The notes beneath the pieces are model-generated. The model searched no databases. It saw nothing but the letters and a program-made list of their open reading frames with translations, and was not told the origin of the DNA. A stretch of DNA of 63,956 bases, counting the filler, from assembly GCA_964501035.1 (NCBI GenBank). It is 16 parts of 16 records of this genome, joined end to end, with 100 filler letters (N's around TTAATTAATTAA, not from the genome) between each part and the next. Parts side by side here need not be neighbours in the genome. Positions count along the whole stretch, not along the records: positions 50,814 to 54,196 come from CAZCRK010000099.1; 15 more parts are not named here. The stretch is one strand, 5' to 3'. Positions 1-63,956 of this stretch are shown here, one piece after another (the stretch's first letter is position 1; each line of letters starts with the position of its first letter). The position numbers and the translations under genes were made by a program.

Positions 1-8
1 TTAAGGGA

Positions 9-3000
9 GTGTGTCTTATGTACAATATTATCCTAACCGCAATATTCACTATAATCCTAAACTTAAACTATTTACATGCAACCGATGGACCAGCCCGAAA
101 TAAACAACAGGTGGACAAACCTGAAAATAATAGTTCAAATATTTCAAGGGATACTGGCCTATTATCGAATGGTGGCCTAATATCAAATAGTTCAGTAAGC
201 AATAACGACTTCTCTTTCATAAGAGAGAATACACAACAAGCAAATACAAGGCCTGCCAGCATTACCAGCAACACGGTTAATGATTATGTTAGCAGTATTG
301 ATAACGATGATCAATTAAGTTGGGATAACCCCCATAATATAAGCCAACGCGATTTGCTAGCTTCTGGAAGCGATCCTCAGATTGCCCAAGATGAAGATGG
401 TAATCTTTATGCTACATTTATTCATGATATTGGCGGGTCTTACAGTGAGCCGGATGGTTATACAGATATGGTCGTTTATAAGTCAGTAGATAATGGCACG
501 ACCTGGGATTATCAGTTCTATATTTACAATAGTTCAGGCAATCATATAACTGAACCTGATATAGAGACCATCGATGATCGATTGTTATTCCTGTATGTTC
601 GAGGCGCTGCTATAAGATTATTCTGGTCCATGCTTGATGATTCTGATTATGGCAGTACGGTGTTAACACTTCCTGATGGTTTTGATACGTTTGATTGGGG
701 ATCTATGATGGCTGATAAATTTTATTATCCCATAGAGAGCACCTGGATATACGTAACCTATAGTGTTTGGAACTCAGAGACTGGTGACGGAGGTATATAT
801 TACACACGCTCCACTGATTTCGGTCTCAGTTTTGATAACCTTACTGAAATGTGGGTTGAGAGTTCTTACACAACTGACACAGCGGCAGATTTTTATAATT
901 ATCGAGGAGGCTTAGCGATTGCCTATTCAACCGCAGAACCGGGAGGTGATGTTGATTATGTCTGGACTACCTTATCAATGAATGGCGATGTACATACATC
1001 CCAGATTGATGTATATACAAATACAGTCACAAACACTATTGTTATGGCTGCAGATGATTATAATTCTCATGTTGCATCCTCTATATCAGCCTATTATGAA
1101 AACATTGGAGTTTTTGCAACAACACACTGGAATGATGAGTTAGCGCAGCCAGATGTTGGTATGACCTTTAGCTATGATGAAGGAACAAACTGGGGCGATG
1201 ATTATGACTGGTATTACTGGATTGATGATAATGATTATTGGGATTATGCAACCGCTCCAAATTTTGCACCAGATGGGGTTCTAGGTTTTGCATACGCATC
1301 ATATTTATCCGACCAAAATAATGAAGTGAATTTTAGAACAAATGTATCTGGGAATTTTTTGAATGGATGGAATCCTGTCACAACAGTTGAATCTGGGGCA
1401 GGGGATGTATTCAAAATCGGTTCGGTTATACAAAACAATTATTTTTCAATGGTTTACGATGATGAACAAGATAATGAAGTGAATTTTTCAAGTTATGTTA
1501 TAGAAACAATACAATATGGTAGCGTATCCGGTGTGGTTACCAGTGCGGTAACCGGTTCGCCTATACAAAATGCAATAGTTCAAATTGTGAGTCAGGTTGT
1601 TTATACCGACGCGAGCGGGAACTACTTTATTGATGATGTCTCTCCTGCTGTATTAGAAGCCAATTTTTTCGCCCAGCCGCTTGAAGGGAATGCACCGCTG
1701 GAAGTTCAATTTTACAATAATACATCAACTGATGAAAATTCAATTACAGTAACCAAAGAAGGATATGCAACCTATTTTGATAATACACTTGAAGTTATTG
1801 TAGGCCAAACAACTAATTATAATGTTTCGCTTTCACCCTTGGATGATAACTGGATGAGATTTGTGTTAAATTGGGATGATGATCCACCTGATCTTGATAT
1901 CCATTTGATAACAGAGACATCTCACATTTATTGGAATAATGTGGGAGCAGCCGACCAATATCCATATGCTACGCTAGATGTAGATGTAACTGATGGGTAT
2001 GGTCCTGAAACAATAACAATATCAGAATCATCTCCTGAGCCTTATATACTGTATATACATAATTACTCGACAGATCCTTCAATCACTCAATCTAATGCAG
2101 TGGTGCAATGCTACAGTAATGGAGAACCTATATTCACGGTTTCAGTTCCTGCTACGGGAAATGGTGAATACTGGCACGTTGCTGATATAAATGGACAGAC
2201 AAACTCATATACACTTGTAAATACGCTTCAGTCTGGTGCTCCAGAGATTGAAAGTGGTGGCGGAGATCATGTGATCGGAATTGACATAATGACTGATAAC
2301 TATCCAAGCGAAACAACGTGGGATATTGAAGATTATTTTTCAGGAGATGTAATAGCATCAGGCGGACCACTCGCTGACCAAAATACCTTGCATCAATGGG
2401 ATATAGATGTGCCAACTAGTGATTATATATTTACAATATATGATGTTTATGGTGACGGCATTTGCTGCGCTTATGGCGATGGGTATTATACAATATATGT
2501 TGATGGAAGTGAGTTACAGACCAGTAATTTTAGTGAAGCAGAAGAATCTGTCTATATAGACCTTACTGGTGGGAGAGGGAATGGTGGAACATTTCAGACA
2601 TCACGTGCAAGCTACGTTGATTCTGTCCCATTTGAAAAAGGCACTACTCTTAGCGATGAATTTGTTGAATCTTGGCCAATAAATGAGCACATGGTAATTA
2701 ACCAAGGAAATTTTGGAGAAGGTCCTGAATTGCCCGAACCCAAACCGGTAAATCATACGCGCGACATAACCTATACTTGGGATTTTGGAGATGGATATAC
2801 AAGTACATCAGACATTCCTACACACACATATAATGCTGCTGGAGTATACACCGTCACCCTGACTGCGACTGATGGAGCAAATATAAGTTTTTTTCAAAGG
2901 ACAAATTATATTAACGTCAGCACTGGTGGAGAAAATACTGCCCCAGTAGTAGTGGATAATATTGAAGATCAAATATTTAATCCCGGAGAGGATATCAGTG

Positions 3001-4688
3001 TAAATCTAAACAGCGTATTCAGCGACGCAGATGGCGATGTGTTATCGTACGACGTGGTAAACTCTAATGCATCTATTGTGAATGCCAGCATATCAGGAAC
3101 CTACCTAAATCTGGTTGCAATTTCAGCAGGTAACGCAACAATTACGATAACAGCAACGGATCAGTATGGGGACTTCGCAACTGATGAGTTCGATGTGCAG
3201 GTAAATGCTGGCAACAGTCCTCCTGTGGTATTTAATGAAATACCTAACGTTGGAGTTCTAATAGGAGAAGCACTAGAAGTTGACCTTATTAGTTCTCAAG
3301 TATTTATTGATTCAGATGGGGATAATCTATCATTCACAGTCACTTCTACAAACTCATCTATCGCATCTGCAAATATTACAGTTTCAATATTAACTGTTGA
3401 AGGGATTACTGCGGGTGTTGCTGATATCGTTGTAATTGCTGATGATGGTAATGGAGGTAGTGCATCTACACAATTTACCGTAACTGTTTCAACACCTGGT
3501 GTATTTTATGGCCCAGAACTTGACGAATTTCCTACAATAACACTTGATGAGGATGGGACATCTGAAGCTTTGAATCTTGATGAGTATGTGAGTGATCCTG
3601 ATACAGAACTGGAGGATCTATTTTGGTTTGCTTCATTGGCAGGAGCACCTGGAATTTTGGTTCAAATAGATCCGCTTACTCATATTTTAACGGTTCATGG
3701 TATAAATGATTGGAATGGCCAGGCACAGTTTACAATTCTTGTCAGTGATGGTGCAAACCTCGCAATGGCTGTGATTGACGTGGTGGTTAATCCTATAAAT
3801 GACCCACCAATTATCCTACCCATATCCGGAATCGCATTCATGGAAGATGAGAATATGATTCTACCCATTAACCAGTATGTAGTAGATATAGACAATGCTT
3901 TTTCATCATTGGTATTGTCTACTGAGGGCAATATCAATGTTCAATCCATAGTAAGTAATCAATCCATAACTTTTAGCGCCACAGCCGACTGGTTTGGACA
4001 AGAGCAGTTAACTTTAGATGTTTCCGATGGCGAATTTAGTACAACAACAACATTAAATGTTGTTGTTGTACCAGTTAATGACGCACCCACTGCGGCATCT
4101 CTTGTAAGTCCAGTAGACGGTTCCACATTATCATCTGGGAGTGTTGATTTTGAGTGGGATGCCGCAATGGATGTGGATATAAATGACCAATTGAACTATG
4201 TGCTAATGGTGGCTACCGATCAAAATATTGAAAACGTAGTCAATGAGACAGAAGGTGTTGATCTATTAAGTGCAATGCTCAATATCGATCAGGCAGGGAT
4301 TTATTATTGGTTAGTGAAAGTGAGCGATCTTGAAGGTGAAGTATCTTCATCTGAAATTAGATCATTCACATTGGAAGCATTATCTGTCGATTCCCAAAGT
4401 GGGTTTCCGGATGAATATGCTTTAGTGCAGAATTATCCAAATCCATTTAATCCCAGTACGTTTATTCCATACAATTTGCCACAAAGTTCTTTTACAAGCA
4501 TTTCGGTCTTTGATCTAAAAGGAAATAAAATAAATACAATATTAAATCAACAGATGAATGCAGGTTTCCATAGTGTTATTTGGGATGCAAGAAATGATTT
4601 AGGCAAAAAAGTTTCTGCAGGCGTTTATATATATACCATACAAGCGGGAGAGTTCAGGCAGACTAAGAAAATGGTACTGCTTAAATAG
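9..4688 (+). CDS. Large secreted multidomain protein (BNR/Asp-box propeller, carboxypeptidase-regulatory-like, YfaP/DUF2135-like, PKD, cadherin/Ig-like repeats, C-terminal FlgD/Por-type sorting domain)
   Basis: 1559-aa ORF with RBS-like AAGGGAG at 3-9 (start GTG 9 or ATG 18); signal peptide; Asp-boxes SVDNGTTW, STDFGLSF, SYDEGTNW; WDFGDG PKD motif; VNDAP repeats; tail NYPNPFNPST...GVYIY...KMVLLK. Confidence 0.85.
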   Translation: MCLMYNIILTAIFTIILNLNYLHATDGPARNKQQVDKPENNSSNISRDTGLLSNGGLISNSSVSNNDFSFIRENTQQANTRPASITSNTVNDYVSSIDNDDQLSWDNPHNISQRDLLASGSDPQIAQDEDGNLYATFIHDIGGSYSEPDGYTDMVVYKSVDNGTTWDYQFYIYNSSGNHITEPDIETIDDRLLFLYVRGAAIRLFWSMLDDSDYGSTVLTLPDGFDTFDWGSMMADKFYYPIESTWIYVTYSVWNSETGDGGIYYTRSTDFGLSFDNLTEMWVESSYTTDTAADFYNYRGGLAIAYSTAEPGGDVDYVWTTLSMNGDVHTSQIDVYTNTVTNTIVMAADDYNSHVASSISAYYENIGVFATTHWNDELAQPDVGMTFSYDEGTNWGDDYDWYYWIDDNDYWDYATAPNFAPDGVLGFAYASYLSDQNNEVNFRTNVSGNFLNGWNPVTTVESGAGDVFKIGSVIQNNYFSMVYDDEQDNEVNFSSYVIETIQYGSVSGVVTSAVTGSPIQNAIVQIVSQVVYTDASGNYFIDDVSPAVLEANFFAQPLEGNAPLEVQFYNNTSTDENSITVTKEGYATYFDNTLEVIVGQTTNYNVSLSPLDDNWMRFVLNWDDDPPDLDIHLITETSHIYWNNVGAADQYPYATLDVDVTDGYGPETITISESSPEPYILYIHNYSTDPSITQSNAVVQCYSNGEPIFTVSVPATGNGEYWHVADINGQTNSYTLVNTLQSGAPEIESGGGDHVIGIDIMTDNYPSETTWDIEDYFSGDVIASGGPLADQNTLHQWDIDVPTSDYIFTIYDVYGDGICCAYGDGYYTIYVDGSELQTSNFSEAEESVYIDLTGGRGNGGTFQTSRASYVDSVPFEKGTTLSDEFVESWPINEHMVINQGNFGEGPELPEPKPVNHTRDITYTWDFGDGYTSTSDIPTHTYNAAGVYTVTLTATDGANISFFQRTNYINVSTGGENTAPVVVDNIEDQIFNPGEDISVNLNSVFSDADGDVLSYDVVNSNASIVNASISGTYLNLVAISAGNATITITATDQYGDFATDEFDVQVNAGNSPPVVFNEIPNVGVLIGEALEVDLISSQVFIDSDGDNLSFTVTSTNSSIASANITVSILTVEGITAGVADIVVIADDGNGGSASTQFTVTVSTPGVFYGPELDEFPTITLDEDGTSEALNLDEYVSDPDTELEDLFWFASLAGAPGILVQIDPLTHILTVHGINDWNGQAQFTILVSDGANLAMAVIDVVVNPINDPPIILPISGIAFMEDENMILPINQYVVDIDNAFSSLVLSTEGNINVQSIVSNQSITFSATADWFGQEQLTLDVSDGEFSTTTTLNVVVVPVNDAPTAASLVSPVDGSTLSSGSVDFEWDAAMDVDINDQLNYVLMVATDQNIENVVNETEGVDLLSAMLNIDQAGIYYWLVKVSDLEGEVSSSEIRSFTLEALSVDSQSGFPDEYALVQNYPNPFNPSTFIPYNLPQSSFTSISVFDLKGNKINTILNQQMNAGFHSVIWDARNDLGKKVSAGVYIYTIQAGEFRQTKKMVLLK

Positions 4689-4845
4689 ATTTACCTTTTA
4701 CAAATAAGGATCTAAAAAAAGAACTTAATAAAAAGGCTTTCTCATGAATCGATCTTTCTTGACCGCAATATTATTTATAAGTATAAACTTTCCAAATAAA
4801 GTCATAGCTGGGTGGACAGAGACCTTCGAAACAGCTGCCACTCCA

Positions 4846-4945
4846 NNNNNNNNNNNNNNNNNNNNNNNNNNNNNNNNNNNNNNNNNNNNTTAATTAATTA
4901 ANNNNNNNNNNNNNNNNNNNNNNNNNNNNNNNNNNNNNNNNNNNN
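4846..4945. other. Artificial contig spacer (44 N + TTAATTAATTAA + 44 N), first of 15
   Basis: Identical 100-nt all-frame-stop linkers also at 9765-9864, 14560-14659, 19073-19172, 23511-23610, 27898-27997, 31966-32065, 35982-36081, 39786-39885, 43576-43675, 47216-47315, 50714-50813, 54197-54296, 57660-57759 and 61101-61200; contig lengths decrease monotonically. Confidence 0.99.
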
Positions 4946-7900
4946 GTTGTTGTAGCATCAACACTGCCAACATTAGTATAACCTCCACCTGAAGTTGTAG
5001 ATCTATAAACTTCATAGGCTAATAACTCTCTTGGCATATTTGAAGCTTCATCTATTAAACTAGAGAATGCACCATGTACATGCTGAACTTTAGGACCTGA
5101 CACACTAGAAAATTGGCCACCACAGTCACCACCATCATTATCATAGCAAGTCAAATCACAGCCATATTGCTGATCTTCACAATCTGGGTATCCATCACCA
5201 ATCCATGATTCTGGGCAACAATCATCATCAGCACAATCATCAACCATGCCTGGTAGGTCAGAACAATCTTGCTCTTCATTACAAGCTGCGGTTGCTTCAT
5301 ACCAAGCAGAAGTACCATCATCAAAACTCATTGTAAAGGTTTCCTGTGCACTAAGAGGGAATCCATAAAAATAAAAACCTTCAGTAAATCCATATGCACT
5401 AAGGTCAAGGTCACCGCCACTATAATTAATATTAGTTGCTAAACAACCACCTTCCCAGTAAAAATAAAAATAACCTGATCCATCAGTCCAGCAATCTCCA
5501 TATGCACCGTTTGGATCATAACCATAAGCAATAAATGAACTTGAACAAACACCATCATCACCGCCGCCGCCGCCACCACCGCTAGGAGAAGACCAATTTA
5601 AAGTCACACTTTGATCACCCGCTGATGCAGATAAATTTGTAGGGGCATCAAGTTCCTCATAAGAACAACTGCCATCATCAATTGTTGCATCAGGATCATA
5701 GTTTGTTGCATCAGGATCCATACAACCCCAACAAGAATAATCGCAGCTACCATCATCATAGGTAGCATCAGAATCATAGTTACATCCATAATCATCAGTA
5801 CAACCAAATGAACCATCACCAATAACAAATGGGTCACCTAAATCAACATCAATGGCAACTCCACCTGCATCCGATAGTGTTACATCTGTTAGATCAAAAT
5901 ATCCATCACTTCCAGAAAAAGCTGCATCTAAAACAGTAAGAACGCCTTGACCAGCAGGAATTGTTGCTCCTGTAAATGAGAACCCTAGGACTATACCATC
6001 TGGACTAGTTGACACTGTAAATCCAGCATCAGCTGCAGTACCTCCAGAAGCACCAGATAAAGCAAAGTCAGCAAAACTAGAAGTTGCTGTAAACTGGAAT
6101 CCTGCAACAGGAACATCATTAAATAAATTTATAGTAACAGTACCATCACCAGCATCGCTTATCCATAATGTTGTATTTTCAAGTGGAGTATCAGGACAAT
6201 CAGAAACATCACACACCTGTGATCCATCCCAACAATCTGTGTAATCACTGCAACCATCATCACAAGCATAAATAGCACCTGGGCCATCACACACACCACA
6301 TTCATCTACAACTGCACTACCGCCACACTCACCTGCACAATCTTCATCTATTGTACAGTTACCTTCACAATCAAAATTTTCTGGGGGATATTCACATGAG
6401 CCATCATCCCATACAGCATCAGCATCATAATTACATGCTTCCATATCCATACAACCCTCAACTGGACCAGCATAATATTCAAATTCTAATGCATCACCAT
6501 TTGGATCAGACACAACTATACCTGAAAGTCCTGTCCAATCACCTTCAAGAGTGAGAGATGTTAATAATCCACATCCAGCAGGAATGACCGCGCCCGTAAA
6601 TGAGAATCCAAGTACAACATTCCCTCCCACAGAAACTGTAAAGCCTGCATCTGCTGCTGCACCACCTTGTGCTGCTGTTGCTGTACCTCCATCAATATTA
6701 AATTGGAATCCAGCAATATCTGAATCGGAATTAAACAAAACAAAAGTATTACTTACACCCCCTTGTCCACCATATAAATACAAATTATTCATTGGGAGAT
6801 CACACCCATCTGTAATATCAGGAGGACCACATTCATCATCACTTGTTGCATCGCCGCCACATTCACCACATATATCTTCTACATTACCATCACAGTCACA
6901 TGCACCATCAGCAATACCACCACCGCCACATTCACCGCATTCATCTACAACTGCTGCGCCACCACATTCACCTGCGCAATCTTCAATAGCTGTACCACCA
7001 CATGCACCTGCACAATCTGTTGTTTCATCTCCACAACAACCATCATCATTTAAACCTGAACCATCACAAACGCCACATTCATCAACTTCTGCTGTTCCAC
7101 CACAATCACCTGCGCAATCTTCAACAGCTGTACCATCGCACACACCGTCACAATCATAAACACCACTTTCACAATCATCACCACCGCCATCATAATAACT
7201 AAAATCAATTGCGTTTGCACTTGGATCTGACATAACAATACCAGAAAGGCCTGTAGCTTCACCACTAAGAGCAAGGGAGGTAAGAGTACCACATCCAGCT
7301 GGGATAAAAGCTCCAGTAAATGAGAATCCAAGAACCGTTGAACCGCCTGCTGATACTGTAAAGCCAGCATCTGCCGCTGCACCACCTGATGCACCAGTAG
7401 CCGTAGCTCCATCAATATTAAATTGGAATCCACCAATATTTGTATCTGAATTAAATAAAACATCACCATTAGACCACAATAATAAATTATTTGTTGGAAG
7501 ATCACAACCATTTGTGATATCATCTCCACCGCCACCACCATTATCAACCCAATAACTAAAATCAATTGCGTTTGCACTTGGATCTGATATAACAATACCA
7601 GAAAGGCCTGTAGCATCACCACTAAGAGCAAGGGTGGTAAGTGTACCACATCCAGCTGGGATAGAAGCTCCAGTAAATGAAAATCCAAGAACCGTTGAAC
7701 CACCTGCTGATACTGTAAAGCCAGCATCTGCTGCTGCACCACCTGATGCACCAGTAGCCGTAGCTCCATCTACATTGAATTGGAAGCCACCAATAGCTGT
7801 ATCTGATTTAAATAAAACATCTCCATTGGATGTTAAAAATAGTTGGTTTGTATCCAGTTCACACCCATCTGTAGGGTCTGCAAAGATAAAACCAGTTAAA

Positions 7901-7953
7901 AATAAAATTGAAATTAATGTTGACATAAACATTTTGTGAGTTCGATTTAACAT
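4946..7953 (-). CDS. Secreted Cys/Asp/Gly-rich surface protein with four cohesin-like modules, GCTD/DCxGxCGG repeats and an FN3 domain (3' truncated)
   Basis: Signal peptide; 4x (I/V)(G/A)GFQF...GGxAADAGFTVS...VLGFSFTGAxIPAGxG; many DECGVCDG/DCAGECGG and GCMD..ACNYD..A..DDGSC repeats; APTNLSASAGDQSVTLNW...YEVYRS FN3 motifs. Confidence 0.85.
7195..7870. repeat. Intragenic tandem duplication (~357-nt period) of the cohesin-like module
   Basis: ATCAATTGCGTTTGCACTTGGATCTGA... at 7204 and 7561, followed by long near-identical sequence. Confidence 0.9.
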
Positions 7954-8159
7954 TGATCGATTCCTTTCTTTTCAGTTTTTAAAACAAATTTTTTATTTCC
8001 GCACTGTAACTTTACTTATCATGCACACGTTAATAATAGCAATTTTTTGTGTCAAATTGTTACAATTTATGTATGGGACAAGAGAGAGAATATACATAAT
8101 TCTGTAGAATTACAGAACATTTATTTTTTTTTGGATTATTAAGATAAAAAGGGTTTCAA

Positions 8160-9764
8160 TTAACTTTCTATTAACTGCCATCCATCCTCAATAAATTGAG
8201 GCACTTTTTTGTACTTAATAGTTTTTGTTTCACTACCTTTTTTTATAGTGACCTTATCATTGCGCCCTATTTTTTTATCTGCCTTAAGAGGTTCTCTTTT
8301 TTGATTTGGGACAATAGGTTTACTAGGTGTATTTAGAAAATTAGGTTGGGCTGAGGACTGATTTTGTTGAACTGGAGGCCTATTTATATTTGCTAAAATA
8401 TTTTGATCTCTTTTGGTTTGAATATTTTTTGGCTGCTGAGTATGATGCATAGGTCTTTGACTAAGATTAGAAATATCTGTTCTAAAGATTCTTTTTAATG
8501 TTTCTGCATTTGTGCTTTTCATCATTGATTCAAACATAGCAAAACCTTCATGCTTATATTCTACTAAAGGATTTTTTTGGCCATAAGCTCGCAATCCTAT
8601 CCCTTCACGAAGTTGATCCATCATATATAAATGGTCCTGCCACTGCTTATCTATCGTTCTAAGAATTATAAATCTCTGAAATTGTTCAAACATTTTTTCA
8701 TCAAAATATTCTTTCTTAAACTCAATAATTTTAGCAGTTCCCTCAATGATAATATTTTTTAAACTGTTAACATCTCCAACTGAAGAGTCTGATTTAATAT
8801 CTAGGGAGAATGTATTTAAAACTTCATTATTGATATGTAGAAAATCCCAATTTTCTATATTATTATCACTGCAGCATTCATCAATTAAATCATCTATATA
8901 TTCTTGAAGTATTTGATTGAGTTCAATAGAAATATCTTCTTCATGTAGTGAAAAATTTCTTCTGTTATAGACAACTTCTCTTTGATAGTTCATAACATCA
9001 TCATACTCAATAATATTTTTTCTTGAAGCAAAATTCATTGCTTCAATTTTTTTCTGAGCTCTTTCAATAGATTTTGTTATCATTGCATGCGTGATGACTT
9101 CTCCCTCTTTAATACCTAAAGTATCCATAACTTTTGCTATACGCTCTGAACCGAATAAACGCATTAAATCATCTTCTAAACTCAGATAAAATTCTGAATC
9201 TCCCTTATCTCCCTGCCTACCTGCTCTACCTCTTAACTGTAAGTCGATTCTTCTTGATTCATGCCTGCCTGTCCCTAAAATAAACAAACCCCCTAAATCT
9301 TTTACGCCTTCCCCTAATTTTATATCAGTTCCTCTTCCAGCCATATTTGTAGAGATTGTTATTGAATTTTTTAAACCTGCTCTTGTGACAATCTCAGCTT
9401 CCCTTTGATGTTGCTTTGCATTTAAAACATTATGAGGCAATTTAGCAGTTTTTAATAATCTTGAAAGCACCTCTGATTCATCAACAGATGTTGTCCCAAC
9501 TAAGATAGGTTGACCTTCATTATATAAATCATGGATTTTATCAATAATTGCTTTATATTTTTCTTTTTTTGTTTTATAAATCAAATCTTCATGATCATTC
9601 CTTTCAATAGAAGCATTTGTAGGAATTTCTATAACATCTAACTTATAGATCTGCATAAATTCTGAAGCTTCAGTAAGAGCTGTACCAGTCATTCCAGATA
9701 ATTTTTCATACATTCTGAAATAATTTTGAATTGTAATTGTTGCGACAGTTTGTGTCTCCCTTTG
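8160..9764 (-). CDS. secA: Preprotein translocase SecA, C-terminal part (5' truncated)
   Basis: LSGMTGTA, VLNAKQH, STNMAGRGTDIKLG, HESRRIDLQLRGRAGRQGDKG, LRAYGQKNPL motifs; frame open to the contig edge. Confidence 0.98.
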   Translation of the reverse strand, partial: QRETQTVATITIQNYFRMYEKLSGMTGTALTEASEFMQIYKLDVIEIPTNASIERNDHEDLIYKTKKEKYKAIIDKIHDLYNEGQPILVGTTSVDESEVLSRLLKTAKLPHNVLNAKQHQREAEIVTRAGLKNSITISTNMAGRGTDIKLGEGVKDLGGLFILGTGRHESRRIDLQLRGRAGRQGDKGDSEFYLSLEDDLMRLFGSERIAKVMDTLGIKEGEVITHAMITKSIERAQKKIEAMNFASRKNIIEYDDVMNYQREVVYNRRNFSLHEEDISIELNQILQEYIDDLIDECCSDNNIENWDFLHINNEVLNTFSLDIKSDSSVGDVNSLKNIIIEGTAKIIEFKKEYFDEKMFEQFQRFIILRTIDKQWQDHLYMMDQLREGIGLRAYGQKNPLVEYKHEGFAMFESMMKSTNAETLKRIFRTDISNLSQRPMHHTQQPKNIQTKRDQNILANINRPPVQQNQSSAQPNFLNTPSKPIVPNQKREPLKADKKIGRNDKVTIKKGSETKTIKYKKVPQFIEDGWQLIES

Positions 9765-9864
9765 NNNNNNNNNNNNNNNNNNNNNNNNNNNNNNNNNNNN
9801 NNNNNNNNTTAATTAATTAANNNNNNNNNNNNNNNNNNNNNNNNNNNNNNNNNNNNNNNNNNNN

Positions 9865-10693
9865 CATCATAAAGCAATACACCTAAATATCGAATTCGTC
9901 CAACACATGAGTGGAAACACGCTGGTGCTTGACCAGTTTCAATCCGTGGGAAGCAGAGAATACATTTTTCAGATTTTCCTGTACTCCAGTTGTAATACGT
10001 CTTTTTGTATGGACATGCTGAAACACATGATCTCCAAGACCTGCATCGTTCTTGATCAAGTAATACAATACCATCTTCACCACGTTTATACAACGCTCCA
10101 GATGGACAGGAAGCAACGCATGCTGGATTTAAACAATGATTACAAATTCGTGGAAAATAAAAGAATACCAATCGTTCAATTGCAAACAACTGTTTTTTTT
10201 GTTCTGCAGAAAGTGCATCTAGGTTAGGGTCATTTTTTGCATATAATGAAGAACCACCCAAATCATCATCCCAGTTTGGACCTGCTTCAACATCAATATA
10301 TTCACCCGTAACCATTGACTTTGGCATTGCAGTTGGTTGATCATCACCAGCTGGTGCATTAAATAAATTTTGATAATCATACGTCCATGGTTCATAATAA
10401 TCATCCATAGTAGGCATATGTGGATTATGAAAAATATTTGGAACAATCTTTGATTTGCTTGTTGATTTTAGCTCAAGATTTCCATTATTAACTTCCCAAC
10501 CACCTTTATATTTGTCTTGGTCTTCCCATTTTGTTGGAAATCCAGTACCCGGTTTGGTTTCTACGTTATTCCACCACATATATTCTGTACCTTTACGGTC
10601 AGTCCAAATGTTTTTACACGCGATACTACAGGTATGACATCCAATACATTTGTCTAAATGAAACACCATTGATATTTGACTACGAATATCCAT
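9865..10693 (-). CDS. narH: Respiratory nitrate reductase beta (Fe-S) subunit (3' truncated)
   Basis: LDKCIGCHTCSIACK, WWNNVETKPG, PRICNHCLNPACVASCPSGA, KSEKCILCFPR; ATG at 10693 with AAGGA RBS; directly follows narG. Confidence 0.96.
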
Positions 10694-10712
10694 CTTCAAA
10701 ATCCTTTTCTAA

Positions 10713-13700
10713 TTACCATTTAAGTTCTGGAAGTTTTCTGACCAGAATATGTGTATCTCTATTGTTTCCAACTGGTCCCCAATAATTAAAGTGATATGTA
10801 AATTGACCATATCCACCTACCATTAAGTTTGGCTTTAACCGAGTTCGTGTTAAACTATTATGCCCACCACCTCGTCGATTTCCACGCATTGGTGACTTTG
10901 GCACAGAATAGGTTCGTTCAGGAGAGTGATATTGAATACAAATTCCACCAGGAATTCTAGCACTCACACATGCACGAGTTACGACAACACCGTTATCATT
11001 ATACACCTCAACCCAATCATTATCAACAATACCAATATCTTCGGCATCTTTATCATTCATCCAAAGAGGTTCTACACCACGTGACAATGTTGTCATTCTA
11101 TGATTATCACCATAGGTTGAGTGAATATGCCATTTTCCGTGAGGTGTTAAGTAATTCAATTGTTTGGTTTCTGATACTTCTTTACTAAAACTCAAATCAG
11201 AGAATTGCTGTACACCTGGCTTTGGTTTATATGTTGGAAAATGTTCACCAAATTGAATGTACCCTGGGTGATCTAAATAGAAATGTTGTCTTCCAGTAAG
11301 TGTTCGCCATGGTACCAATTTTTCTTTGTTGTACGTAAATGGTGAATATGCACGTCCATCAGTGACCAAACCTGACCACATTGGGCTGTTAACAAATCGT
11401 CTTGGTTGTGCTTGTAAATCATCAAAGCTTACTCTAAAATCTCTATTTTTTTCAACCAAGTCAGCTAGTGGAAGTCCAACTTTCTTTTCCATATTTTTGT
11501 ATGATCTATACGCCAGCTCACCGTTTGTAACCGATGCAAGATTTAATATGGTATTACAGACATGCTTATCTTTGAATAAAGATGGATATTTTTGCCCATC
11601 AAATTCAGTAGTTGGATGGGTTTCGAGCATTTTATCATAAAAATCATCAATTGCATAGCTGGTACCATGTGCACCAATACCCTTGTCTCTTGCATCTCTA
11701 CCTAGAGAAATAAATTGATTATACAAATTCTTATAATCACGTTTCACAATTTTTAGGCCTGGCATTGTTTTTCCAGGAATTGCTTCAATTTCTTCATTAA
11801 TCCAGTCTTTCATAGCTGGTTGAGCTATTTCTGCAGGAGTATCGTGAGGTAGTGCACCTGCCACAACGTCCGTAACTGTATCTGGGAAATGTTTTTCTGC
11901 TAATTCTGAAAACTTATGCGAAATAACTTTGAAAATATCCCAATCCGATTTTGATTCCCATGATGGAGGTACTGCTTCAGATAGCGGATGAATAAAACTA
12001 TGCATATCTGTTGAATTTAAATCATTTTTTTCATACCATGTTGCTGCAGGAAGAACAATGTCTGAATACAAAGCAGATGTGTCCATTCTAAAGTTAAGGT
12101 CAACAACTAAGTCCATTTTCCCTTGAGGTACTTTGTCATGCCAGGTAACTTCTTTAACTGAATCTTTAGCAAAATTACTATCTCCCACATGATTTTTATG
12201 TGTACCCAAGTAATGATCAAGGAAATATTCATGTCCTTTTGCACTAGACATTAAGGCGTTCCCTCTCCAAATAAACCAAACGCGTGGCCAGTTATCTTCA
12301 CAATCAGGGTCTTCTACTGAAAATTGAAGTTCTTTCTTTTTCAATTGATCAACAATATATGCTTTCAGTTTCGTCTCATCATCTGAACCTGTTGCCTTTT
12401 TGGCTTCTTCAATTAAATTTAGTGGGTTTTTGTTAAACTGAGGATAGAACGGCAACCAACCATTTCGAACCGCTTTAATTTGCGTGTCAATTGCATGACC
12501 TTGGGCAAACGTGTTTTCCTTATTGCCCTTTGGTACTGTGTGATAATCAGTAAATTCTTTTTCATATCTCCACTGATCGGTGTGCACATAATGCCAACTT
12601 GGTGCATTTTGAAGTCGTTGACCATCAATCCAATCTTTTCCAAGTGCAATTGAACCCCAAGATTCACCTGGTGCTAATTTTTCTTGACCAACATAGTGTG
12701 CTAAACCACCACCATTTACACCAACACAACCTGTTAACATAAGAGCATGAATACCTGCTCTATACATTAAGTTTCCATGATACCAATGGTTTATTCCAGC
12801 ACCAATAATAATCGTACATTTACCATTTGTATGTTCGGCAGTTGAACCCCATTCACGTGCAAACTTGATTAAATTATCACGTGAAAGGCCTGTATATTTT
12901 TCTGACCAAGCTGGTGTATATGGCAACGTGTCATCATTATAATCTGCAGGATATTCTCCCTCCAAACCACGATTCACACCATATTGAGCCATTAATAAAT
13001 CGTAAATAGTTGCTACAACAACTTCAGAGCCATCTGCTGATTTGATTTTTTTTGTAGGTACACCTCTAAACCTGTTAGCGTCTCCACCGAAATCATCGAA
13101 TCGAACTTGCACAACACCATCATTATTATCTAATGTAGTCAGAACTGGATTTATGTCACTATTATCAATTCCATCTTTCAGTTCGAGATTCCAATCACCT
13201 TGTTTTTCATCCCATCTATGCCCAACAGAACCTTTTGGCATTTTCACTGAATTAGTTTCAGCATCCCACATTAAGAATTTCCAATCACCATTGGTTATAT
13301 CTTTATATGGAGTTGTTCGATTTGCCCGTAACAACTGTCCTGCTTCAAAATGATCACCATCTTGTGTTAATTCAACTAATAGAGGTGAGTCTGTGAATTG
13401 TTTTGTATAATCAATAAAATAAGGAGTCTGTTTTTGATGATGGTGTTCGGTTAATAAAACATGATTCACAGCCATCCACCACGCACCATCTTGGCCTGCA
13501 TTTATTGACATCCACTCGTCTGCATATTTTGCTACTTGGTTGAAATCTGGAGCAAAAACATACATTTTAGTACCATTATGTCTAGCTTCTGCAGCAAAAT
13601 GAGTATCTGGTGTACGAGTCATGTTTAAGTTTGATCCCATAACAGCCAACATTTTTGCATTGTACCAATCTGCAGATTCATTTACATCTGTCTGTTCACC

Positions 13701-14363
13701 CCATGCTTCAGGGGAAGCGTTTGGTAAATCACAATACCAATCATAAAATGATAATGAAACACCACCCATTAATTGTAGCATACGAGAACCAGCAGCATAG
13801 CTCACCATTGACATTGCAGGAATTGGAGAGAAACCGGTAATTCTATCTGGGCCATGTTTTTGAATTGTATACACATTTGCAGCTGCAATGATTTCTAATA
13901 CAGTATCCCAACTTGCTCTTCGGAAACCACCCTTACCTCGCGCTTTTTGCCAGCCTTTTCGAAGTGTAGGATTTTCCACCATTGATTTCCAAGCATCTAC
14001 GGGGTCATCATGATTCGCTTTAGCTTCGTTCCATGTATCAATTAATGTACCACGTACATAGGGATATTTAACTCGAAGTGGGCTATATAAATACCATGAA
14101 TAGGATATACCCCGTTGACAACCACGAGGTTCATAAGCAGGAAGTCCATGTTCTAATTTCGGATAATCCAATCCTTGCATTTCCCATGTAACAATACCAT
14201 CCTTAACATGGATATTCCATGTACACGAACCAGTACAGTTTACACCATGTGTACTTCTTACAATTTTGTCATACTGCCAACGGTTTCGATAAAATTCTTC
14301 CCACTGCCTTTGCTGTGGTACCACATCGTCTCTAACCCAGTTATTCTTTGTTATATCACTCAT
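10713..14363 (-). CDS. narG: Respiratory nitrate reductase alpha subunit (Mo-bisPGD, DMSO reductase type II)
   Basis: 1216 aa; [12 protein letters not shown]...[10 protein letters not shown]0 ligands; [30 protein letters not shown]; no Tat signal. Confidence 0.96.
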
Positions 14364-14394
14364 GAATTATCCTTATTAATGTTTGAGTAAATAA

Positions 14395-14559
14395 TTATTT
14401 GCCAACTATTGGTCGTCTAACAGCTCTAAATCTAAAGCCCCATAATAGACCAATTAATATTAACATTGCCAATGTTCCAACAAACCCACGAATTAAAAAT
14501 GCACTGTATGACACAGGTGCTATTTCAGTGTGTGTTTCATTTTCATTATTTAGAAATGC
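14395..14559 (-). CDS. C-terminal fragment of a membrane-anchored protein immediately upstream of narG (possibly a NarC-like cytochrome c)
   Basis: Manual translation AFLNNENETHTEIAPVSYSAFLIRGFVGTLAMLILIGLLWGFRFRAVRRPIVGK*: one TM helix plus basic tail; no heme motif is visible because the gene is truncated. Confidence 0.55.
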   Translation of the reverse strand, partial: AFLNNENETHTEIAPVSYSAFLIRGFVGTLAMLILIGLLWGFRFRAVRRPIVGK

Positions 14560-14659
14560 NNNNNNNNNNNNNNNNNNNNNNNNNNNNNNNNNNNNNNNNN
14601 NNNTTAATTAATTAANNNNNNNNNNNNNNNNNNNNNNNNNNNNNNNNNNNNNNNNNNNN

Positions 14660-14707
14660 AATGTTTTAGATGTCGTCCAAATAGTGAATATAATTATTGG
14701 GATGTAG
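14660..14707 (+). CDS. C-terminal end of a dockerin-containing protein (5' truncated)
   Basis: Manual translation NVLDVVQIVNIIIGM* matches the second dockerin repeat (NxLD.V.IVNxI). Confidence 0.65.
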   Translation, partial: NVLDVVQIVNIIIGM

Positions 14708-14805
14708 AAACCAAGTTAAATCCATAGTATTTTTACTAGTACTTTTGGCAACCAATTCTCACTATATTTATCATTCAACAAATTAAATATAAGGGGATAT
14801 TTGAA

Positions 14806-16413
14806 GTGAGATGGTGGTTTATATTATTATTTTCGTCATTTGTTATATTACAAAATAACTCCCCCATTGAAGTTGGTCTTGGTGAAACACGAGATGTTCC
14901 TTTATTTGGTTTTAATGGTAACACTGTTCGGGGACCTTCGTGGATAAATGCAGAGTTTACTGATTCAGTCGCAACGATGAAACCCCACGTTTTACGTTAC
15001 CCTGCAGGACTGGGAAGTTATTGGGATTGGAGTACAGGTTGGTTTTTGGAAAATCCAATAGTAAATGATTCTATTATTATTGATCCATTGCCTAATAATT
15101 GGAGCAACCTTGACTCTATTGATATCCGCCCAATTCAATTTCAAAATGCATGTAATGAAATTGGTGCAAATGGTATATTTGTTATCAACATGTTAACTTC
15201 AGACTATGTTACAATGACGACATCTGTTCAGGAAGCAATACAGGATGGTGTAACTATTAACTTGATTGAGTTGGACAGTGAAATGAATCATGATAATGAT
15301 TATAAAATAGCCAAATACCCAACGGCTGGAGATTATGCACGAGATTGTCAAGTATATATAAATTCACTTAGAACTATCATTCCTAATGCACAGTTTTCAC
15401 TTGTTGCAGGAAATCGTAGTAGTAGCACCGATGGTAGAGCTACACATTGGAATGATAGTCTATATGCTTTTGTAGATAATGATTCGTTTGATGCGCTTGT
15501 ATGGCATCAATATCTATATATGAATGATTCAACGCATGCAGAATATTCTGATAGAAAATTTATTTCATATCCATTTTTTGACATACCACGCTATGAAAAC
15601 TGGAAAGGATTTCAAGAAACAGAACCCCAAATTCAAAACCATGAAATTTGGGTAACTGAATATAATTTGCATGATAAATCAGAAGACCATATTTACCAAA
15701 ACACATGGTTGCATGCTTTGTTTTTGTCAACATTTACAGAGGTCTTGTTAAATAATAATTTGATAACCATGCTCCTTGCTCATAATGTTGGTGGTCCAAC
15801 AGGATTTGATGGTATTGACAATGATGAAAATTCCCATTTCCCCAAAAAAGCAACTGGTTTCTTTGGAATGTTAATTAATTTGGTTTCTCATAATATGGAT
15901 TATATGCAAAAATTTTCATTCCCAAGTAGTTTAACAGACACAATTACATATACATCTAGCAATAATAACAACCATTTCATAGATTGTCCTCGATTATTTG
16001 GATGGAAATTCAACAATATTTCAAATGAAACTGGGATTATTTCTAACGTATCAGACAGTTCCATTGTCATTTCTGTTGACAATATATTCGATACAGAGTT
16101 ATTATGGACACATTGGACAGCTGATACATTGCGTGGAGAAATTCAAGGTTATGAATCCACCAATCGAGTGTATGATATTGGTCATGAAAATATTCTTATT
16201 CCTCCTTTTTCACTAAACACAGCTGAAACGGTAATCTTGGGTGACGTTAACCAAGATTCTATTTTAAATATACTCGATATAATTGAAGTAGTAGATTTTA
16301 TTTTGGGCAATTCAAATTTCACAGAAAAACAAATGCTTATTGGAGATGTATTGCAAGATGGAACAATAAATGTTTCTGATATTTTAATAATCATTGAAAA
16401 TATTTTAAGCTAA
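14806..16413 (+). CDS. Secreted clan GH-A glycoside hydrolase-like protein (GH51/GH79-like) with C-terminal dockerin
   Basis: LRYPAG...YWDW, IELDSEMN (acid/base region), IWVTEYN (nucleophile); tail GDVNQDSILNILDII...GDVLQDGTINVSDIL duplicated dockerin repeats. Confidence 0.8.
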   Translation: MRWWFILLFSSFVILQNNSPIEVGLGETRDVPLFGFNGNTVRGPSWINAEFTDSVATMKPHVLRYPAGLGSYWDWSTGWFLENPIVNDSIIIDPLPNNWSNLDSIDIRPIQFQNACNEIGANGIFVINMLTSDYVTMTTSVQEAIQDGVTINLIELDSEMNHDNDYKIAKYPTAGDYARDCQVYINSLRTIIPNAQFSLVAGNRSSSTDGRATHWNDSLYAFVDNDSFDALVWHQYLYMNDSTHAEYSDRKFISYPFFDIPRYENWKGFQETEPQIQNHEIWVTEYNLHDKSEDHIYQNTWLHALFLSTFTEVLLNNNLITMLLAHNVGGPTGFDGIDNDENSHFPKKATGFFGMLINLVSHNMDYMQKFSFPSSLTDTITYTSSNNNNHFIDCPRLFGWKFNNISNETGIISNVSDSSIVISVDNIFDTELLWTHWTADTLRGEIQGYESTNRVYDIGHENILIPPFSLNTAETVILGDVNQDSILNILDIIEVVDFILGNSNFTEKQMLIGDVLQDGTINVSDILIIIENILS

Positions 16414-16476
16414 AATTGTATGTACTTGACATTTTATATTTGGAAAGTATTTTTGTTTATTTTATAAATTATTGCT

Positions 16477-16764
16477 GTGAAAAAGTATTTCATTTTCTTA
16501 AATATAATATTATTACTTGTTGGAAATGGTTTGTTTTCCAGCATTCATCATTTACAAGAACATCATAGTCATTCTGGGCTACATGTTGAGCAGGAATGTC
16601 AAGAATGTGTAATTGGTGATAATCAAAAGAATTTGGTAGTGACACACCAAATCTTACCTGTTGTATCCAAAAATTTTAGTATTTTAGAAGTTACAAACTA
16701 CAGTCCGAAAACGTGGTATATTGAGTCAAAACAACTTCCAAGAGCTCCACCACTTCTAAACTAA
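16477..16764 (+). CDS. DUF2946/CruR-like leader protein with His-rich patch, CxxC and C-terminal RAPP motif
   Basis: N-terminal hydrophobic helix, HHLQEHHSHSGLH, ECQEC, ends LPRAPPLLN; first gene of a TonB-receptor operon. Confidence 0.75.
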   Translation: MKKYFIFLNIILLLVGNGLFSSIHHLQEHHSHSGLHVEQECQECVIGDNQKNLVVTHQILPVVSKNFSILEVTNYSPKTWYIESKQLPRAPPLLN

Positions 16765-16849
16765 ATTTTATCTAACTTTTTATTTTTATTGATTAGATTT
16801 GTTGAAGTCTAATCGTTTACTATTTATATATTTTATGGAGAATTTTATT

Positions 16850-17431
16850 ATGTTTAGAATAAATCTAAAACAATTATTTATACTTATTTTTGCTGGCTTT
16901 TTAATCACATCATGTGACAATAGTAACCCCGTCACCCAAGAAGAGCATACCGATGCGGACGGGTTTATTTTAGAGGATGCAAACGGTACTGAAATTTACA
17001 CAGAGTTTCAAGGTGAATCTGATGACCCCCCTATAACAATAGGTGTTGGTGAAGAACTCGAACTTTCTGTGCATTTTCTTGACCATGAAGGAAATGAAAT
17101 TGAACATGATGGTGAAGGAGAAGATCATGATGATGAGTTAAGAATTTCAGAAAATGATACTGCAATTGCAATCATTGAGGTTGAAGAACATTGTGATGAA
17201 ATAACTGTTCAAGCCGATTGTGAGGCTTCTGACCATTGTGAGTGGCATGCAGATGATAATGCTTGTGAGGATGGAGATCATGATGACCATGACCATGAGG
17301 ATGAAGAACACGGAAGCAATATTCATATTGTGGGTGTAAGTGTTGGAAATACCAGCTTTAAACTAGAACTTATGCATGGTGATCATGCAGATTATACTTC
17401 AACAAATAATGTACCCGTTACAGTTGAATAA
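16850..17431 (+). CDS. His/Asp/Glu-rich lipoprotein, putative metal (Zn/Ni/Co) binding
   Basis: GGAG RBS at 16837-40, ATG 16850; lipobox LITSC; EEHTDADG, DHDDHDHEDEEH, HGDHADY. Confidence 0.8.
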   Translation: MFRINLKQLFILIFAGFLITSCDNSNPVTQEEHTDADGFILEDANGTEIYTEFQGESDDPPITIGVGEELELSVHFLDHEGNEIEHDGEGEDHDDELRISENDTAIAIIEVEEHCDEITVQADCEASDHCEWHADDNACEDGDHDDHDHEDEEHGSNIHIVGVSVGNTSFKLELMHGDHADYTSTNNVPVTVE

Positions 17432-19072
17432 AATTAAAAGATTTCAACTTTTAATTGTTTTAATTATATGTCTGGGAAATTTATTTTCCCAGACATATAA
17501 TATTACTGGAACAGTTTTAGAAGATGGTTTAAAAACTCCTCTTTCCAATGTAAATGTTTATATAGAGAATTCAGATTTAGGAACAATAACAAATCAAGAT
17601 GGGTCGTTCCATTTAATCATAAAGTATCCATTCAGCCAGCATGTTTATTTACATTTTAAAATGATTGGATTTTCCGAAAAAGTTATTCCCTTAAAATTAA
17701 CTAAATCAATTGTTGAATTAGGCGAAATACACTTGATAGCTGAATCACTTGAGCTTGAATCTATTCACGTTCATTCACATCAGCATAAACAACATCATGT
17801 TTCAGATATAACGTTAAGCGGGCAAGAACTTAATGATAATTTGAGTGGCACGTTAGCGACAACATTAACCCACCAAACTAATATTGGAATTAGTTCTTTT
17901 GGTGTAGTTACGTCTAAACCTGTGCTTAGGGGATTCTCAGGAGATAGATTTTTACTCACAAAAGACGGAAATGTGATGGGCGATTTATCACAAACATCCA
18001 TTGACCATGCAATTACTTTAGAAATGACTGAGGTAAATGAAATTGAGATTGTAAGAGGACCAAAAGCCTTGACATTTGGTTCAAATGCAATTGGTGGTGT
18101 GATAAATACCAATGTGAGTGGGGATCCGAGAGTGAGGTTTGAGAGTTTTCACACAAAAATAAATGTTGGTGGAGAATCATTTAATAATGGTATGTTTGGT
18201 AATATCTTTTTTTATATACCAATCAAAAACAATCAAATCAATGTATCAATGAATAAAAGAAACACACAAAATCAAACAAGTCCTATGGGTGAGTTGGAAA
18301 ACACACAATCACATTCATCAAATTTTAAACTCGGGTTTACCAATTACTATTCACATAGTTATTTGAACGTTCTAATAGAAAATTATAATATGCAATATGG
18401 TATTCCACCAAGTGAAGAAGGACATATCAGTGGAGTGGATTTGGAGTTGGTAAAAAACACACTTCAATTGAATTATCATCGTGATATTTCCTGGTTCAAT
18501 CTGAATCAATTGGATGTAAAATATAGTTTTATCGATTATGAGCATGGGGAATTCGAAAGCAACTCTGATTATCGTGCAGTAGGACTCTTAAAAAATACAC
18601 ATTTTACTAAAATTGAATTCAAATCAAATCAGTCTATTATTGGCTCAGATATACAGAATAAACAGTTTTCATCTGAAGGATTTTATTGGACACCCGCAAC
18701 AAATGAATTAGATTTTTCAATATATGGTTTTTTTGAAGATGAGTTTAAATATCTTGATGTTTTAGGGTCATTTAGGGTAGGATTTTTAGCAATTCAGCCC
18801 AAAAAACCATTTGGGAGTTTTTCTAATTTAGAAATAGGTGAAGTGAAAAATAGAAATTTTAATTATTTTTCATCATCAATTGGAGTGAAACGAAAGATTG
18901 AATTAATTGAATTAGATGGCTGGTTTATGAGTACTATGAGAGCACCATCATTAGAAGAACTGTATTCAGATGGACCTCATCTAGGTACCTATTCATATGA
19001 AATTGGAACACCAAACTTAGATTTGGAAAAAATATTTGGAATTGAATCCTCAATCAAATATAAAACTTTGCC
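17376..19072 (+). CDS. TonB-dependent receptor, ZnuD-like (3' truncated; true start may be 17409-17424)
   Basis: CarboxypepD_reg-like N-domain; plug motifs KPVLRGFSGDR and IEIVRGPKALTFGSNAIGGVIN; RAPSLEELYSDGPH. Confidence 0.88.
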
Positions 19073-19172
19073 NNNNNNNNNNNNNNNNNNNNNNNNNNNN
19101 NNNNNNNNNNNNNNNNTTAATTAATTAANNNNNNNNNNNNNNNNNNNNNNNNNNNNNNNNNNNNNNNNNNNN

Positions 19173-19573
19173 GTTGTTGATAAAATATCACCACTAAATT
19201 CAGCATATATTTTATGAGATCCTAAAACATTATCATCGAAGTAATCCGTTTCTGCGACACCTTGTGAATTAGTTGTCACAACGCCACTAGAGAAAGATCC
19301 AGTAGAATTCTTTGTTGTATCATTATTGATTGAATAGAAATTAATATTTCGACCAGAAGTTGGAATACCCGAATCAAGTTCTTCTAACTTTGCTATAACT
19401 CTGATTGAATCAGAAAAATGAGCAAAACTCATTTCATTATCTAGAGAAATAGAGAGTTCATGTGAAATATTATTTTCAGTTGGTTTTCTTTCATCACAAG
19501 CTAAAAATAGTAATATACTGCCAAATAATAATGTAAGTAATAGTCTTGATTTTAGGTTAATACTCATTTTCAT
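19173..19573 (-). CDS. Lipoprotein with Ig-like (Big_1/invasin-type) domain (3' truncated)
   Basis: Lipobox FLAC; VVTTNSQGVA motif; GGAG RBS; directly downstream of pilQ. Confidence 0.6.
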
Positions 19574-19578
19574 TCTCC

Positions 19579-20985
19579 TTATTCAGAATCTGTTTTTGAG
19601 TTCAAAATACGTGATTCAGCTGCTTTATGATGTTCTGTTTTATCAATACCAGAATAATTATCTTTAATAACATGTGGAGTAATTTGAATAACTAAATCGG
19701 TCTTCTTTTCGACTTTTGAAGTATGTGTAAAGAATTTTTTACCAATAAATGGTATTCTCCATAGTAATGGAAATTTATCTTGTGTATCTATCATTTCTGA
19801 AGAAAGTAAACCAGCAATAACAATTGATTCACCATCTTTAACTCGGATAGTTGTTGTGGATTGCCGTTTCTTTGTCCATGGATACCCTTGTGGTGTCCAA
19901 TTTATAATTGAGCTGACTTCAGGGGTAACATCTGTAGTAATAAATCCATCAGAATTAACAGTGGGTAATATATGAAGTTTGATACCTACTTCTTCTTGTT
20001 GGACCTGCATTTGGCCACCTACACCACCACTTTGTGCTAAATATGGTATGACATCAACCATTGATATTGTTGCTTCATGACCATTCAGAGTAACAACTTC
20101 AGAATTTGTTAAAATATCTGCTTGATTATTTTGAAGCATAAAATCGAGAGTTAAATCAAACGCAGTTAATTGGCGTGAAAAGGGTTGAATTCCGCTGCCT
20201 CGAGTAAAATACATACTTTCAGGTACGCCAGTATTTTCAGGGTCAATGGTTTCTAAAACTGCATCCATTATACCATCACCATCTGTGTCTGTTAAATTTG
20301 CAGAGAATCCTGGAATTAGCGAACCTGTTTCAAAATCTTGCCCTAAACTAACTGGTGAACCTGCCTCAGCAAATACAACAGAAAGTTCTGCTAGTTTTGC
20401 CCAATCAATACCCATTTTATCAGCATCTGTAGTAGAAACTTCGATTAATCGTGCTTCAAGTTTAATTTGGATAGCAGGTGTATCAACTTCCTTAACAATT
20501 GCTTCTACTTCAGCAATTTTCTTTGGACTCGCAGTCACTAGAAGTCTATTACCCGTTTTATCAATAGTAACATGTTCTGTGATATCTACAAGTAGTTCAG
20601 CAATTTCTTCAGCATTTGCATAGTTTAACCCAATCACGTGAGGTTTAATTCCAATATCTTCCTTCATGCGTGATTTATTTGCAACTAGAATAGAGTTGCC
20701 AACAATCTCATAACTCAATCCAGCAGCTCGAATGACCAAATTTATTGCTTGATCAATAGGTACGTCATCAAGATGAATTGTCAGTCTATCCTGAGTTTGA
20801 ACTTGTGGGCCAGTAACAATGTTATATCCACTCTCATCAGCTAGAATAGCTAATATAGAGGGGAGATGTGTATCTTCTGCATGAATTGAAACCAATGGTT
20901 TTTCATCATTATTTGCATCGTCAGCAAAATTGATTGCGGTAAAACAAAGCAATATGCTCATAAGTTGTATAAATTTAAATTTCAT
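19579..20985 (-). CDS. pilQ: Type IV pilus / type II secretin
   Basis: STN/N domains; QIKLEARLIEV, VVTLNGHEATI, GIKLHILPTV, VKDGESIVIAGL, PLLWRIPFIG, LVIQITPHVI. Confidence 0.88.
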   Translation of the reverse strand: MKFKFIQLMSILLCFTAINFADDANNDEKPLVSIHAEDTHLPSILAILADESGYNIVTGPQVQTQDRLTIHLDDVPIDQAINLVIRAAGLSYEIVGNSILVANKSRMKEDIGIKPHVIGLNYANAEEIAELLVDITEHVTIDKTGNRLLVTASPKKIAEVEAIVKEVDTPAIQIKLEARLIEVSTTDADKMGIDWAKLAELSVVFAEAGSPVSLGQDFETGSLIPGFSANLTDTDGDGIMDAVLETIDPENTGVPESMYFTRGSGIQPFSRQLTAFDLTLDFMLQNNQADILTNSEVVTLNGHEATISMVDVIPYLAQSGGVGGQMQVQQEEVGIKLHILPTVNSDGFITTDVTPEVSSIINWTPQGYPWTKKRQSTTTIRVKDGESIVIAGLLSSEMIDTQDKFPLLWRIPFIGKKFFTHTSKVEKKTDLVIQITPHVIKDNYSGIDKTEHHKAAESRILNSKTDSE

Positions 20986-21007
20986 TCTTTTCCTTCTCAG
21001 TTACTGT

Positions 21008-21490
21008 TTATCTACTTTTAATTAAGCCTAGTTCAAAGATAGTTGTTACATCATCTTTCTCAAAAATTACATCGGTTGTGGAAATTCTACTAATAACACC
21101 ACCTGCAATTGAATCACCTACAGTGAGTTCATAATTTACATTTTTAAATTGGACTAATGCTTTAGGTTCAGACCCTGTAACTATGCCTGTTACCCATAAA
21201 TTTCTACGTCTATGACTATATCCGGAACCATCCATTATAATTACATTGCTAAGATCAACTGGATTGTTTTTCACTCTAAATTTAAACGCATCACGTTCAG
21301 CTAGGGTGTTTTCTAGAGCACTCACTTTGTCTTGTAAATCTTGATCAGTACCAATTTGCTCGTTTTCATAATTATATTGAGCTTCTTTACTTAACTGGTC
21401 AATTTGGTACAGTTGATATCCTACACCACCTGCACTTAAGACTGATAGTCCAATAAGAATATCCCATAATAGTTTTGTTCTCATATTCAT
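21008..21490 (-). CDS. PilP/GspC-like pilus assembly protein
   Basis: N-terminal TM; C-terminal VTGIVTGSEPKALV...VGDSIAGGVISRI beta domain; lies between pilO and pilQ. Confidence 0.6.
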   Translation of the reverse strand: MNMRTKLLWDILIGLSVLSAGGVGYQLYQIDQLSKEAQYNYENEQIGTDQDLQDKVSALENTLAERDAFKFRVKNNPVDLSNVIIMDGSGYSHRRRNLWVTGIVTGSEPKALVQFKNVNYELTVGDSIAGGVISRISTTDVIFEKDDVTTIFELGLIKSR

Positions 21491-21496
21491 ACAATA

Positions 21497-22054
21497 TTAC
21501 CCGCGATTTTTATTTAATGTTACCGTGTAAATTCGCATTTTTATCAATTGATTCTGTAATTGATCTTTTGAACGAGATGAGTTCAAGCGTTCGATTCCAT
21601 TTTTCATTGTGAATTCGTCAATAATTATTATCCGTTCATTACTTTCTAATTCAGTAACAAATTTACCCAATTTAGTAAAATCACACTCAAATTCTAAATC
21701 ATAGGGGATTCGAGTATATTTTCCTTTTTTCTCTTTTTTATCTGGTTTAATTTCTAAAACTTTAAGTTCTAAACGATTCATTACATCTGTTAAACTATTC
21801 AAAAATGGCATAGAAGCAGTTTCATTTTTGGAATCACTTGCTTTTGAAGCCATGTTTTTATCAAACAAATCATACACTCTGTTTAAACTTTGAGACAAAA
21901 TTTGAGCAGTTATATATTTTTCATTTACCTGTTTTTGTTCGTATTCTAAATCAATAATTGCATCAGGTTTTGATTCATAAATTATGGATGTTGTCAACCA
22001 ATATGAAGTTATAAAAATGATGATTAATGCAAATAAAAATATATTTCGTTTCAT
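21497..22054 (-). CDS. pilO: Type IV pilus assembly protein PilO
   Basis: N-terminal TM, coiled coil, ferredoxin-like domain (IPYDLEFECDFTKLGKFVTELESNERII); operon position. Confidence 0.8.
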   Translation of the reverse strand: MKRNIFLFALIIIFITSYWLTTSIIYESKPDAIIDLEYEQKQVNEKYITAQILSQSLNRVYDLFDKNMASKASDSKNETASMPFLNSLTDVMNRLELKVLEIKPDKKEKKGKYTRIPYDLEFECDFTKLGKFVTELESNERIIIIDEFTMKNGIERLNSSRSKDQLQNQLIKMRIYTVTLNKNRG

Positions 22055-22061
22055 ATCCTGC

Positions 22062-22631
22062 CTATTTTAAGTATGCTTCAATTTTGAATGACAATATTTC
22101 TTGAGAGTTTGCTCGATCTCTTTCTGAACTTTTAAATTTTATGGATTTAAAATCTTCATTAAAGTATGGGTCAGCTTCTAAAAGAGCAATAAATTTATCA
22201 ATAACTGTAAATTCTTTTTGCTCAGGCTCAAGTCTTGCAATTGCAGAGATAGTTAATCTGTTTTTGCCGTAGTCTAATTCGGTGATTGCCATATCTTCTG
22301 GGGTGAATTCTGTCAAAGCCATTAGTTTTTCAGCCCAAAACACTCTACTTTCTTCTAACTTAAAGAGAGAAACAATATCTTTTTTTGATAAATTGATTTG
22401 CCCCTCTTTTTTGAGTGCATTAGTTTTTGATTTAATATCCGCAATAGTATTTTCTCTATTAGCAATCAAGTTATCAATATCAAGATTAAGGGAATAGAAC
22501 CAGTAACCTAGCCCAAGAAAAATTACAAAGATTAAAGAAAATACACCCCATTTCTTTCGCTCTTCTTTAATTTCAGCAAGTTGAGCCCTGCTTACAGTTT
22601 GATTTAAATTTATATGTATATATTTACTCAT
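22062..22631 (-). CDS. pilN: Type IV pilus assembly protein PilN
   Basis: IHINLN N-terminal PilM-binding motif, TM, coiled coil, PEDMAITEL; translationally coupled to pilM. Confidence 0.82.
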   Translation of the reverse strand: MSKYIHINLNQTVSRAQLAEIKEERKKWGVFSLIFVIFLGLGYWFYSLNLDIDNLIANRENTIADIKSKTNALKKEGQINLSKKDIVSLFKLEESRVFWAEKLMALTEFTPEDMAITELDYGKNRLTISAIARLEPEQKEFTVIDKFIALLEADPYFNEDFKSIKFKSSERDRANSQEILSFKIEAYLK

Positions 22632-23510
22632 TACTCTTTTTCATTTCCTGTTATAGCCAAGCCCATTGCAACTGCATATTGAGCTGGATTTGATACTTCT
22701 TTATCGCTTGAAACATTTTCAAATGGGTTAAACAATTCTATTTCAACTTTAAGCAAATCTGCTAAGAATGGTTTCAAACCAGGTACTGTTGCTGATCCAC
22801 CAGAGATGTAAAATTTGTTAAAAAATGCCTGAGAATTAGTTTTTATATAATAACGAAGTGTTTTTCTAATTTCATCTGCTAGACCTGTAAAGACAGTTTT
22901 TTCAGCAACTTTTATACTAAGAACTCCATCATCTTCATTTGAATTATCTGAGTTTAATGCTTCAATTCCTTTTTCAAGTTTAACTGTTTCAGCGGTTGCG
23001 TAGTCAACACCTTGAGCTTTTGCAATTGCTTTTGTAAACTCATGCCCTGCAATTTGTAGCTCACGAGTAAATAATGGCATGTCTTTACCCCAAACAATTA
23101 CCGATGTATGTTGATTCCCAATATTAAGCAATACATCCACACCTTCTTTAGGCAATCCTTTGTTTTCTAAATAGGTGTTAATCAATGCAACTGGATCAGA
23201 ATTAAAAACACCAGGTTTAAATCCTGCGTCTTTTACAATTTCTGCATGAGCATTAATTGTATTGCGCGTTGTGGCTACTAATAATACATTAATTTTATCA
23301 ATTTCTTTTGGATTATTGCCTAAAATATGATAATCAAGGATAGCTTCAGTTCCATCAAGTGGAATATGTTTTTTGGCTTCAAATTCTAATGATGCTGAAA
23401 GTTCATTATTTTCCATTTCTAAAGTTGCTATTTCTCGAATATTCACTTTTGAACCAGAAAGAGATGTTACTACATTTTTAACTTTCTTCGGATTTATACC
23501 AAGCGCTTTA
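22631..23510 (-). CDS. pilM: Type IV pilus assembly protein PilM (5' truncated)
   Basis: FEAKKHIP, VLLVAT, LLNIG, AGHEFTKAI, ISGGSA, NPF, AVAMGLA (actin-like FtsA/PilM fold). Confidence 0.9.
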
Positions 23511-23610
23511 NNNNNNNNNNNNNNNNNNNNNNNNNNNNNNNNNNNNNNNNNNNNTTAATTAATTAANNNNNNNNNNNNNNNNNNNNNNNNNNNNNNNNNN
23601 NNNNNNNNNN

Positions 23611-26600
23611 TCACCTCCAACTAAAGGGAATTGCATCGAGTTCGTAATATAAGCAACCTCTGCCCCCGTAGCATTGCCACCATTTGGAATGAACTCAACA
23701 AAAAAGTCGCTAGGTTCTGCAGGAGCATTGGATTCCCAGTCGCCGTAAACACCTTCTGTAAGCGTAAAAATGACATAGGTGTTATCGCTGGAGATAGAAG
23801 CACTTCTTGGTATAAACTTAGGTGGGAACATGTCCGGTAGAGAAATCCGTTCGCTTACTGTAGTGTGAGGCATTGAGTTGCCGGCAGTATCAAAGATTGC
23901 GGTAGATGAAGCTGGACTAATTGTAATTTCTTCCGTGCCGCTGGTTGGTCCTCCAATAGGATCCCAAGCAAATTTTACTGTTCGTTCTCCTCCGTATAAA
24001 ATAGTGTCCATGTTATTATTGTAAATATCAGTGAACTGAATACCTGCTGCAGTAGAGTCAGACTCGTTATTTTTATAGAACTCATAACTAAAATCAGTTG
24101 TATTGATTCCCAATGAACCAATATTGTACATGTCTTCACTTGCCGTAAGGGATATAATATTATCAGGGGCTATGTTCACTGCAGTAATCGTAGGATCCAG
24201 TTGATCAAATAAAGAAATCGTGTTAGTAGTACCATCTGAAACGGATAATCTATTGCCAAGAAAATTGGATATAGAGATGGCATTGTATGGTGTAATTACA
24301 ATTTCTTCCGCTCCACTGGCTGGTGGATTACTAATTGAAATTATTGCTCTAATCGTTTCTTCGCCACCAGACAACGGTGCACCATTAGTCTTTGTAAGAG
24401 TACTAATTGCTACATCAGTAGCATGCCCGCTGTCAGTTGGAGTAAAATTTATTTCGAAATATCCTGTTCCAACTGCACTGGACGTATCAATGGCACTAAA
24501 AACTCCTTCGCTAAAAGTTAAGTCCACGTAGCCATTATCTTCGGCTAGCGAAAATTCTCTTAACCATGGTTCCTTATTCAGGTTTATAGGTAGGGGGGGT
24601 ACCAAAGGTCGAATCATGGGGTTATTATAACTATCATATATTTCATTAGTATTTGGCAAGATAATAATTGTTTCGGTTCCATCTGGAGGGCCGGTAACAT
24701 TTAAGTAAACCCAAATGCTGTCTTCATTACCATTTAATGCCCCTGATGCACCAGGTCGTTGGAGACCCACTATTACTACTGTATCTGCATTACCACCGTT
24801 ATTAAAAAATTGCAACTCGAAATCCGATATTTCAAGACCACCGGAGCCATTAATATCTGTATAAACACCTTCTGAAAATGATAAAATGATAAAAGCATTA
24901 CTGGTGCTGATTGAGCTTAAATTTTCATTGATTTCTGGTGAGGTAGTATCAGCAATATGGAAACTAGCATTTGTTTGATAGATTAGGTTACCGATTTCAT
25001 CTTGCAAAACATTTGCATTAACTGTTAATAATACGTTTCTTTTTTCAATAAATGTCGGTATTGGAACAATGGTAATAATAAGATCATTAGCATCAATAGA
25101 TGCGTCAAAGTCTATGGATTCAGGATTGGATCCTCCATATGAGAGTTCAAAGAAACTATCTATATTGTCAGATTCAGGGTTAGCTCCATCAATTAGATAA
25201 ATTCTTTCGCTAAAGGTAATTTCTATATTATCAGTTGGTAAAATGGTATCTCCAACATCGGGATTAAAAGATAGGCTGGGCGGAGTTTGGTCAGGCAAAT
25301 TTATACTTTCCGCCTCTAAAACCAATAATGGTACACCTATATCGTTAAAAACTGAACTCTCAGATGCAGTGGATATTATTGCAACTTCGGTACCGCTTGG
25401 CGGTTCAGAATACTCTATATTTAACCTTATATCCTCTTCGCCACCCGTAAGTGGATTATTCAATAAGTTTGTAATAGAATGGAACCAAGCCGAATCGGTA
25501 TTTCCTCCATTGCTTTCAATAGTTATGCTGAAATCAGATATTTCCAGACCTGAACCATCTCCAGCATAAACATCCGGGTAATCTCCACCATACACTTCTT
25601 GGTTAAAATAATATTCTATACTGTTAAAGTTTTCTGAAATACTTGTTGAATCAACGAGCAATGAATACCCAATCCATGTTCCAACAGTTGTACCTCTATC
25701 TTCTATAGGATTTTGCCGGTCATCAACTACCACATAATAATCACCAGCTTCCAGATCTATCCGAGGTATCATATTTGCAAGAAAAGGCCTTGATTCAAGT
25801 CCCGAAATGCATTGGAATTGATATTCTTCCCAGGTCCCATCGGGGTAAACAATAAACCAGTTCGAGTCATCTTGAAAAAAAATCCAACTTGACATATCAC
25901 AACTAGCGGTAAAAATTGCAATTTGGACGTCTAAGTTCGTTGAATCATCACAAGTGGTAACATAAATTGTTTTTGGTTCTGTTAAGGTTAGTTTATATGT
26001 ATAATCATTTCCGTCCATTTGGTTTATACCTCCCTGGCTATTATCGATAAACTCGGGATCATCGGGTATTCCTGGAAAACTAAAGAAATCCCAATTATTA
26101 TTGGCAATGCTCATGTCAGATACACCTTTAAAGGGAAAATCTGCTTCAGTCAATTCTTGATCAAAGCATTCACCTGGTGCATTCAGTGTGATTACACCTG
26201 TCGTCGACGTATCTGCCATTGGCGATCCACCACCATCGTAAATTGAGGTGCTGGTAGCGGGTTTTATTTCAAAGGTTTCAACTCCAGTTGCTAGGTTTGG
26301 GTTCAGGCTTAGCCGCACAGTAAGTTCGCCGCCCTGTAGTTCTCCTCCGTCGGTATTATTAATGGAATTAAAAACCGGCTCAGATGCCACACCTCCATTT
26401 TCTTGGAAATTTGATACAACAAAACTGTTTATGTTTAATTCTAAAACAACATCAGTTTCCCACGGTGTTGATGAACTATAAGTGTTTTCATTCAGAGCTA
26501 TGTCAACATAATTATTATCTTCTTGCAGGGTGTAACCAGTTATATAGGGAGGAACAGTATATTCCACATTTATTTCATAATCACCTGGAGCATTATAACA

Positions 26601-27812
26601 GTCCACAACAATATAATAATCAGCTGCTGTAGTGCCATTTTCCTCCCTGGTTGATCCACCATTAATAATTCCATTATTATTATTAGAACTAACATCTTGA
26701 ACAGTAGTCTCTGATTCGTCAGGTTGCCATGGTGTAACCATATTAAAACGCCAATACGCAACCAAGCTGGATGATGAACTATAAGAACCCACATCAATAT
26801 TTGCATTTCTGGAAATACCATTATTATAAAGTTCTGCTATTTCTGCTGCTGACAATTCTGTATTCCAGAGCGCTATTTCGTCAATTTTTCCATCCATTCT
26901 TTCATTTACACCAATGTTTTCACTGATTGCTCCTATCCATAATGGTGCGGTATTACTGGTAATTGCATCAATAATTCCATCGTCAGTAATGTCTACACCA
27001 TCTAAATAAATATTTGCTGATGTTCCATTGAAAGTAGCAACTATATATATCCAATCAGTTGATGGAGTAAAGGGAGCATCTGCGTAGTTACCACTACCTG
27101 CTAGAAAAATAATAACTTGTGTTTCAGCGCTATATTCCAGCCCGTAGCCAGCTATATCGTTCCAATTATTTTTTTTCGAAATTATTCTTCTAAAAGTATT
27201 TGATGTTATATCATCCAATTTAATGCGTGCCATGATCGTTCCTTCATCGCCATTATTTTCACTGATATTCAGCGAATTGTTATGTGGTACGTCCACATAA
27301 TCGTCCACGCCGTCAAATACTAAGACCTTATTTACTTCTGGAGTTAATGTATATCCGTAGATGATACTTTTATAATTAGATCCAACACCACCACTACCAC
27401 CAATAGCTTCTGTACAAGCAAATGTATCTTCACCAAAACAGTCTGTTTCAGAAAAGCCTTCTCCAGATTCGGGGAAGAGGCATACTAAGTTTGAATCAAC
27501 ATAGGTTGCATCAGGCGTTTTCCTAAAGACACCAAGCATCGTATCAAAATTAGTGGTTGGGTTACATAAAGAAATATCAATCGTAATAGTATCAACAACG
27601 TTCAGTGTAAAAGCATAGTCTTCGCTTTGACCAGCTACACTAGCAACATAAGGAACAAAATCCCAATCGTTAGTTTCATCATTTAAGACATCCGTATGGG
27701 TAAATGGTATTTCCATGATAACCATATCACCATAGCCCTGGCCACCGCCCTGGCCATGCAACTGATTGAGAATAGCTATCAGAATTAATATGCGGGAAAT
27801 ACGTTTATTCAT
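23611..27812 (-). CDS. Large secreted protein with LamG (ConA-like) domain, two PPC-like domains and repeated Ig-like modules (3' truncated)
   Basis: Signal peptide; FDGVDDYV...GKIDEIALWN...LVAYWRFN LamG; repeats DNxYVxLTFSEGVY...GGEETIR...GxExIxIxP...IFDxxGN. Confidence 0.8.
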
Positions 27813-27997
27813 ATAATTCTGATAATTCCTGTAAAATATTAGTTAACATTGATCTTTGCTATCCCATAAGTTTTAATTGTAATGGGTTGGTTATCAGNNN
27901 NNNNNNNNNNNNNNNNNNNNNNNNNNNNNNNNNNNNNNNNNTTAATTAATTAANNNNNNNNNNNNNNNNNNNNNNNNNNNNNNNNNNNNNNNNNNNN

Positions 27998-28146
27998 ACG
28001 CCTTTTGGAAATGGCTGAAGGTTTGCTTGGGAATTTGGATGCTTCCCACGTTCAAATTGTTGTTCCTTTGAATCTTCTTCTTTTTCAATGTTACCAGTGA
28101 ATGTTTCATCTATTTTTTCTGTTAACTGGTCGTGGGCGTCCTGCAT
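27998..28146 (-). CDS. Putative terminase small subunit-like / DUF5681-type protein (3' truncated)
   Basis: HPNSQANLQPFPKG resembles the N-terminus preceding the GxSGNPxG motif; AGGAG RBS. Confidence 0.5.
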
Positions 28147-28154
28147 ATAGGCTC

Positions 28155-28361
28155 CTATTTCTCTTTGGGTTTTGTGTCAATATCAGCAGTGAGTTTGTGT
28201 AACTCTTGTAAGAATATTCTGAAATTAAACTCATTGCCAAATAATCCCGTATGTTGTGCCAAGAACTCAAGTATGTCCAACTTCTCGGATGGTGGAGTGT
28301 CATCGTGGTCTACCTTGTACTTTAAGTATTTTAATTTCTCCCTTGTACTGTATTTCTTCAT
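28155..28361 (-). CDS. Small hypothetical element protein
   Basis: 68-aa ORF with AAGGA RBS, co-oriented downstream of the primase. Confidence 0.6.
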   Translation of the reverse strand: MKKYSTREKLKYLKYKVDHDDTPPSEKLDILEFLAQHTGLFGNEFNFRIFLQELHKLTADIDTKPKEK

Positions 28362-28455
28362 TTGGTTTTCCTTTAATTACTATATCCTTTATGTTTGTCT
28401 ATTTGTCCATTTGAGTCGTGATATGGACATATGGACAACCATTTGGTACACACGC

Positions 28456-30453
28456 CTATTCTTCAATGTTAAGAGTCTTGATTTGCTCATATTTCAACTG
28501 GTAATGGTTGTGCCTTTTCTTTTTGATAAATCCAAACTCATCCATTTTATTCAGCCATCGAGTTGTTTTTTTGGTTACATTAGCTGGAGTATCATCTGGG
28601 AATGAGCCTTCCATAAATAAACTAATCTTATGTCTGTCAAAATCTGGTTCATCTGGATTACGTTCAGCGAACTCAATCAAGATTTTGTATTCCCATCTTT
28701 TTTTAACTTGCTCACAATGTAGACTCTCATTCCAAATTGTACCTTCATAATCAAATGTGCAAGTGGATGGATCAAATACTAAGCGTATTGGTTCATTGAG
28801 TAGATCGGTGTAGCCATCTCGCATCTTAGTAATCTTACCACGCCTTACATCAGCACCCATTGATGAGTTACCGATTTGAAATACATTACTTACATAGTTG
28901 GTCAATGTTTTACCGCCAGTAATGATGTTCTTTCCAAGTATAGGTTCTTTGTCGCCCTCATATTTGTTATGATGTGCAACAAGGATAAAAGCATTACGAC
29001 TAACATTTTTTATTTGGTTAAGTATCTTAAGTAATGGCTTTAATTCTTGATTCTTAGATACATCTTTATCGGTACTGGTGTATAGATTGTCCACAATGAC
29101 GACACCATCAGTAAAATCATTATCTTCAAGAGTCTTAGCAATCTTAAGCCAAGCATCTGTGAAAATGAGGTCTTCATCAGAAAGTACACTTGAGTGTAAA
29201 CGATTTTCTGTACCATTCAGATCGTATTTACCAAGCCTATTAGCTAATTGCTCTGAGCTTAATTCAAATTGAATCAGTAAAACTGGTCTTTGGTTTACTT
29301 CCCATCCAATGAAGTTTCTTCCAGATGCAATACAGACCGCCATCTGCAAAATAAACCAAGTCTTACCAACTCCATCTGTTCCTGACACAATGGTAACACC
29401 CTCTTCAACTAATAGATTTTGAATTATTGTTTTAGGCGGATCGGTATATGTTTTAATTAGTTCATTTGGCTCCATTAGTGAAAATCCTTTCGTATCATTT
29501 TTAGTTTTTTGTTTTACTGGCAGCGTGTATTCTTCTGCACCTACTACCGCTTTATCAAATTCACCAAAGATGTCATCCTTTGTAGCATCATCACAAACAT
29601 CATATCCTTTGGGTAATGATTCATCCCATTGTGCAATCTTTACGATAGTATCTGGTGATTCTTTTTTTATTCTTTCAGCAAGTTTCTCTGCGCCCTGTTT
29701 TCCCGGTACATCATTGTCATAGATTATGATGATGGTAGGGAAGACCAGTATCGAAGAAATATCATCTGGTATCTTTCCACAACCACCTGAAAACGTAATG
29801 CCCTGAACTGAACTTATAGACCAATCCTTTTCGCCTTCATAGATTATGAGTGGTCTTTCCTTATTGTATCTCTGGATAGAATCTTCAGCAAAGATTTGAC
29901 AATGTGCACCAATGACCTTTTCATCCTTGTCCTTTTGTCCTTCCCACCAAGGCATTTTCCCATCCTTACTTTTATGGTGCTTAATTGCTTCAGGATAGAT
30001 AAAAACAGTTCTGCCATCATCATCTAATCCGAGGTACTTATGTTTCCATTCTGCTATATCTGATGAGATTTCATTTACCTGATTTCTGTACCTATTTTTC
30101 AGTTTTTCCAACTCTACCATTTTATCGACCTCAAGTACCTGCTTATTTTCCATTTTAAGCGTGGTATTAGACTTATAACCATTAGTTCTGCCATTCTTTG
30201 AGTCTACTATCGATTCTTCTATGTACTGCGTAGGATTAGGCAAATTCAAGCGTTCTGCGAACTGGTAAGTATTGCCACTTCCACACCCTGAAAAACAAGT
30301 CCATAAGCCATTTTCGATAGACCATGAAAGGGATGGATTTTGGTCATCATGGAAAGGGCATAATCCCTGTCCTTGATTTCCTCGATACCTGATTTTTTGT
30401 ATACCGAAATCGAACTCAAAGATTCTTTGATAGTCCATTATCCTTGTAGCCAA
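28456..30453 (-). CDS. Primase-helicase (CHC2 zinc finger + TOPRIM + AAA_25/RepA-type helicase + C-terminal wHTH)
   Basis: CPFHDD..PS...CFSGC zinc finger; EGEKD and YDND TOPRIM; GTDGVGKT Walker A; VIVDN Walker B; LVAHHNK. Confidence 0.88.
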   Translation of the reverse strand: MATRIMDYQRIFEFDFGIQKIRYRGNQGQGLCPFHDDQNPSLSWSIENGLWTCFSGCGSGNTYQFAERLNLPNPTQYIEESIVDSKNGRTNGYKSNTTLKMENKQVLEVDKMVELEKLKNRYRNQVNEISSDIAEWKHKYLGLDDDGRTVFIYPEAIKHHKSKDGKMPWWEGQKDKDEKVIGAHCQIFAEDSIQRYNKERPLIIYEGEKDWSISSVQGITFSGGCGKIPDDISSILVFPTIIIIYDNDVPGKQGAEKLAERIKKESPDTIVKIAQWDESLPKGYDVCDDATKDDIFGEFDKAVVGAEEYTLPVKQKTKNDTKGFSLMEPNELIKTYTDPPKTIIQNLLVEEGVTIVSGTDGVGKTWFILQMAVCIASGRNFIGWEVNQRPVLLIQFELSSEQLANRLGKYDLNGTENRLHSSVLSDEDLIFTDAWLKIAKTLEDNDFTDGVVIVDNLYTSTDKDVSKNQELKPLLKILNQIKNVSRNAFILVAHHNKYEGDKEPILGKNIITGGKTLTNYVSNVFQIGNSSMGADVRRGKITKMRDGYTDLLNEPIRLVFDPSTCTFDYEGTIWNESLHCEQVKKRWEYKILIEFAERNPDEPDFDRHKISLFMEGSFPDDTPANVTKKTTRWLNKMDEFGFIKKKRHNHYQLKYEQIKTLNIEE

Positions 30454-30674
30454 TTATCTACATCTACTTTGCGAAATAATTTCTTCCCATCATCTTTAAA
30501 TGGTTTTAGAGTAGACCTCATTACTGCCCTTCTGATGGTTGGCTCAGATAATCGGGCGTAGTTGACTATATCCTTAATGGTCATAAGATTTGGATTATCT
30601 GATTTGGTAATTAGAGACTCAATCCTATCCAGTCTTTCAAAGATTGGGAGTAAGAGTTCTGATATGTGTGTCAT
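30438..30674 (-). CDS. Excisionase/AlpA-like HTH_17 DNA-binding protein
   Basis: LMTIKDIVNYARLSEPTIRRAV...LKPFK...KLFRKVDVDNWL; AGGAG RBS. Confidence 0.85.
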   Translation of the reverse strand: MTHISELLLPIFERLDRIESLITKSDNPNLMTIKDIVNYARLSEPTIRRAVMRSTLKPFKDDGKKLFRKVDVDNWLQG

Positions 30675-30969
30675 TGAAGACTCCTGTGTTAGTTACCTAA
30701 CAGGAGTTGGTTACGCTGTGGAAAAAATAACTTCTTAACTTTCGATATATCTGCTTTTATTACTTCCGTAACCGAGCGTAACCAGTTACAGGAAATGATA
30801 AATCATTACTCATCTTTTTTACTGTTTTTTCACATTACCGCTTGTGTTTTCTACACCCCATTTTGTAATGTCAAGTAGGTAGCCAACCAATTCATTGGGG
30901 TAGTTGTGTGAATGAAATATGGCACAGCTACCTTTGTCAGCCTCACATACCAAAGGAAAGAGAAGACAG

Positions 30970-31746
30970 ATGAATAAGAAAAAAGACAAACTGGCTACTA
31001 CCCATTCAGGGTATCCCCAGTTCGAATCTATTGACATCCATGAACTTGAAAATTTTAAGAAACAAGTCATTGAGGATATGTATGAGCCAACCAATACTCC
31101 GTTTGAAATCAAAGCATATGAACGGATTGTAACTGAAATAGAAGAACATCAGCTACAATATGTAACACGCCATTACTATCTTGATGGAAAGTTTCCAGAT
31201 GGTACTAAACAAATAGTATCATTTTCACCAAATGAGCCAGACCAGAACAAAGCTGACTTTAAAATAGATGATTGGAGTGAGCTTGAGATGAAGATTGGCA
31301 CATATGATGTAACACTCGTCAAAAAAGGTACTTCTTCAACAACTGAGTATAGATTGAAGAAACTTGGTTGGAAGAATAATCTAAAAACTCATTTACTCAG
31401 AACATTATCAAAAGGTGAATTAAGCTTCGCAGATTTCGTGCCTATGGTAAAATCAAAGCAGTCTATCAAAAATCAAATCTACATGGTAAACAAAAAGTTG
31501 AAAGATTTGTTCAACATGAGTGTAAACCCCATTGAGCATAATAACGGAAAATGGACTACATTGATTGATATTAAGATGCTTGATGCTGATGAATACTTAT
31601 TAGACGTAAATCGGGATTTGAATAACAGAAAGATATTCAATGAATTGACTAATGATATTCGTAACAAGGGGTATGATGAAACGTACAATCCTAATGCTAT
31701 GCAAGATTATCTACGCACACGTCATAATGAGGATGAGGAGTATTAA
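30970..31746 (+). CDS. Divergent hypothetical protein, possible wHTH regulator of the element
   Basis: ORF divergent from xis; HLLRTLSKGELSFADF...SIKNQIYMVNKKLK resembles a winged helix; alternative start 30919. Confidence 0.6.
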   Translation: MNKKKDKLATTHSGYPQFESIDIHELENFKKQVIEDMYEPTNTPFEIKAYERIVTEIEEHQLQYVTRHYYLDGKFPDGTKQIVSFSPNEPDQNKADFKIDDWSELEMKIGTYDVTLVKKGTSSTTEYRLKKLGWKNNLKTHLLRTLSKGELSFADFVPMVKSKQSIKNQIYMVNKKLKDLFNMSVNPIEHNNGKWTTLIDIKMLDADEYLLDVNRDLNNRKIFNELTNDIRNKGYDETYNPNAMQDYLRTRHNEDEEY

Positions 31747-31890
31747 ATCCACATATCTACTGTGGTATGTAGCTACACCATAACCCCTGTAAAACTATAC
31801 GCTAATAGGGGGGGGATGACTTTAATCAATAAATGTGGGGGAGAGTAAAGCATATATATAAATCCATACACGTCATAAGAGTACCAATCC

Positions 31891-31925
31891 TCCCACAAAC
31901 AAAAAACCCCGGGTGACCGGGGCTT
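31891..31925 (-). repeat. Hairpin/terminator-like repeat, same family as the 51.5-54.1 kb repeats
   Basis: + strand TCCCACAAACAAAAAACCCCGGGTGACCGGGGCTT; overlaps the stop of a minus-strand gene fragment (...DVTFLQH*, 31924-31965). Confidence 0.85.
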
Positions 31926-32065
31926 AGTGTTGTAAAAAGGTCACATCCCTATCTTTTCCTCTATCNNNNNNNNNNNNNNNNNNNNNNNNNNNNNNNNNNN
32001 NNNNNNNNNTTAATTAATTAANNNNNNNNNNNNNNNNNNNNNNNNNNNNNNNNNNNNNNNNNNNN

Positions 32066-33446
32066 CATACATCAGTTCATAAACCATATCCCCATCTTCA
32101 TCTGCCAATTCAGTTATCGAAGGGTCCCATCCCTGGAAGGAACCAGCTACATGGACACCATCTTCTTCATTAATGATTTCATAAGACATATCCACTCGAA
32201 ATGTCACCCAGACTCCTTCCGCTTCATACGAGCATTCTTCCAAGCTATTAAAGCAATATGCGGGTAGTACAGTATCAACATTTGGTACAACTAGAGATCG
32301 ATTACCACCAAAGGCTGTTTCATCATCACCCCAGGCATTTCCATTAATGTATTTATATTGAACTGTATCACCAGCGGTCAAGACTAAAGTAACAGAATAT
32401 TTACCATCAGCATCTTCATCGCTTAATGATGTTGCAGCAGGGTCCCAACCTTGCATGGAACCAGCAATATGTACACCGTTAGCACTAACGGTTTCGAAAT
32501 TCATATCTACTTGAAAGGTGATACTTGCCTCCGAACAAAGGTGGAGTGAATTAAAACAATATGCAGGTAAAACAGTATCAACATCTGGTACAACTAAAGA
32601 TCGATTGGATCCACCTTGAAATTCATCGCCACCCCAGGCATTTCCATTAATGTATTTATATTGAACTGTATCACCAGCGGTCAAGACTAAAGTAACAGAA
32701 TATACACCATCACCATCTGCATCACTTAATGCCGTTGCAGCTGGATCCCAACCTTGCATGGAACCAGCAATATGTACACCATCAGCACTAACGTCTTCAT
32801 TAGCCATATCCACTTGAAACGTTACACTTGCTACATTACAACTGTTAATTGGATAGGGGCAGGTAGAAGTAGCATTTGTCTCAGAATCATCGGAACATTG
32901 TGGTGCTGCTATCGTCCACTGTGTAGCATCAAATGTTGCACTGGGAGTACGACTATCACAGTTCCGAAATGCCCAAGCATCCACATAATCCCAAGCTTCA
33001 CCAGTTCCATCCGTAGCTTGATCACCATACAAATCTACCAGGGTTGTATCATTCGCTGATATTAAGAATAATTCGATTGCATCATCTCCATTTGGATTAA
33101 GAGAGGCATCATATCCGAAATCAACATTATAATCACCAAATACATCACCAAAATAATTCTGATAGGCTGCAGAATCGTACAAAAACCAGAAACTTTCGCC
33201 TTCAGCCAATGCTACTGCAGGAAGATTGGCTTCAATACCATCAGTACCACCACCATTATTAGCAACACCTACAGCGTATACACTGAGATCTGTTATATCT
33301 GCAATAGCAACTAATTCTAAAGCTTTACCAGAATTACCCCCCTCTGGAACTGTAAGATCTAGTACACCCCCAATTACAAGAGAACTAGTTTGTCCAAAAG
33401 CAATTGTGAAAATACTAAGACAAAATACTAATACCATTTTTTTCAT
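32066..33446 (-). CDS. N-terminal part of a secreted multi-CBM (starch/glycogen-binding-like) protein; continues in 61905-63956
   Basis: Signal peptide, lamin-tail-like domain, repeats VTFQVDM...GVHIAGSMQGWDP...YKYING..W (two near-identical copies 303 nt apart); 32066-32120 identical to 63902-63956. Confidence 0.85.
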
Positions 33447-33531
33447 TATTAAGCTCCTCCTGAAATGAAATTATGATTTTGCATTATACTTTAAATATCC
33501 TCGGGTGAAATATAGTAAATTATTTAGATAA

Positions 33532-34539
33532 TCATAACGCAAATTGAATACTGAATTGATGGGTTTCTCCCAAATGAGATAAAGTTTCTACAGTGTAGTT
33601 AATATATAAATTCTTTTTTAAGATATTCTTCATATTCAGCCCTAATCCCATTGATAGTTCTTTTTCTCGGTCATGTAAGAACAAGGAGTTCATTCCCATA
33701 CGTAATACAAATAGATTATTAAATAAACCGCATTCAATTCCCGTATTGATATACATGGTATTATCATTTGGACTGTTGATATCGATACTCCAGGTCATTG
33801 TGCCGATTTGACCTATGTTTAAATCATCGGATATACCAACTCGTAAAATAAGAGGAAGATCAAAATTATCTGTCGATAAATACCCAGTAACACTTTCATT
33901 GTTACCTTCTATTGTTTCATCAATATCAACAGGGACAAGTAAATCATCGCCTGTCATATTCATTTTAGGACCAAAATTGCTAATACTGGTTCCCAACATA
34001 AACCCATAGGGAGTGGAAAATAAAGTACCAATATCTAATGCAATACCTGCCGCACGATTATTGGCAATATTCTCTTGAATATACTTGCCATTGAAACCGA
34101 TAGAAAATCGGTCAGTCAGATTCATAGAATAGGTAGCTCCGACTGCATAATTTGCTGCAGAAAATGTTTCTCCCGTATTTTCATTTCCATAACGGGTAAC
34201 TTCCATATCATCCATCGTAACAGAAGTGATGTTTAATCCAAAGAATTGATTATTCAATAAAGGTAACGAAAAACCAAAATAATCAAAGGAAATATCGGCA
34301 ATCCAATTGGAATGATTAAAAAATACTTCTTTGACCTTATGAAATCCTAGTCCAGCAGGGTTCCAGTACATCGCAGTGGCATCATTTGCAATTGAAGTGA
34401 AAGCACCACCCATACCCACAGCTCTTGAGCCTACATTCATATGCAAAAATTTCGCTGCAGTAGTACCAGTTTTATCTACTGCATAAGCATTTCCAATGAA
34501 GAAATGAATACAAAAAATGATTATAAAACATTTTCTCAT
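33532..34539 (-). CDS. PorV/UPF0164-family outer-membrane beta-barrel protein
   Basis: KTGTTAAKFL...GSRAVGMGGAFTSIANDATAMYWNPAGL; DIGTLF; ISNFGP; LPLILRVG. Confidence 0.85.
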   Translation of the reverse strand: MRKCFIIIFCIHFFIGNAYAVDKTGTTAAKFLHMNVGSRAVGMGGAFTSIANDATAMYWNPAGLGFHKVKEVFFNHSNWIADISFDYFGFSLPLLNNQFFGLNITSVTMDDMEVTRYGNENTGETFSAANYAVGATYSMNLTDRFSIGFNGKYIQENIANNRAAGIALDIGTLFSTPYGFMLGTSISNFGPKMNMTGDDLLVPVDIDETIEGNNESVTGYLSTDNFDLPLILRVGISDDLNIGQIGTMTWSIDINSPNDNTMYINTGIECGLFNNLFVLRMGMNSLFLHDREKELSMGLGLNMKNILKKNLYINYTVETLSHLGETHQFSIQFAL

Positions 34540-35981
34540 TTTACAATAGCCAGTTTCCCAATTTTTTCTCCAATTCCATTTGCCTCAATATGATAGATAT
34601 ATACCCCGTAACTTGCTGTTATATTATCCTTGGTTAATAGATCCCATTTCCCAGATCCATAATCAATTGATGATTGATGATGTATTTCTTTAACTAATTC
34701 CCCTGAAATAGTGTATATACGTATTTTACATTCTTGCGGTAAAAACCGAAATTGTATTTCTCTAGGACCTCTACCAGAAGTAAATGTGTTTTGTCCTTCA
34801 AAAGTATTGGTTGCATAATATGGATTTGGAACCACTTTAATTTTGTCCAAATCTGATATTGCTTTCTGTTGATCGATATAAGGTGCAATTGTTGTAAACT
34901 CATAAATATCTTCTGTAAGAAATGGTTTTTCAATAAATATATATGCCGTATCACCAGGTTGAGGTTCATTATAAATCAGTTCCTCGTTATTGGGATGCAA
35001 GTTTAAATAAAAGGACCAAGAAGGTAATGGATTTCCATTTTCATCTTCGTGATCCATAAACACAATCCAGTCACTTTCTCTATTACCATCGGCATTGAAA
35101 TATCCATCAGAATTTCCTAGGGGTATCACATCAATTAATGCAAAGGGAATATCTACCCAGTCAATATCATCGATTCCTGTTAAGGATTCTCTTCTTTGGG
35201 CTGTAAAATTGACATTGCGACTACTATAAAGAAATCCTGGATAACAGTTGGATGAATTTGGCAAATAACGCATGCATATATCTATTGTTGAATCAGATTG
35301 CGCGTCATTAAATATAATACGATAATCAAATGGTAATTGTGTGCCTACTACATTAAATGTTGCATATCGAAGTACACGAAATGTCCAAAGACTATCTCTT
35401 GACCAGAATGATTTCTCATCATTAAATCGGAGATCATCTACATTCTTAAATGATAGTCTGAATCCATCAATGACTTGCCCATCTTCAATAACAAGACTGT
35501 TGCTATTATTAACCAGTGTATCTGGAGCATTTTCAAAGGTAATATCAGTTAAAAAATAGGATTTCGTTGTGATAGTATCATACCCAGCCAAACCTTGTTG
35601 ATTGGGTAATGTGGTATCCAAAAAAGTTATTTGATACGTATGATGGTTCCGAATGCTCATCGGATCAACAATTTCCATATATATTTCACCACTAGATGTA
35701 CCCGAAATGTGATTAATTAAAGATCCTTCAAACGTAGCATCTGTATAACCAGCAGCAGGAGGTGAGGGAGTGGCTGCAACTACATTTGGACCCATTTCAA
35801 TTTCACCAGTTAAGGAGTTTACCCGTAAACGCATCGGTGAATCACTGGGTATGATATCATTTGTTAAATCACCTCCATAATCATAGGAAACGACCGCATA
35901 ATAATACCGTTGTCCATTGACGACATTTTCATCTCGATAATAATGCCGCAATCCTGTATCATCACCCAAATAGAATTTGAT
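34536..35981 (-). CDS. Large secreted protein with C-terminal FlgD-like sorting domain (5' truncated), of the type found between TonB receptors and PorV-like genes
   Basis: VVNGQRYYYAVVSYD; IKVVPNPY...IQFRFLP...IRIYTISGELV...WDLLTKD...YGVYIYHI...GKLAIVK. Confidence 0.8.
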   Translation of the reverse strand: MKFYLGDDTGLRHYYRDENVVNGQRYYYAVVSYDYGGDLTNDIIPSDSPMRLRVNSLTGEIEMGPNVVAATPSPPAAGYTDATFEGSLINHISGTSSGEIYMEIVDPMSIRNHHTYQITFLDTTLPNQQGLAGYDTITTKSYFLTDITFENAPDTLVNNSNSLVIEDGQVIDGFRLSFKNVDDLRFNDEKSFWSRDSLWTFRVLRYATFNVVGTQLPFDYRIIFNDAQSDSTIDICMRYLPNSSNCYPGFLYSSRNVNFTAQRRESLTGIDDIDWVDIPFALIDVIPLGNSDGYFNADGNRESDWIVFMDHEDENGNPLPSWSFYLNLHPNNEELIYNEPQPGDTAYIFIEKPFLTEDIYEFTTIAPYIDQQKAISDLDKIKVVPNPYYATNTFEGQNTFTSGRGPREIQFRFLPQECKIRIYTISGELVKEIHHQSSIDYGSGKWDLLTKDNITASYGVYIYHIEANGIGEKIGKLAIVK

Positions 35982-36208
35982 NNNNNNNNNNNNNNNNNNN
36001 NNNNNNNNNNNNNNNNNNNNNNNNNTTAATTAATTAANNNNNNNNNNNNNNNNNNNNNNNNNNNNNNNNNNNNNNNNNNNNCCTCAATCAATACGGTTAC
36101 GCAAAAAAATACTCCCAATATCTCAGAGAAAGTAATAGAGTTTCAAAATTGTAATAGTTTGTAAAAGCAATTTAAGGTGTGAAAATTGTGTTGTAAATTT
36201 GTTCCATT

Positions 36209-39200
36209 ATGAAACGTATAATCTTAATTTTATCATGTATTTTTTGCAATTCTCTATTATACTCTGACATTATTTATGAAGAGGGAAACCTCCTCGAATT
36301 TATAGGTGGTTCTTCTCCATCAACTGCATACGACAACTATATAAGTCATACATCTGAGGGTGTTGCATCGGATGGGTATAATGATTATGGTCCAGATTGG
36401 CTCGATGTACAAACCGATGGGTTCGGAGATTATCGCATTATTGATGATGATAGTAATACACTACCCCATTGGAACGAAATTTTACAGGCATTTATTGCAA
36501 ATGATGTAGCAACAGTAGATGCAAAACTAATTGATTCACTCTCCACATTCCATTATGAATTGGTTCAGTTTACTGATACCATATATCAACGAACCTTTCT
36601 CATGCTACGTGAGCAGTTAAACCAAGAATATATAGATTTAAATGAGATTTCAAATTCAAATGATGATGTGCATGGTAGTTTTGATAATGGCTGGGGTCTA
36701 TATATTTTTAATCCAAATGCAACCCGAAACCATGTTGTAATAGAAGTTCCACACCCAGCAGATGATTTTATTTCACCCTATTTTGCCACAGAGCTTTTTC
36801 TACAAACTGATGCTAGCACCTTAATGATTGCGGGTGCAGGCCGTGAAGTAAAATGGACTGAGTCAGGAAATTATTCCAATAATAAATCCCTTTCAGATCC
36901 TTCTCGGAATGATAATACCGTCTTTCACGAATTTCATAAAATTCTTTGTGATGCACTCATGCAAAATGGACCTCACTCCCCTCTTGTATTTCATGTTCAT
37001 AGTTTTGATGATAATGAAGCACATGATGGATTTAAATCCATTGTATTATCGGGTGGACATGATGCATCCAACGCAAATAAGCCCATTCGTGATATAACAG
37101 AAGATCATTTAGACATTGTCAATTTTACATCTGAATTTCCCATACCTGCGAATATGTTTGGGAATCATCCTCAGCTTGATATTACTGACTTTTACCAAGT
37201 CCATTACAGCGGGTCATTTAACTATTACGGTGATAATATTAATTATTCAATACCTCATACGTATGTGTTATTAGGTCCAAACACAGGTGTTCAAATGAAC
37301 TATTTACGGCAATTTTTTGATAATGATGGAGTGTATGAGCCATGGGTACAAGTGGAACTTCATGAAAAACCTATTTTGTTCACAGATTTAAACATGCCAT
37401 TAACTGAATTGTACGAGGGTGAATACCCCACATCGTATCATAATTTTGAAAAATTACTTCAATACTATCAACCATTTATCGACGCTGTTGATACATATTT
37501 AAACCATTGGGAATCTGTGCCAGATGTAACTGCACCCGAGCAAATTCAACATTTTCAAGCAACATACGATGGATATTATTATGTGGATTTAGAATGGAGT
37601 CCTGTCTTTGATACGAATTTTAAATCGTATCGAATTTATTATGATACTAATGACGTAAATTTATCTTCACCATTTTGGGATGTGTCCAACGACGATAACT
37701 TGTTGAATATGATGCAAACTTCAACAACAATTTATCCTTTGGATCAAAATTACGACTATGAGTTTGCAATAACTGGAATTGACTATTTTGACAATGAAGG
37801 TCCATTCAGTCAAATTACCACAGATACTATTGAAGGTCAAGAAACACATTACATTATTGAGGATTTCAATTCGGGTGAGGTTATATTGAATTCCTATGAA
37901 GACCAAGATGAAGAACCAGATAGTTGGTACTTAAGTTCGAGCCATACTTTTTATAACTCAGCATATTCGCTTAAGTTATATGGAAACACATGGAAAGAAG
38001 AAACTATTACTCCAACTATTGTTTCTGATGGAACCGTATGGCAAATTGCCATGTATAGTCAAGATGAGGGCGAAATACATGGGTTTGGTGTGCAGGATTT
38101 AGCGGGAAATAAACTGAAATATTCATTGGCTGGCACACAATTATTAGATATTGAGGATTGGGTTCCAGTATATCAGGGTGCTTTTGCAGAAGAACAATGG
38201 AATGTTTACCAGCTCCCAATTGCAGATGATTTTTTTGCATGGTATGATTATTTTCCTGTAATTGTTAAACTCATTTTTATTAATGATAGTGACAATGGTG
38301 ATGACTCACGTGTCTATTTTGATGAAATTTTAGACATCACACCCGTTCTAGGTGAATCACCTGAGGTAAGTATTGACTATTCATTTGAAGAAGCGATTCA
38401 TAATTTAAATGGTAGCCGATCGATTGAAGTTCATTTTTCCTCAGTTGTGATTGATAATGATAGTGAACAACACCAATATATTTGGAATTTTGGAGATGGA
38501 CAAACCAGTTATGAATCACATCCAACACATACCTATACTGTACTTGATGACCATGAATATACTATTTTATTACAAGTAACTGATGAATCTGATAATTGGG
38601 GTGTTGCAAGCACAAACATTTCCATTGAAGAGGGTGAATCCACATTTCCAATTACCCTGAACTTTGTAGGTGATATCATGTTGGGTCGCAGGTATGAAGA
38701 TGAAAATGGAATCATTGAAACAAATGGTGTAGAATCTATTTTTGAACCAACACGTGAATTACTTGGAAATTCTGCCGATTTGACCATTGCAAACTTAGAA
38801 TGTCCTATGACCAATTTTGGGACTGAGCATCCTACAAAATCAGTCGTTTTTAAAAGTGATCCCGATAATATTGCTGGGTTAATTTATGCAGGGATTGATA
38901 TTGTAAGTTTAGCAAATAATCACACTACAGATTATGGTCTAACAGGTTTGCAATATACCCAATATTATTTAGAACAAAATGAAATTCTGTATTCTGGTGC
39001 TGGAGAAAATTCAAATGAAGCGTACGACCCATTATTTGTTGTAAAAAATGGTGTAAATATTGCCTTTTTAGCAAATAGTGACCGAACAGGTCAATATAAT
39101 AATTATCAACCCTATTTGCAATCTGGATACAACAAACCAGGGTTTGCTTACATGACACCTTATTATATGCTAGAACAAATTGAAGATGTACAAGACGTTG

Positions 39201-39785
39201 CAGATTTAATTGTGGTCGAAATGCATGCAGGAAGTGAATATTCTTTTGAACCGGGTGCTGATTATGATAGTTTTATTCAAAACTCCAGTGAATTGAGTTC
39301 TAATTATTTACCCCCTGAAGAATCTATTTATGCTATGGATATTGAGGATATCTCTGATGAAGATGAAAACTACTCTCCCAATTTAGATATTCCACATATG
39401 TGGGATAGAGAAATACGTCATTTCGCAATTGATTCAGGTGCAGATTTAGTTATTATTCATCATCCACATATTTTGCAAGGGTTTGAAGTATATAATGAAA
39501 AAGTGATTGCGCATTCTTTGGGCAATTTTGTATTTGACCTAAACTACCCTGAAACATACCCCACTGCTATTTTACATACAGAAATCAATGAAGAAGGATT
39601 TAATAATTTCAGTATTACCCCTATTTATTTAGATGATTATATTCCGTATGTAGCAACGAGCGGATTAGGTTTACACATTTTAGATTATGTATCACAAAAA
39701 TCAAAAGAATTGGACACATATTTATTTGTGGATAGAGAGAATAATCGTGCTCACATTATATTAGATTCGTTGAATATGCCTGAAA
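36209..39785 (+). CDS. Secreted CapA/PgsA-family metallophosphoesterase-like protein with N-terminal unknown domain, FN3 and PKD domains (3' truncated)
   Basis: FVGDIMLGR, ANLECP, SLANNHTTDYG, MHAGSEY, HHPHILQG, HSLGNFVFD; WNFGDG PKD; DVTAP...LEW...YRIY FN3. Confidence 0.85.
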
Positions 39786-39885
39786 NNNNNNNNNNNNNNN
39801 NNNNNNNNNNNNNNNNNNNNNNNNNNNNNTTAATTAATTAANNNNNNNNNNNNNNNNNNNNNNNNNNNNNNNNNNNNNNNNNNNN

Positions 39886-39938
39886 CGCCGACCCCAGGCT
39901 TATGAGTCCTGTGCTCTAACCAACTGAGCTACCCCGCC
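39886..39938 (-). tRNA. tRNA with CAT anticodon, elongator Met type (3' end cut by contig edge)
   Basis: Reverse complement GGCGGGGTAGCTCAGTTGGTTAGAGCACAGGACTCATAAGCCTGGGGTCGGCG: acceptor 5' strand, D arm, anticodon loop CTCATAA. Confidence 0.92.
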
Positions 39939-40138
39939 GTCAAATTTATATTAATTTATAATACTTTTGAAAATTGTTTAAATCAAGATTTTTGCTAAAA
40001 CCTTTCTGGGTGAGTCCAGATTATGGCCATAAGTTTCGGATACTACGTTAATAATAATAACGTGCAAAAGAATGTATTTTTTTTGATAAAAAAATAATTA
40101 TTGATAAACTCAAACTTTTCTATTAATTCTATTCAAAT

Positions 40139-41203
40139 ATGGTCTATATTCCTTCACATCTACAAATTGAACCGGTAAATCGTTATTGTGATGCTCGTTG
40201 CCCAATGTGCACAATTAAGTTTGTTCCAGACTTTAAGAAAAATGTGAAAGATGAACTTTCAAACAATGGCATAGCACGACCTGCTGAGATAATGAGTTTA
40301 GAAACGTTTAGGTCCATCGCTTCAAAATTCAAACCGTATGTCAAAAAGATACGATTTCTCAGTCTACATGGATGTGGTGAACCTCTTTTAGACAAAAAAC
40401 TACATGAAAAAATAAAATGTGCCAAGGATATTGGGTTTAAAGAAGTTGGTTTTACTTCAAATTGTAATATCCTAACTGAAACGACTAGCAAAAACCTGTT
40501 GGAAGCAGGTTTGAATTGCATTATTCCATCAATTGATGGACTAACAAAGGAAGTTCACGAAGCTATACGACCTAGAACTGACTACGAAAAAATTGTCAAA
40601 AACGTTAGTAACTTCATTAAGCTACGTGATCAACATAATTTTAATTGCAAAGTCTTGATCCGCATGGTTAGGCAACAACTTAACACCAGTCAGTGGGATG
40701 ATTACAACACCTTTTGGCGCAAACTGTTAAGCGCTGAAAAAGGAGATGATGTGTTGGGTTTGGATGTTCACAACACTGGAGGAAAAGTTCCAAATTACAA
40801 CAAAATGAAAGTTAGTAACTATAATTCTATGAAAGAAGATCATGAAGCCCATCACACAAGGTCAGTAGAAAATGGACGTTTCGATAAACTCTTTAAGCCT
40901 AGAGACGAAAAGAACAATGAAGTTTGCGTAAAGGCGAGCGAAGTGGAAGAATTAGGTGGTTGCCCAGACTTATTTACTCGATTAAGTATATTCGTATCCG
41001 GCGATGTTGCACTTTGTGCCGCTGATCAAGCGGAATATTTTAAACTTGGCAACGTGATCCATCAAGACCCAATTCAGATATTCAATAATAAACTATTTTC
41101 TCATTACAGAAAGAAGTGGTTGTCGAACAGTTATAAGGAGCTCGACCATTGTAAGGACTGTACTGTGGTAACATCCAGATTTCACAAAACCTACGTGTCC
41201 TAA
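40139..41203 (+). CDS. Radical SAM protein with SPASM/twitch domain
   Basis: CDARCPMC (CxxxCxxC), GCGEPLL, SIDG, C-terminal CPDLF...CAAD...CKDC. Confidence 0.9.
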   Translation: MVYIPSHLQIEPVNRYCDARCPMCTIKFVPDFKKNVKDELSNNGIARPAEIMSLETFRSIASKFKPYVKKIRFLSLHGCGEPLLDKKLHEKIKCAKDIGFKEVGFTSNCNILTETTSKNLLEAGLNCIIPSIDGLTKEVHEAIRPRTDYEKIVKNVSNFIKLRDQHNFNCKVLIRMVRQQLNTSQWDDYNTFWRKLLSAEKGDDVLGLDVHNTGGKVPNYNKMKVSNYNSMKEDHEAHHTRSVENGRFDKLFKPRDEKNNEVCVKASEVEELGGCPDLFTRLSIFVSGDVALCAADQAEYFKLGNVIHQDPIQIFNNKLFSHYRKKWLSNSYKELDHCKDCTVVTSRFHKTYVS

Positions 41204-41224
41204 CCATAGTGTGAGATTTTAAGA

Positions 41225-42694
41225 GTGAAAAAACCCGTTGTCCTACATATAACTACTTATCTTTCAGGTGGTCCTGGACGTGTCTATCTCTCAACATTAA
41301 AATTTTCAAAGAACACTACAGACTTTTTTGCTCATGAGTTTATAATTTTAGACGAAAAACATACAACGCCACATTCTCTTAAATTATTTTCAGAATATTC
41401 TGATTGCATTCATATTGGAAAGAGTGATGCTTTTATCAAGGAAAAAATAGATAAGGCTGACATTGTTCAAATCGATTGGTGGAATCATCCGTTAATATAC
41501 AATTTTTTAACCAAATTTACTTTTCCACCATCACGTATCGTTTTATGCTCTCATGTAAATGGTCTTTCACGACCCAATATTATTACGGAAAGTCTTGTTG
41601 AATTTTCGGACGTCTTTCTCGCCACTACCAAGGCAACAAGAAAACATTCACTGTTCCAATCGGAAACGGGTGTGCAACACCACAAAAAATTACGTTACGT
41701 AACTTTTCCGATCGATTTTGAAAGGTTTGGGACCATCCAACCAAAAACTCATAAAGATTTCAATGTTGGTTACATTGGAACTTTTGATTATTCAAAAATG
41801 CACAAAAAATTTTTTTCTATGTCTGCTGCTGTTGATGTTCCTAAAATTAAATTTATTATTTGCGACCATCTCGATGATATAGGAAAAGTAAAACTGGAAG
41901 CACAAAAGTATCCGGCTGGAAATTTTCAGTTCATGGGATTTACTGAAAATATCAAGAATATCTTAGAAATCCTTGATGTTTTTGGATACCCATTAAACAC
42001 TAATCATTTCGGTAGTGGTGAGCAGGTTATCGGTGAAGCCATGTATGCTGGTTTACCTGTCGTTGCATTTTCCAATCCCCCTGAACAAGAAATTATATCT
42101 CATAATGAAACTGGTATTCTTGTTGATGACGAACAAAGTTACACCGAGGCTATAAAAGCTCTGTATCTTAATCCAAATGAGAGAGTTAGAATTGGAATGA
42201 ACGCTCGCAGATATGTCATGAAAAATTTTGACCCAATACAATGTTTTCAAAAACTCGAATCAATTTATAAAGAAGTAATGAGATTAGATAAGAAGTCTCG
42301 AACTTTCAGGACATTAACTGATAATGATAATGCTTCTAGTAACGATTTGGGTGCACGATTGTTTATACAATCACTTGGCCATCAGGGTTCGGAATTCTTG
42401 CAAAGCTATAAGCAAGGAGGAGAAGGATCAAATACAGCTATTAATAAAGTCATCGAAGAAGTAGAGGTCGGAATGAAAATGGTAACAAAGGGTAGCCTCT
42501 TCCAATATCTATATTACTTTCCCGATGATGCATTCCTCAATTTCTGGGCTGGTTTAATATCACAAGCAGATAACGAAGTTTTGAAACGACAACATATATC
42601 AATACCTAGAACATCTGCTAAGTGTTTTGAAAAGGCAGCACTTATCAATCCTAAGAATAAGGAATTTAAATTCTATTTAAAACATTCGAAATAG
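41225..42694 (+). CDS. Glycosyltransferase family 4 (GT-B)
   Basis: LHI...GG N-terminus; EQVIGEAMYAGLPVVAF...EII..NETGILV. Confidence 0.85.
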   Translation: MKKPVVLHITTYLSGGPGRVYLSTLKFSKNTTDFFAHEFIILDEKHTTPHSLKLFSEYSDCIHIGKSDAFIKEKIDKADIVQIDWWNHPLIYNFLTKFTFPPSRIVLCSHVNGLSRPNIITESLVEFSDVFLATTKATRKHSLFQSETGVQHHKKLRYVTFPIDFERFGTIQPKTHKDFNVGYIGTFDYSKMHKKFFSMSAAVDVPKIKFIICDHLDDIGKVKLEAQKYPAGNFQFMGFTENIKNILEILDVFGYPLNTNHFGSGEQVIGEAMYAGLPVVAFSNPPEQEIISHNETGILVDDEQSYTEAIKALYLNPNERVRIGMNARRYVMKNFDPIQCFQKLESIYKEVMRLDKKSRTFRTLTDNDNASSNDLGARLFIQSLGHQGSEFLQSYKQGGEGSNTAINKVIEEVEVGMKMVTKGSLFQYLYYFPDDAFLNFWAGLISQADNEVLKRQHISIPRTSAKCFEKAALINPKNKEFKFYLKHSK

Positions 42695-42720
42695 ACTAAA
42701 ACAAGATTAATAACTCAAGT

Positions 42721-42760
42721 CCAAGACTCATGAGTCCTACACTCTAACCAAGTCAGATGC
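42721..42760 (-). repeat. Degenerate copy of the tRNA-Met D/anticodon arm region (att-like scar)
   Basis: CCAAGACTCATGAGTCCTACACTCTAACCAAGTCAGATGC vs 39893-39932 CCCAGGCTTATGAGTCCTGTGCTCTAACCAACTGAGCTAC: 30/40 identical ungapped, same orientation. Confidence 0.75.
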
Positions 42761-42831
42761 TCAACCATACAATTCGATTGTTTTATAATAGATTTCATAA
42801 AAAAAAACTAATAAAATACAACTTTAATTTT

Positions 42832-43575
42832 ATGAATAATTTAGAAATCTATTGCACAACCATTCATCACTATAAAATACTAGATAAATTACCATCGTAT
42901 ATAAAACCACTGGGATTGGGAGATTGCAACTTTCCAAGTCACTGGTTAACAGAAAAAAATGGAGAAAATATTTCTAATTTGAACAAGTATTACGGATCGG
43001 AAACAGGTATTTATTGGATATGGAAAAATAGATTAAATGATAAAAATGAAAATGATTGGATAGGCAATTGTCATTATAGAAAATTATGGTTAAATAATCT
43101 TTATAATCAGAAACAAAAACTTTCTTTTAGCAGTTTATACTCAAATTTGTTAAATCCAAATAATCAAATTTTTGAAGATTGTGATGTCATACAAGTTCAA
43201 CCTATCATTTTAAAAAAAGAAACTATTTTTCAACAATTTAATAAAGTTCATAATAAAAATATTTTAGAAAATTGTATAAATTTCTTAGCTTCTAGTGAAA
43301 GAGAAAAATTTAAAAATCATCTTAATGGAAATAAATTATGTGGAATAAATATGTTCATAGCAAAAACTCATTTTTTCAAAAGATATTGTGAAGATTTATT
43401 TCCATGGTTAGAAAAATGTCTTGACTATTGTCTAAATAATAATCTTTGCAAAGATTATAACATTAGACTCCCAGGTTTTTTAGCAGAAAGATTTATGTCT
43501 TATTGGTTTTCTCAAAACACAAAATCAAAATACCTATCTTATGCAAGATTAGGTAAATTTATGTTATCAAACAAT
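42832..43575 (+). CDS. DUF4422-family glycosyltransferase-like protein (3' truncated)
   Basis: GENISNLNKYYGSETGIYWIWKN, IGNCHYRK, NMFI, YCEDLFPWL, RLPGFLAER. Confidence 0.8.
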
Positions 43576-43675
43576 NNNNNNNNNNNNNNNNNNNNNNNNN
43601 NNNNNNNNNNNNNNNNNNNTTAATTAATTAANNNNNNNNNNNNNNNNNNNNNNNNNNNNNNNNNNNNNNNNNNNN

Positions 43676-43897
43676 TAGGCGCCCAGACTAACTCTTCAAA
43701 CGGACCAGTTTAACTAACCTCGACCAGTTTTTTCACAGGATGAAGGTGGAGAAGAGGCAGAGGGTCAATGCAGTGCATTGGGTCGGGCTACGCCCTCCCC
43801 GCGTCCCAGCATTGACTTACTCTACGACATTGAGCAAATAATGAACCCGTCCAGACTAACGAGAGCTTTAGCCCAGTTTGGTTAACTCGATCAAACA
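43676..43897. mobile_element. Terminal segment of an insertion sequence (IS21- or IS3-like end)
   Basis: GC-richer than flank; GGGTCGGGCTACGCCCTCCC hairpin; repeated CCAGACTAAC (x2) and CCAGTTT (x3); ends ...GTTAACTCGATCAAACA (TGT terminus); contig breaks here. Confidence 0.5.
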
Positions 43898-43950
43898 CAA
43901 ACACTCTAAAAGAATTCAAGAATAAATTAACTCTGTAAGTTAGGAATAAA

Positions 43951-44562
43951 ATGGAATTTACAAAAAAATACTTCGAAGAATATATGTCGATATGGCATGA
44001 AATATTTTTTAACAGGTATGGATGGGATCCAAACGATCCGAAAAGTGCATTGGAGATTGGATCTTTTGAGGGGTATTCTTCATGTTGGATTATGGCAAAT
44101 TTGCTAAAGCATGAAGACAGCTGTTTAATATGTATTGATACATTTGAAGGCGGTATGGAGCATAAGGATGATAAAACATTTGATGTAAATCAGTTGAAAG
44201 AGAGATTTTATAAGAATATTAGTGAAACAAATCGAATGGAATCTATAAGGGTTATGGAAGAGTATAGCGATATAGCTTTGTTAAAACTTATTCAGGAAGA
44301 CCAAAAAAAGGTTGATTTTATATATATAGACGGATCTCACATGGCTGTTGATGTACTTACTGATTTGATATTAAGTTTTAGGCTTTTGAAAATTGGTGGT
44401 TTATGTATTTGCGATGATCATTATTGGAGTCCAAATCCTAATGATTTTGAACTGGATAAAAGCCCAAAGATGGCAATTGATGCTTTTAGTTCAATTTATT
44501 CAAAAAAAATTTTGCATTTACCAATTGTTAATTCACAGTTCGGGTTCATCCGAAAAGAATGA
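43951..44562 (+). CDS. Class I SAM methyltransferase (Methyltransf_24-like)
   Basis: LEIGSFEGYS, CIDTF, FIYIDGSH, LLKIGGLCICDD. Confidence 0.88.
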   Translation: MEFTKKYFEEYMSIWHEIFFNRYGWDPNDPKSALEIGSFEGYSSCWIMANLLKHEDSCLICIDTFEGGMEHKDDKTFDVNQLKERFYKNISETNRMESIRVMEEYSDIALLKLIQEDQKKVDFIYIDGSHMAVDVLTDLILSFRLLKIGGLCICDDHYWSPNPNDFELDKSPKMAIDAFSSIYSKKILHLPIVNSQFGFIRKE

Positions 44563-45615
44563 AAAATGAAATCAATTAGTTAAATTTTAGGCTTTGTTTA
44601 ATAGTCATCTTTGATAATCAGTAAATGCTCACGAAAGCATGATGATAAAATTCCACCACTTTACCATATTGCTGTTTTATTCGTTTCTAATCAATCTAGA
44701 ACGATATACCTATAGTAACTTTTGTGCGTATATTTCAGTTAAATAATCAAAATAATCCGATGTAATTTTCTCTTTTAGCAATTCTTGTCCTAACTCATTA
44801 CATAAAAGAAGTTTTACGACTTAAATTTAGTTATTTGTAATATTTAATCTATAGTAGGTTATAAGTTCCGCAACCTTATCTCATACAACATTTAATAATT
44901 CTTCTTGTTTCATATCAACCGTACTTTAGATTAATTTTTTGCTCTCCCAGAGCATTAAAAATTTTGTGAAACATTTATAAAATTCTATTTTACTAACTGC
45001 CGAAATTGTATATAATTTAAGATTAATTAATAAGTGTATTAGTTGTGACTTTACATATACGAATTTAAAAGTACCAAATTTTAAAGAGAAGTAAATTCAC
45101 TTAAAAAGTTTGTGTAGTTATTTTCAGTGCATTTTCACGCACTTTATTTAGTGGCTATTATTTGAATAATGTGTGGGAAAAGTAAACGGGGAAGTTTTGA
45201 GGAATAATTTAACCGTTTTTTTGCTTTAATTAAAACATTATTTCTTTTCATCAAAACAGGAGATGTATTGTATGACTGAAATTTCATCAGGTGCTTTGAA
45301 GATTTCCTCTAATCTTGAGCCCCATTTTTTCTTTTTTACACCGTTCATTCTGAAAGATTGAGAGCGTCAAAAACGTGATAAAATTCATCGACAATATTTT
45401 TTGTAAATTTATATTAAATATCTGTACTAAAACGGTAACATTGATATTTATTTGATTTAATGATTTATCAACTCGTATTATTTGGCATACCCTTTCTCGG
45501 TTTGAGCCTCTCAATGTTTAAAGCTACTACTATGAAATTTGTGTTTGGAATGCAAAAGAGAGAGGCGTATTGTACGGATTATTAGAGATTTGTTGGATAA
45601 TAAAGAAATCCCGGA

Positions 45616-46896
45616 ATGAAACAAATTAATTTGAAAATATTTATCCTGGAACCTGAAACTCATTTTGATAATACAAAAACCAAGTATCTAGCTCTTCAAG
45701 AGTTTTCTTCAGTAATAAAATATAATGAATTTTTTCCAAAAGAATTGTGTGAAATTACTCACAACCCTGAATTGGCAGATTTTATTTTTGTTCCATTCTT
45801 TGGGGATTATTTTTCTAAATTGGGCCTGATTGGAATGTTAGATTTATTTAGCCGGTGTGATATATATATCAAGTACTATTGGAAATTCATCTTTATGTAT
45901 CGTGATGACTGTAGTTGGAAAATACCTATGGGAGGTACTTGGTTGAGAGCAAGCTATGATAAAAACATACTATCAGATGAATCTATTCCTATTCCATATC
46001 TGGTATCATCCAACAAATATATTGGTACTGATATTTGTAAACAACGAGCTAATTTTGTAGGAGCTTTGCATACACATCCAATTAGAGATAAATTGATCCA
46101 GTTTTTAGTCGATGAAAAACTCCTGGAAAAGGTATTTATTATAATAAGAAAGGAATTCCATTCTGAGCTAATGAGAGAAGTGTGGGGCGGAACTGAATTT
46201 GAAAAAAGAAAAAAACAAGCATCTATTGCCGCAAATAATAGCTTTATTACTTTATGCCCTCGCGGAACAGGTCTAAATTCTATTAGATTTTATGAAACCA
46301 TGAGCAATGGAAGAATACCAATGCTTATATCGGATAATTGTAGATTACCCTTAGATGATATAATAAATTATGAAGAATTTTGTTTTAAAATTATGCATGA
46401 TCAGATGAGTGAAATACACAGTATCGTTAATACAAAAGAAGCAGAACTTACTGAAATGTGTAAACGATCAAATGAAATACACAAAGAATTTCTGTCCATC
46501 GAAAAATTTGGATTTAGATTGGTCAATTATTTGAAAAAAAAGAGAAATGAAATTCACGAAAGAAGAAAAAAGGACAAGTTATTTGACATTAATCTAAATA
46601 ATGAAGATGTATTTGATTACATATTTAAGAGTTTACTTACATTTGTCAACGAAAAGGAATCAACTAATATTTTAGCAGTTGCCACTCTATTAAAAAAAAT
46701 GACAAAAGATGAAAAGATAACAACGAATCTGGATTTTATCATTAGAACTTCATCTAATGCTTGCATTACAACAAATGTTGATTACGAGAAATATATTACA
46801 AGTTTACCTTTAGAATTTGATAAAATCGCAACACCATGTAACTATAATTCTTTAATGGATTCCTATTTTGAAAGCGTTTTTGGCGCGTTGAGTTAA
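45616..46896 (+). CDS. Exostosin-family (GT47-like) glycosyltransferase
   Basis: NPELADFIFVP, FVG...HPIR, LCPRGTGLNSIRFYETMSNGRIPMLISD..LP. Confidence 0.82.
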   Translation: MKQINLKIFILEPETHFDNTKTKYLALQEFSSVIKYNEFFPKELCEITHNPELADFIFVPFFGDYFSKLGLIGMLDLFSRCDIYIKYYWKFIFMYRDDCSWKIPMGGTWLRASYDKNILSDESIPIPYLVSSNKYIGTDICKQRANFVGALHTHPIRDKLIQFLVDEKLLEKVFIIIRKEFHSELMREVWGGTEFEKRKKQASIAANNSFITLCPRGTGLNSIRFYETMSNGRIPMLISDNCRLPLDDIINYEEFCFKIMHDQMSEIHSIVNTKEAELTEMCKRSNEIHKEFLSIEKFGFRLVNYLKKKRNEIHERRKKDKLFDINLNNEDVFDYIFKSLLTFVNEKESTNILAVATLLKKMTKDEKITTNLDFIIRTSSNACITTNVDYEKYITSLPLEFDKIATPCNYNSLMDSYFESVFGALS

Positions 46897-47054
46897 TTAG
46901 TTATGTCTAAGAAGTCTAAATTAATAGGAAGTAGATTTGGATCGTCCGGTAAGAGAAAGCTTCTATATCAATCTAAAAGTCTTTCTAAGCAGTCTTATGG
47001 CGGTTTATTAAACTTTGCCTATCCTTCTTCCTGTAATCTTAGGCACTCTTTGTT

Positions 47055-47215
47055 TTATGACGGCACAGTATCGGGAGCTTTCGGCATACCGTGAGGGAGC
47101 GCGTCCGGAATTGGCGCGAATTCAGCGACCGCAGCCCAGAGGCGCGAGAAATCCTTGTTCACGTCGCCGGAGAGGCAGTCGGTGACCTCGCCCGCGAGGT
47201 CGGGGTGCTTGTCGG
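47055..47215 (-). CDS. C-terminal fragment of a GC-rich gene, possibly an FAD-dependent oxidoreductase/halogenase-like protein
   Basis: Manual translation DKHPDLAGEVTDCLSGDVNKDFSRLWAAVAEFAPIPDALPHGMPKAPDTVPS*; strong GC3 codon bias; product call tentative. Confidence 0.55.
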
Positions 47216-47414
47216 NNNNNNNNNNNNNNNNNNNNNNNNNNNNNNNNNNNNNNNNNNNNTTAATTAATTAANNNNNNNNNNNNNNNNNNNNNNNNNNNNN
47301 NNNNNNNNNNNNNNNAATGAATTTTCTGAGAAATTAAATACAAATTTTTCTTAACATCCATATCAGGTTCACACCATCCCAGATAAAATCAATATCAACG
47401 ATTAATAATTATTA

Positions 47415-49208
47415 TTAAATGGGCCAAAGAATCGGTAAAAAGTAAATCGCGGTAATCCAGAATAACAATGCCAATGGAAATCCAACTCGGATATAATCAC
47501 TGAATTTGTATCCACCCGGACCATAGACCATTAAATTGGTTTGGTATCCAACCGGTGTAATAAATGAAGCAGATGCTGCAAATGCCACGGCAAAAATAAA
47601 TGCTCTAGGCTCAAACTCCATTTGCTGTGTTACAGCTAGAGCTATGGGAGTCATAATAATCGCTGTAGCAGCATTAGACGAAACTTCTGTCAAGATCATG
47701 GTGATCAAATAGATTAATGCTAAAAGTGCATGTGCTTGCCATTCAATAGGAGCCATACGTGCGGCAGTAGAAATAAAACCGCCCAACCATTCTGCTGTAC
47801 CAGATGACTCTATAACAATACCTATCGGGATTAATGCAGCAATAAGAACAATTACCTGCCAATGGATAGATTGGTATCCTTCCTGGGGTGTAATAATCTT
47901 AATAGCCAGTAATATGACAACACCTATCATGGCCGCGCTCATGATTGGCATGATACCCGCAGCGGCCAATCCAATCCCGCCCAACACTACCACAATGGAC
48001 ATCCACCAAAATCGTTTTTTCCGCAATTTTGCTTCCACTTCTCCCAACATGATAAAGTCTCCACCTTTGGATAATTCACTTACCTTATTGGACGGGCCAT
48101 ATACTAAAAATGTATCAAATGCTTGGAGAACAATATGTGCGATCTTTTTCCGGAAAATAGTGCCTTCTCGACGGATGGCTAGAATGAATGTGCCGAATCG
48201 CCGGCGAAAATTTGATGTCATTAAACTATGTCCAACCAAATCCGATTGCTCTGTCAACAAACATTCCACTAATACATTATCTTGTTTTTCTAATTCCTGT
48301 TGTGTCAATTTTTCGTCAGTTAATAAAGTAACTTTTTCCACTTCTTTCATGCTGAGAAAATTGTTTAGCGTTCCCCGGACAAACAAAATATCACCTGCTT
48401 TCAGTATTGTCTGGCGAATATTAGATGTGATCATTTTCTCATCACGAAGAATATCTAAAACCATCACATCGTAATGTTTATTTATGCCACGGTCAAAACA
48501 ACTTGTTCCAACCAATGGTGACTCCTCCTTGATTTTCATTTCAGTCAAATATCCACCAAGGTGATAACTCTTTGTTAGACTAGATGTAGTAGTTCGAGAT
48601 GGTAATAATTTGGGTGCAATAAAAAGAATATAGAGTAATCCGATGGACATTAGAATTACACCATATCGAGCAAATTCAAACATACCCATGGGCTCAACAT
48701 TAGGATCAGAAACGTAAATTGAATTCACAAGTAAATTTGTGGATGTACCCACTAGAGTGAGTGTACCACCCAGTATAGCAGCATAGCTCAATGGTATCAA
48801 CATTTTGGACGGGCTCAGTTTATATTTATGAGCCAACCGAATAGTTACCGGCATGAAAATGGCAACTACAGCTGTATTGTTCACAACTGCTGAAGCCAAA
48901 CCAATGGTGAATAAATAAACCGCTCTTCCCAAGAGTCTCGAGCGGTCTGCAATCTTATTGATCCGAATAACAAGGTATTCAAGAATACCTGTTTTCTGGA
49001 GAGCATGACTCAAAATAAAAAGGAAAGCAATGGTGAGCACTGCAGGATTTGAAAAACCGGAGATTGCCTGCTCCGGAGTCAAATATCCAAATAAGAAAAG
49101 GATAGAGAGAAGAATCATTGCAGTAACATCGATTGAGAAAATCTCGGTCACAAATAGGATAAACCCCAAGGCAAGCAAACCAATTACTATAGCAATATCG
49201 GGTGTCAT
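47415..49208 (-). CDS. SLC13/DASS-family permease with TrkA-C domains
   Basis: GFSNPAV, NNTAVV, PLSYAAILGGTLTLVGTSTNL, two TrkA-C repeats, SNAATA, TPVGYQTNLMVYGPGGYKFSDY. Confidence 0.92.
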   Translation of the reverse strand: MTPDIAIVIGLLALGFILFVTEIFSIDVTAMILLSILFLFGYLTPEQAISGFSNPAVLTIAFLFILSHALQKTGILEYLVIRINKIADRSRLLGRAVYLFTIGLASAVVNNTAVVAIFMPVTIRLAHKYKLSPSKMLIPLSYAAILGGTLTLVGTSTNLLVNSIYVSDPNVEPMGMFEFARYGVILMSIGLLYILFIAPKLLPSRTTTSSLTKSYHLGGYLTEMKIKEESPLVGTSCFDRGINKHYDVMVLDILRDEKMITSNIRQTILKAGDILFVRGTLNNFLSMKEVEKVTLLTDEKLTQQELEKQDNVLVECLLTEQSDLVGHSLMTSNFRRRFGTFILAIRREGTIFRKKIAHIVLQAFDTFLVYGPSNKVSELSKGGDFIMLGEVEAKLRKKRFWWMSIVVVLGGIGLAAAGIMPIMSAAMIGVVILLAIKIITPQEGYQSIHWQVIVLIAALIPIGIVIESSGTAEWLGGFISTAARMAPIEWQAHALLALIYLITMILTEVSSNAATAIIMTPIALAVTQQMEFEPRAFIFAVAFAASASFITPVGYQTNLMVYGPGGYKFSDYIRVGFPLALLFWITAIYFLPILWPI

Positions 49209-49256
49209 AGAAGCAAATTTAATTCAAGAGATTGAAGAGAACAATCCGTGAATTAA

Positions 49257-49586
49257 TCAATTGAAAGGATGTTCTCCAATGTGGGATCTTGCCGCATCAG
49301 GCTTGAATGAACTTTTTTCTGGATTATTAGACTGATCATCCTTTTTTAAAATGGCATTAATAATTATATCCATAATGGAGTCCCGTCTTGTATTATTCAA
49401 TACAGCAATGACAAAAATTGGGTATTCTGCTTCCGGCAATGCTTTTTCCCATTCATCAAATAGATCCGTTTCATCTAGGAATTTGTCAACATCCGGTTCA
49501 TTTTTCAAATATTGCACCACAGTATCCATGAGGGATATCAATTGTTCTTTCAATTGGTAATTATTTAACGAAGTCAAATCATTCAT
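49257..49586 (-). CDS. Hypothetical protein
   Basis: 109-aa ORF overlapping the HD-GYP stop (ATGA coupling). Confidence 0.7.
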   Translation of the reverse strand: MNDLTSLNNYQLKEQLISLMDTVVQYLKNEPDVDKFLDETDLFDEWEKALPEAEYPIFVIAVLNNTRRDSIMDIIINAILKKDDQSNNPEKSSFKPDAARSHIGEHPFN

Positions 49587-50713
49587 GACTCCAGAACAGC
49601 CTCCTCATCCACACTATCAATCTGCGTTTTGGCAACATAATCCTCCGCATATTTTTTATAAACACCAGATTTCACAAAAATCTCGAATAAGTCCACATCG
49701 ATATGGTAATCGTTTTTCATAAAGCCCATAATACGCATGGCATTAGATAATTTTTTTCCGTCTTTGTAAGGCCGATCCGCTGCCGTAAGTGCTTCATAAA
49801 TATCTGCGATGGCCATTATCTTGGCCTGGGTCGACATTTGATTTGCCTTCAATCCTTTGGGATAACCTGTACCATCCATCTTCTCATGATGACCTCCAGC
49901 AAATTCCGGAATATTTTTTAGATGTTTTGGATAGGGTAACTTCTCCAACATTTCGATGGTAATAACAATATGATCGTTTATGACCTCTCTCTCTTCTGGC
50001 AGAAGTGTTCCTTTAGGTATATTTAAATTCGCTATTTCTTCATTTGATAGAAAATTTTGGTCTGTTCCATGTAAATGGATTTGTTGTTCCCCAATAGATT
50101 TTACACGTTCCTGCAGATTTTGGTTCATGAATTCCCCACCAACATTACAGTTCTCTAAAAATTTCATATTTTCGTCTATCTGCCGGATCGTTTCCATGTA
50201 TTCATTGTCAAAATTTCCTGAGGCTTGACCATTCAACTGCCGTTTTAGAAAAGCGATTTCCGCATCCCGTTTAAATAGTTCCATTCTAGTTTTGACTAGT
50301 TCGATTCTATCAAAAATGGTTTCCAATTTGGTACCTTTATCCACTACATGGGGCGGTGTCGCGACTTTCCCGCAATCATGGAGCCAGGCAGCGATGTATA
50401 ACTCGTATCGTTCATCTTCATTCATGGAAAAATTTTTATATTTTCCTTCGGTCATTTTAGCCACTGCATCTGCAAGCATCATGGTAATCACTGGTACACG
50501 ATTACAATGTCCACCGGTATACTCAGATTTTTTATCAATGGCGGTGGCAATTAATTTGATAAATGCTTCGAAGAGTATCTTTAGCTCCTCCACCAAACGT
50601 TTATTAGTCAAAGCCACGGCACCTTGAGATGCCAATGATTCTAACTGTTCCTGCATTTCCTCATTGAATGAAATGACATCACCGTGTTCATTCCGAGCAT
50701 TGATGAGCTGCAT
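49583..50713 (-). CDS. HD-GYP c-di-GMP phosphodiesterase with preceding GAF domain (5' truncated)
   Basis: GHCNRV, LHDCGK, HHEKMDGTGYP, ADIYEALTAADRPYK. Confidence 0.92.
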   Translation of the reverse strand: MQLINARNEHGDVISFNEEMQEQLESLASQGAVALTNKRLVEELKILFEAFIKLIATAIDKKSEYTGGHCNRVPVITMMLADAVAKMTEGKYKNFSMNEDERYELYIAAWLHDCGKVATPPHVVDKGTKLETIFDRIELVKTRMELFKRDAEIAFLKRQLNGQASGNFDNEYMETIRQIDENMKFLENCNVGGEFMNQNLQERVKSIGEQQIHLHGTDQNFLSNEEIANLNIPKGTLLPEEREVINDHIVITIEMLEKLPYPKHLKNIPEFAGGHHEKMDGTGYPKGLKANQMSTQAKIMAIADIYEALTAADRPYKDGKKLSNAMRIMGFMKNDYHIDVDLFEIFVKSGVYKKYAEDYVAKTQIDSVDEEAVLES

Positions 50714-50813
50714 NNNNNNNNNNNNNNNNNNNNNNNNNNNNNNNNNNNNNNNNNNNNTTAATTAATTAANNNNNNNNNNNNNNNNNNNNNNNNNNNNNNN
50801 NNNNNNNNNNNNN

Positions 50814-51520
50814 GAACTATTTCCTTGAGCAATTTCAAGATCTGCAAAGCGGTAATGGGTGGAATCATTTAAAACTTCCTGAAATACATTGTTTGGCGGT
50901 GCTTCAGCAATATCATCATTTAGATCACCCAAAACGATAACCTTATTGCTTGGAAGATTATTATCTATATATTCTTTTAGAAGATTTATTGCGGTATATC
51001 GTCTGTTTTCTTCATCAGATGAGTCATCGTAATCAAGGATACCATCTCCACAGCATTTAAAATGGTTATTAATTATAAAATAATTTTCGCCCATAAAATT
51101 GAGATCCATTACCATGGGTGAGCGAGGAAATGCATTCCAATATTCTGAAGTGATGTATATCTCGTAGATATCATTGATTTCTACAGTCTCGGTTTTATAA
51201 ACATATGCTAAACCAGCAAACCAATTCGATTCATAGTATCCCAAATATGCTGGTAAAGAATCTAACATTTGGTCAAACATAGCAGTATCATCTAATTCTT
51301 GTATAGCAAGAATATCTAAATCCAAAAGGTTTATAATTTCAGTGACATAATCAATCGTGATTTGATTATTTTTAGGAAACCATTCAATGTTCCAGGTTGC
51401 TATATCCAAAGAATTATCATCTCCAAACGATAGATCTTCCAGGTCTTGAGCAAACAAAGCAGCAACTAAAAAATAGCTTGAAAAGATAATGCTTTTTAAT
51501 ATTTCTCGATAGAATAACAT
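50814..51520 (-). CDS. Secreted endonuclease/exonuclease/phosphatase family protein (3' truncated)
   Basis: IATWNIEWF, LAIQE, NHFKCC, VLGDLND; signal peptide. Confidence 0.85.
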
Positions 51521-51557
51521 AAATACAATTGGAAATGATGCATAAAAATATTTTGCT

Positions 51558-51588
51558 ACTTAACAAAAACCATCACGAATGTGGCGCT
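51558..51588 (-). repeat. Array repeat copy 1 (degenerate short form)
   Basis: ACTTAACAAAAACCATCACGAATGTGGCGCT; overlaps the stop of the Gly-zipper ORF. Confidence 0.6.
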
Positions 51589-51757
51589 ACTCTTCTTCTG
51601 TTGAATCTGGTTCAACACTCGCCTGTGCATTTTTAGTTTGGGATAAAGCAGCACCAATAGCAATCCCAATACCAATCCCTACTCCTAAATTACCAGTTGC
51701 TGCGCCTATTCCTGCACCAATGGCTACTCCAGCAAAAAATCTTAATTCACCTCTCAT
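51587..51757 (-). CDS. Small glycine-zipper membrane protein
   Basis: MRGELRFFAGVAIGAGIGAATGNLGVGIGIGIAIGAAL...; ATG 51757 preferred because the longer ORF starts inside the repeat. Confidence 0.65.
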   Translation of the reverse strand: MRGELRFFAGVAIGAGIGAATGNLGVGIGIGIAIGAALSQTKNAQASVEPDSTEEE

Positions 51758-51774
51758 ATCCAAATCTACCCATA

Positions 51775-51830
51775 ATCCCACAAACAAAAAACCCCACGAA
51801 TCAGCCACAGGCAGACAAGATGTGGGGCTT
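51775..51830 (-). repeat. Array repeat copy 2 (long form)
   Basis: ATCCCACAAACAAAAAACCCCACGAATCAGCCACAGGCAGACAAGATGTGGGGCTT. Confidence 0.92.
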
Positions 51831-51866
51831 TCATAATTTTATTTGATTTTTTAAATTAAGTCAAAT

Positions 51867-52367
51867 TTAATTATTAGGAACGCCGGAATCTTCTAACCAA
51901 CCATATTCAGTGATAAAGCCAACTTCAGCAGTATCACCCGATTGAATACCTTTGTTATATAACCAGGCCCATCTGGAATTATCCTTACGTTGATGCCCAA
52001 TAACACCATGGTAAACATTTTCTACGGAATCAATAATTTCTTCATCAAATGTTATATATACCCAGATTCCATCTACAACTTCTGTTTCATCATCTACATA
52101 GTCTGGGTCATATCCGTTCGGTGGGGTCTCCAGAGCATCAAAAGGATTGGTTGGCCAAGAGCGACGGCCATTTAACATCAGTTGTTCTATTGCATAATTT
52201 TCAAGACCTATGGTTATATCTGAGATCACTTTATCTTCAACTGCTTTTTCTGCTTGAGAGACTGATGACAAGTATTTTGGTATTGCAACTGCCGCAAGAA
52301 TGCCAAGAATGATAGTTACAATTATCAATTCAATTAACGTAAAACCATTGTTTTTAATTTTTAGCAT
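51867..52367 (-). CDS. Type IV pilin / pseudopilin with class III signal peptide
   Basis: KNNG|FTLIELIIVTIILGILAAVAIP prepilin motif (G-1, F1, E5); ATG 52367. Confidence 0.88.
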   Translation of the reverse strand: MLKIKNNGFTLIELIIVTIILGILAAVAIPKYLSSVSQAEKAVEDKVISDITIGLENYAIEQLMLNGRRSWPTNPFDALETPPNGYDPDYVDDETEVVDGIWVYITFDEEIIDSVENVYHGVIGHQRKDNSRWAWLYNKGIQSGDTAEVGFITEYGWLEDSGVPNN

Positions 52368-52562
52368 TGCTCTTTTTCTATTAATACAATATGGAAACAA
52401 TTACTATACCAAAATAATAATTTTCCAAATTATTGCATCATTATATTAACAATAAATCAGATAAAATAATAAATAATTGACTATGTCCAATATTGATACA
52501 TTGTTTCATAATTATACATCAAATTTATCCCTTCCCTTTATTGAAAATATTAACTAAAAACC

Positions 52563-52617
52563 TCACTCAAACAAAAAACCCCACGAATCAGCCACAGACA
52601 GACAAGATGTGGGGCTT
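52563..52617 (-). repeat. Array repeat copy 3 (long form)
   Basis: TCACTCAAACAAAAAACCCCACGAATCAGCCACAGACAGACAAGATGTGGGGCTT. Confidence 0.92.
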
Positions 52618-52639
52618 CTTGATATAGAAATTAATTTTA

Positions 52640-52975
52640 TTATTTTGATGAAACTTTAACTAATCCTTTTGTTACCAGTTCATCTAAACATTTATTAAAT
52701 ATTTCTTTACTTTCAGTTGGGTTAAGGCCTTCTAATGCATCATCTATTATTTTTGAACATTTAAGTTTCACATCTAGTAACTCACCACTTTCTTCACATT
52801 GAAGCTTATAATCTTTTATTTGACTAATAACTGTTTCACCTTTACCAAACTTCTTATTTGAAAACTTTTTTTCAAGTGATAGCATGTTATAAATATAGAA
52901 ATCGTATTTAACGCCATTTGTTATCGTTTTTCTTTTAGTCAGATTTACATCATCATATATTTCACCATCATACAT
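52640..52975 (-). CDS. Hypothetical protein
   Basis: 111-aa ORF with strong AAGGAG RBS. Confidence 0.7.
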   Translation of the reverse strand: MYDGEIYDDVNLTKRKTITNGVKYDFYIYNMLSLEKKFSNKKFGKGETVISQIKDYKLQCEESGELLDVKLKCSKIIDDALEGLNPTESKEIFNKCLDELVTKGLVKVSSK

Positions 52976-53028
52976 AATGTATTCTCCTTATTAATAATTT
53001 GAATCAGTACTTTTGTAAGATGGATAAT

Positions 53029-53241
53029 TTAATTTGGCTCCACATTAGTTGCACATGGACCTTTATCAGACTCCCCTTCTTCATAATTAACTTTCTGACC
53101 TTCTTTTAGTGTTTTAAATCCATCCATTTTAATCTCACTCATATGGACAAACAAATCTTTACCACCATCATTTGGTGTTAAAAATCCATATCCTTTTGAA
53201 TCATTGAACCATTTAACAGTTCCTTCTTTTTTATTACTCAT
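53029..53241 (-). CDS. Cold-shock protein (CspA family)
   Basis: [14 protein letters not shown] (RNP1), LFVHMSEI (RNP2), [19 protein letters not shown]. Confidence 0.95.
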
Positions 53242-53357
53242 TGTACATCTTGCCTATTTTTTAGTTTTATTAGTAATGCTTCGTTAAATATATGATTGGA
53301 ATTCTTTTATAAAATTCAACTATAAATTTAATCTTGCCCCCCCCGAATTTAATCATC

Positions 53358-53393
53358 ATCACACAAACATCAAGCCCCACTTTCGTGGGGCTT
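53358..53393 (-). repeat. Array repeat copy 4 (short form)
   Basis: ATCACACAAACATCAAGCCCCACTTTCGTGGGGCTT. Confidence 0.8.
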
Positions 53394-53413
53394 AAAATCG
53401 TTAAAATAAATAA

Positions 53414-53731
53414 TCAATATTTGATAGCTGTACCATTTACACTTACCATTAACATTGAACCTGTATCACCCAATGTTCCATAATCAATATCTATACCAAC
53501 AACACCATTCGCACCCATTTCTCTTGCTTTTTGATTCATTTCATCAAATGCGATATTGCGAGCTTTACTAAGTTCTTCTTCGTAGGCACCTGACCTACCG
53601 CCAGTAAAATCTTTTATAGATGCTAAAAAATCTTTAACAAAATTTGCGCCTGAAATAGCTTCTCCAGTCACAACGCCTAAATATTCTTTAATTTCTTTTC
53701 CATCTATATTATGCGTAGTTGTGTTTAACAT
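53414..53731 (-). CDS. YbjQ/UPF0145 heavy-metal-binding-domain protein
   Basis: [55 protein letters not shown] before ATG 53731. Confidence 0.92.
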
Positions 53732-53769
53732 ACTTATATTCTCCATTTTATTGATTAAATCTACAAATC

Positions 53770-53803
53770 ATCCCACAAACAAAAAACCCCATGAATGTGG
53801 GCT
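53770..53803 (-). repeat. Array repeat copy 5 (short form)
   Basis: ATCCCACAAACAAAAAACCCCATGAATGTGGGCT; upstream AAATCTAC shared with copy 2. Confidence 0.85.
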
Positions 53804-53816
53804 CTATTACTCATTA

Positions 53817-53978
53817 TCAATCAAATAGATTGAATAAAAGCGCAAAACCTAAAATCCCTATAAATACTCTTTCACTGTTTAACCCTTTTGTAATTGATAA
53901 AATAATTGCGATTCCAATAGATAATACACCTATTAAACTCCAAGGGTTTAATGTTTTTAATTTTTCTAACCATCTCAT
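53817..53978 (-). CDS. Small two-TM membrane protein
   Basis: MRWLEKLKTLNPWSLIGVLSIGIAIILSIT...VFIGILGFALLFNLFD; lies between repeats 5 and 6. Confidence 0.5.
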   Translation of the reverse strand: MRWLEKLKTLNPWSLIGVLSIGIAIILSITKGLNSERVFIGILGFALLFNLFD

Positions 53979-54071
53979 TTTTAAATTTAATAATAAATTA
54001 ACCAAGCCGACACCAGTGAATTCAGTCCAATTCAGCCATTTTTACCACCAAATAGACCAATCTTAGACTAT

Positions 54072-54120
54072 AAGCAAAAAACCCCACGAATACACCACAG
54101 GCGGACAAGATGTGGGGCTT
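54072..54120 (-). repeat. Array repeat copy 6 (long form)
   Basis: AAGCAAAAAACCCCACGAATACACCACAGGCGGACAAGATGTGGGGCTT; 19 nt from the stop of another minus-strand ORF end (54140-54196). Confidence 0.9.
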
Positions 54121-54296
54121 GATGTTCATAGACTATGTATTAATTATAGTTTGTAGTCACAAGATACCTGACATTTGTCTGACTATCGTATTCCTTNNNN
54201 NNNNNNNNNNNNNNNNNNNNNNNNNNNNNNNNNNNNNNNNTTAATTAATTAANNNNNNNNNNNNNNNNNNNNNNNNNNNNNNNNNNNNNNNNNNNN

Positions 54297-54394
54297 ATGT
54301 TTACTTTGAATTAGAAAATCCATGGGGAAGCATTATTGGATTATTTTTTGGAATGTTTGCAAGCATTGTAAATATAATGAAAACGGTAAAATAA
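54297..54394 (+). CDS. AtpZ/AtpI-family first gene of the atp operon (5' truncated)
   Basis: Manual translation VYFELENPWGSIIGLFFGMFASIVNIMKTVK*. Confidence 0.65.
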
Positions 54395-54772
54395 TTGTTA
54401 GAATTCAGTAAAAAAATAATAATCCAAACTATCATTATTTTTGTAGTTGGAATTTTCCCATACCTCAGTTGGGGTGGTGGTATTGAAAAAGAAATTATCA
54501 TTGCATTTGCTCTTAGTTTACTAAATTGTTTTGTTGGGTATTTTATCGTGCTAAAATCAGTACATCTAAATAATGCTCAATTTAATAAAAATGTGTATGG
54601 TACCATGCTCATTCGATTGATATTTATAGTTGGTGCAACTTTATATCTTATCAATTCTGGAATAGTCAAAATGGTTCCGTTTTTTATTCTATTGATGGTG
54701 TTTTACATTGTCCATCAATGGACAGAAATTACAAGTTGGTTAAAGTTATTACCTTCACGAAAGGCAGAGTAA
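54395..54772 (+). CDS. ATP synthase accessory membrane protein (AtpI-like)
   Basis: Four TM segments, MLIRLIF motif, position before atpB. Confidence 0.7.
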   Translation: MLEFSKKIIIQTIIIFVVGIFPYLSWGGGIEKEIIIAFALSLLNCFVGYFIVLKSVHLNNAQFNKNVYGTMLIRLIFIVGATLYLINSGIVKMVPFFILLMVFYIVHQWTEITSWLKLLPSRKAE

Positions 54773-54809
54773 AATTATTAAGCTACAAAGTTTACTAATA
54801 TTTTTATCC

Positions 54810-55763
54810 ATGATGGTTTGGGGTGTTGCACAATATCATAATGACCACAATCATGATGCACATAAATCACATGGTGATTCTCATTCACATACAGATAATC
54901 AAGCTGCTCATGGTTCGCATGATTCAGATTCGCACGGTGAACATGTAGAACATCACTCAACAGGAGTAGATGGTACCTTAATCATGCATCACATGACGGA
55001 TGACAGGGTGTTTGAAATCTTTAACCCTCTGCATCCAACACATCCAATTGAAATTGCTTTGTATCCCAAGGGTGGTAAACCATTTTTTGGAATTAATAAA
55101 CCTGTCGCAATGATGTGGATTAATGTTCTTGTACTTGTTTTAATGTTCACACTTGGATACAATAAAAAGAAAAAAGTACAATCCGGATTTGGAAATCTAT
55201 TAGAAGTATTGGTTGTTTTTGTTCGAGATGAGGTGGTGTACACGAATATGGGTGAAAAGCAGGGTAAGCGATTTTTACCACTCATTTTAACATTTTTCTT
55301 TTTCATTCTAATCATGAATTTATTGGGACTTATACCAGGTTCTGCGACCCCAACAGCTAATATTAATGTAACTGCTGCATTGGCAATTATTACATTTTTT
55401 ACATATTTGATTTTTGGAAATAAAGATTTTTGGAAGCATATTTTTGCAACACCAGGAGTACCTCTATGGTTATTGCCAATTATGATTCCAGTTGAAATTT
55501 TAGGCTTGTTTACAAAACCGTTTGCGCTTGCAGTTAGATTGTTTGCAAATATGAATGCAGGTCATATTATTATTTTAGCTTTCTTAGGTATTATTATAAA
55601 TATGCAAAGTTATTGGGTAGCGTTAGGCTCAGTACCAATGGCAATTGCAATTAATTTATTAGAAATTTTTGTCGCTTTCTTACAAGCGTATGTATTTTCA
55701 TTGTTATCCACCATATTTATAGGGATGGCAGTGGCAGAGCATGAAGGGCACGAGGCCCATTAA
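54810..55763 (+). CDS. atpB: F0 ATP synthase subunit a with His-rich N-terminal extension
   Basis: NLLGLIP, TANINVT, KPFALAVRLFANMNAGH, LEIFVAFLQAYVF; start may lie further upstream. Confidence 0.95.
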   Translation: MMVWGVAQYHNDHNHDAHKSHGDSHSHTDNQAAHGSHDSDSHGEHVEHHSTGVDGTLIMHHMTDDRVFEIFNPLHPTHPIEIALYPKGGKPFFGINKPVAMMWINVLVLVLMFTLGYNKKKKVQSGFGNLLEVLVVFVRDEVVYTNMGEKQGKRFLPLILTFFFFILIMNLLGLIPGSATPTANINVTAALAIITFFTYLIFGNKDFWKHIFATPGVPLWLLPIMIPVEILGLFTKPFALAVRLFANMNAGHIIILAFLGIIINMQSYWVALGSVPMAIAINLLEIFVAFLQAYVFSLLSTIFIGMAVAEHEGHEAH

Positions 55764-55792
55764 TAATGAACAACGATAAGGAGTATAAGTAA

Positions 55793-56020
55793 ATGGATGC
55801 AACTTTTGCAGCATACTTAGGCGCTGGTATTGGCGCAGGATTAGTAACTATTGGAGCAGGACTTGGAATTGGTAAACTCGCTGCAGCAGCAGCTGACGCA
55901 ACTGGTCGTCAACCTGAAGCAGCCGGTGATATCCGAACAACAGCATTGATTATGTCAGCATTGATTGAAGGTGTGGCACTATTTTCAGCTGTAACTTGCT
56001 TCTTACTACAAGGTAAGTAG
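55793..56020 (+). CDS. atpE: F0 ATP synthase subunit c
   Basis: GAGLGIG, RQPEA loop, ALIEGVALF; lacks the Na+-binding Q...ES/T signature, so H+-coupled. Confidence 0.97.
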   Translation: MDATFAAYLGAGIGAGLVTIGAGLGIGKLAAAAADATGRQPEAAGDIRTTALIMSALIEGVALFSAVTCFLLQGK

Positions 56021-56045
56021 AACACAACACCTTAAGGGGTAATAT

Positions 56046-56531
56046 ATGTTAGATGTACACGGCGGTCTGTTAGCTTGGACAGTCATCACTTTCGTTTTAT
56101 TATTAGTGGTGCTTAAAAAAGTTGCATGGGGACCGATTTTAACAGCTCTTGAAGATAGGGAATCAGAAATCAAATCTGCCCTTGACTCAGCAAAGTTGGC
56201 ACGTGAAGAAGCTGAAAAAGTTTCTCAAGATTATGAAGAGAAAGTTCAAAAAGCTCAACACGAGGCCCAACAAATTGTTGCTGAAGGGAAGGCTGCTGGT
56301 GAACGGATGAAAGCAGATATTGAAGCATCCGCTAAAGCCAAAGCAGATGAAATGATTGTTAAAGCAAAAGAGCAAATTGATGCAGAACGTACTAAAGCAA
56401 TTCAAGATATTCAATCGGTTGTTGTTGATATCTCATTATCAGCAGCATCCAAAATTATTGAAAAAAACTTGGATACGTCAGATAATCGAAAGCTGGTTGA
56501 TGACACGATTGAAGGCATAGGAAAAGCGTAA
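56046..56531 (+). CDS. atpF: F0 ATP synthase subunit b
   Basis: [21 protein letters not shown]...R..EI coiled coil. Confidence 0.95.
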
Positions 56532-57070
56532 TGAAAAATGTTCGCAGTATTAAGCGATATGCCCAAGCGTTATACTCAACAGCAGTAGAAACTAATCAGC
56601 TACATGAACTTAGTAATAGATTAAATTCAATTTTAGTTATACTGAAGCATGTACCAGAGTTTCGTTTATTACTGCTCACCAAACGAATTACAGAGTCTGA
56701 TAAATTGTCAATTATCAATACGGTATTAGCATCTGTAACGACAGAATTTGAAAGAGAATTTCTTACCATCCTCATTGAAAATGGCGATGTAACCTCTTTT
56801 GAAGATATTGTGAAACGGTTTCATTTTGTATGTGATTCTGAATCAGATAAAGTCAAGGTATCTGTAACAACTGCTTCCGCAATTTCTGCAGATGACCTGA
56901 ATTCAATTAAAGAACAAATTGGATCAAAATTAAACAAGGATATTGAAACTGAAACTATTGTTGATTCTAAAATTTTAGGTGGTGCAAAATTTAGAATTGG
57001 AAATACAATTGTGGATGGCTCAGTTTCTACAAAACTTGAAAAACTCAGAAGTTCGTTAACCCGAACTTAA
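56531..57070 (+). CDS. atpH: F1 ATP synthase subunit delta
   Basis: RYAQALY; VDSKILGG...IGNTIVDGSV. Confidence 0.93.
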   Translation: MKNVRSIKRYAQALYSTAVETNQLHELSNRLNSILVILKHVPEFRLLLLTKRITESDKLSIINTVLASVTTEFEREFLTILIENGDVTSFEDIVKRFHFVCDSESDKVKVSVTTASAISADDLNSIKEQIGSKLNKDIETETIVDSKILGGAKFRIGNTIVDGSVSTKLEKLRSSLTRT

Positions 57071-57088
57071 TTGTAAAATGGAGTGTTA

Positions 57089-57659
57089 ATGGAAATTAAA
57101 ACTGACGAAATAGCATCGTTACTGAAACAACAACTAAGTGATTTTAAAGTTGACATTGATGTAGCTGAAGTAGGTGAAGTTACAATGGTGGGTGACGGTG
57201 TTGCTCGTGTACATGGTTTAGAAAATGTAATGTCATCTGAAATGGTTGAGCTTCCAAACGGTGTTTTTGGAATGGCGATGAACCTTGAAGAAGATAATGT
57301 GGGTATTGTGTTGTTTGGTGATAGCCGACTTATTAAAGAAGGTGATATTGTTAAACGTACAGGTCGAGTTCTTGAAATTGGGGTTGGAAAAGAAATGCTC
57401 GGTCGTGTTGTAAATCCACTTGGACAACCTGTCGATGGTAAAGGTGATATTAAAAGTAGCCAAACATTACCAATTGAACGAAAAGCAACAGGTGTGCTTT
57501 CACGTAAACCGGTTACTGAACCTCTGCAAACTGGATTAAAAGCAGTAGATGCTATGATTCCGATAGGTCGTGGTCAGCGTGAGTTAATTATTGGTGATAG
57601 ACAAACTGGTAAAACGGCTATTGCAATTGATACTATTATCAATCAAAAATATACTCATG
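57089..57659 (+). CDS. atpA: F1 ATP synthase subunit alpha (3' truncated)
   Basis: [36 protein letters not shown]. Confidence 0.98.
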
Positions 57660-57761
57660 NNNNNNNNNNNNNNNNNNNNNNNNNNNNNNNNNNNNNNNNN
57701 NNNTTAATTAATTAANNNNNNNNNNNNNNNNNNNNNNNNNNNNNNNNNNNNNNNNNNNNAT

Positions 57762-59681
57762 AACTATTATGAAGAAATAACTTATAGTGGTAAGTCAAGT
57801 AATGACCTTACGGGCTGTACAAGAGCCGCTGGTGCTGTTGCCCACGATGACGGCGCTATAGTCACCCCCATCGGCACAACGTCTACATCTGATAATGCCT
57901 ATGACGCTAACACCCATGATCGGCGGTGGATAGTTACAAACTTAAATGGAATTGTAATTGCTACAAATGGTTATGATTCTCCTCAATTTTGGCCCTTAAA
58001 CTCAAGTGGAGAGCCTGAGTTGACAGTGCCATTTAGAGAGTTGCAGAATTTTCCCGCTGCATCTGCTATTGCTTCAGGCGCTTCAACTGGTCAGGTAAAA
58101 ACAATTAGGTCATTTAGGACTTTTTTGGTAGGTTTAAATTGGTCAAATCCAGAAGACAGAACTGATAATGAACCGAGATTAGTTAAATGGTCTACAGAGG
58201 CTAGTTATTATTCTGTACCGTCAACTTGGGACAAGGATGATGCGACACTAGATGCTGGTGAATATGAATTATCTGATACCCCCGGAGATATTATTGATGG
58301 TTTAGCGTATGGGGATTCATTTTTTATATACAAGGATGACAGTATTTATATTATGAACTATGTAGGAACTCCTTACATATTTTCATTTAAACTTTTGTCT
58401 CCGACAATAGGGCTGTTATCTAAAGACGCTATTGCTGAGTTTGAAAGTGGTCATTTTTTCATGGGTAATTCAGACTTTTACTGGAACAATGGACAAACTG
58501 TTACACCACTATTGCCCGACAAAATGCGTCGGACAGTTTTTGATGAACTAAACGGTGATAATTACAGAAAGTGCTTTGTTGCTGCTGATTATGTTCGTAA
58601 TGAAATGCTTGCTTGTTATCCATCTGGGAGTTCTTCGGTTGTTGATAGAGCATTAATATGGAATTGGAAGAATAGCACTTTTAGCCTAAGAGATTTGCCT
58701 GATGTATCTTATATAAACAATGGTATAGTATCTATCACCACTGGCTCTCAATGGAGTGCAGAGGCAACTCTAAATGATGCCTCTTTTACCTCTACTGTCC
58801 CAGCAAACGGTGGCAACGTAACCGTAGACACTACCGTTGCAACCCCGACCTTCACGTCTACAGGAACAATTATAATTGATGATGAGCAGATAAGTTATAC
58901 CGGGACAACAGGAACAACATTTACTGGTATAACAAGGGGTGCTAATAGCACTACCGCAGCAGCCCATGCTGATGATAGTGTGGTTAATCAATATACAGAT
59001 ACATGGGATTCTCAAAGCGACCCTTGGGGCGCTACTAATTATGATAATGTTATAAAGAATCTTGTTTTTATAAGACCCGGTATTGTTGCAACAATTACTG
59101 GGGCAACGGCTGCTAATCCTGTCGTGGTAACTGCCGCTGGACACGGATTATCAAACGGTGATAGTGTGCTAATAGATCAAGTTGTTGGAATGACGGAATT
59201 AAATGGCAATACCTATACAGTTGCTGGAGCAACTACGAATACAATTGAATTATCTGGTGTAGATGGAACCTCTTATACGGCATATACCTCTGGGGGAGAG
59301 ATTTCACAGCCAAAAATATATAGGGACAACAAGGGTAATAAAGAAGATACCGCTACCATGACATCCTTTATCGAACGAACTGGGCATGATTTGGGCGACC
59401 CATCAGTTGTTAAATTTGTTTCCGCCGTATACCCACAATTGGAAGTTAGTGGGGATAATTCTATTAATATATGGGTTGGTCGTCAAATGTCTACAGAAGA
59501 GGCTATAACATGGGAAGGCCCGATTCTATTTAACCCAAATTCGCAATCAAAAGTATCTTGTCGTGTCTCAGGAAAGTATTTTGGATTAAAGGTAGAGTCT
59601 ACTACAGATATAGATTGGAAATTACATGGGGTTGCATTTGAAGTAGAGCCTAGAGGAAAACGAGGGATTAGGGCTTACTGA
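57762..59681 (+). CDS. Phage tail tubular/stabilization-like protein with inserted FCCH-like and repeat domains (5' truncated)
   Basis: Frame open from 57762; beta-propeller-like body (VKWS, IIDGL, SIYIMNYVG, FSFK); ITGATAANPVVVTAAGHGLSNGD..I..VVGMTELNG; ends RVSGKYFGLKVES...W. Confidence 0.7.
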   Translation, partial: NYYEEITYSGKSSNDLTGCTRAAGAVAHDDGAIVTPIGTTSTSDNAYDANTHDRRWIVTNLNGIVIATNGYDSPQFWPLNSSGEPELTVPFRELQNFPAASAIASGASTGQVKTIRSFRTFLVGLNWSNPEDRTDNEPRLVKWSTEASYYSVPSTWDKDDATLDAGEYELSDTPGDIIDGLAYGDSFFIYKDDSIYIMNYVGTPYIFSFKLLSPTIGLLSKDAIAEFESGHFFMGNSDFYWNNGQTVTPLLPDKMRRTVFDELNGDNYRKCFVAADYVRNEMLACYPSGSSSVVDRALIWNWKNSTFSLRDLPDVSYINNGIVSITTGSQWSAEATLNDASFTSTVPANGGNVTVDTTVATPTFTSTGTIIIDDEQISYTGTTGTTFTGITRGANSTTAAAHADDSVVNQYTDTWDSQSDPWGATNYDNVIKNLVFIRPGIVATITGATAANPVVVTAAGHGLSNGDSVLIDQVVGMTELNGNTYTVAGATTNTIELSGVDGTSYTAYTSGGEISQPKIYRDNKGNKEDTATMTSFIERTGHDLGDPSVVKFVSAVYPQLEVSGDNSINIWVGRQMSTEEAITWEGPILFNPNSQSKVSCRVSGKYFGLKVESTTDIDWKLHGVAFEVEPRGKRGIRAY

Positions 59682-59959
59682 TGGCTTATGGGCCAAAAGA
59701 TGTTAAATCTGTAAATAGATGGTCGCCTAATCCAGCGCCTGTTGCATCTGAACAATTACCTGACTATTTATTTAATGAGTTAAATAGGGTTGGGGATATT
59801 ATATTTAATCTTGATACATTTAGATTAGAACCTACAAATAGAGAGCCTGAAAAATCCCGTGATGGTGATATAAGGTATGCAGATGGAACAAACTGGAATC
59901 CCGGATCAGGTGGTGAAGGTATATATGCCTATTTCAACAACACTTGGAATAAACTATGA
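59681..59959 (+). CDS. Phage small virion-associated protein
   Basis: PEKSRDGDIRYADGTNWNPGSGGEGIYAY...W motif; coupled to the previous ORF. Confidence 0.65.
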   Translation: MAYGPKDVKSVNRWSPNPAPVASEQLPDYLFNELNRVGDIIFNLDTFRLEPTNREPEKSRDGDIRYADGTNWNPGSGGEGIYAYFNNTWNKL

Positions 59960-60375
59960 AGGCTCATTTGCTTCCACCAGAGGATGTTGCTTGTATATGG
60001 GATGATGTTGCTCCAATGTTGGCAAATGTTACACAACATAGCGAAGGAGAGATGGAGCCAGATGACTATCTTGAGCCATTAACCCACGGTGAAATGCAGT
60101 TATGGGTTGTGGTTGATGGTGGTTCACTTCATACCGTAATGGTAACTCAAATTATTCCATACCCACAAAAGAAGGTACTCAGAGTAATTGCAATTGCTGG
60201 TTCAGAATTTAAAGAACTTCATAGTAGGTTTAATGATATGATTGAGTCATTTGCTATACAGTACGGATGCTCATCAATGGAATTATGGGGCCGCAAGGGG
60301 TGGAAAAAACTTTTACCTGATTGGGATGATTCATATATTGTGTTTACAAAAGAACTTACATCGAGGATGCACTAA
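59956..60375 (+). CDS. Phage GNAT-like protein
   Basis: MQLWVV, VTQIIPYP.KKVL, GCSSMELWGRKGWKK; position before the injection protein. Confidence 0.65.
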   Translation: MKAHLLPPEDVACIWDDVAPMLANVTQHSEGEMEPDDYLEPLTHGEMQLWVVVDGGSLHTVMVTQIIPYPQKKVLRVIAIAGSEFKELHSRFNDMIESFAIQYGCSSMELWGRKGWKKLLPDWDDSYIVFTKELTSRMH

Positions 60376-61100
60376 TGGGCGGTGGAAAATACGATTACGC
60401 AAAAAATTACGCAAAGTATAAAGCGGGTCAAGTCAGTGATTCTGATTTTGAGAAATATGTAGATTCTCAGGGTGATCTATCAAATGCTTGGAAACTTGTA
60501 GATGCCTATAATAAAGGCGAAAATTTAGATAGATTTAAGCCTCTTATAGTTCAGAATGGACTTACACCTGCACAGCAAGCAGAATATTGGATAAAGCGTG
60601 GCGCTACATCGAAGGCTGCTTTTGGTCGCTCCCATGCTGCCGAAGACTTTGCCTTGAGTGAGGGAACATATCATGGTGGTACTGATGTAAAACCGTATGA
60701 TAAAAACACAAGATTTGAAGATTGGTTATCGACCAAAGGGCGAGGTGATAACGGTAACGGTAATGGTGATGATGAAACTCCGTGGGGTAATTTTGAAAAC
60801 GTATACCATCCCATGCTTGTTCCTGAATATGATGCGCCTCAAGCACAGGATTTATCCAGTTTTGTGCCAGAAAGTAGTCCGTTTGGAGGAGATCAAGGAC
60901 TTCTTTACCAGCCGTGGACTTCTGACTATCAACAGCAATATGTTCCTGAAAGCCTTTGGAATTACGAGCCACCACAGTTAGATGTTGGGGTTCCAAAATA
61001 TATAGACAATCCATTTGGTAAATTGGAACTTCCCCCTGATTGGGAAGAGTTGCTTAATGGTGATACAGAGAAAAAGAAATCTAGCACACAACAGCAAAAT
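60375..61100 (+). CDS. Putative phage internal virion/DNA-injection protein (3' truncated)
   Basis: Begins MGGG, follows the GNAT-like gene, low-complexity hydrophilic sequence. Confidence 0.5.
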
Positions 61101-61200
61101 NNNNNNNNNNNNNNNNNNNNNNNNNNNNNNNNNNNNNNNNNNNNTTAATTAATTAANNNNNNNNNNNNNNNNNNNNNNNNNNNNNNNNNNNNNNNNNNNN

Positions 61201-61811
61201 CGAGGGTCATTCAAATTCTCAACTAATTTTGAATATGTATCCCGTGAAATTTCACTGATTAAAGTATTGGCATATAAAAATTCAAATCGTCGATAAGAAT
61301 AGGCAGGTATCCACCAGGATGTTGCATCTTCAGCAAAATTAAATTCTGTGAGTTCATCCAGAATTTTAAATTCATTTAGTTCTTTTTGTTCCGGTATTTC
61401 ATATCGAAAACCCAATCCATCATTAAATAATCGAAAACGAATAATCATTTGAATATTATTTGAATTGGATGTTACATGAATGGCTAACTCATTATGATGA
61501 TCTACTATTTGCTTTTGTTCTCCCCATACTTGTGTCCATGTTTTATTTTTACTCGAACGGGTGACATTTTTAATTTGTATATCCTGTGCAATTTCAAATT
61601 GATCTGCTAGGATGCCTAATTGGGATTGATTTATTAATGTGTTGCCATCTTTTTTTAATGAATAAGAAATATTCTCTTGATCACCATGGAGTGTGAATGA
61701 AAGCGACTCATCCGGAGACAGGAGATAATGATTCGTGTTTAAGTTATTATGAACACAAGAGGTAGATACTAGTAGTACTACACAAAATAAAAGATATTGA
61801 AATACTTTCAT
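61201..61811 (-). CDS. Glycoside hydrolase family 97 (SusB-like), N-terminal part; lipoprotein
   Basis: Lipobox STSC; LSPD, TWTQVWGE..I.DHHNEL, FRLFNDGLGFRYE, ELTEF, WWIPA GH97_N motifs. Confidence 0.88.
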
Positions 61812-61851
61812 TACATTCCTATTGATATTAATAATTCTATAAATTGGTAGA

Positions 61852-61889
61852 ATATAAAAAGGGGTTCAACAAAGAACCCCTTTTTATAT
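61852..61889. terminator. Intrinsic (bidirectional) terminator
   Basis: Perfect inverted repeat ATATAAAAAGGGGTTC-AACAAA-GAACCCCTTTTTATAT 15 nt after the CBM gene stop. Confidence 0.88.
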
Positions 61890-61904
61890 GATTAAATGGT
61901 TAGC

Positions 61905-63956
61905 TTATTTGACCAAAGTCATTTTCTTAATTTGCCTGAATTCGTTTCCTGCTTCAAGCTCATAAAAATACAACCCACTAGGAAGCATATTTCCACTCTG
62001 GTCTGCTCCATTCCATTGCATACTATAAGTGCCAGCATTGAGTTGTTCATTCGTTACATTGGCAACTAATTGACCCATAATATTATAGATATTTATCCGA
62101 ACATCTGTTTGCATAGGAATACTGAAAGAAATATTCGTTGTCGGGTTAAATGGGTTTGGATAATTATCCGACAGCGTAAATTTCGTAGGAACAATATCAT
62201 TTACTAGAGATAGTGCAATACATATCCCATCTGGATCCCATTCTTCTACAAGAAGAGGTGGATCTTTTTGCCATACATCATCAGGGAAGCCATAATCACC
62301 CCAACTACAATCATTATCAGCGTTGGAATGCATGTACCGTGCACGGAAACGACCAAAACCAAAGCCACCGCCTTCACTTAAGGTAACTGATTCCGATACA
62401 TCAAGGAATTCCCAATGGTAGATCATATGCCATGGTACGGGCCCAACAAGATCAACGCCTACTGAATAGGACCCATCACCATTGCTGGTTGCTGCAAACT
62501 TATGATTATCATCAATACCCTGTAAGTATTTCAACCATTTATCCTCAAGTCTCAAGTAAACTGAATCTTCAGCAGTATTAAACCCATCTTCAGTCGCTCC
62601 TGTCATATCAACAGTAAACATGACTGAAATTTCCTGACCTTCTGGTACAACAGCGCCAGCAGGAAGATCATAATAACCAGCTAATGGTAATTCCAGTAGA
62701 CCTGTTCCATCATCTTCGCCCAGTACGAATACACGATTTCCTCCACCGAATTGTGGCGAATCTTCCCAGCCCATATCGCCATACATTTCTCCATTATCTT
62801 CTTCCAATAAGCTAATGGATGTCATGCTATGTTGAATATAAAACTTGTATTCATTCTCATTCTCGATATAACCTTCTACCGCTACGGCAAGACTAAATAT
62901 GTTTGTCCCAGGTGTTCGAGTTAATACACAATCTGTTGGATCATCACAGTTCCAGCCATTGAAACCGCCACGAACCTGCATAGTATCACCACGAGCAACA
63001 CTAAATACAGGCATTCCTGTTGCGCCATCTTCATCGAGCCATTCTGTCATGTCCACAGAGAACACAACTGTTTTCGTGATCAGAGAACCTTGATCTGGAA
63101 TAGTCATACTGGTTGATCCACTAACAGATCCATCTTCTTCCACAGTAAATACTTGGTTTGGTAAGCCTATAATATCTAATAACCAAATTCCCCATTCCGA
63201 ACCATCATTTTCAATAGCACCCCATTCATGAGACGCTGGTCCAAGAACACTATCGATAACGGCTGTCCAAACACCATCACCAGATGTCTCATCACCATTT
63301 GTCCCGTCATCGTAAGCCTGTACCAAAGCCCAACCAGAGAATGTACCTTTGAATTCAACATCTTCAAATCCGTTACCTTCATCAACGACAGTAAGAACCA
63401 CATCCGCATAAACATCCGGTGCAGGACAAACTTCACAACTTCCGAAACATACTTCATACGGTCTATCAAAATTTGGAACATCTAATTTACGATTACCACC
63501 AGTCGCACAATCTTCAGGTACAGTTTCCGCACTGTCCCAGTCATTCCCATTAATAAACTTGTATTCAACCGATGTACCCGTAGCAAGCTGGAAGTCAATT
63601 TCATACTTGCCATCGCCATCTGCATCCGTCATTTCACTAGCAGCAGGATCCCAACCTTGCATATTACCAGCGATATGAACACCGTTTGCAGAAACTTCTT
63701 CATTGTTCATATCGACAACAAAAGTAACCACAACGGAATCTGGTGGAGCAGGACATGGATCAGAACTGTCAAAACATACTACAGTAAGTACGGTGTCTTC
63801 GCTAGGGACAACAAGAGAACGATTATTTGCTTCGTCAGCTCCCCAGGCATTTCCATTAACAAATTTATACTCCATTGTTGTTCCAGCAGCTTCAAGGACA
63901 TCATACATCAGTTCATAAACCATATCCCCATCTTCATCTGCCAATTCAGTTATCGA
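61905..63956 (-). CDS. C-terminal part of the secreted multi-CBM starch-binding-like protein with FlgD/Por-type tail
   Basis: Further VxFxVDM...G..GW...EYKF repeats, YDDGTNGD..GDGVW module, NYPNPFNPTT...GLYFY...KMTLVK; 55-nt identity with the contig starting at 32066. Confidence 0.87.
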   Translation of the reverse strand, partial: SITELADEDGDMVYELMYDVLEAAGTTMEYKFVNGNAWGADEANNRSLVVPSEDTVLTVVCFDSSDPCPAPPDSVVVTFVVDMNNEEVSANGVHIAGNMQGWDPAASEMTDADGDGKYEIDFQLATGTSVEYKFINGNDWDSAETVPEDCATGGNRKLDVPNFDRPYEVCFGSCEVCPAPDVYADVVLTVVDEGNGFEDVEFKGTFSGWALVQAYDDGTNGDETSGDGVWTAVIDSVLGPASHEWGAIENDGSEWGIWLLDIIGLPNQVFTVEEDGSVSGSTSMTIPDQGSLITKTVVFSVDMTEWLDEDGATGMPVFSVARGDTMQVRGGFNGWNCDDPTDCVLTRTPGTNIFSLAVAVEGYIENENEYKFYIQHSMTSISLLEEDNGEMYGDMGWEDSPQFGGGNRVFVLGEDDGTGLLELPLAGYYDLPAGAVVPEGQEISVMFTVDMTGATEDGFNTAEDSVYLRLEDKWLKYLQGIDDNHKFAATSNGDGSYSVGVDLVGPVPWHMIYHWEFLDVSESVTLSEGGGFGFGRFRARYMHSNADNDCSWGDYGFPDDVWQKDPPLLVEEWDPDGICIALSLVNDIVPTKFTLSDNYPNPFNPTTNISFSIPMQTDVRINIYNIMGQLVANVTNEQLNAGTYSMQWNGADQSGNMLPSGLYFYELEAGNEFRQIKKMTLVK

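Follow-up and report, generated by a model that had tools for sequence, protein, structure and literature searches.

The window, that is, the whole stretch of 63,956 nucleotides analysed here, is a chain of 16 unrelated contigs joined by N...TTAATTAATTAA...N linkers; its host genome (G000) is that of a marine SAR406 (Marinimicrobia) bacterium. The entire finding is confined to one contig, C99 (3.4 kb, positions 50814-54196). Because the window is such a chain, genes beyond these positions are not neighbours of the array described below; in the window C99 adjoins an HD-domain gene and the atp operon, both of which belong to other contigs. C99 carries, on the minus strand, five clear copies of a repeat and one decayed copy, with genes of the same orientation between them (Table 1). 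A sequence-only reading of this DNA had proposed six minus-strand copies lying 0-36 nt after stop codons and had named several of the genes. The copies are real, with the restriction that REP6 is decayed, the gaps hold, and the EEP, pilin, cold-shock (CSD) and YbjQ assignments all match Pfam, which returned nothing for the 2-TM ORF and the Gly-rich ORF. The latter matches the locus L018 at 81%, where it is also located after a repeat copy, and the EEP gene shows 84% to G078:C38 and 70-78% to other relatives.

Table 1. Repeat copies and genes on contig C99, and the further repeat copy elsewhere in the window (window positions).
Feature	Position	Strand	Description	Match or support
REP1	54075..54129	-	CATCAAG + hairpin AAGCCCCAC / 24-nt loop / GTGGGG + T-run; usual tail absent	Profile match at C99 3262-3316, E 0.036; fold computed
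Insert, ~80 nt	54012..54091	-	Replaces tail after REP1 T-run; separate repeated sequence	
Small ORF	53817..54005	-	62 aa from TTG, 53 aa from ATG at 53978; hydrophobic	No Pfam match
REP2	53747..53806	-	Short hairpin CCCAC-ATTC-ATGGG, T-run, full tail GTTTGTGGGATGATTTGTAGATTT	Profile E 6e-13
YbjQ-family gene	53414..53746	-		PF01906 (YbjQ_1), 1e-37
REP3	53342..53402	-	Perfect 11-bp palindromic hairpin, GAAA loop, without T-run; tail decayed	Profile E 0.003; hairpin fold z -4.8
Cold-shock protein gene, CspA-like	53029..53241	-	Long 5' leader	PF00313 (CSD), 1e-28
Hypothetical ORF, 111 aa	52640..52975	-	One unit with cspA, no repeat between	No Pfam match
REP4	52568..52625	-	Long-loop hairpin, T-run, tail partly decayed (GTTTGAGTGAG)	Profile E 0.002; fold
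Type IV pilin-like gene	51867..52367	-	N-terminal methylation motif	PF07963, 6e-8
REP5	51753..51836	-	Long-loop hairpin, T-run, full tail ending TAGATTTGGAT	Profile E 2e-11; fold
Gly-rich small ORF, 56 aa	51587..51757	-	Start 5 nt past REP5 TAGATTT box	No Pfam match
REP6	~51560..51600	-	Decayed: GCGCCAC-ATTC-GTGATGG, TTTTTG; overlaps stop codon	Seen by eye
Endonuclease/exonuclease/phosphatase (EEP) gene	50814..51520	-	Truncated by contig end	PF03372
Further repeat copy (contig C92)	31878..31935	-	Variant stem CCCCGG-TCAC-CCGGGG	Profile E 2e-12

The repeat has the consensus CATCAAGCCCCAC-ATTC-GTGGGGTTTTTTGTTTGTGGGATGATGGGTAGATTT, often with ATG next, and a length of about 55 bases. It is bipartite, with a GC hairpin and a T-run right after the stop codon of the upstream gene, followed by a tail that ends in TAGATTT. 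Chance is excluded for both halves: for the hairpin pattern there were 5 matches, located at 4 sites, vs 0 in 100 shuffles, and for the 23-mer of the tail 4 matches vs 0 in the control. Individual copies vary. The insert at REP1 recurs with 95% and 94% identity at two places of the locus L035, there between repeat hairpin and repeat tail, and with 88% identity at G074:C91. At REP5, the ATG of the next ORF (51757) stands directly after the tail. REP6, which reads by eye as GCGCCAC-ATTC-GTGATGGTTTTTG, folds weakly and gave no profile match at E<=1. A 20-nt loop insertion is common to three of the C99 copies. In an Rfam scan of C99 (E<=1), a single sub-threshold snoRNA match was returned, which is unrelated and attributable to chance.

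The repeat is also present in many relatives of G000. A scan of genome contigs gave more than 133 loci among the matches listed, nearly all titled (Neo)marinimicrobiota, and 92/401 genomes of the phylum carry the repeat, with a reversed-pattern control of 0 in each genome. Copy number is very uneven (0 to ~100 per genome). Only 7 copies were detected in G000, all on three small contigs; in its own family 4/37 genomes have the repeat, one of them with 93 copies at <=1 mismatch, and at <=3 mismatches G074, G076, G077 and G078 hold 45, 20, 59 and 57 copies. Other Marinimicrobia genomes contain tens to about 100 copies each, placed between single genes in co-oriented clusters, several per genome, and orientation within a contig is almost uniform (12/12, 12/12, 10/10 and 10/10 on four contigs). 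Repeat-bearing chromosomal contigs reach 531 kb, and the 20-mer was found in only 1 viral contig. The locus L035, titled as a single uncultured isolate, has an array of 9 copies. The number of contigs recruited by the repeat from four seawater runs was 482-1467 per run, and the two bins with full repeats had a summed depth ~1000x that of most other bins. No published description of the repeat was found in a full-text literature search.

Each of the three G000 contigs has a copy 30-70 nt from one end, which could indicate that C99 is mis-binned or chimeric and that its repeat structure is uninformative on this organism. The EEP gene, nearer to G078 than to G000's own family (70-74%), points in the same direction, as do contigs with full repeats whose titles name non-Marinimicrobia bins (L017, L046, L074, L081). 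However, C99 fits G000 in its GC content (32.2% vs 33.8% for the genome) and in its tetranucleotide distance (rank 8/36 among contigs of similar size), and a contig from an independent run is identical to C99 (0 differences) from REP4 through the hypothetical ORF and cspA to REP3, so that such an artefact is hardly to be expected. Since arrays also exist elsewhere in long contigs and in L035, the phenomenon stands whichever cell owns C99.

The first half of the repeat resembles an intrinsic terminator, as the sequence-only reading had remarked: a GC-rich stem-loop with a T-run lies downstream of a co-oriented gene, REP3 (no T-run) and REP6 (weak stem) being the exceptions. At 111/145 full copies the upstream gene is co-oriented, and its stop codon is separated from the hairpin by a median of 19 nt. 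Stem cells are paired at 87.2% vs 81.7% in shuffles, where 0/500 reach the observed value, and the stem covaries, its top two pairs switching from A-U to G-C (31 sequences) and from C-G to G-C (24 sequences). A terminator scan of C99 returned 4 sites vs 1.1 expected, 3 of them at repeats. Convergent gene junctions account for 7/29 hairpin-only copies vs 7/145 full copies (p = 0.003). This half is a candidate terminator, which would stop transcription of the upstream gene.

For the second half, a promoter of the downstream gene is predicted. The TAGATTT of the tail fits the TA[AG]ATTT box of the host's tRNA genes, present <=60 nt upstream of 11/27 G000 tRNA genes vs 0.95 expected. The downstream gene is co-oriented at 101/145 full copies, and in 32/101 its start codon stands at +38, 5 nt past TAGATT. 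The tail is non-coding, its reading frames closing after few codons. Conservation past the T-run is largely explained by this promoter-like box; a promoter alone does not account for the strictly conserved stretch TGGGATGATGGG. In the tRNA promoters of G000, TTTG is seen by eye 20-21 nt upstream of the TAAATTT box, whereas the nearest TTTG of the repeat is at 12 or 16 nt, and the repeat promoter would therefore not be canonical. Two other promoter types were rejected: the Bacteroidetes -7 box TAnnTTTG showed no enrichment before G000 ORFs (144 vs 127 in the control), and sigma-70 promoters on C99 numbered 17 vs 17.9 expected, with zero at repeats.

A promoter-like box at a constant distance to start codons would also suit a repeat that is a regulatory signal only, namely a terminator plus the promoter of a regulon (e.g. 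of secreted or stress proteins), with mosaics between genomes arising from ordinary horizontal transfer and loss. Many downstream genes indeed code for substrates of type IX secretion whose signal peptides are alike, and homology ends would tend to be intergenic even without a role of the repeat. However, near-identity over ~55 nt across the families of the class, including a spacer that does not look functional, exceeds the usual conservation of a regulon, and the occurrence within G000's own family is patchy. Moreover, in the mosaic structure described in the following, shared blocks start and stop inside repeats and the two repeat halves segregate with different neighbours, as expected if exchange takes place in the repeat. 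Altogether, we consider a regulatory role on its own unlikely.

Blocks of one gene with its flanking repeats are 93-97% identical between genomes in which the flanks are unrelated. The block from REP2 through YbjQ to the 5' arm of REP3 shows 93% identity to G074:C33 over 448 nt, with unrelated flanks, vs a background between G000 and G074 of 74% for the atp genes and 71-79% for other C99 genes; L170 provides a third context of this block (94%). Further repeat-bounded blocks measure 2.9 kb (95%), 2.4 kb (97%) and 844 nt (95.5%). Among homology ends that do not coincide with a locus end, 40/60 lie within 45 nt of a repeat, and such bases make up 7.6%. Within the repeat, the region of the 5' arm goes with the upstream gene (identity 0.79 vs 0.61 background) and the tail with the downstream gene (0.93 vs 0.84), as seen in 9 and 7 repeat pairs, which are not all independent. 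The switch point is variable, at about -7 to +20 relative to the first G of GGGGTTTTTT, a spread of ~25 nt. Homology ends between genomes thus map to the repeat, as the sequence-only reading had suggested for breakpoints, but they are scattered and not at the fixed position it had in mind; a fixed junction between CATCAA(G) and CCCCAC, drawn from five boundaries, was weakened by the segment analysis. Gene order between repeats, which that reading would have expected to be conserved in the case of a mere terminator family, varies in relatives, and none of the observations that it had listed as refuting was made.

Most of these sequences are metagenome-assembled, and misjoins of the assembler at repeats would mimic mosaics; this concern is lessened by the 9-copy array of the isolate-titled L035. 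A search for contexts of the YbjQ cassette by exact 23-mer in metagenomes and genomes gave just one new contig. In a search for an empty site around a two-copy cluster (G076:C4), the region showed no conserved synteny in 25 relatives. Three further observations were set aside: 'joints' of ~1960-1980 nt in public runs simply connect two similar repeats and are not interpretable, a 223-nt 'skip' (53788 to 54012, sides 30-35 nt) fits another locus holding the complete insert, and C99 stretches without cover in run X3 have no evidential weight.

Arrays of co-oriented single-gene units, compensatory changes that preserve the hairpin, and several block edges at the hairpin foot or loop are features that sites of a dedicated site-specific system might show, be it integron-like or based on a single-strand HUH/tyrosine enzyme acting on the hairpin, which would insert and excise gene cassettes, with the recombinase encoded elsewhere or belonging to an unknown family. 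At L047, a shared 2.4-kb block even stops exactly after CATCAA, with non-repeat DNA next, and integron-type integrases are encoded by G000 (partial, 237 bits, G000:C31:4-570) and G076 (433 bits, G076:C7). However, no repeats were present in a 20-kb stretch around the G076 integrase, and a recombinase-, integrase- or transposase-type Pfam match was found for 0/145 ORFs located within arrays or next to them. The RYYYAAC/GTTRRRY pair is absent from every copy, in line with the earlier statement that the repeat is not attC (nor CRISPR, with which we agree); the sole such pair on C99 falls in the cspA leader (53211-53289; shuffles 0.67 +/- 1.2). By family, the distributions of IntI and of the repeat are opposed, with the repeat in 39/44 and IntI in 3/44 genomes of f8, vs 0/26 and 17/26 in f24 and 0/30 and 16/30 in f28. 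Of 96 genomes that match IntI, only ~5 have the repeat as well (read from two tables), and three repeat-rich genomes had no IntI above the cut-off. Y1_Tnp occurs in 21/74 genomes of the order; it is absent from the repeat-rich G044, G015 and G042 and was not found in G074, G077 and G078. An integron link was rejected for the lack of attC cores and because IntI is neither adjacent nor co-distributed, and a RAYT/IS200 link because the distribution of Y1_Tnp does not track the repeat. Together with switch points spread over ~25 nt and several clusters per genome, this makes a dedicated site-specific system improbable. Of the undescribed cassette system envisaged in the sequence-only reading, the cassette-like architecture is retained, whereas the site-specific machinery is not, no recombinase having been found; likewise, copies do not gather near a recombinase, with none in or beside the arrays.

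The high and uneven copy number, the nested insert of ~80-95 nt within some copies and the loop insertion common to three C99 copies could instead point to a small, selfish mobile element (MITE, REP/REPIN or Correia-like), copies of which insert between genes and leave the genes unmoved. Inspection by eye of 140 aligned copies with their flanks revealed neither terminal inverted repeats nor target duplications, as known from MITEs, and the co-orientation with upstream and downstream genes is unexpected under random insertion. Shared blocks, moreover, include gene and repeat together, and there is no tie to Y1/RAYT-type genes, so that we regard this explanation as very improbable. The idea of a DNA uptake sequence, with inverted pairs forming terminators, was abandoned: across 1.87 Mb there are just 5 sites with the stem motif, giving 6 matches since one site matches on both strands.

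We favour, with a probability of about 60%, a reading of the repeat as a terminator-promoter module resembling the PeSL (promoter-early stem-loop) cassettes of T4-type phages and doubling as portable homology for cassette shuffling. The first half (CATCAAG, GC hairpin, T-run) would end the transcript of the upstream gene, and the second half (GTTTGTGGGATGATGGG-TAGATTT) would drive the downstream gene, whose mRNA would often be leaderless or near-leaderless. Owing to a terminator half and a promoter half, each gene between two repeats would be an insulated single-gene unit. Since a core of 35-55 nt is almost identical among tens to about a hundred copies, the repeats could act as portable homology, and recombination between two of them, intragenomic or with incoming DNA, would replace, add or remove whole units; the upstream repeat half would remain with the upstream gene and the tail with the downstream gene. 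The exchange is probably homologous recombination, for which a tract of 35-55 nt is short if RecA is to act efficiently.

More tentatively, Marinimicrobia may run an integrase-free chromosomal cassette economy, in which the module makes any single gene an autonomous unit, ready for expression, and supplies the homology for exchange between genomes as distant as different orders. If true, this would be functionally an integron without the integron and a cellular counterpart of the phage PeSLs, whose principle would then apply to cellular chromosomes as well as to T4-type phages. It would offer streamlined, uncultured ocean bacteria a simple route to trade single accessory genes without a dedicated recombinase, the traded genes coding for secreted enzymes, stress proteins and small membrane proteins and each keeping its own expression signals. 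It would also explain why metagenome assemblies break at such regions and why most bins lack them. Marinimicrobia rank among the dark ocean's most abundant bacterial lineages, and the module is a candidate promoter/terminator part for a phylum without genetic tools.

Several known systems share features with these arrays. As in integrons, mostly single unrelated accessory genes are co-oriented and each is followed by a conserved imperfect-palindrome repeat; as in sedentary chromosomal integrons, the repeats are alike within a lineage and the arrays break metagenome assemblies. In contrast to integrons, the Marinimicrobia repeat has no RYYYAAC/GTTRRRY cores and no adjacent or co-distributed IntI, its crossover is not fixed (that of attC falls between G and TT of R'), many clusters occur per genome, and a promoter, which most integron cassettes lack, appears to be part of each unit. 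REP/BIME elements and REPINs with RAYT are short GC-rich extragenic palindromes at gene 3' ends, present in many copies, some of which act as terminators or mRNA stabilisers. The Marinimicrobia repeat is likewise a multicopy GC-rich palindrome at gene 3' ends, but it has one hairpin only, followed on the 3' side by a long, conserved and asymmetric tail, is gene-oriented, forms no inverted doublets and does not co-occur with Y1/RAYT-type genes. Phage morons are autonomous as well, each bringing its promoter, a single gene and a terminator into a position among other genes. They are not known to share one conserved boundary sequence, whereas in the Marinimicrobia arrays the boundary itself is the repeated, conserved part.

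The closest comparison is with PeSLs. These cassettes are short, conserved and repeated intergenic motifs made of a terminator-like stem-loop and a promoter, and they stand immediately before small accessory ORFs in plastic regions of T4-type phage genomes; where relatives differ by an insertion, deletion or replacement, the motif marks its boundaries, homologous recombination without a dedicated recombinase is credited, and promoter and terminator activity as well as mini-circles were demonstrated (Arbiol et al. 2010, PMC2839356; Comeau et al. 2014, PMC4122927). Such demonstrated activity and mini-circles set the PeSLs apart from the Marinimicrobia repeat, whose promoter and terminator are predicted from sequence. 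The box is also of a different type, host TA[AG]ATTT here and sigma-70 TTGACA/TATAAT in the PeSLs, and here the stem-loop comes before the promoter in every case, at a single fixed distance, whereas five arrangements are described for PeSLs. The Marinimicrobia arrays lie in a bacterial chromosome instead of a T4-type phage genome, and their blocks are common to genomes whose core genes are only ~74% identical. Judged by its sequence, the repeat nevertheless joins a covarying stem-loop to a host-type promoter box, as PeSLs join stem-loop and promoter, and like them it precedes accessory ORFs in non-syntenic regions, where replacements are bounded by the repeat.

The array is confined to contig C99 of G000, a draft assembly of a member of the Marinimicrobia (SAR406) comprising 167 contigs, 1.87 Mb and 33.8% GC. 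Because the window chains 16 contigs (C86-C93, C95-C101 and C113) through N...TTAATTAATTAA...N linkers, genes flanking a linker are not genome neighbours; the HD-domain protein gene and the atp operon adjoining C99 in the window are on other contigs, and the endonuclease/exonuclease/phosphatase-family (EEP) gene at its low end is truncated by the contig end. C99 is likely part of G000, as its composition is consistent with that genome, although the closest relative of its EEP gene lies in another Marinimicrobia genome, G078. A Pfam search returned the gene identities that the sequence-only reading had assigned. That reading had also described six minus-strand copies of a repeat; five (REP1-REP5) are clear, while the sixth (REP6) is decayed, recognised by eye alone and missed by the 142-copy profile. 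The hairpin pattern occurred at four sites (five matches, one site matching on both strands) compared with none in 100 shuffles, and the 23-nt tail, with up to three mismatches, was found four times against an expectation of zero, once on contig C92. REP2 has the short hairpin, and REP3, which lacks the T-run, forms a perfect palindrome around a GAAA loop. The 24-nt loop of REP1, REP4 and REP5 consists of the usual ATTC loop plus a 20-nt insertion, and the presence of this variant in three of the six points to local spread or gene conversion within one array. The insertion can pair with itself through CCACA/TGTGG or GCC/GGC. In most copies elsewhere the loop is 4 nt long.

Coordinates of the features on C99 and of related features elsewhere
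Feature	Location	Strand	Remarks
Contig C99	window 50814-54196		3383 bp
Linkers beside C99	window 50714-50813; 54197-54296		examples
Tail match on C92	window 31890-31912
20-nt loop insertion, REP5	window 51805-51824		locus L144 listed alongside
20-nt loop insertion, REP4	window 52592-52611
20-nt loop insertion, REP1	window 54095-54114
Bins of high summed contig depth	window 51718-51830; 53752-53864		two full repeats
Inverted pair ATTTAAC...GTTAAAT	window 53211-53289		across cspA start region
CHC2/AAA_25 ORF	window 28456-30453 (C92 459-2456)	minus	665 aa
Insert of ~80-95 nt	window 54012-54091; L035 2068-2167, 6068-6146; G074:C91:103-181
Y1_Tnp ORF, L159 (G000:C76)	3-404		134 aa, cut by contig end
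Y1_Tnp ORF, L158 (G076:C5)	1429-1776		115 aa
Truncated integron-type integrase, L173 (G000:C31)	4-570	minus	N-terminal 189 positions, 237 bits, cut by contig start
Integron-type integrase, G001	C2:41-982		complete, at contig start

A profile search of the whole of G000 placed the element on C99, C155 and C92 only, near a contig end each time. The small contig C92 also carries an ORF that combines a CHC2 primase zinc finger with an AAA_25 domain, an arrangement usual in replication proteins of mobile elements.

Next, we scanned the database, one genome per species, with the 20-mer GGGGTTTTTTGTTTGYGGGA. At least 133 loci match; among the matches listed, nearly all are titled (Neo)marinimicrobiota, and the few from other taxa share the 20-mer alone by chance. 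Full repeats do occur on contigs binned as Legionellales, Anaerolineales, Pelagibacteraceae and Pseudomonadota (L017, L046, L074 and L081), which are most probably misbinned Marinimicrobia contigs, and a single viral contig matches the 20-mer. From 142 non-identical copies the consensus reads CATCAAGCCCCAC-ATTC-GTGGGGTTTTTTGTTTGTGGGATGATGGGTAGATTT, and in these copies the 14 positions 3' of the selecting 20-mer are 67-93% conserved. Copy number is highly uneven: within the order of G000, 9/74 genomes carry the element, including one that has 104 copies spread over tiny contigs, and G001, of the same genus as G000 and 100% complete, has none. Phylum-wide, the element is present in 92/401 genomes, with carriers concentrated in the same class outside this order (families f8, 39/44; f10, 29/66; f21, 4/4; f18, 5/10); outside the class there is one weak match with one mismatch, and the reversed-pattern control gave zero in every genome scanned across the phylum. 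On long contigs, several repeat clusters occur per genome, and nearly all copies on a contig point one way (12/12, 12/12, 10/10 and 10/10 on four contigs). The repeat is also very abundant in the ocean. In four public seawater runs (X1, X2, X3 and X6), summed contig depth reaches 5,750-33,000 at two full repeats of C99 compared with about 5-20 in most other bins, and 482-1467 contigs per run match C99, nearly all at repeats.

The first half of the repeat has the anatomy of an intrinsic terminator, given its GC stem, its T-run and its site just 3' of a co-oriented stop codon. Among 188 non-redundant copies that were classified, 145 are full length, and these have a co-oriented upstream gene in 111 cases and a divergent one in 13, with a median gap of 19 nt from stop codon to hairpin. 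Stem cells are paired at 87.2%, compared with 81.7% in shuffles, none of which (0/500) reached the observed value; the two leading compensatory changes are A-U to G-C in 31 sequences and C-G to G-C in 24. Transcription would accordingly be predicted to end at the hairpin. The halves are also found singly, and hairpin-only copies are over-represented where a convergent gene follows (7/29 versus 7/145 for full copies; Fisher p = 0.003).

The second half faces the following gene, which is co-oriented at 101 full copies and convergent at 7, and its tail ends in TAGATTT. In G000, TA[AG]ATTT lies within 60 nt upstream of 11/27 tRNA genes, where its frequency in the genome predicts 0.95, and it shows a modest enrichment 11-40 nt ahead of long ORFs (78 versus 40 for a control word). 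We therefore read TAGATTT as a putative -10/-7-type promoter box of the host, from which the downstream gene would be transcribed. ATG stands at position +38 of the repeat in 75-89 of the 142 copies, and 32/101 co-oriented downstream genes have their start codon there, 5 nt after TAGATT. As this coincides with the expected transcript start, leaderless mRNAs are predicted for them; the remaining genes start 10-90 nt further on, such as YbjQ, with GGAG 9 nt before its ATG. Two features fit this reading less well: TTTG, judged by eye, stands 20-21 nt upstream of the box at the tRNA promoters but 12 or 16 nt away in the repeat, and a promoter by itself does not account for the conserved stretch TGGGATGATGGG. 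At the tRNA genes of G000 a TAAATTT box lies 11-37 nt upstream, with TTTG or TTG a further 20-21 nt upstream in five cases. G000 appears to use Bacteroidetes-type promoters, a reading that may help to annotate Marinimicrobia.

The genes between the repeats form mosaics across genomes. The YbjQ block, which reaches from the REP2 hairpin as far as the 5' arm of REP3, matches contig C33 of G074, another Marinimicrobia genome, at 93% identity over 448 nt, between flanks that are unrelated on both sides; the background identity of these two genomes is 74% at the atp genes and 71-79% at other C99 genes. The same block occurs in a third context on a metagenome contig (L170), and further blocks with a repeat at both ends are common to different assemblies (2.9 kb, 95%; 2.4 kb, 97%; 844 nt, 95.5%). 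Across 43 non-redundant inter-locus matches (at least 250 nt and 85% identity), 40 of the 60 homology ends that are not locus ends lie within 45 nt of a repeat, where 7.6% of bases are found (binomial p = 1.5e-30, against a generous control, since intergenic DNA would attract ends anyway). Synteny with C99 was absent from 40 relatives, in which only the EEP gene and cspA have homologues, on different contigs; G001 matches at cspA only, and contig C76 of G015 has its own array of eight copies with other genes. Array genes cover assorted accessory functions, including type IX secretion substrates, short-chain dehydrogenases, hydrolases, GNAT, AhpC, YbjQ, cold-shock proteins and many DUFs. As nearly all of the data are metagenome assemblies, apparent mosaics could also arise from misjoins at repeats. 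However, L035, titled as a single uncultured isolate, has a nine-copy array, and an independent run yielded a contig that matches C99 from REP4 to REP3 with no differences.

Where the exchange takes place was approached by comparing the repeats around shared cassettes segment by segment, in a small sample in which some repeat pairs are not independent. Upstream of a shared cassette (n=9), similarity does not exceed chance in the 5'-arm region (0.44 versus a background of 0.61), whereas it does in the loop plus 3' arm (0.83 versus 0.71) and in the tail (0.93 versus 0.84). Downstream (n=7), it exceeds chance in the 5'-arm region (0.79) and in the loop plus 3' arm (0.87) but not in the tail (0.74). 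Hence the terminator side stays linked to the upstream gene and the promoter side to the downstream gene, while the switch point varies between about -7 and +20, a span that is also the least variable portion of the repeat. This analysis weakens the case for a fixed junction at the hairpin foot, which the first five boundaries had suggested. Such a spread is consistent with homologous or homology-assisted recombination inside the repeat, the presumed pathway, and not with cleavage at one bond. We thus favour, with a probability of roughly 60%, a portable terminator-promoter module whose copies would double as homology for cassette shuffling. Of the cassette system proposed from sequence alone, the architecture and the breakpoints at repeats stand, the latter borne out by shared blocks and homology ends; a dedicated recombination site is probably wrong, as no enzyme was found in or beside the arrays and the switch points are spread.

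Recombinase-, integrase- or transposase-type Pfam matches were absent from all 145 ORFs in or beside arrays. Short IS200-like Y1_Tnp ORFs occur at L159 and L158, each in single copy and not adjoining repeats. Across the phylum, 86/401 genomes have integron integrases above the curated cut-off, in many cases close to where a contig ends; G001 and G076 each have one, and G000 has a truncated one. True integrons thus seem common in Marinimicrobia and separate from the repeat: the two show opposite distributions by family (integrase versus repeat: f8, 3/44 versus 39/44; f24, 17/26 versus 0/26; f28, 16/30 versus 0/30), and the 20 kb examined around the G076 integrase contain no repeats. The attC core pair, already reported missing, is absent at the repeats here too. 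The sole attC-core-pattern match on C99, a perfect inverted pair at cspA, is probably a chance match.

Some repeats contain a second repeated sequence of about 80-95 nt, perhaps a small mobile insert or an RNA gene, between T-run and tail. In L035 it is bordered on both sides by TTTTTTG, which may be a target duplication; the insert on C99 had no Rfam match.

A full-text literature search found no description of the repeat. A REP/RAYT system was rejected, as IS200/RAYT-type Y1 genes occur in 21/74 genomes of the order and not in the repeat-rich ones. The array resembles an integron array in outcome, yet lacks each integron hallmark examined: the attC core sites, an adjacent integrase and a fixed crossover. 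The closest described system is the promoter-early stem-loop (PeSL) of T4-type phages. According to PMC2839356 and PMC4122927, PeSLs combine a promoter and a stem-loop in small conserved cassettes flanking accessory ORFs of hyperplastic regions, have demonstrated promoter and terminator activity, and mediate modular shuffling via recombination between copies, mini-circles included. The Marinimicrobia repeat has the same architecture, placement and repeat-bounded indels, its activity being predicted from sequence; unlike PeSLs, it is chromosomal and cellular, uses the host TA[AG]ATTT box, has one fixed geometry and is common to deeply diverged genomes. If the module reading is true, the PeSL principle would here take a new form, in cells and not in phages.
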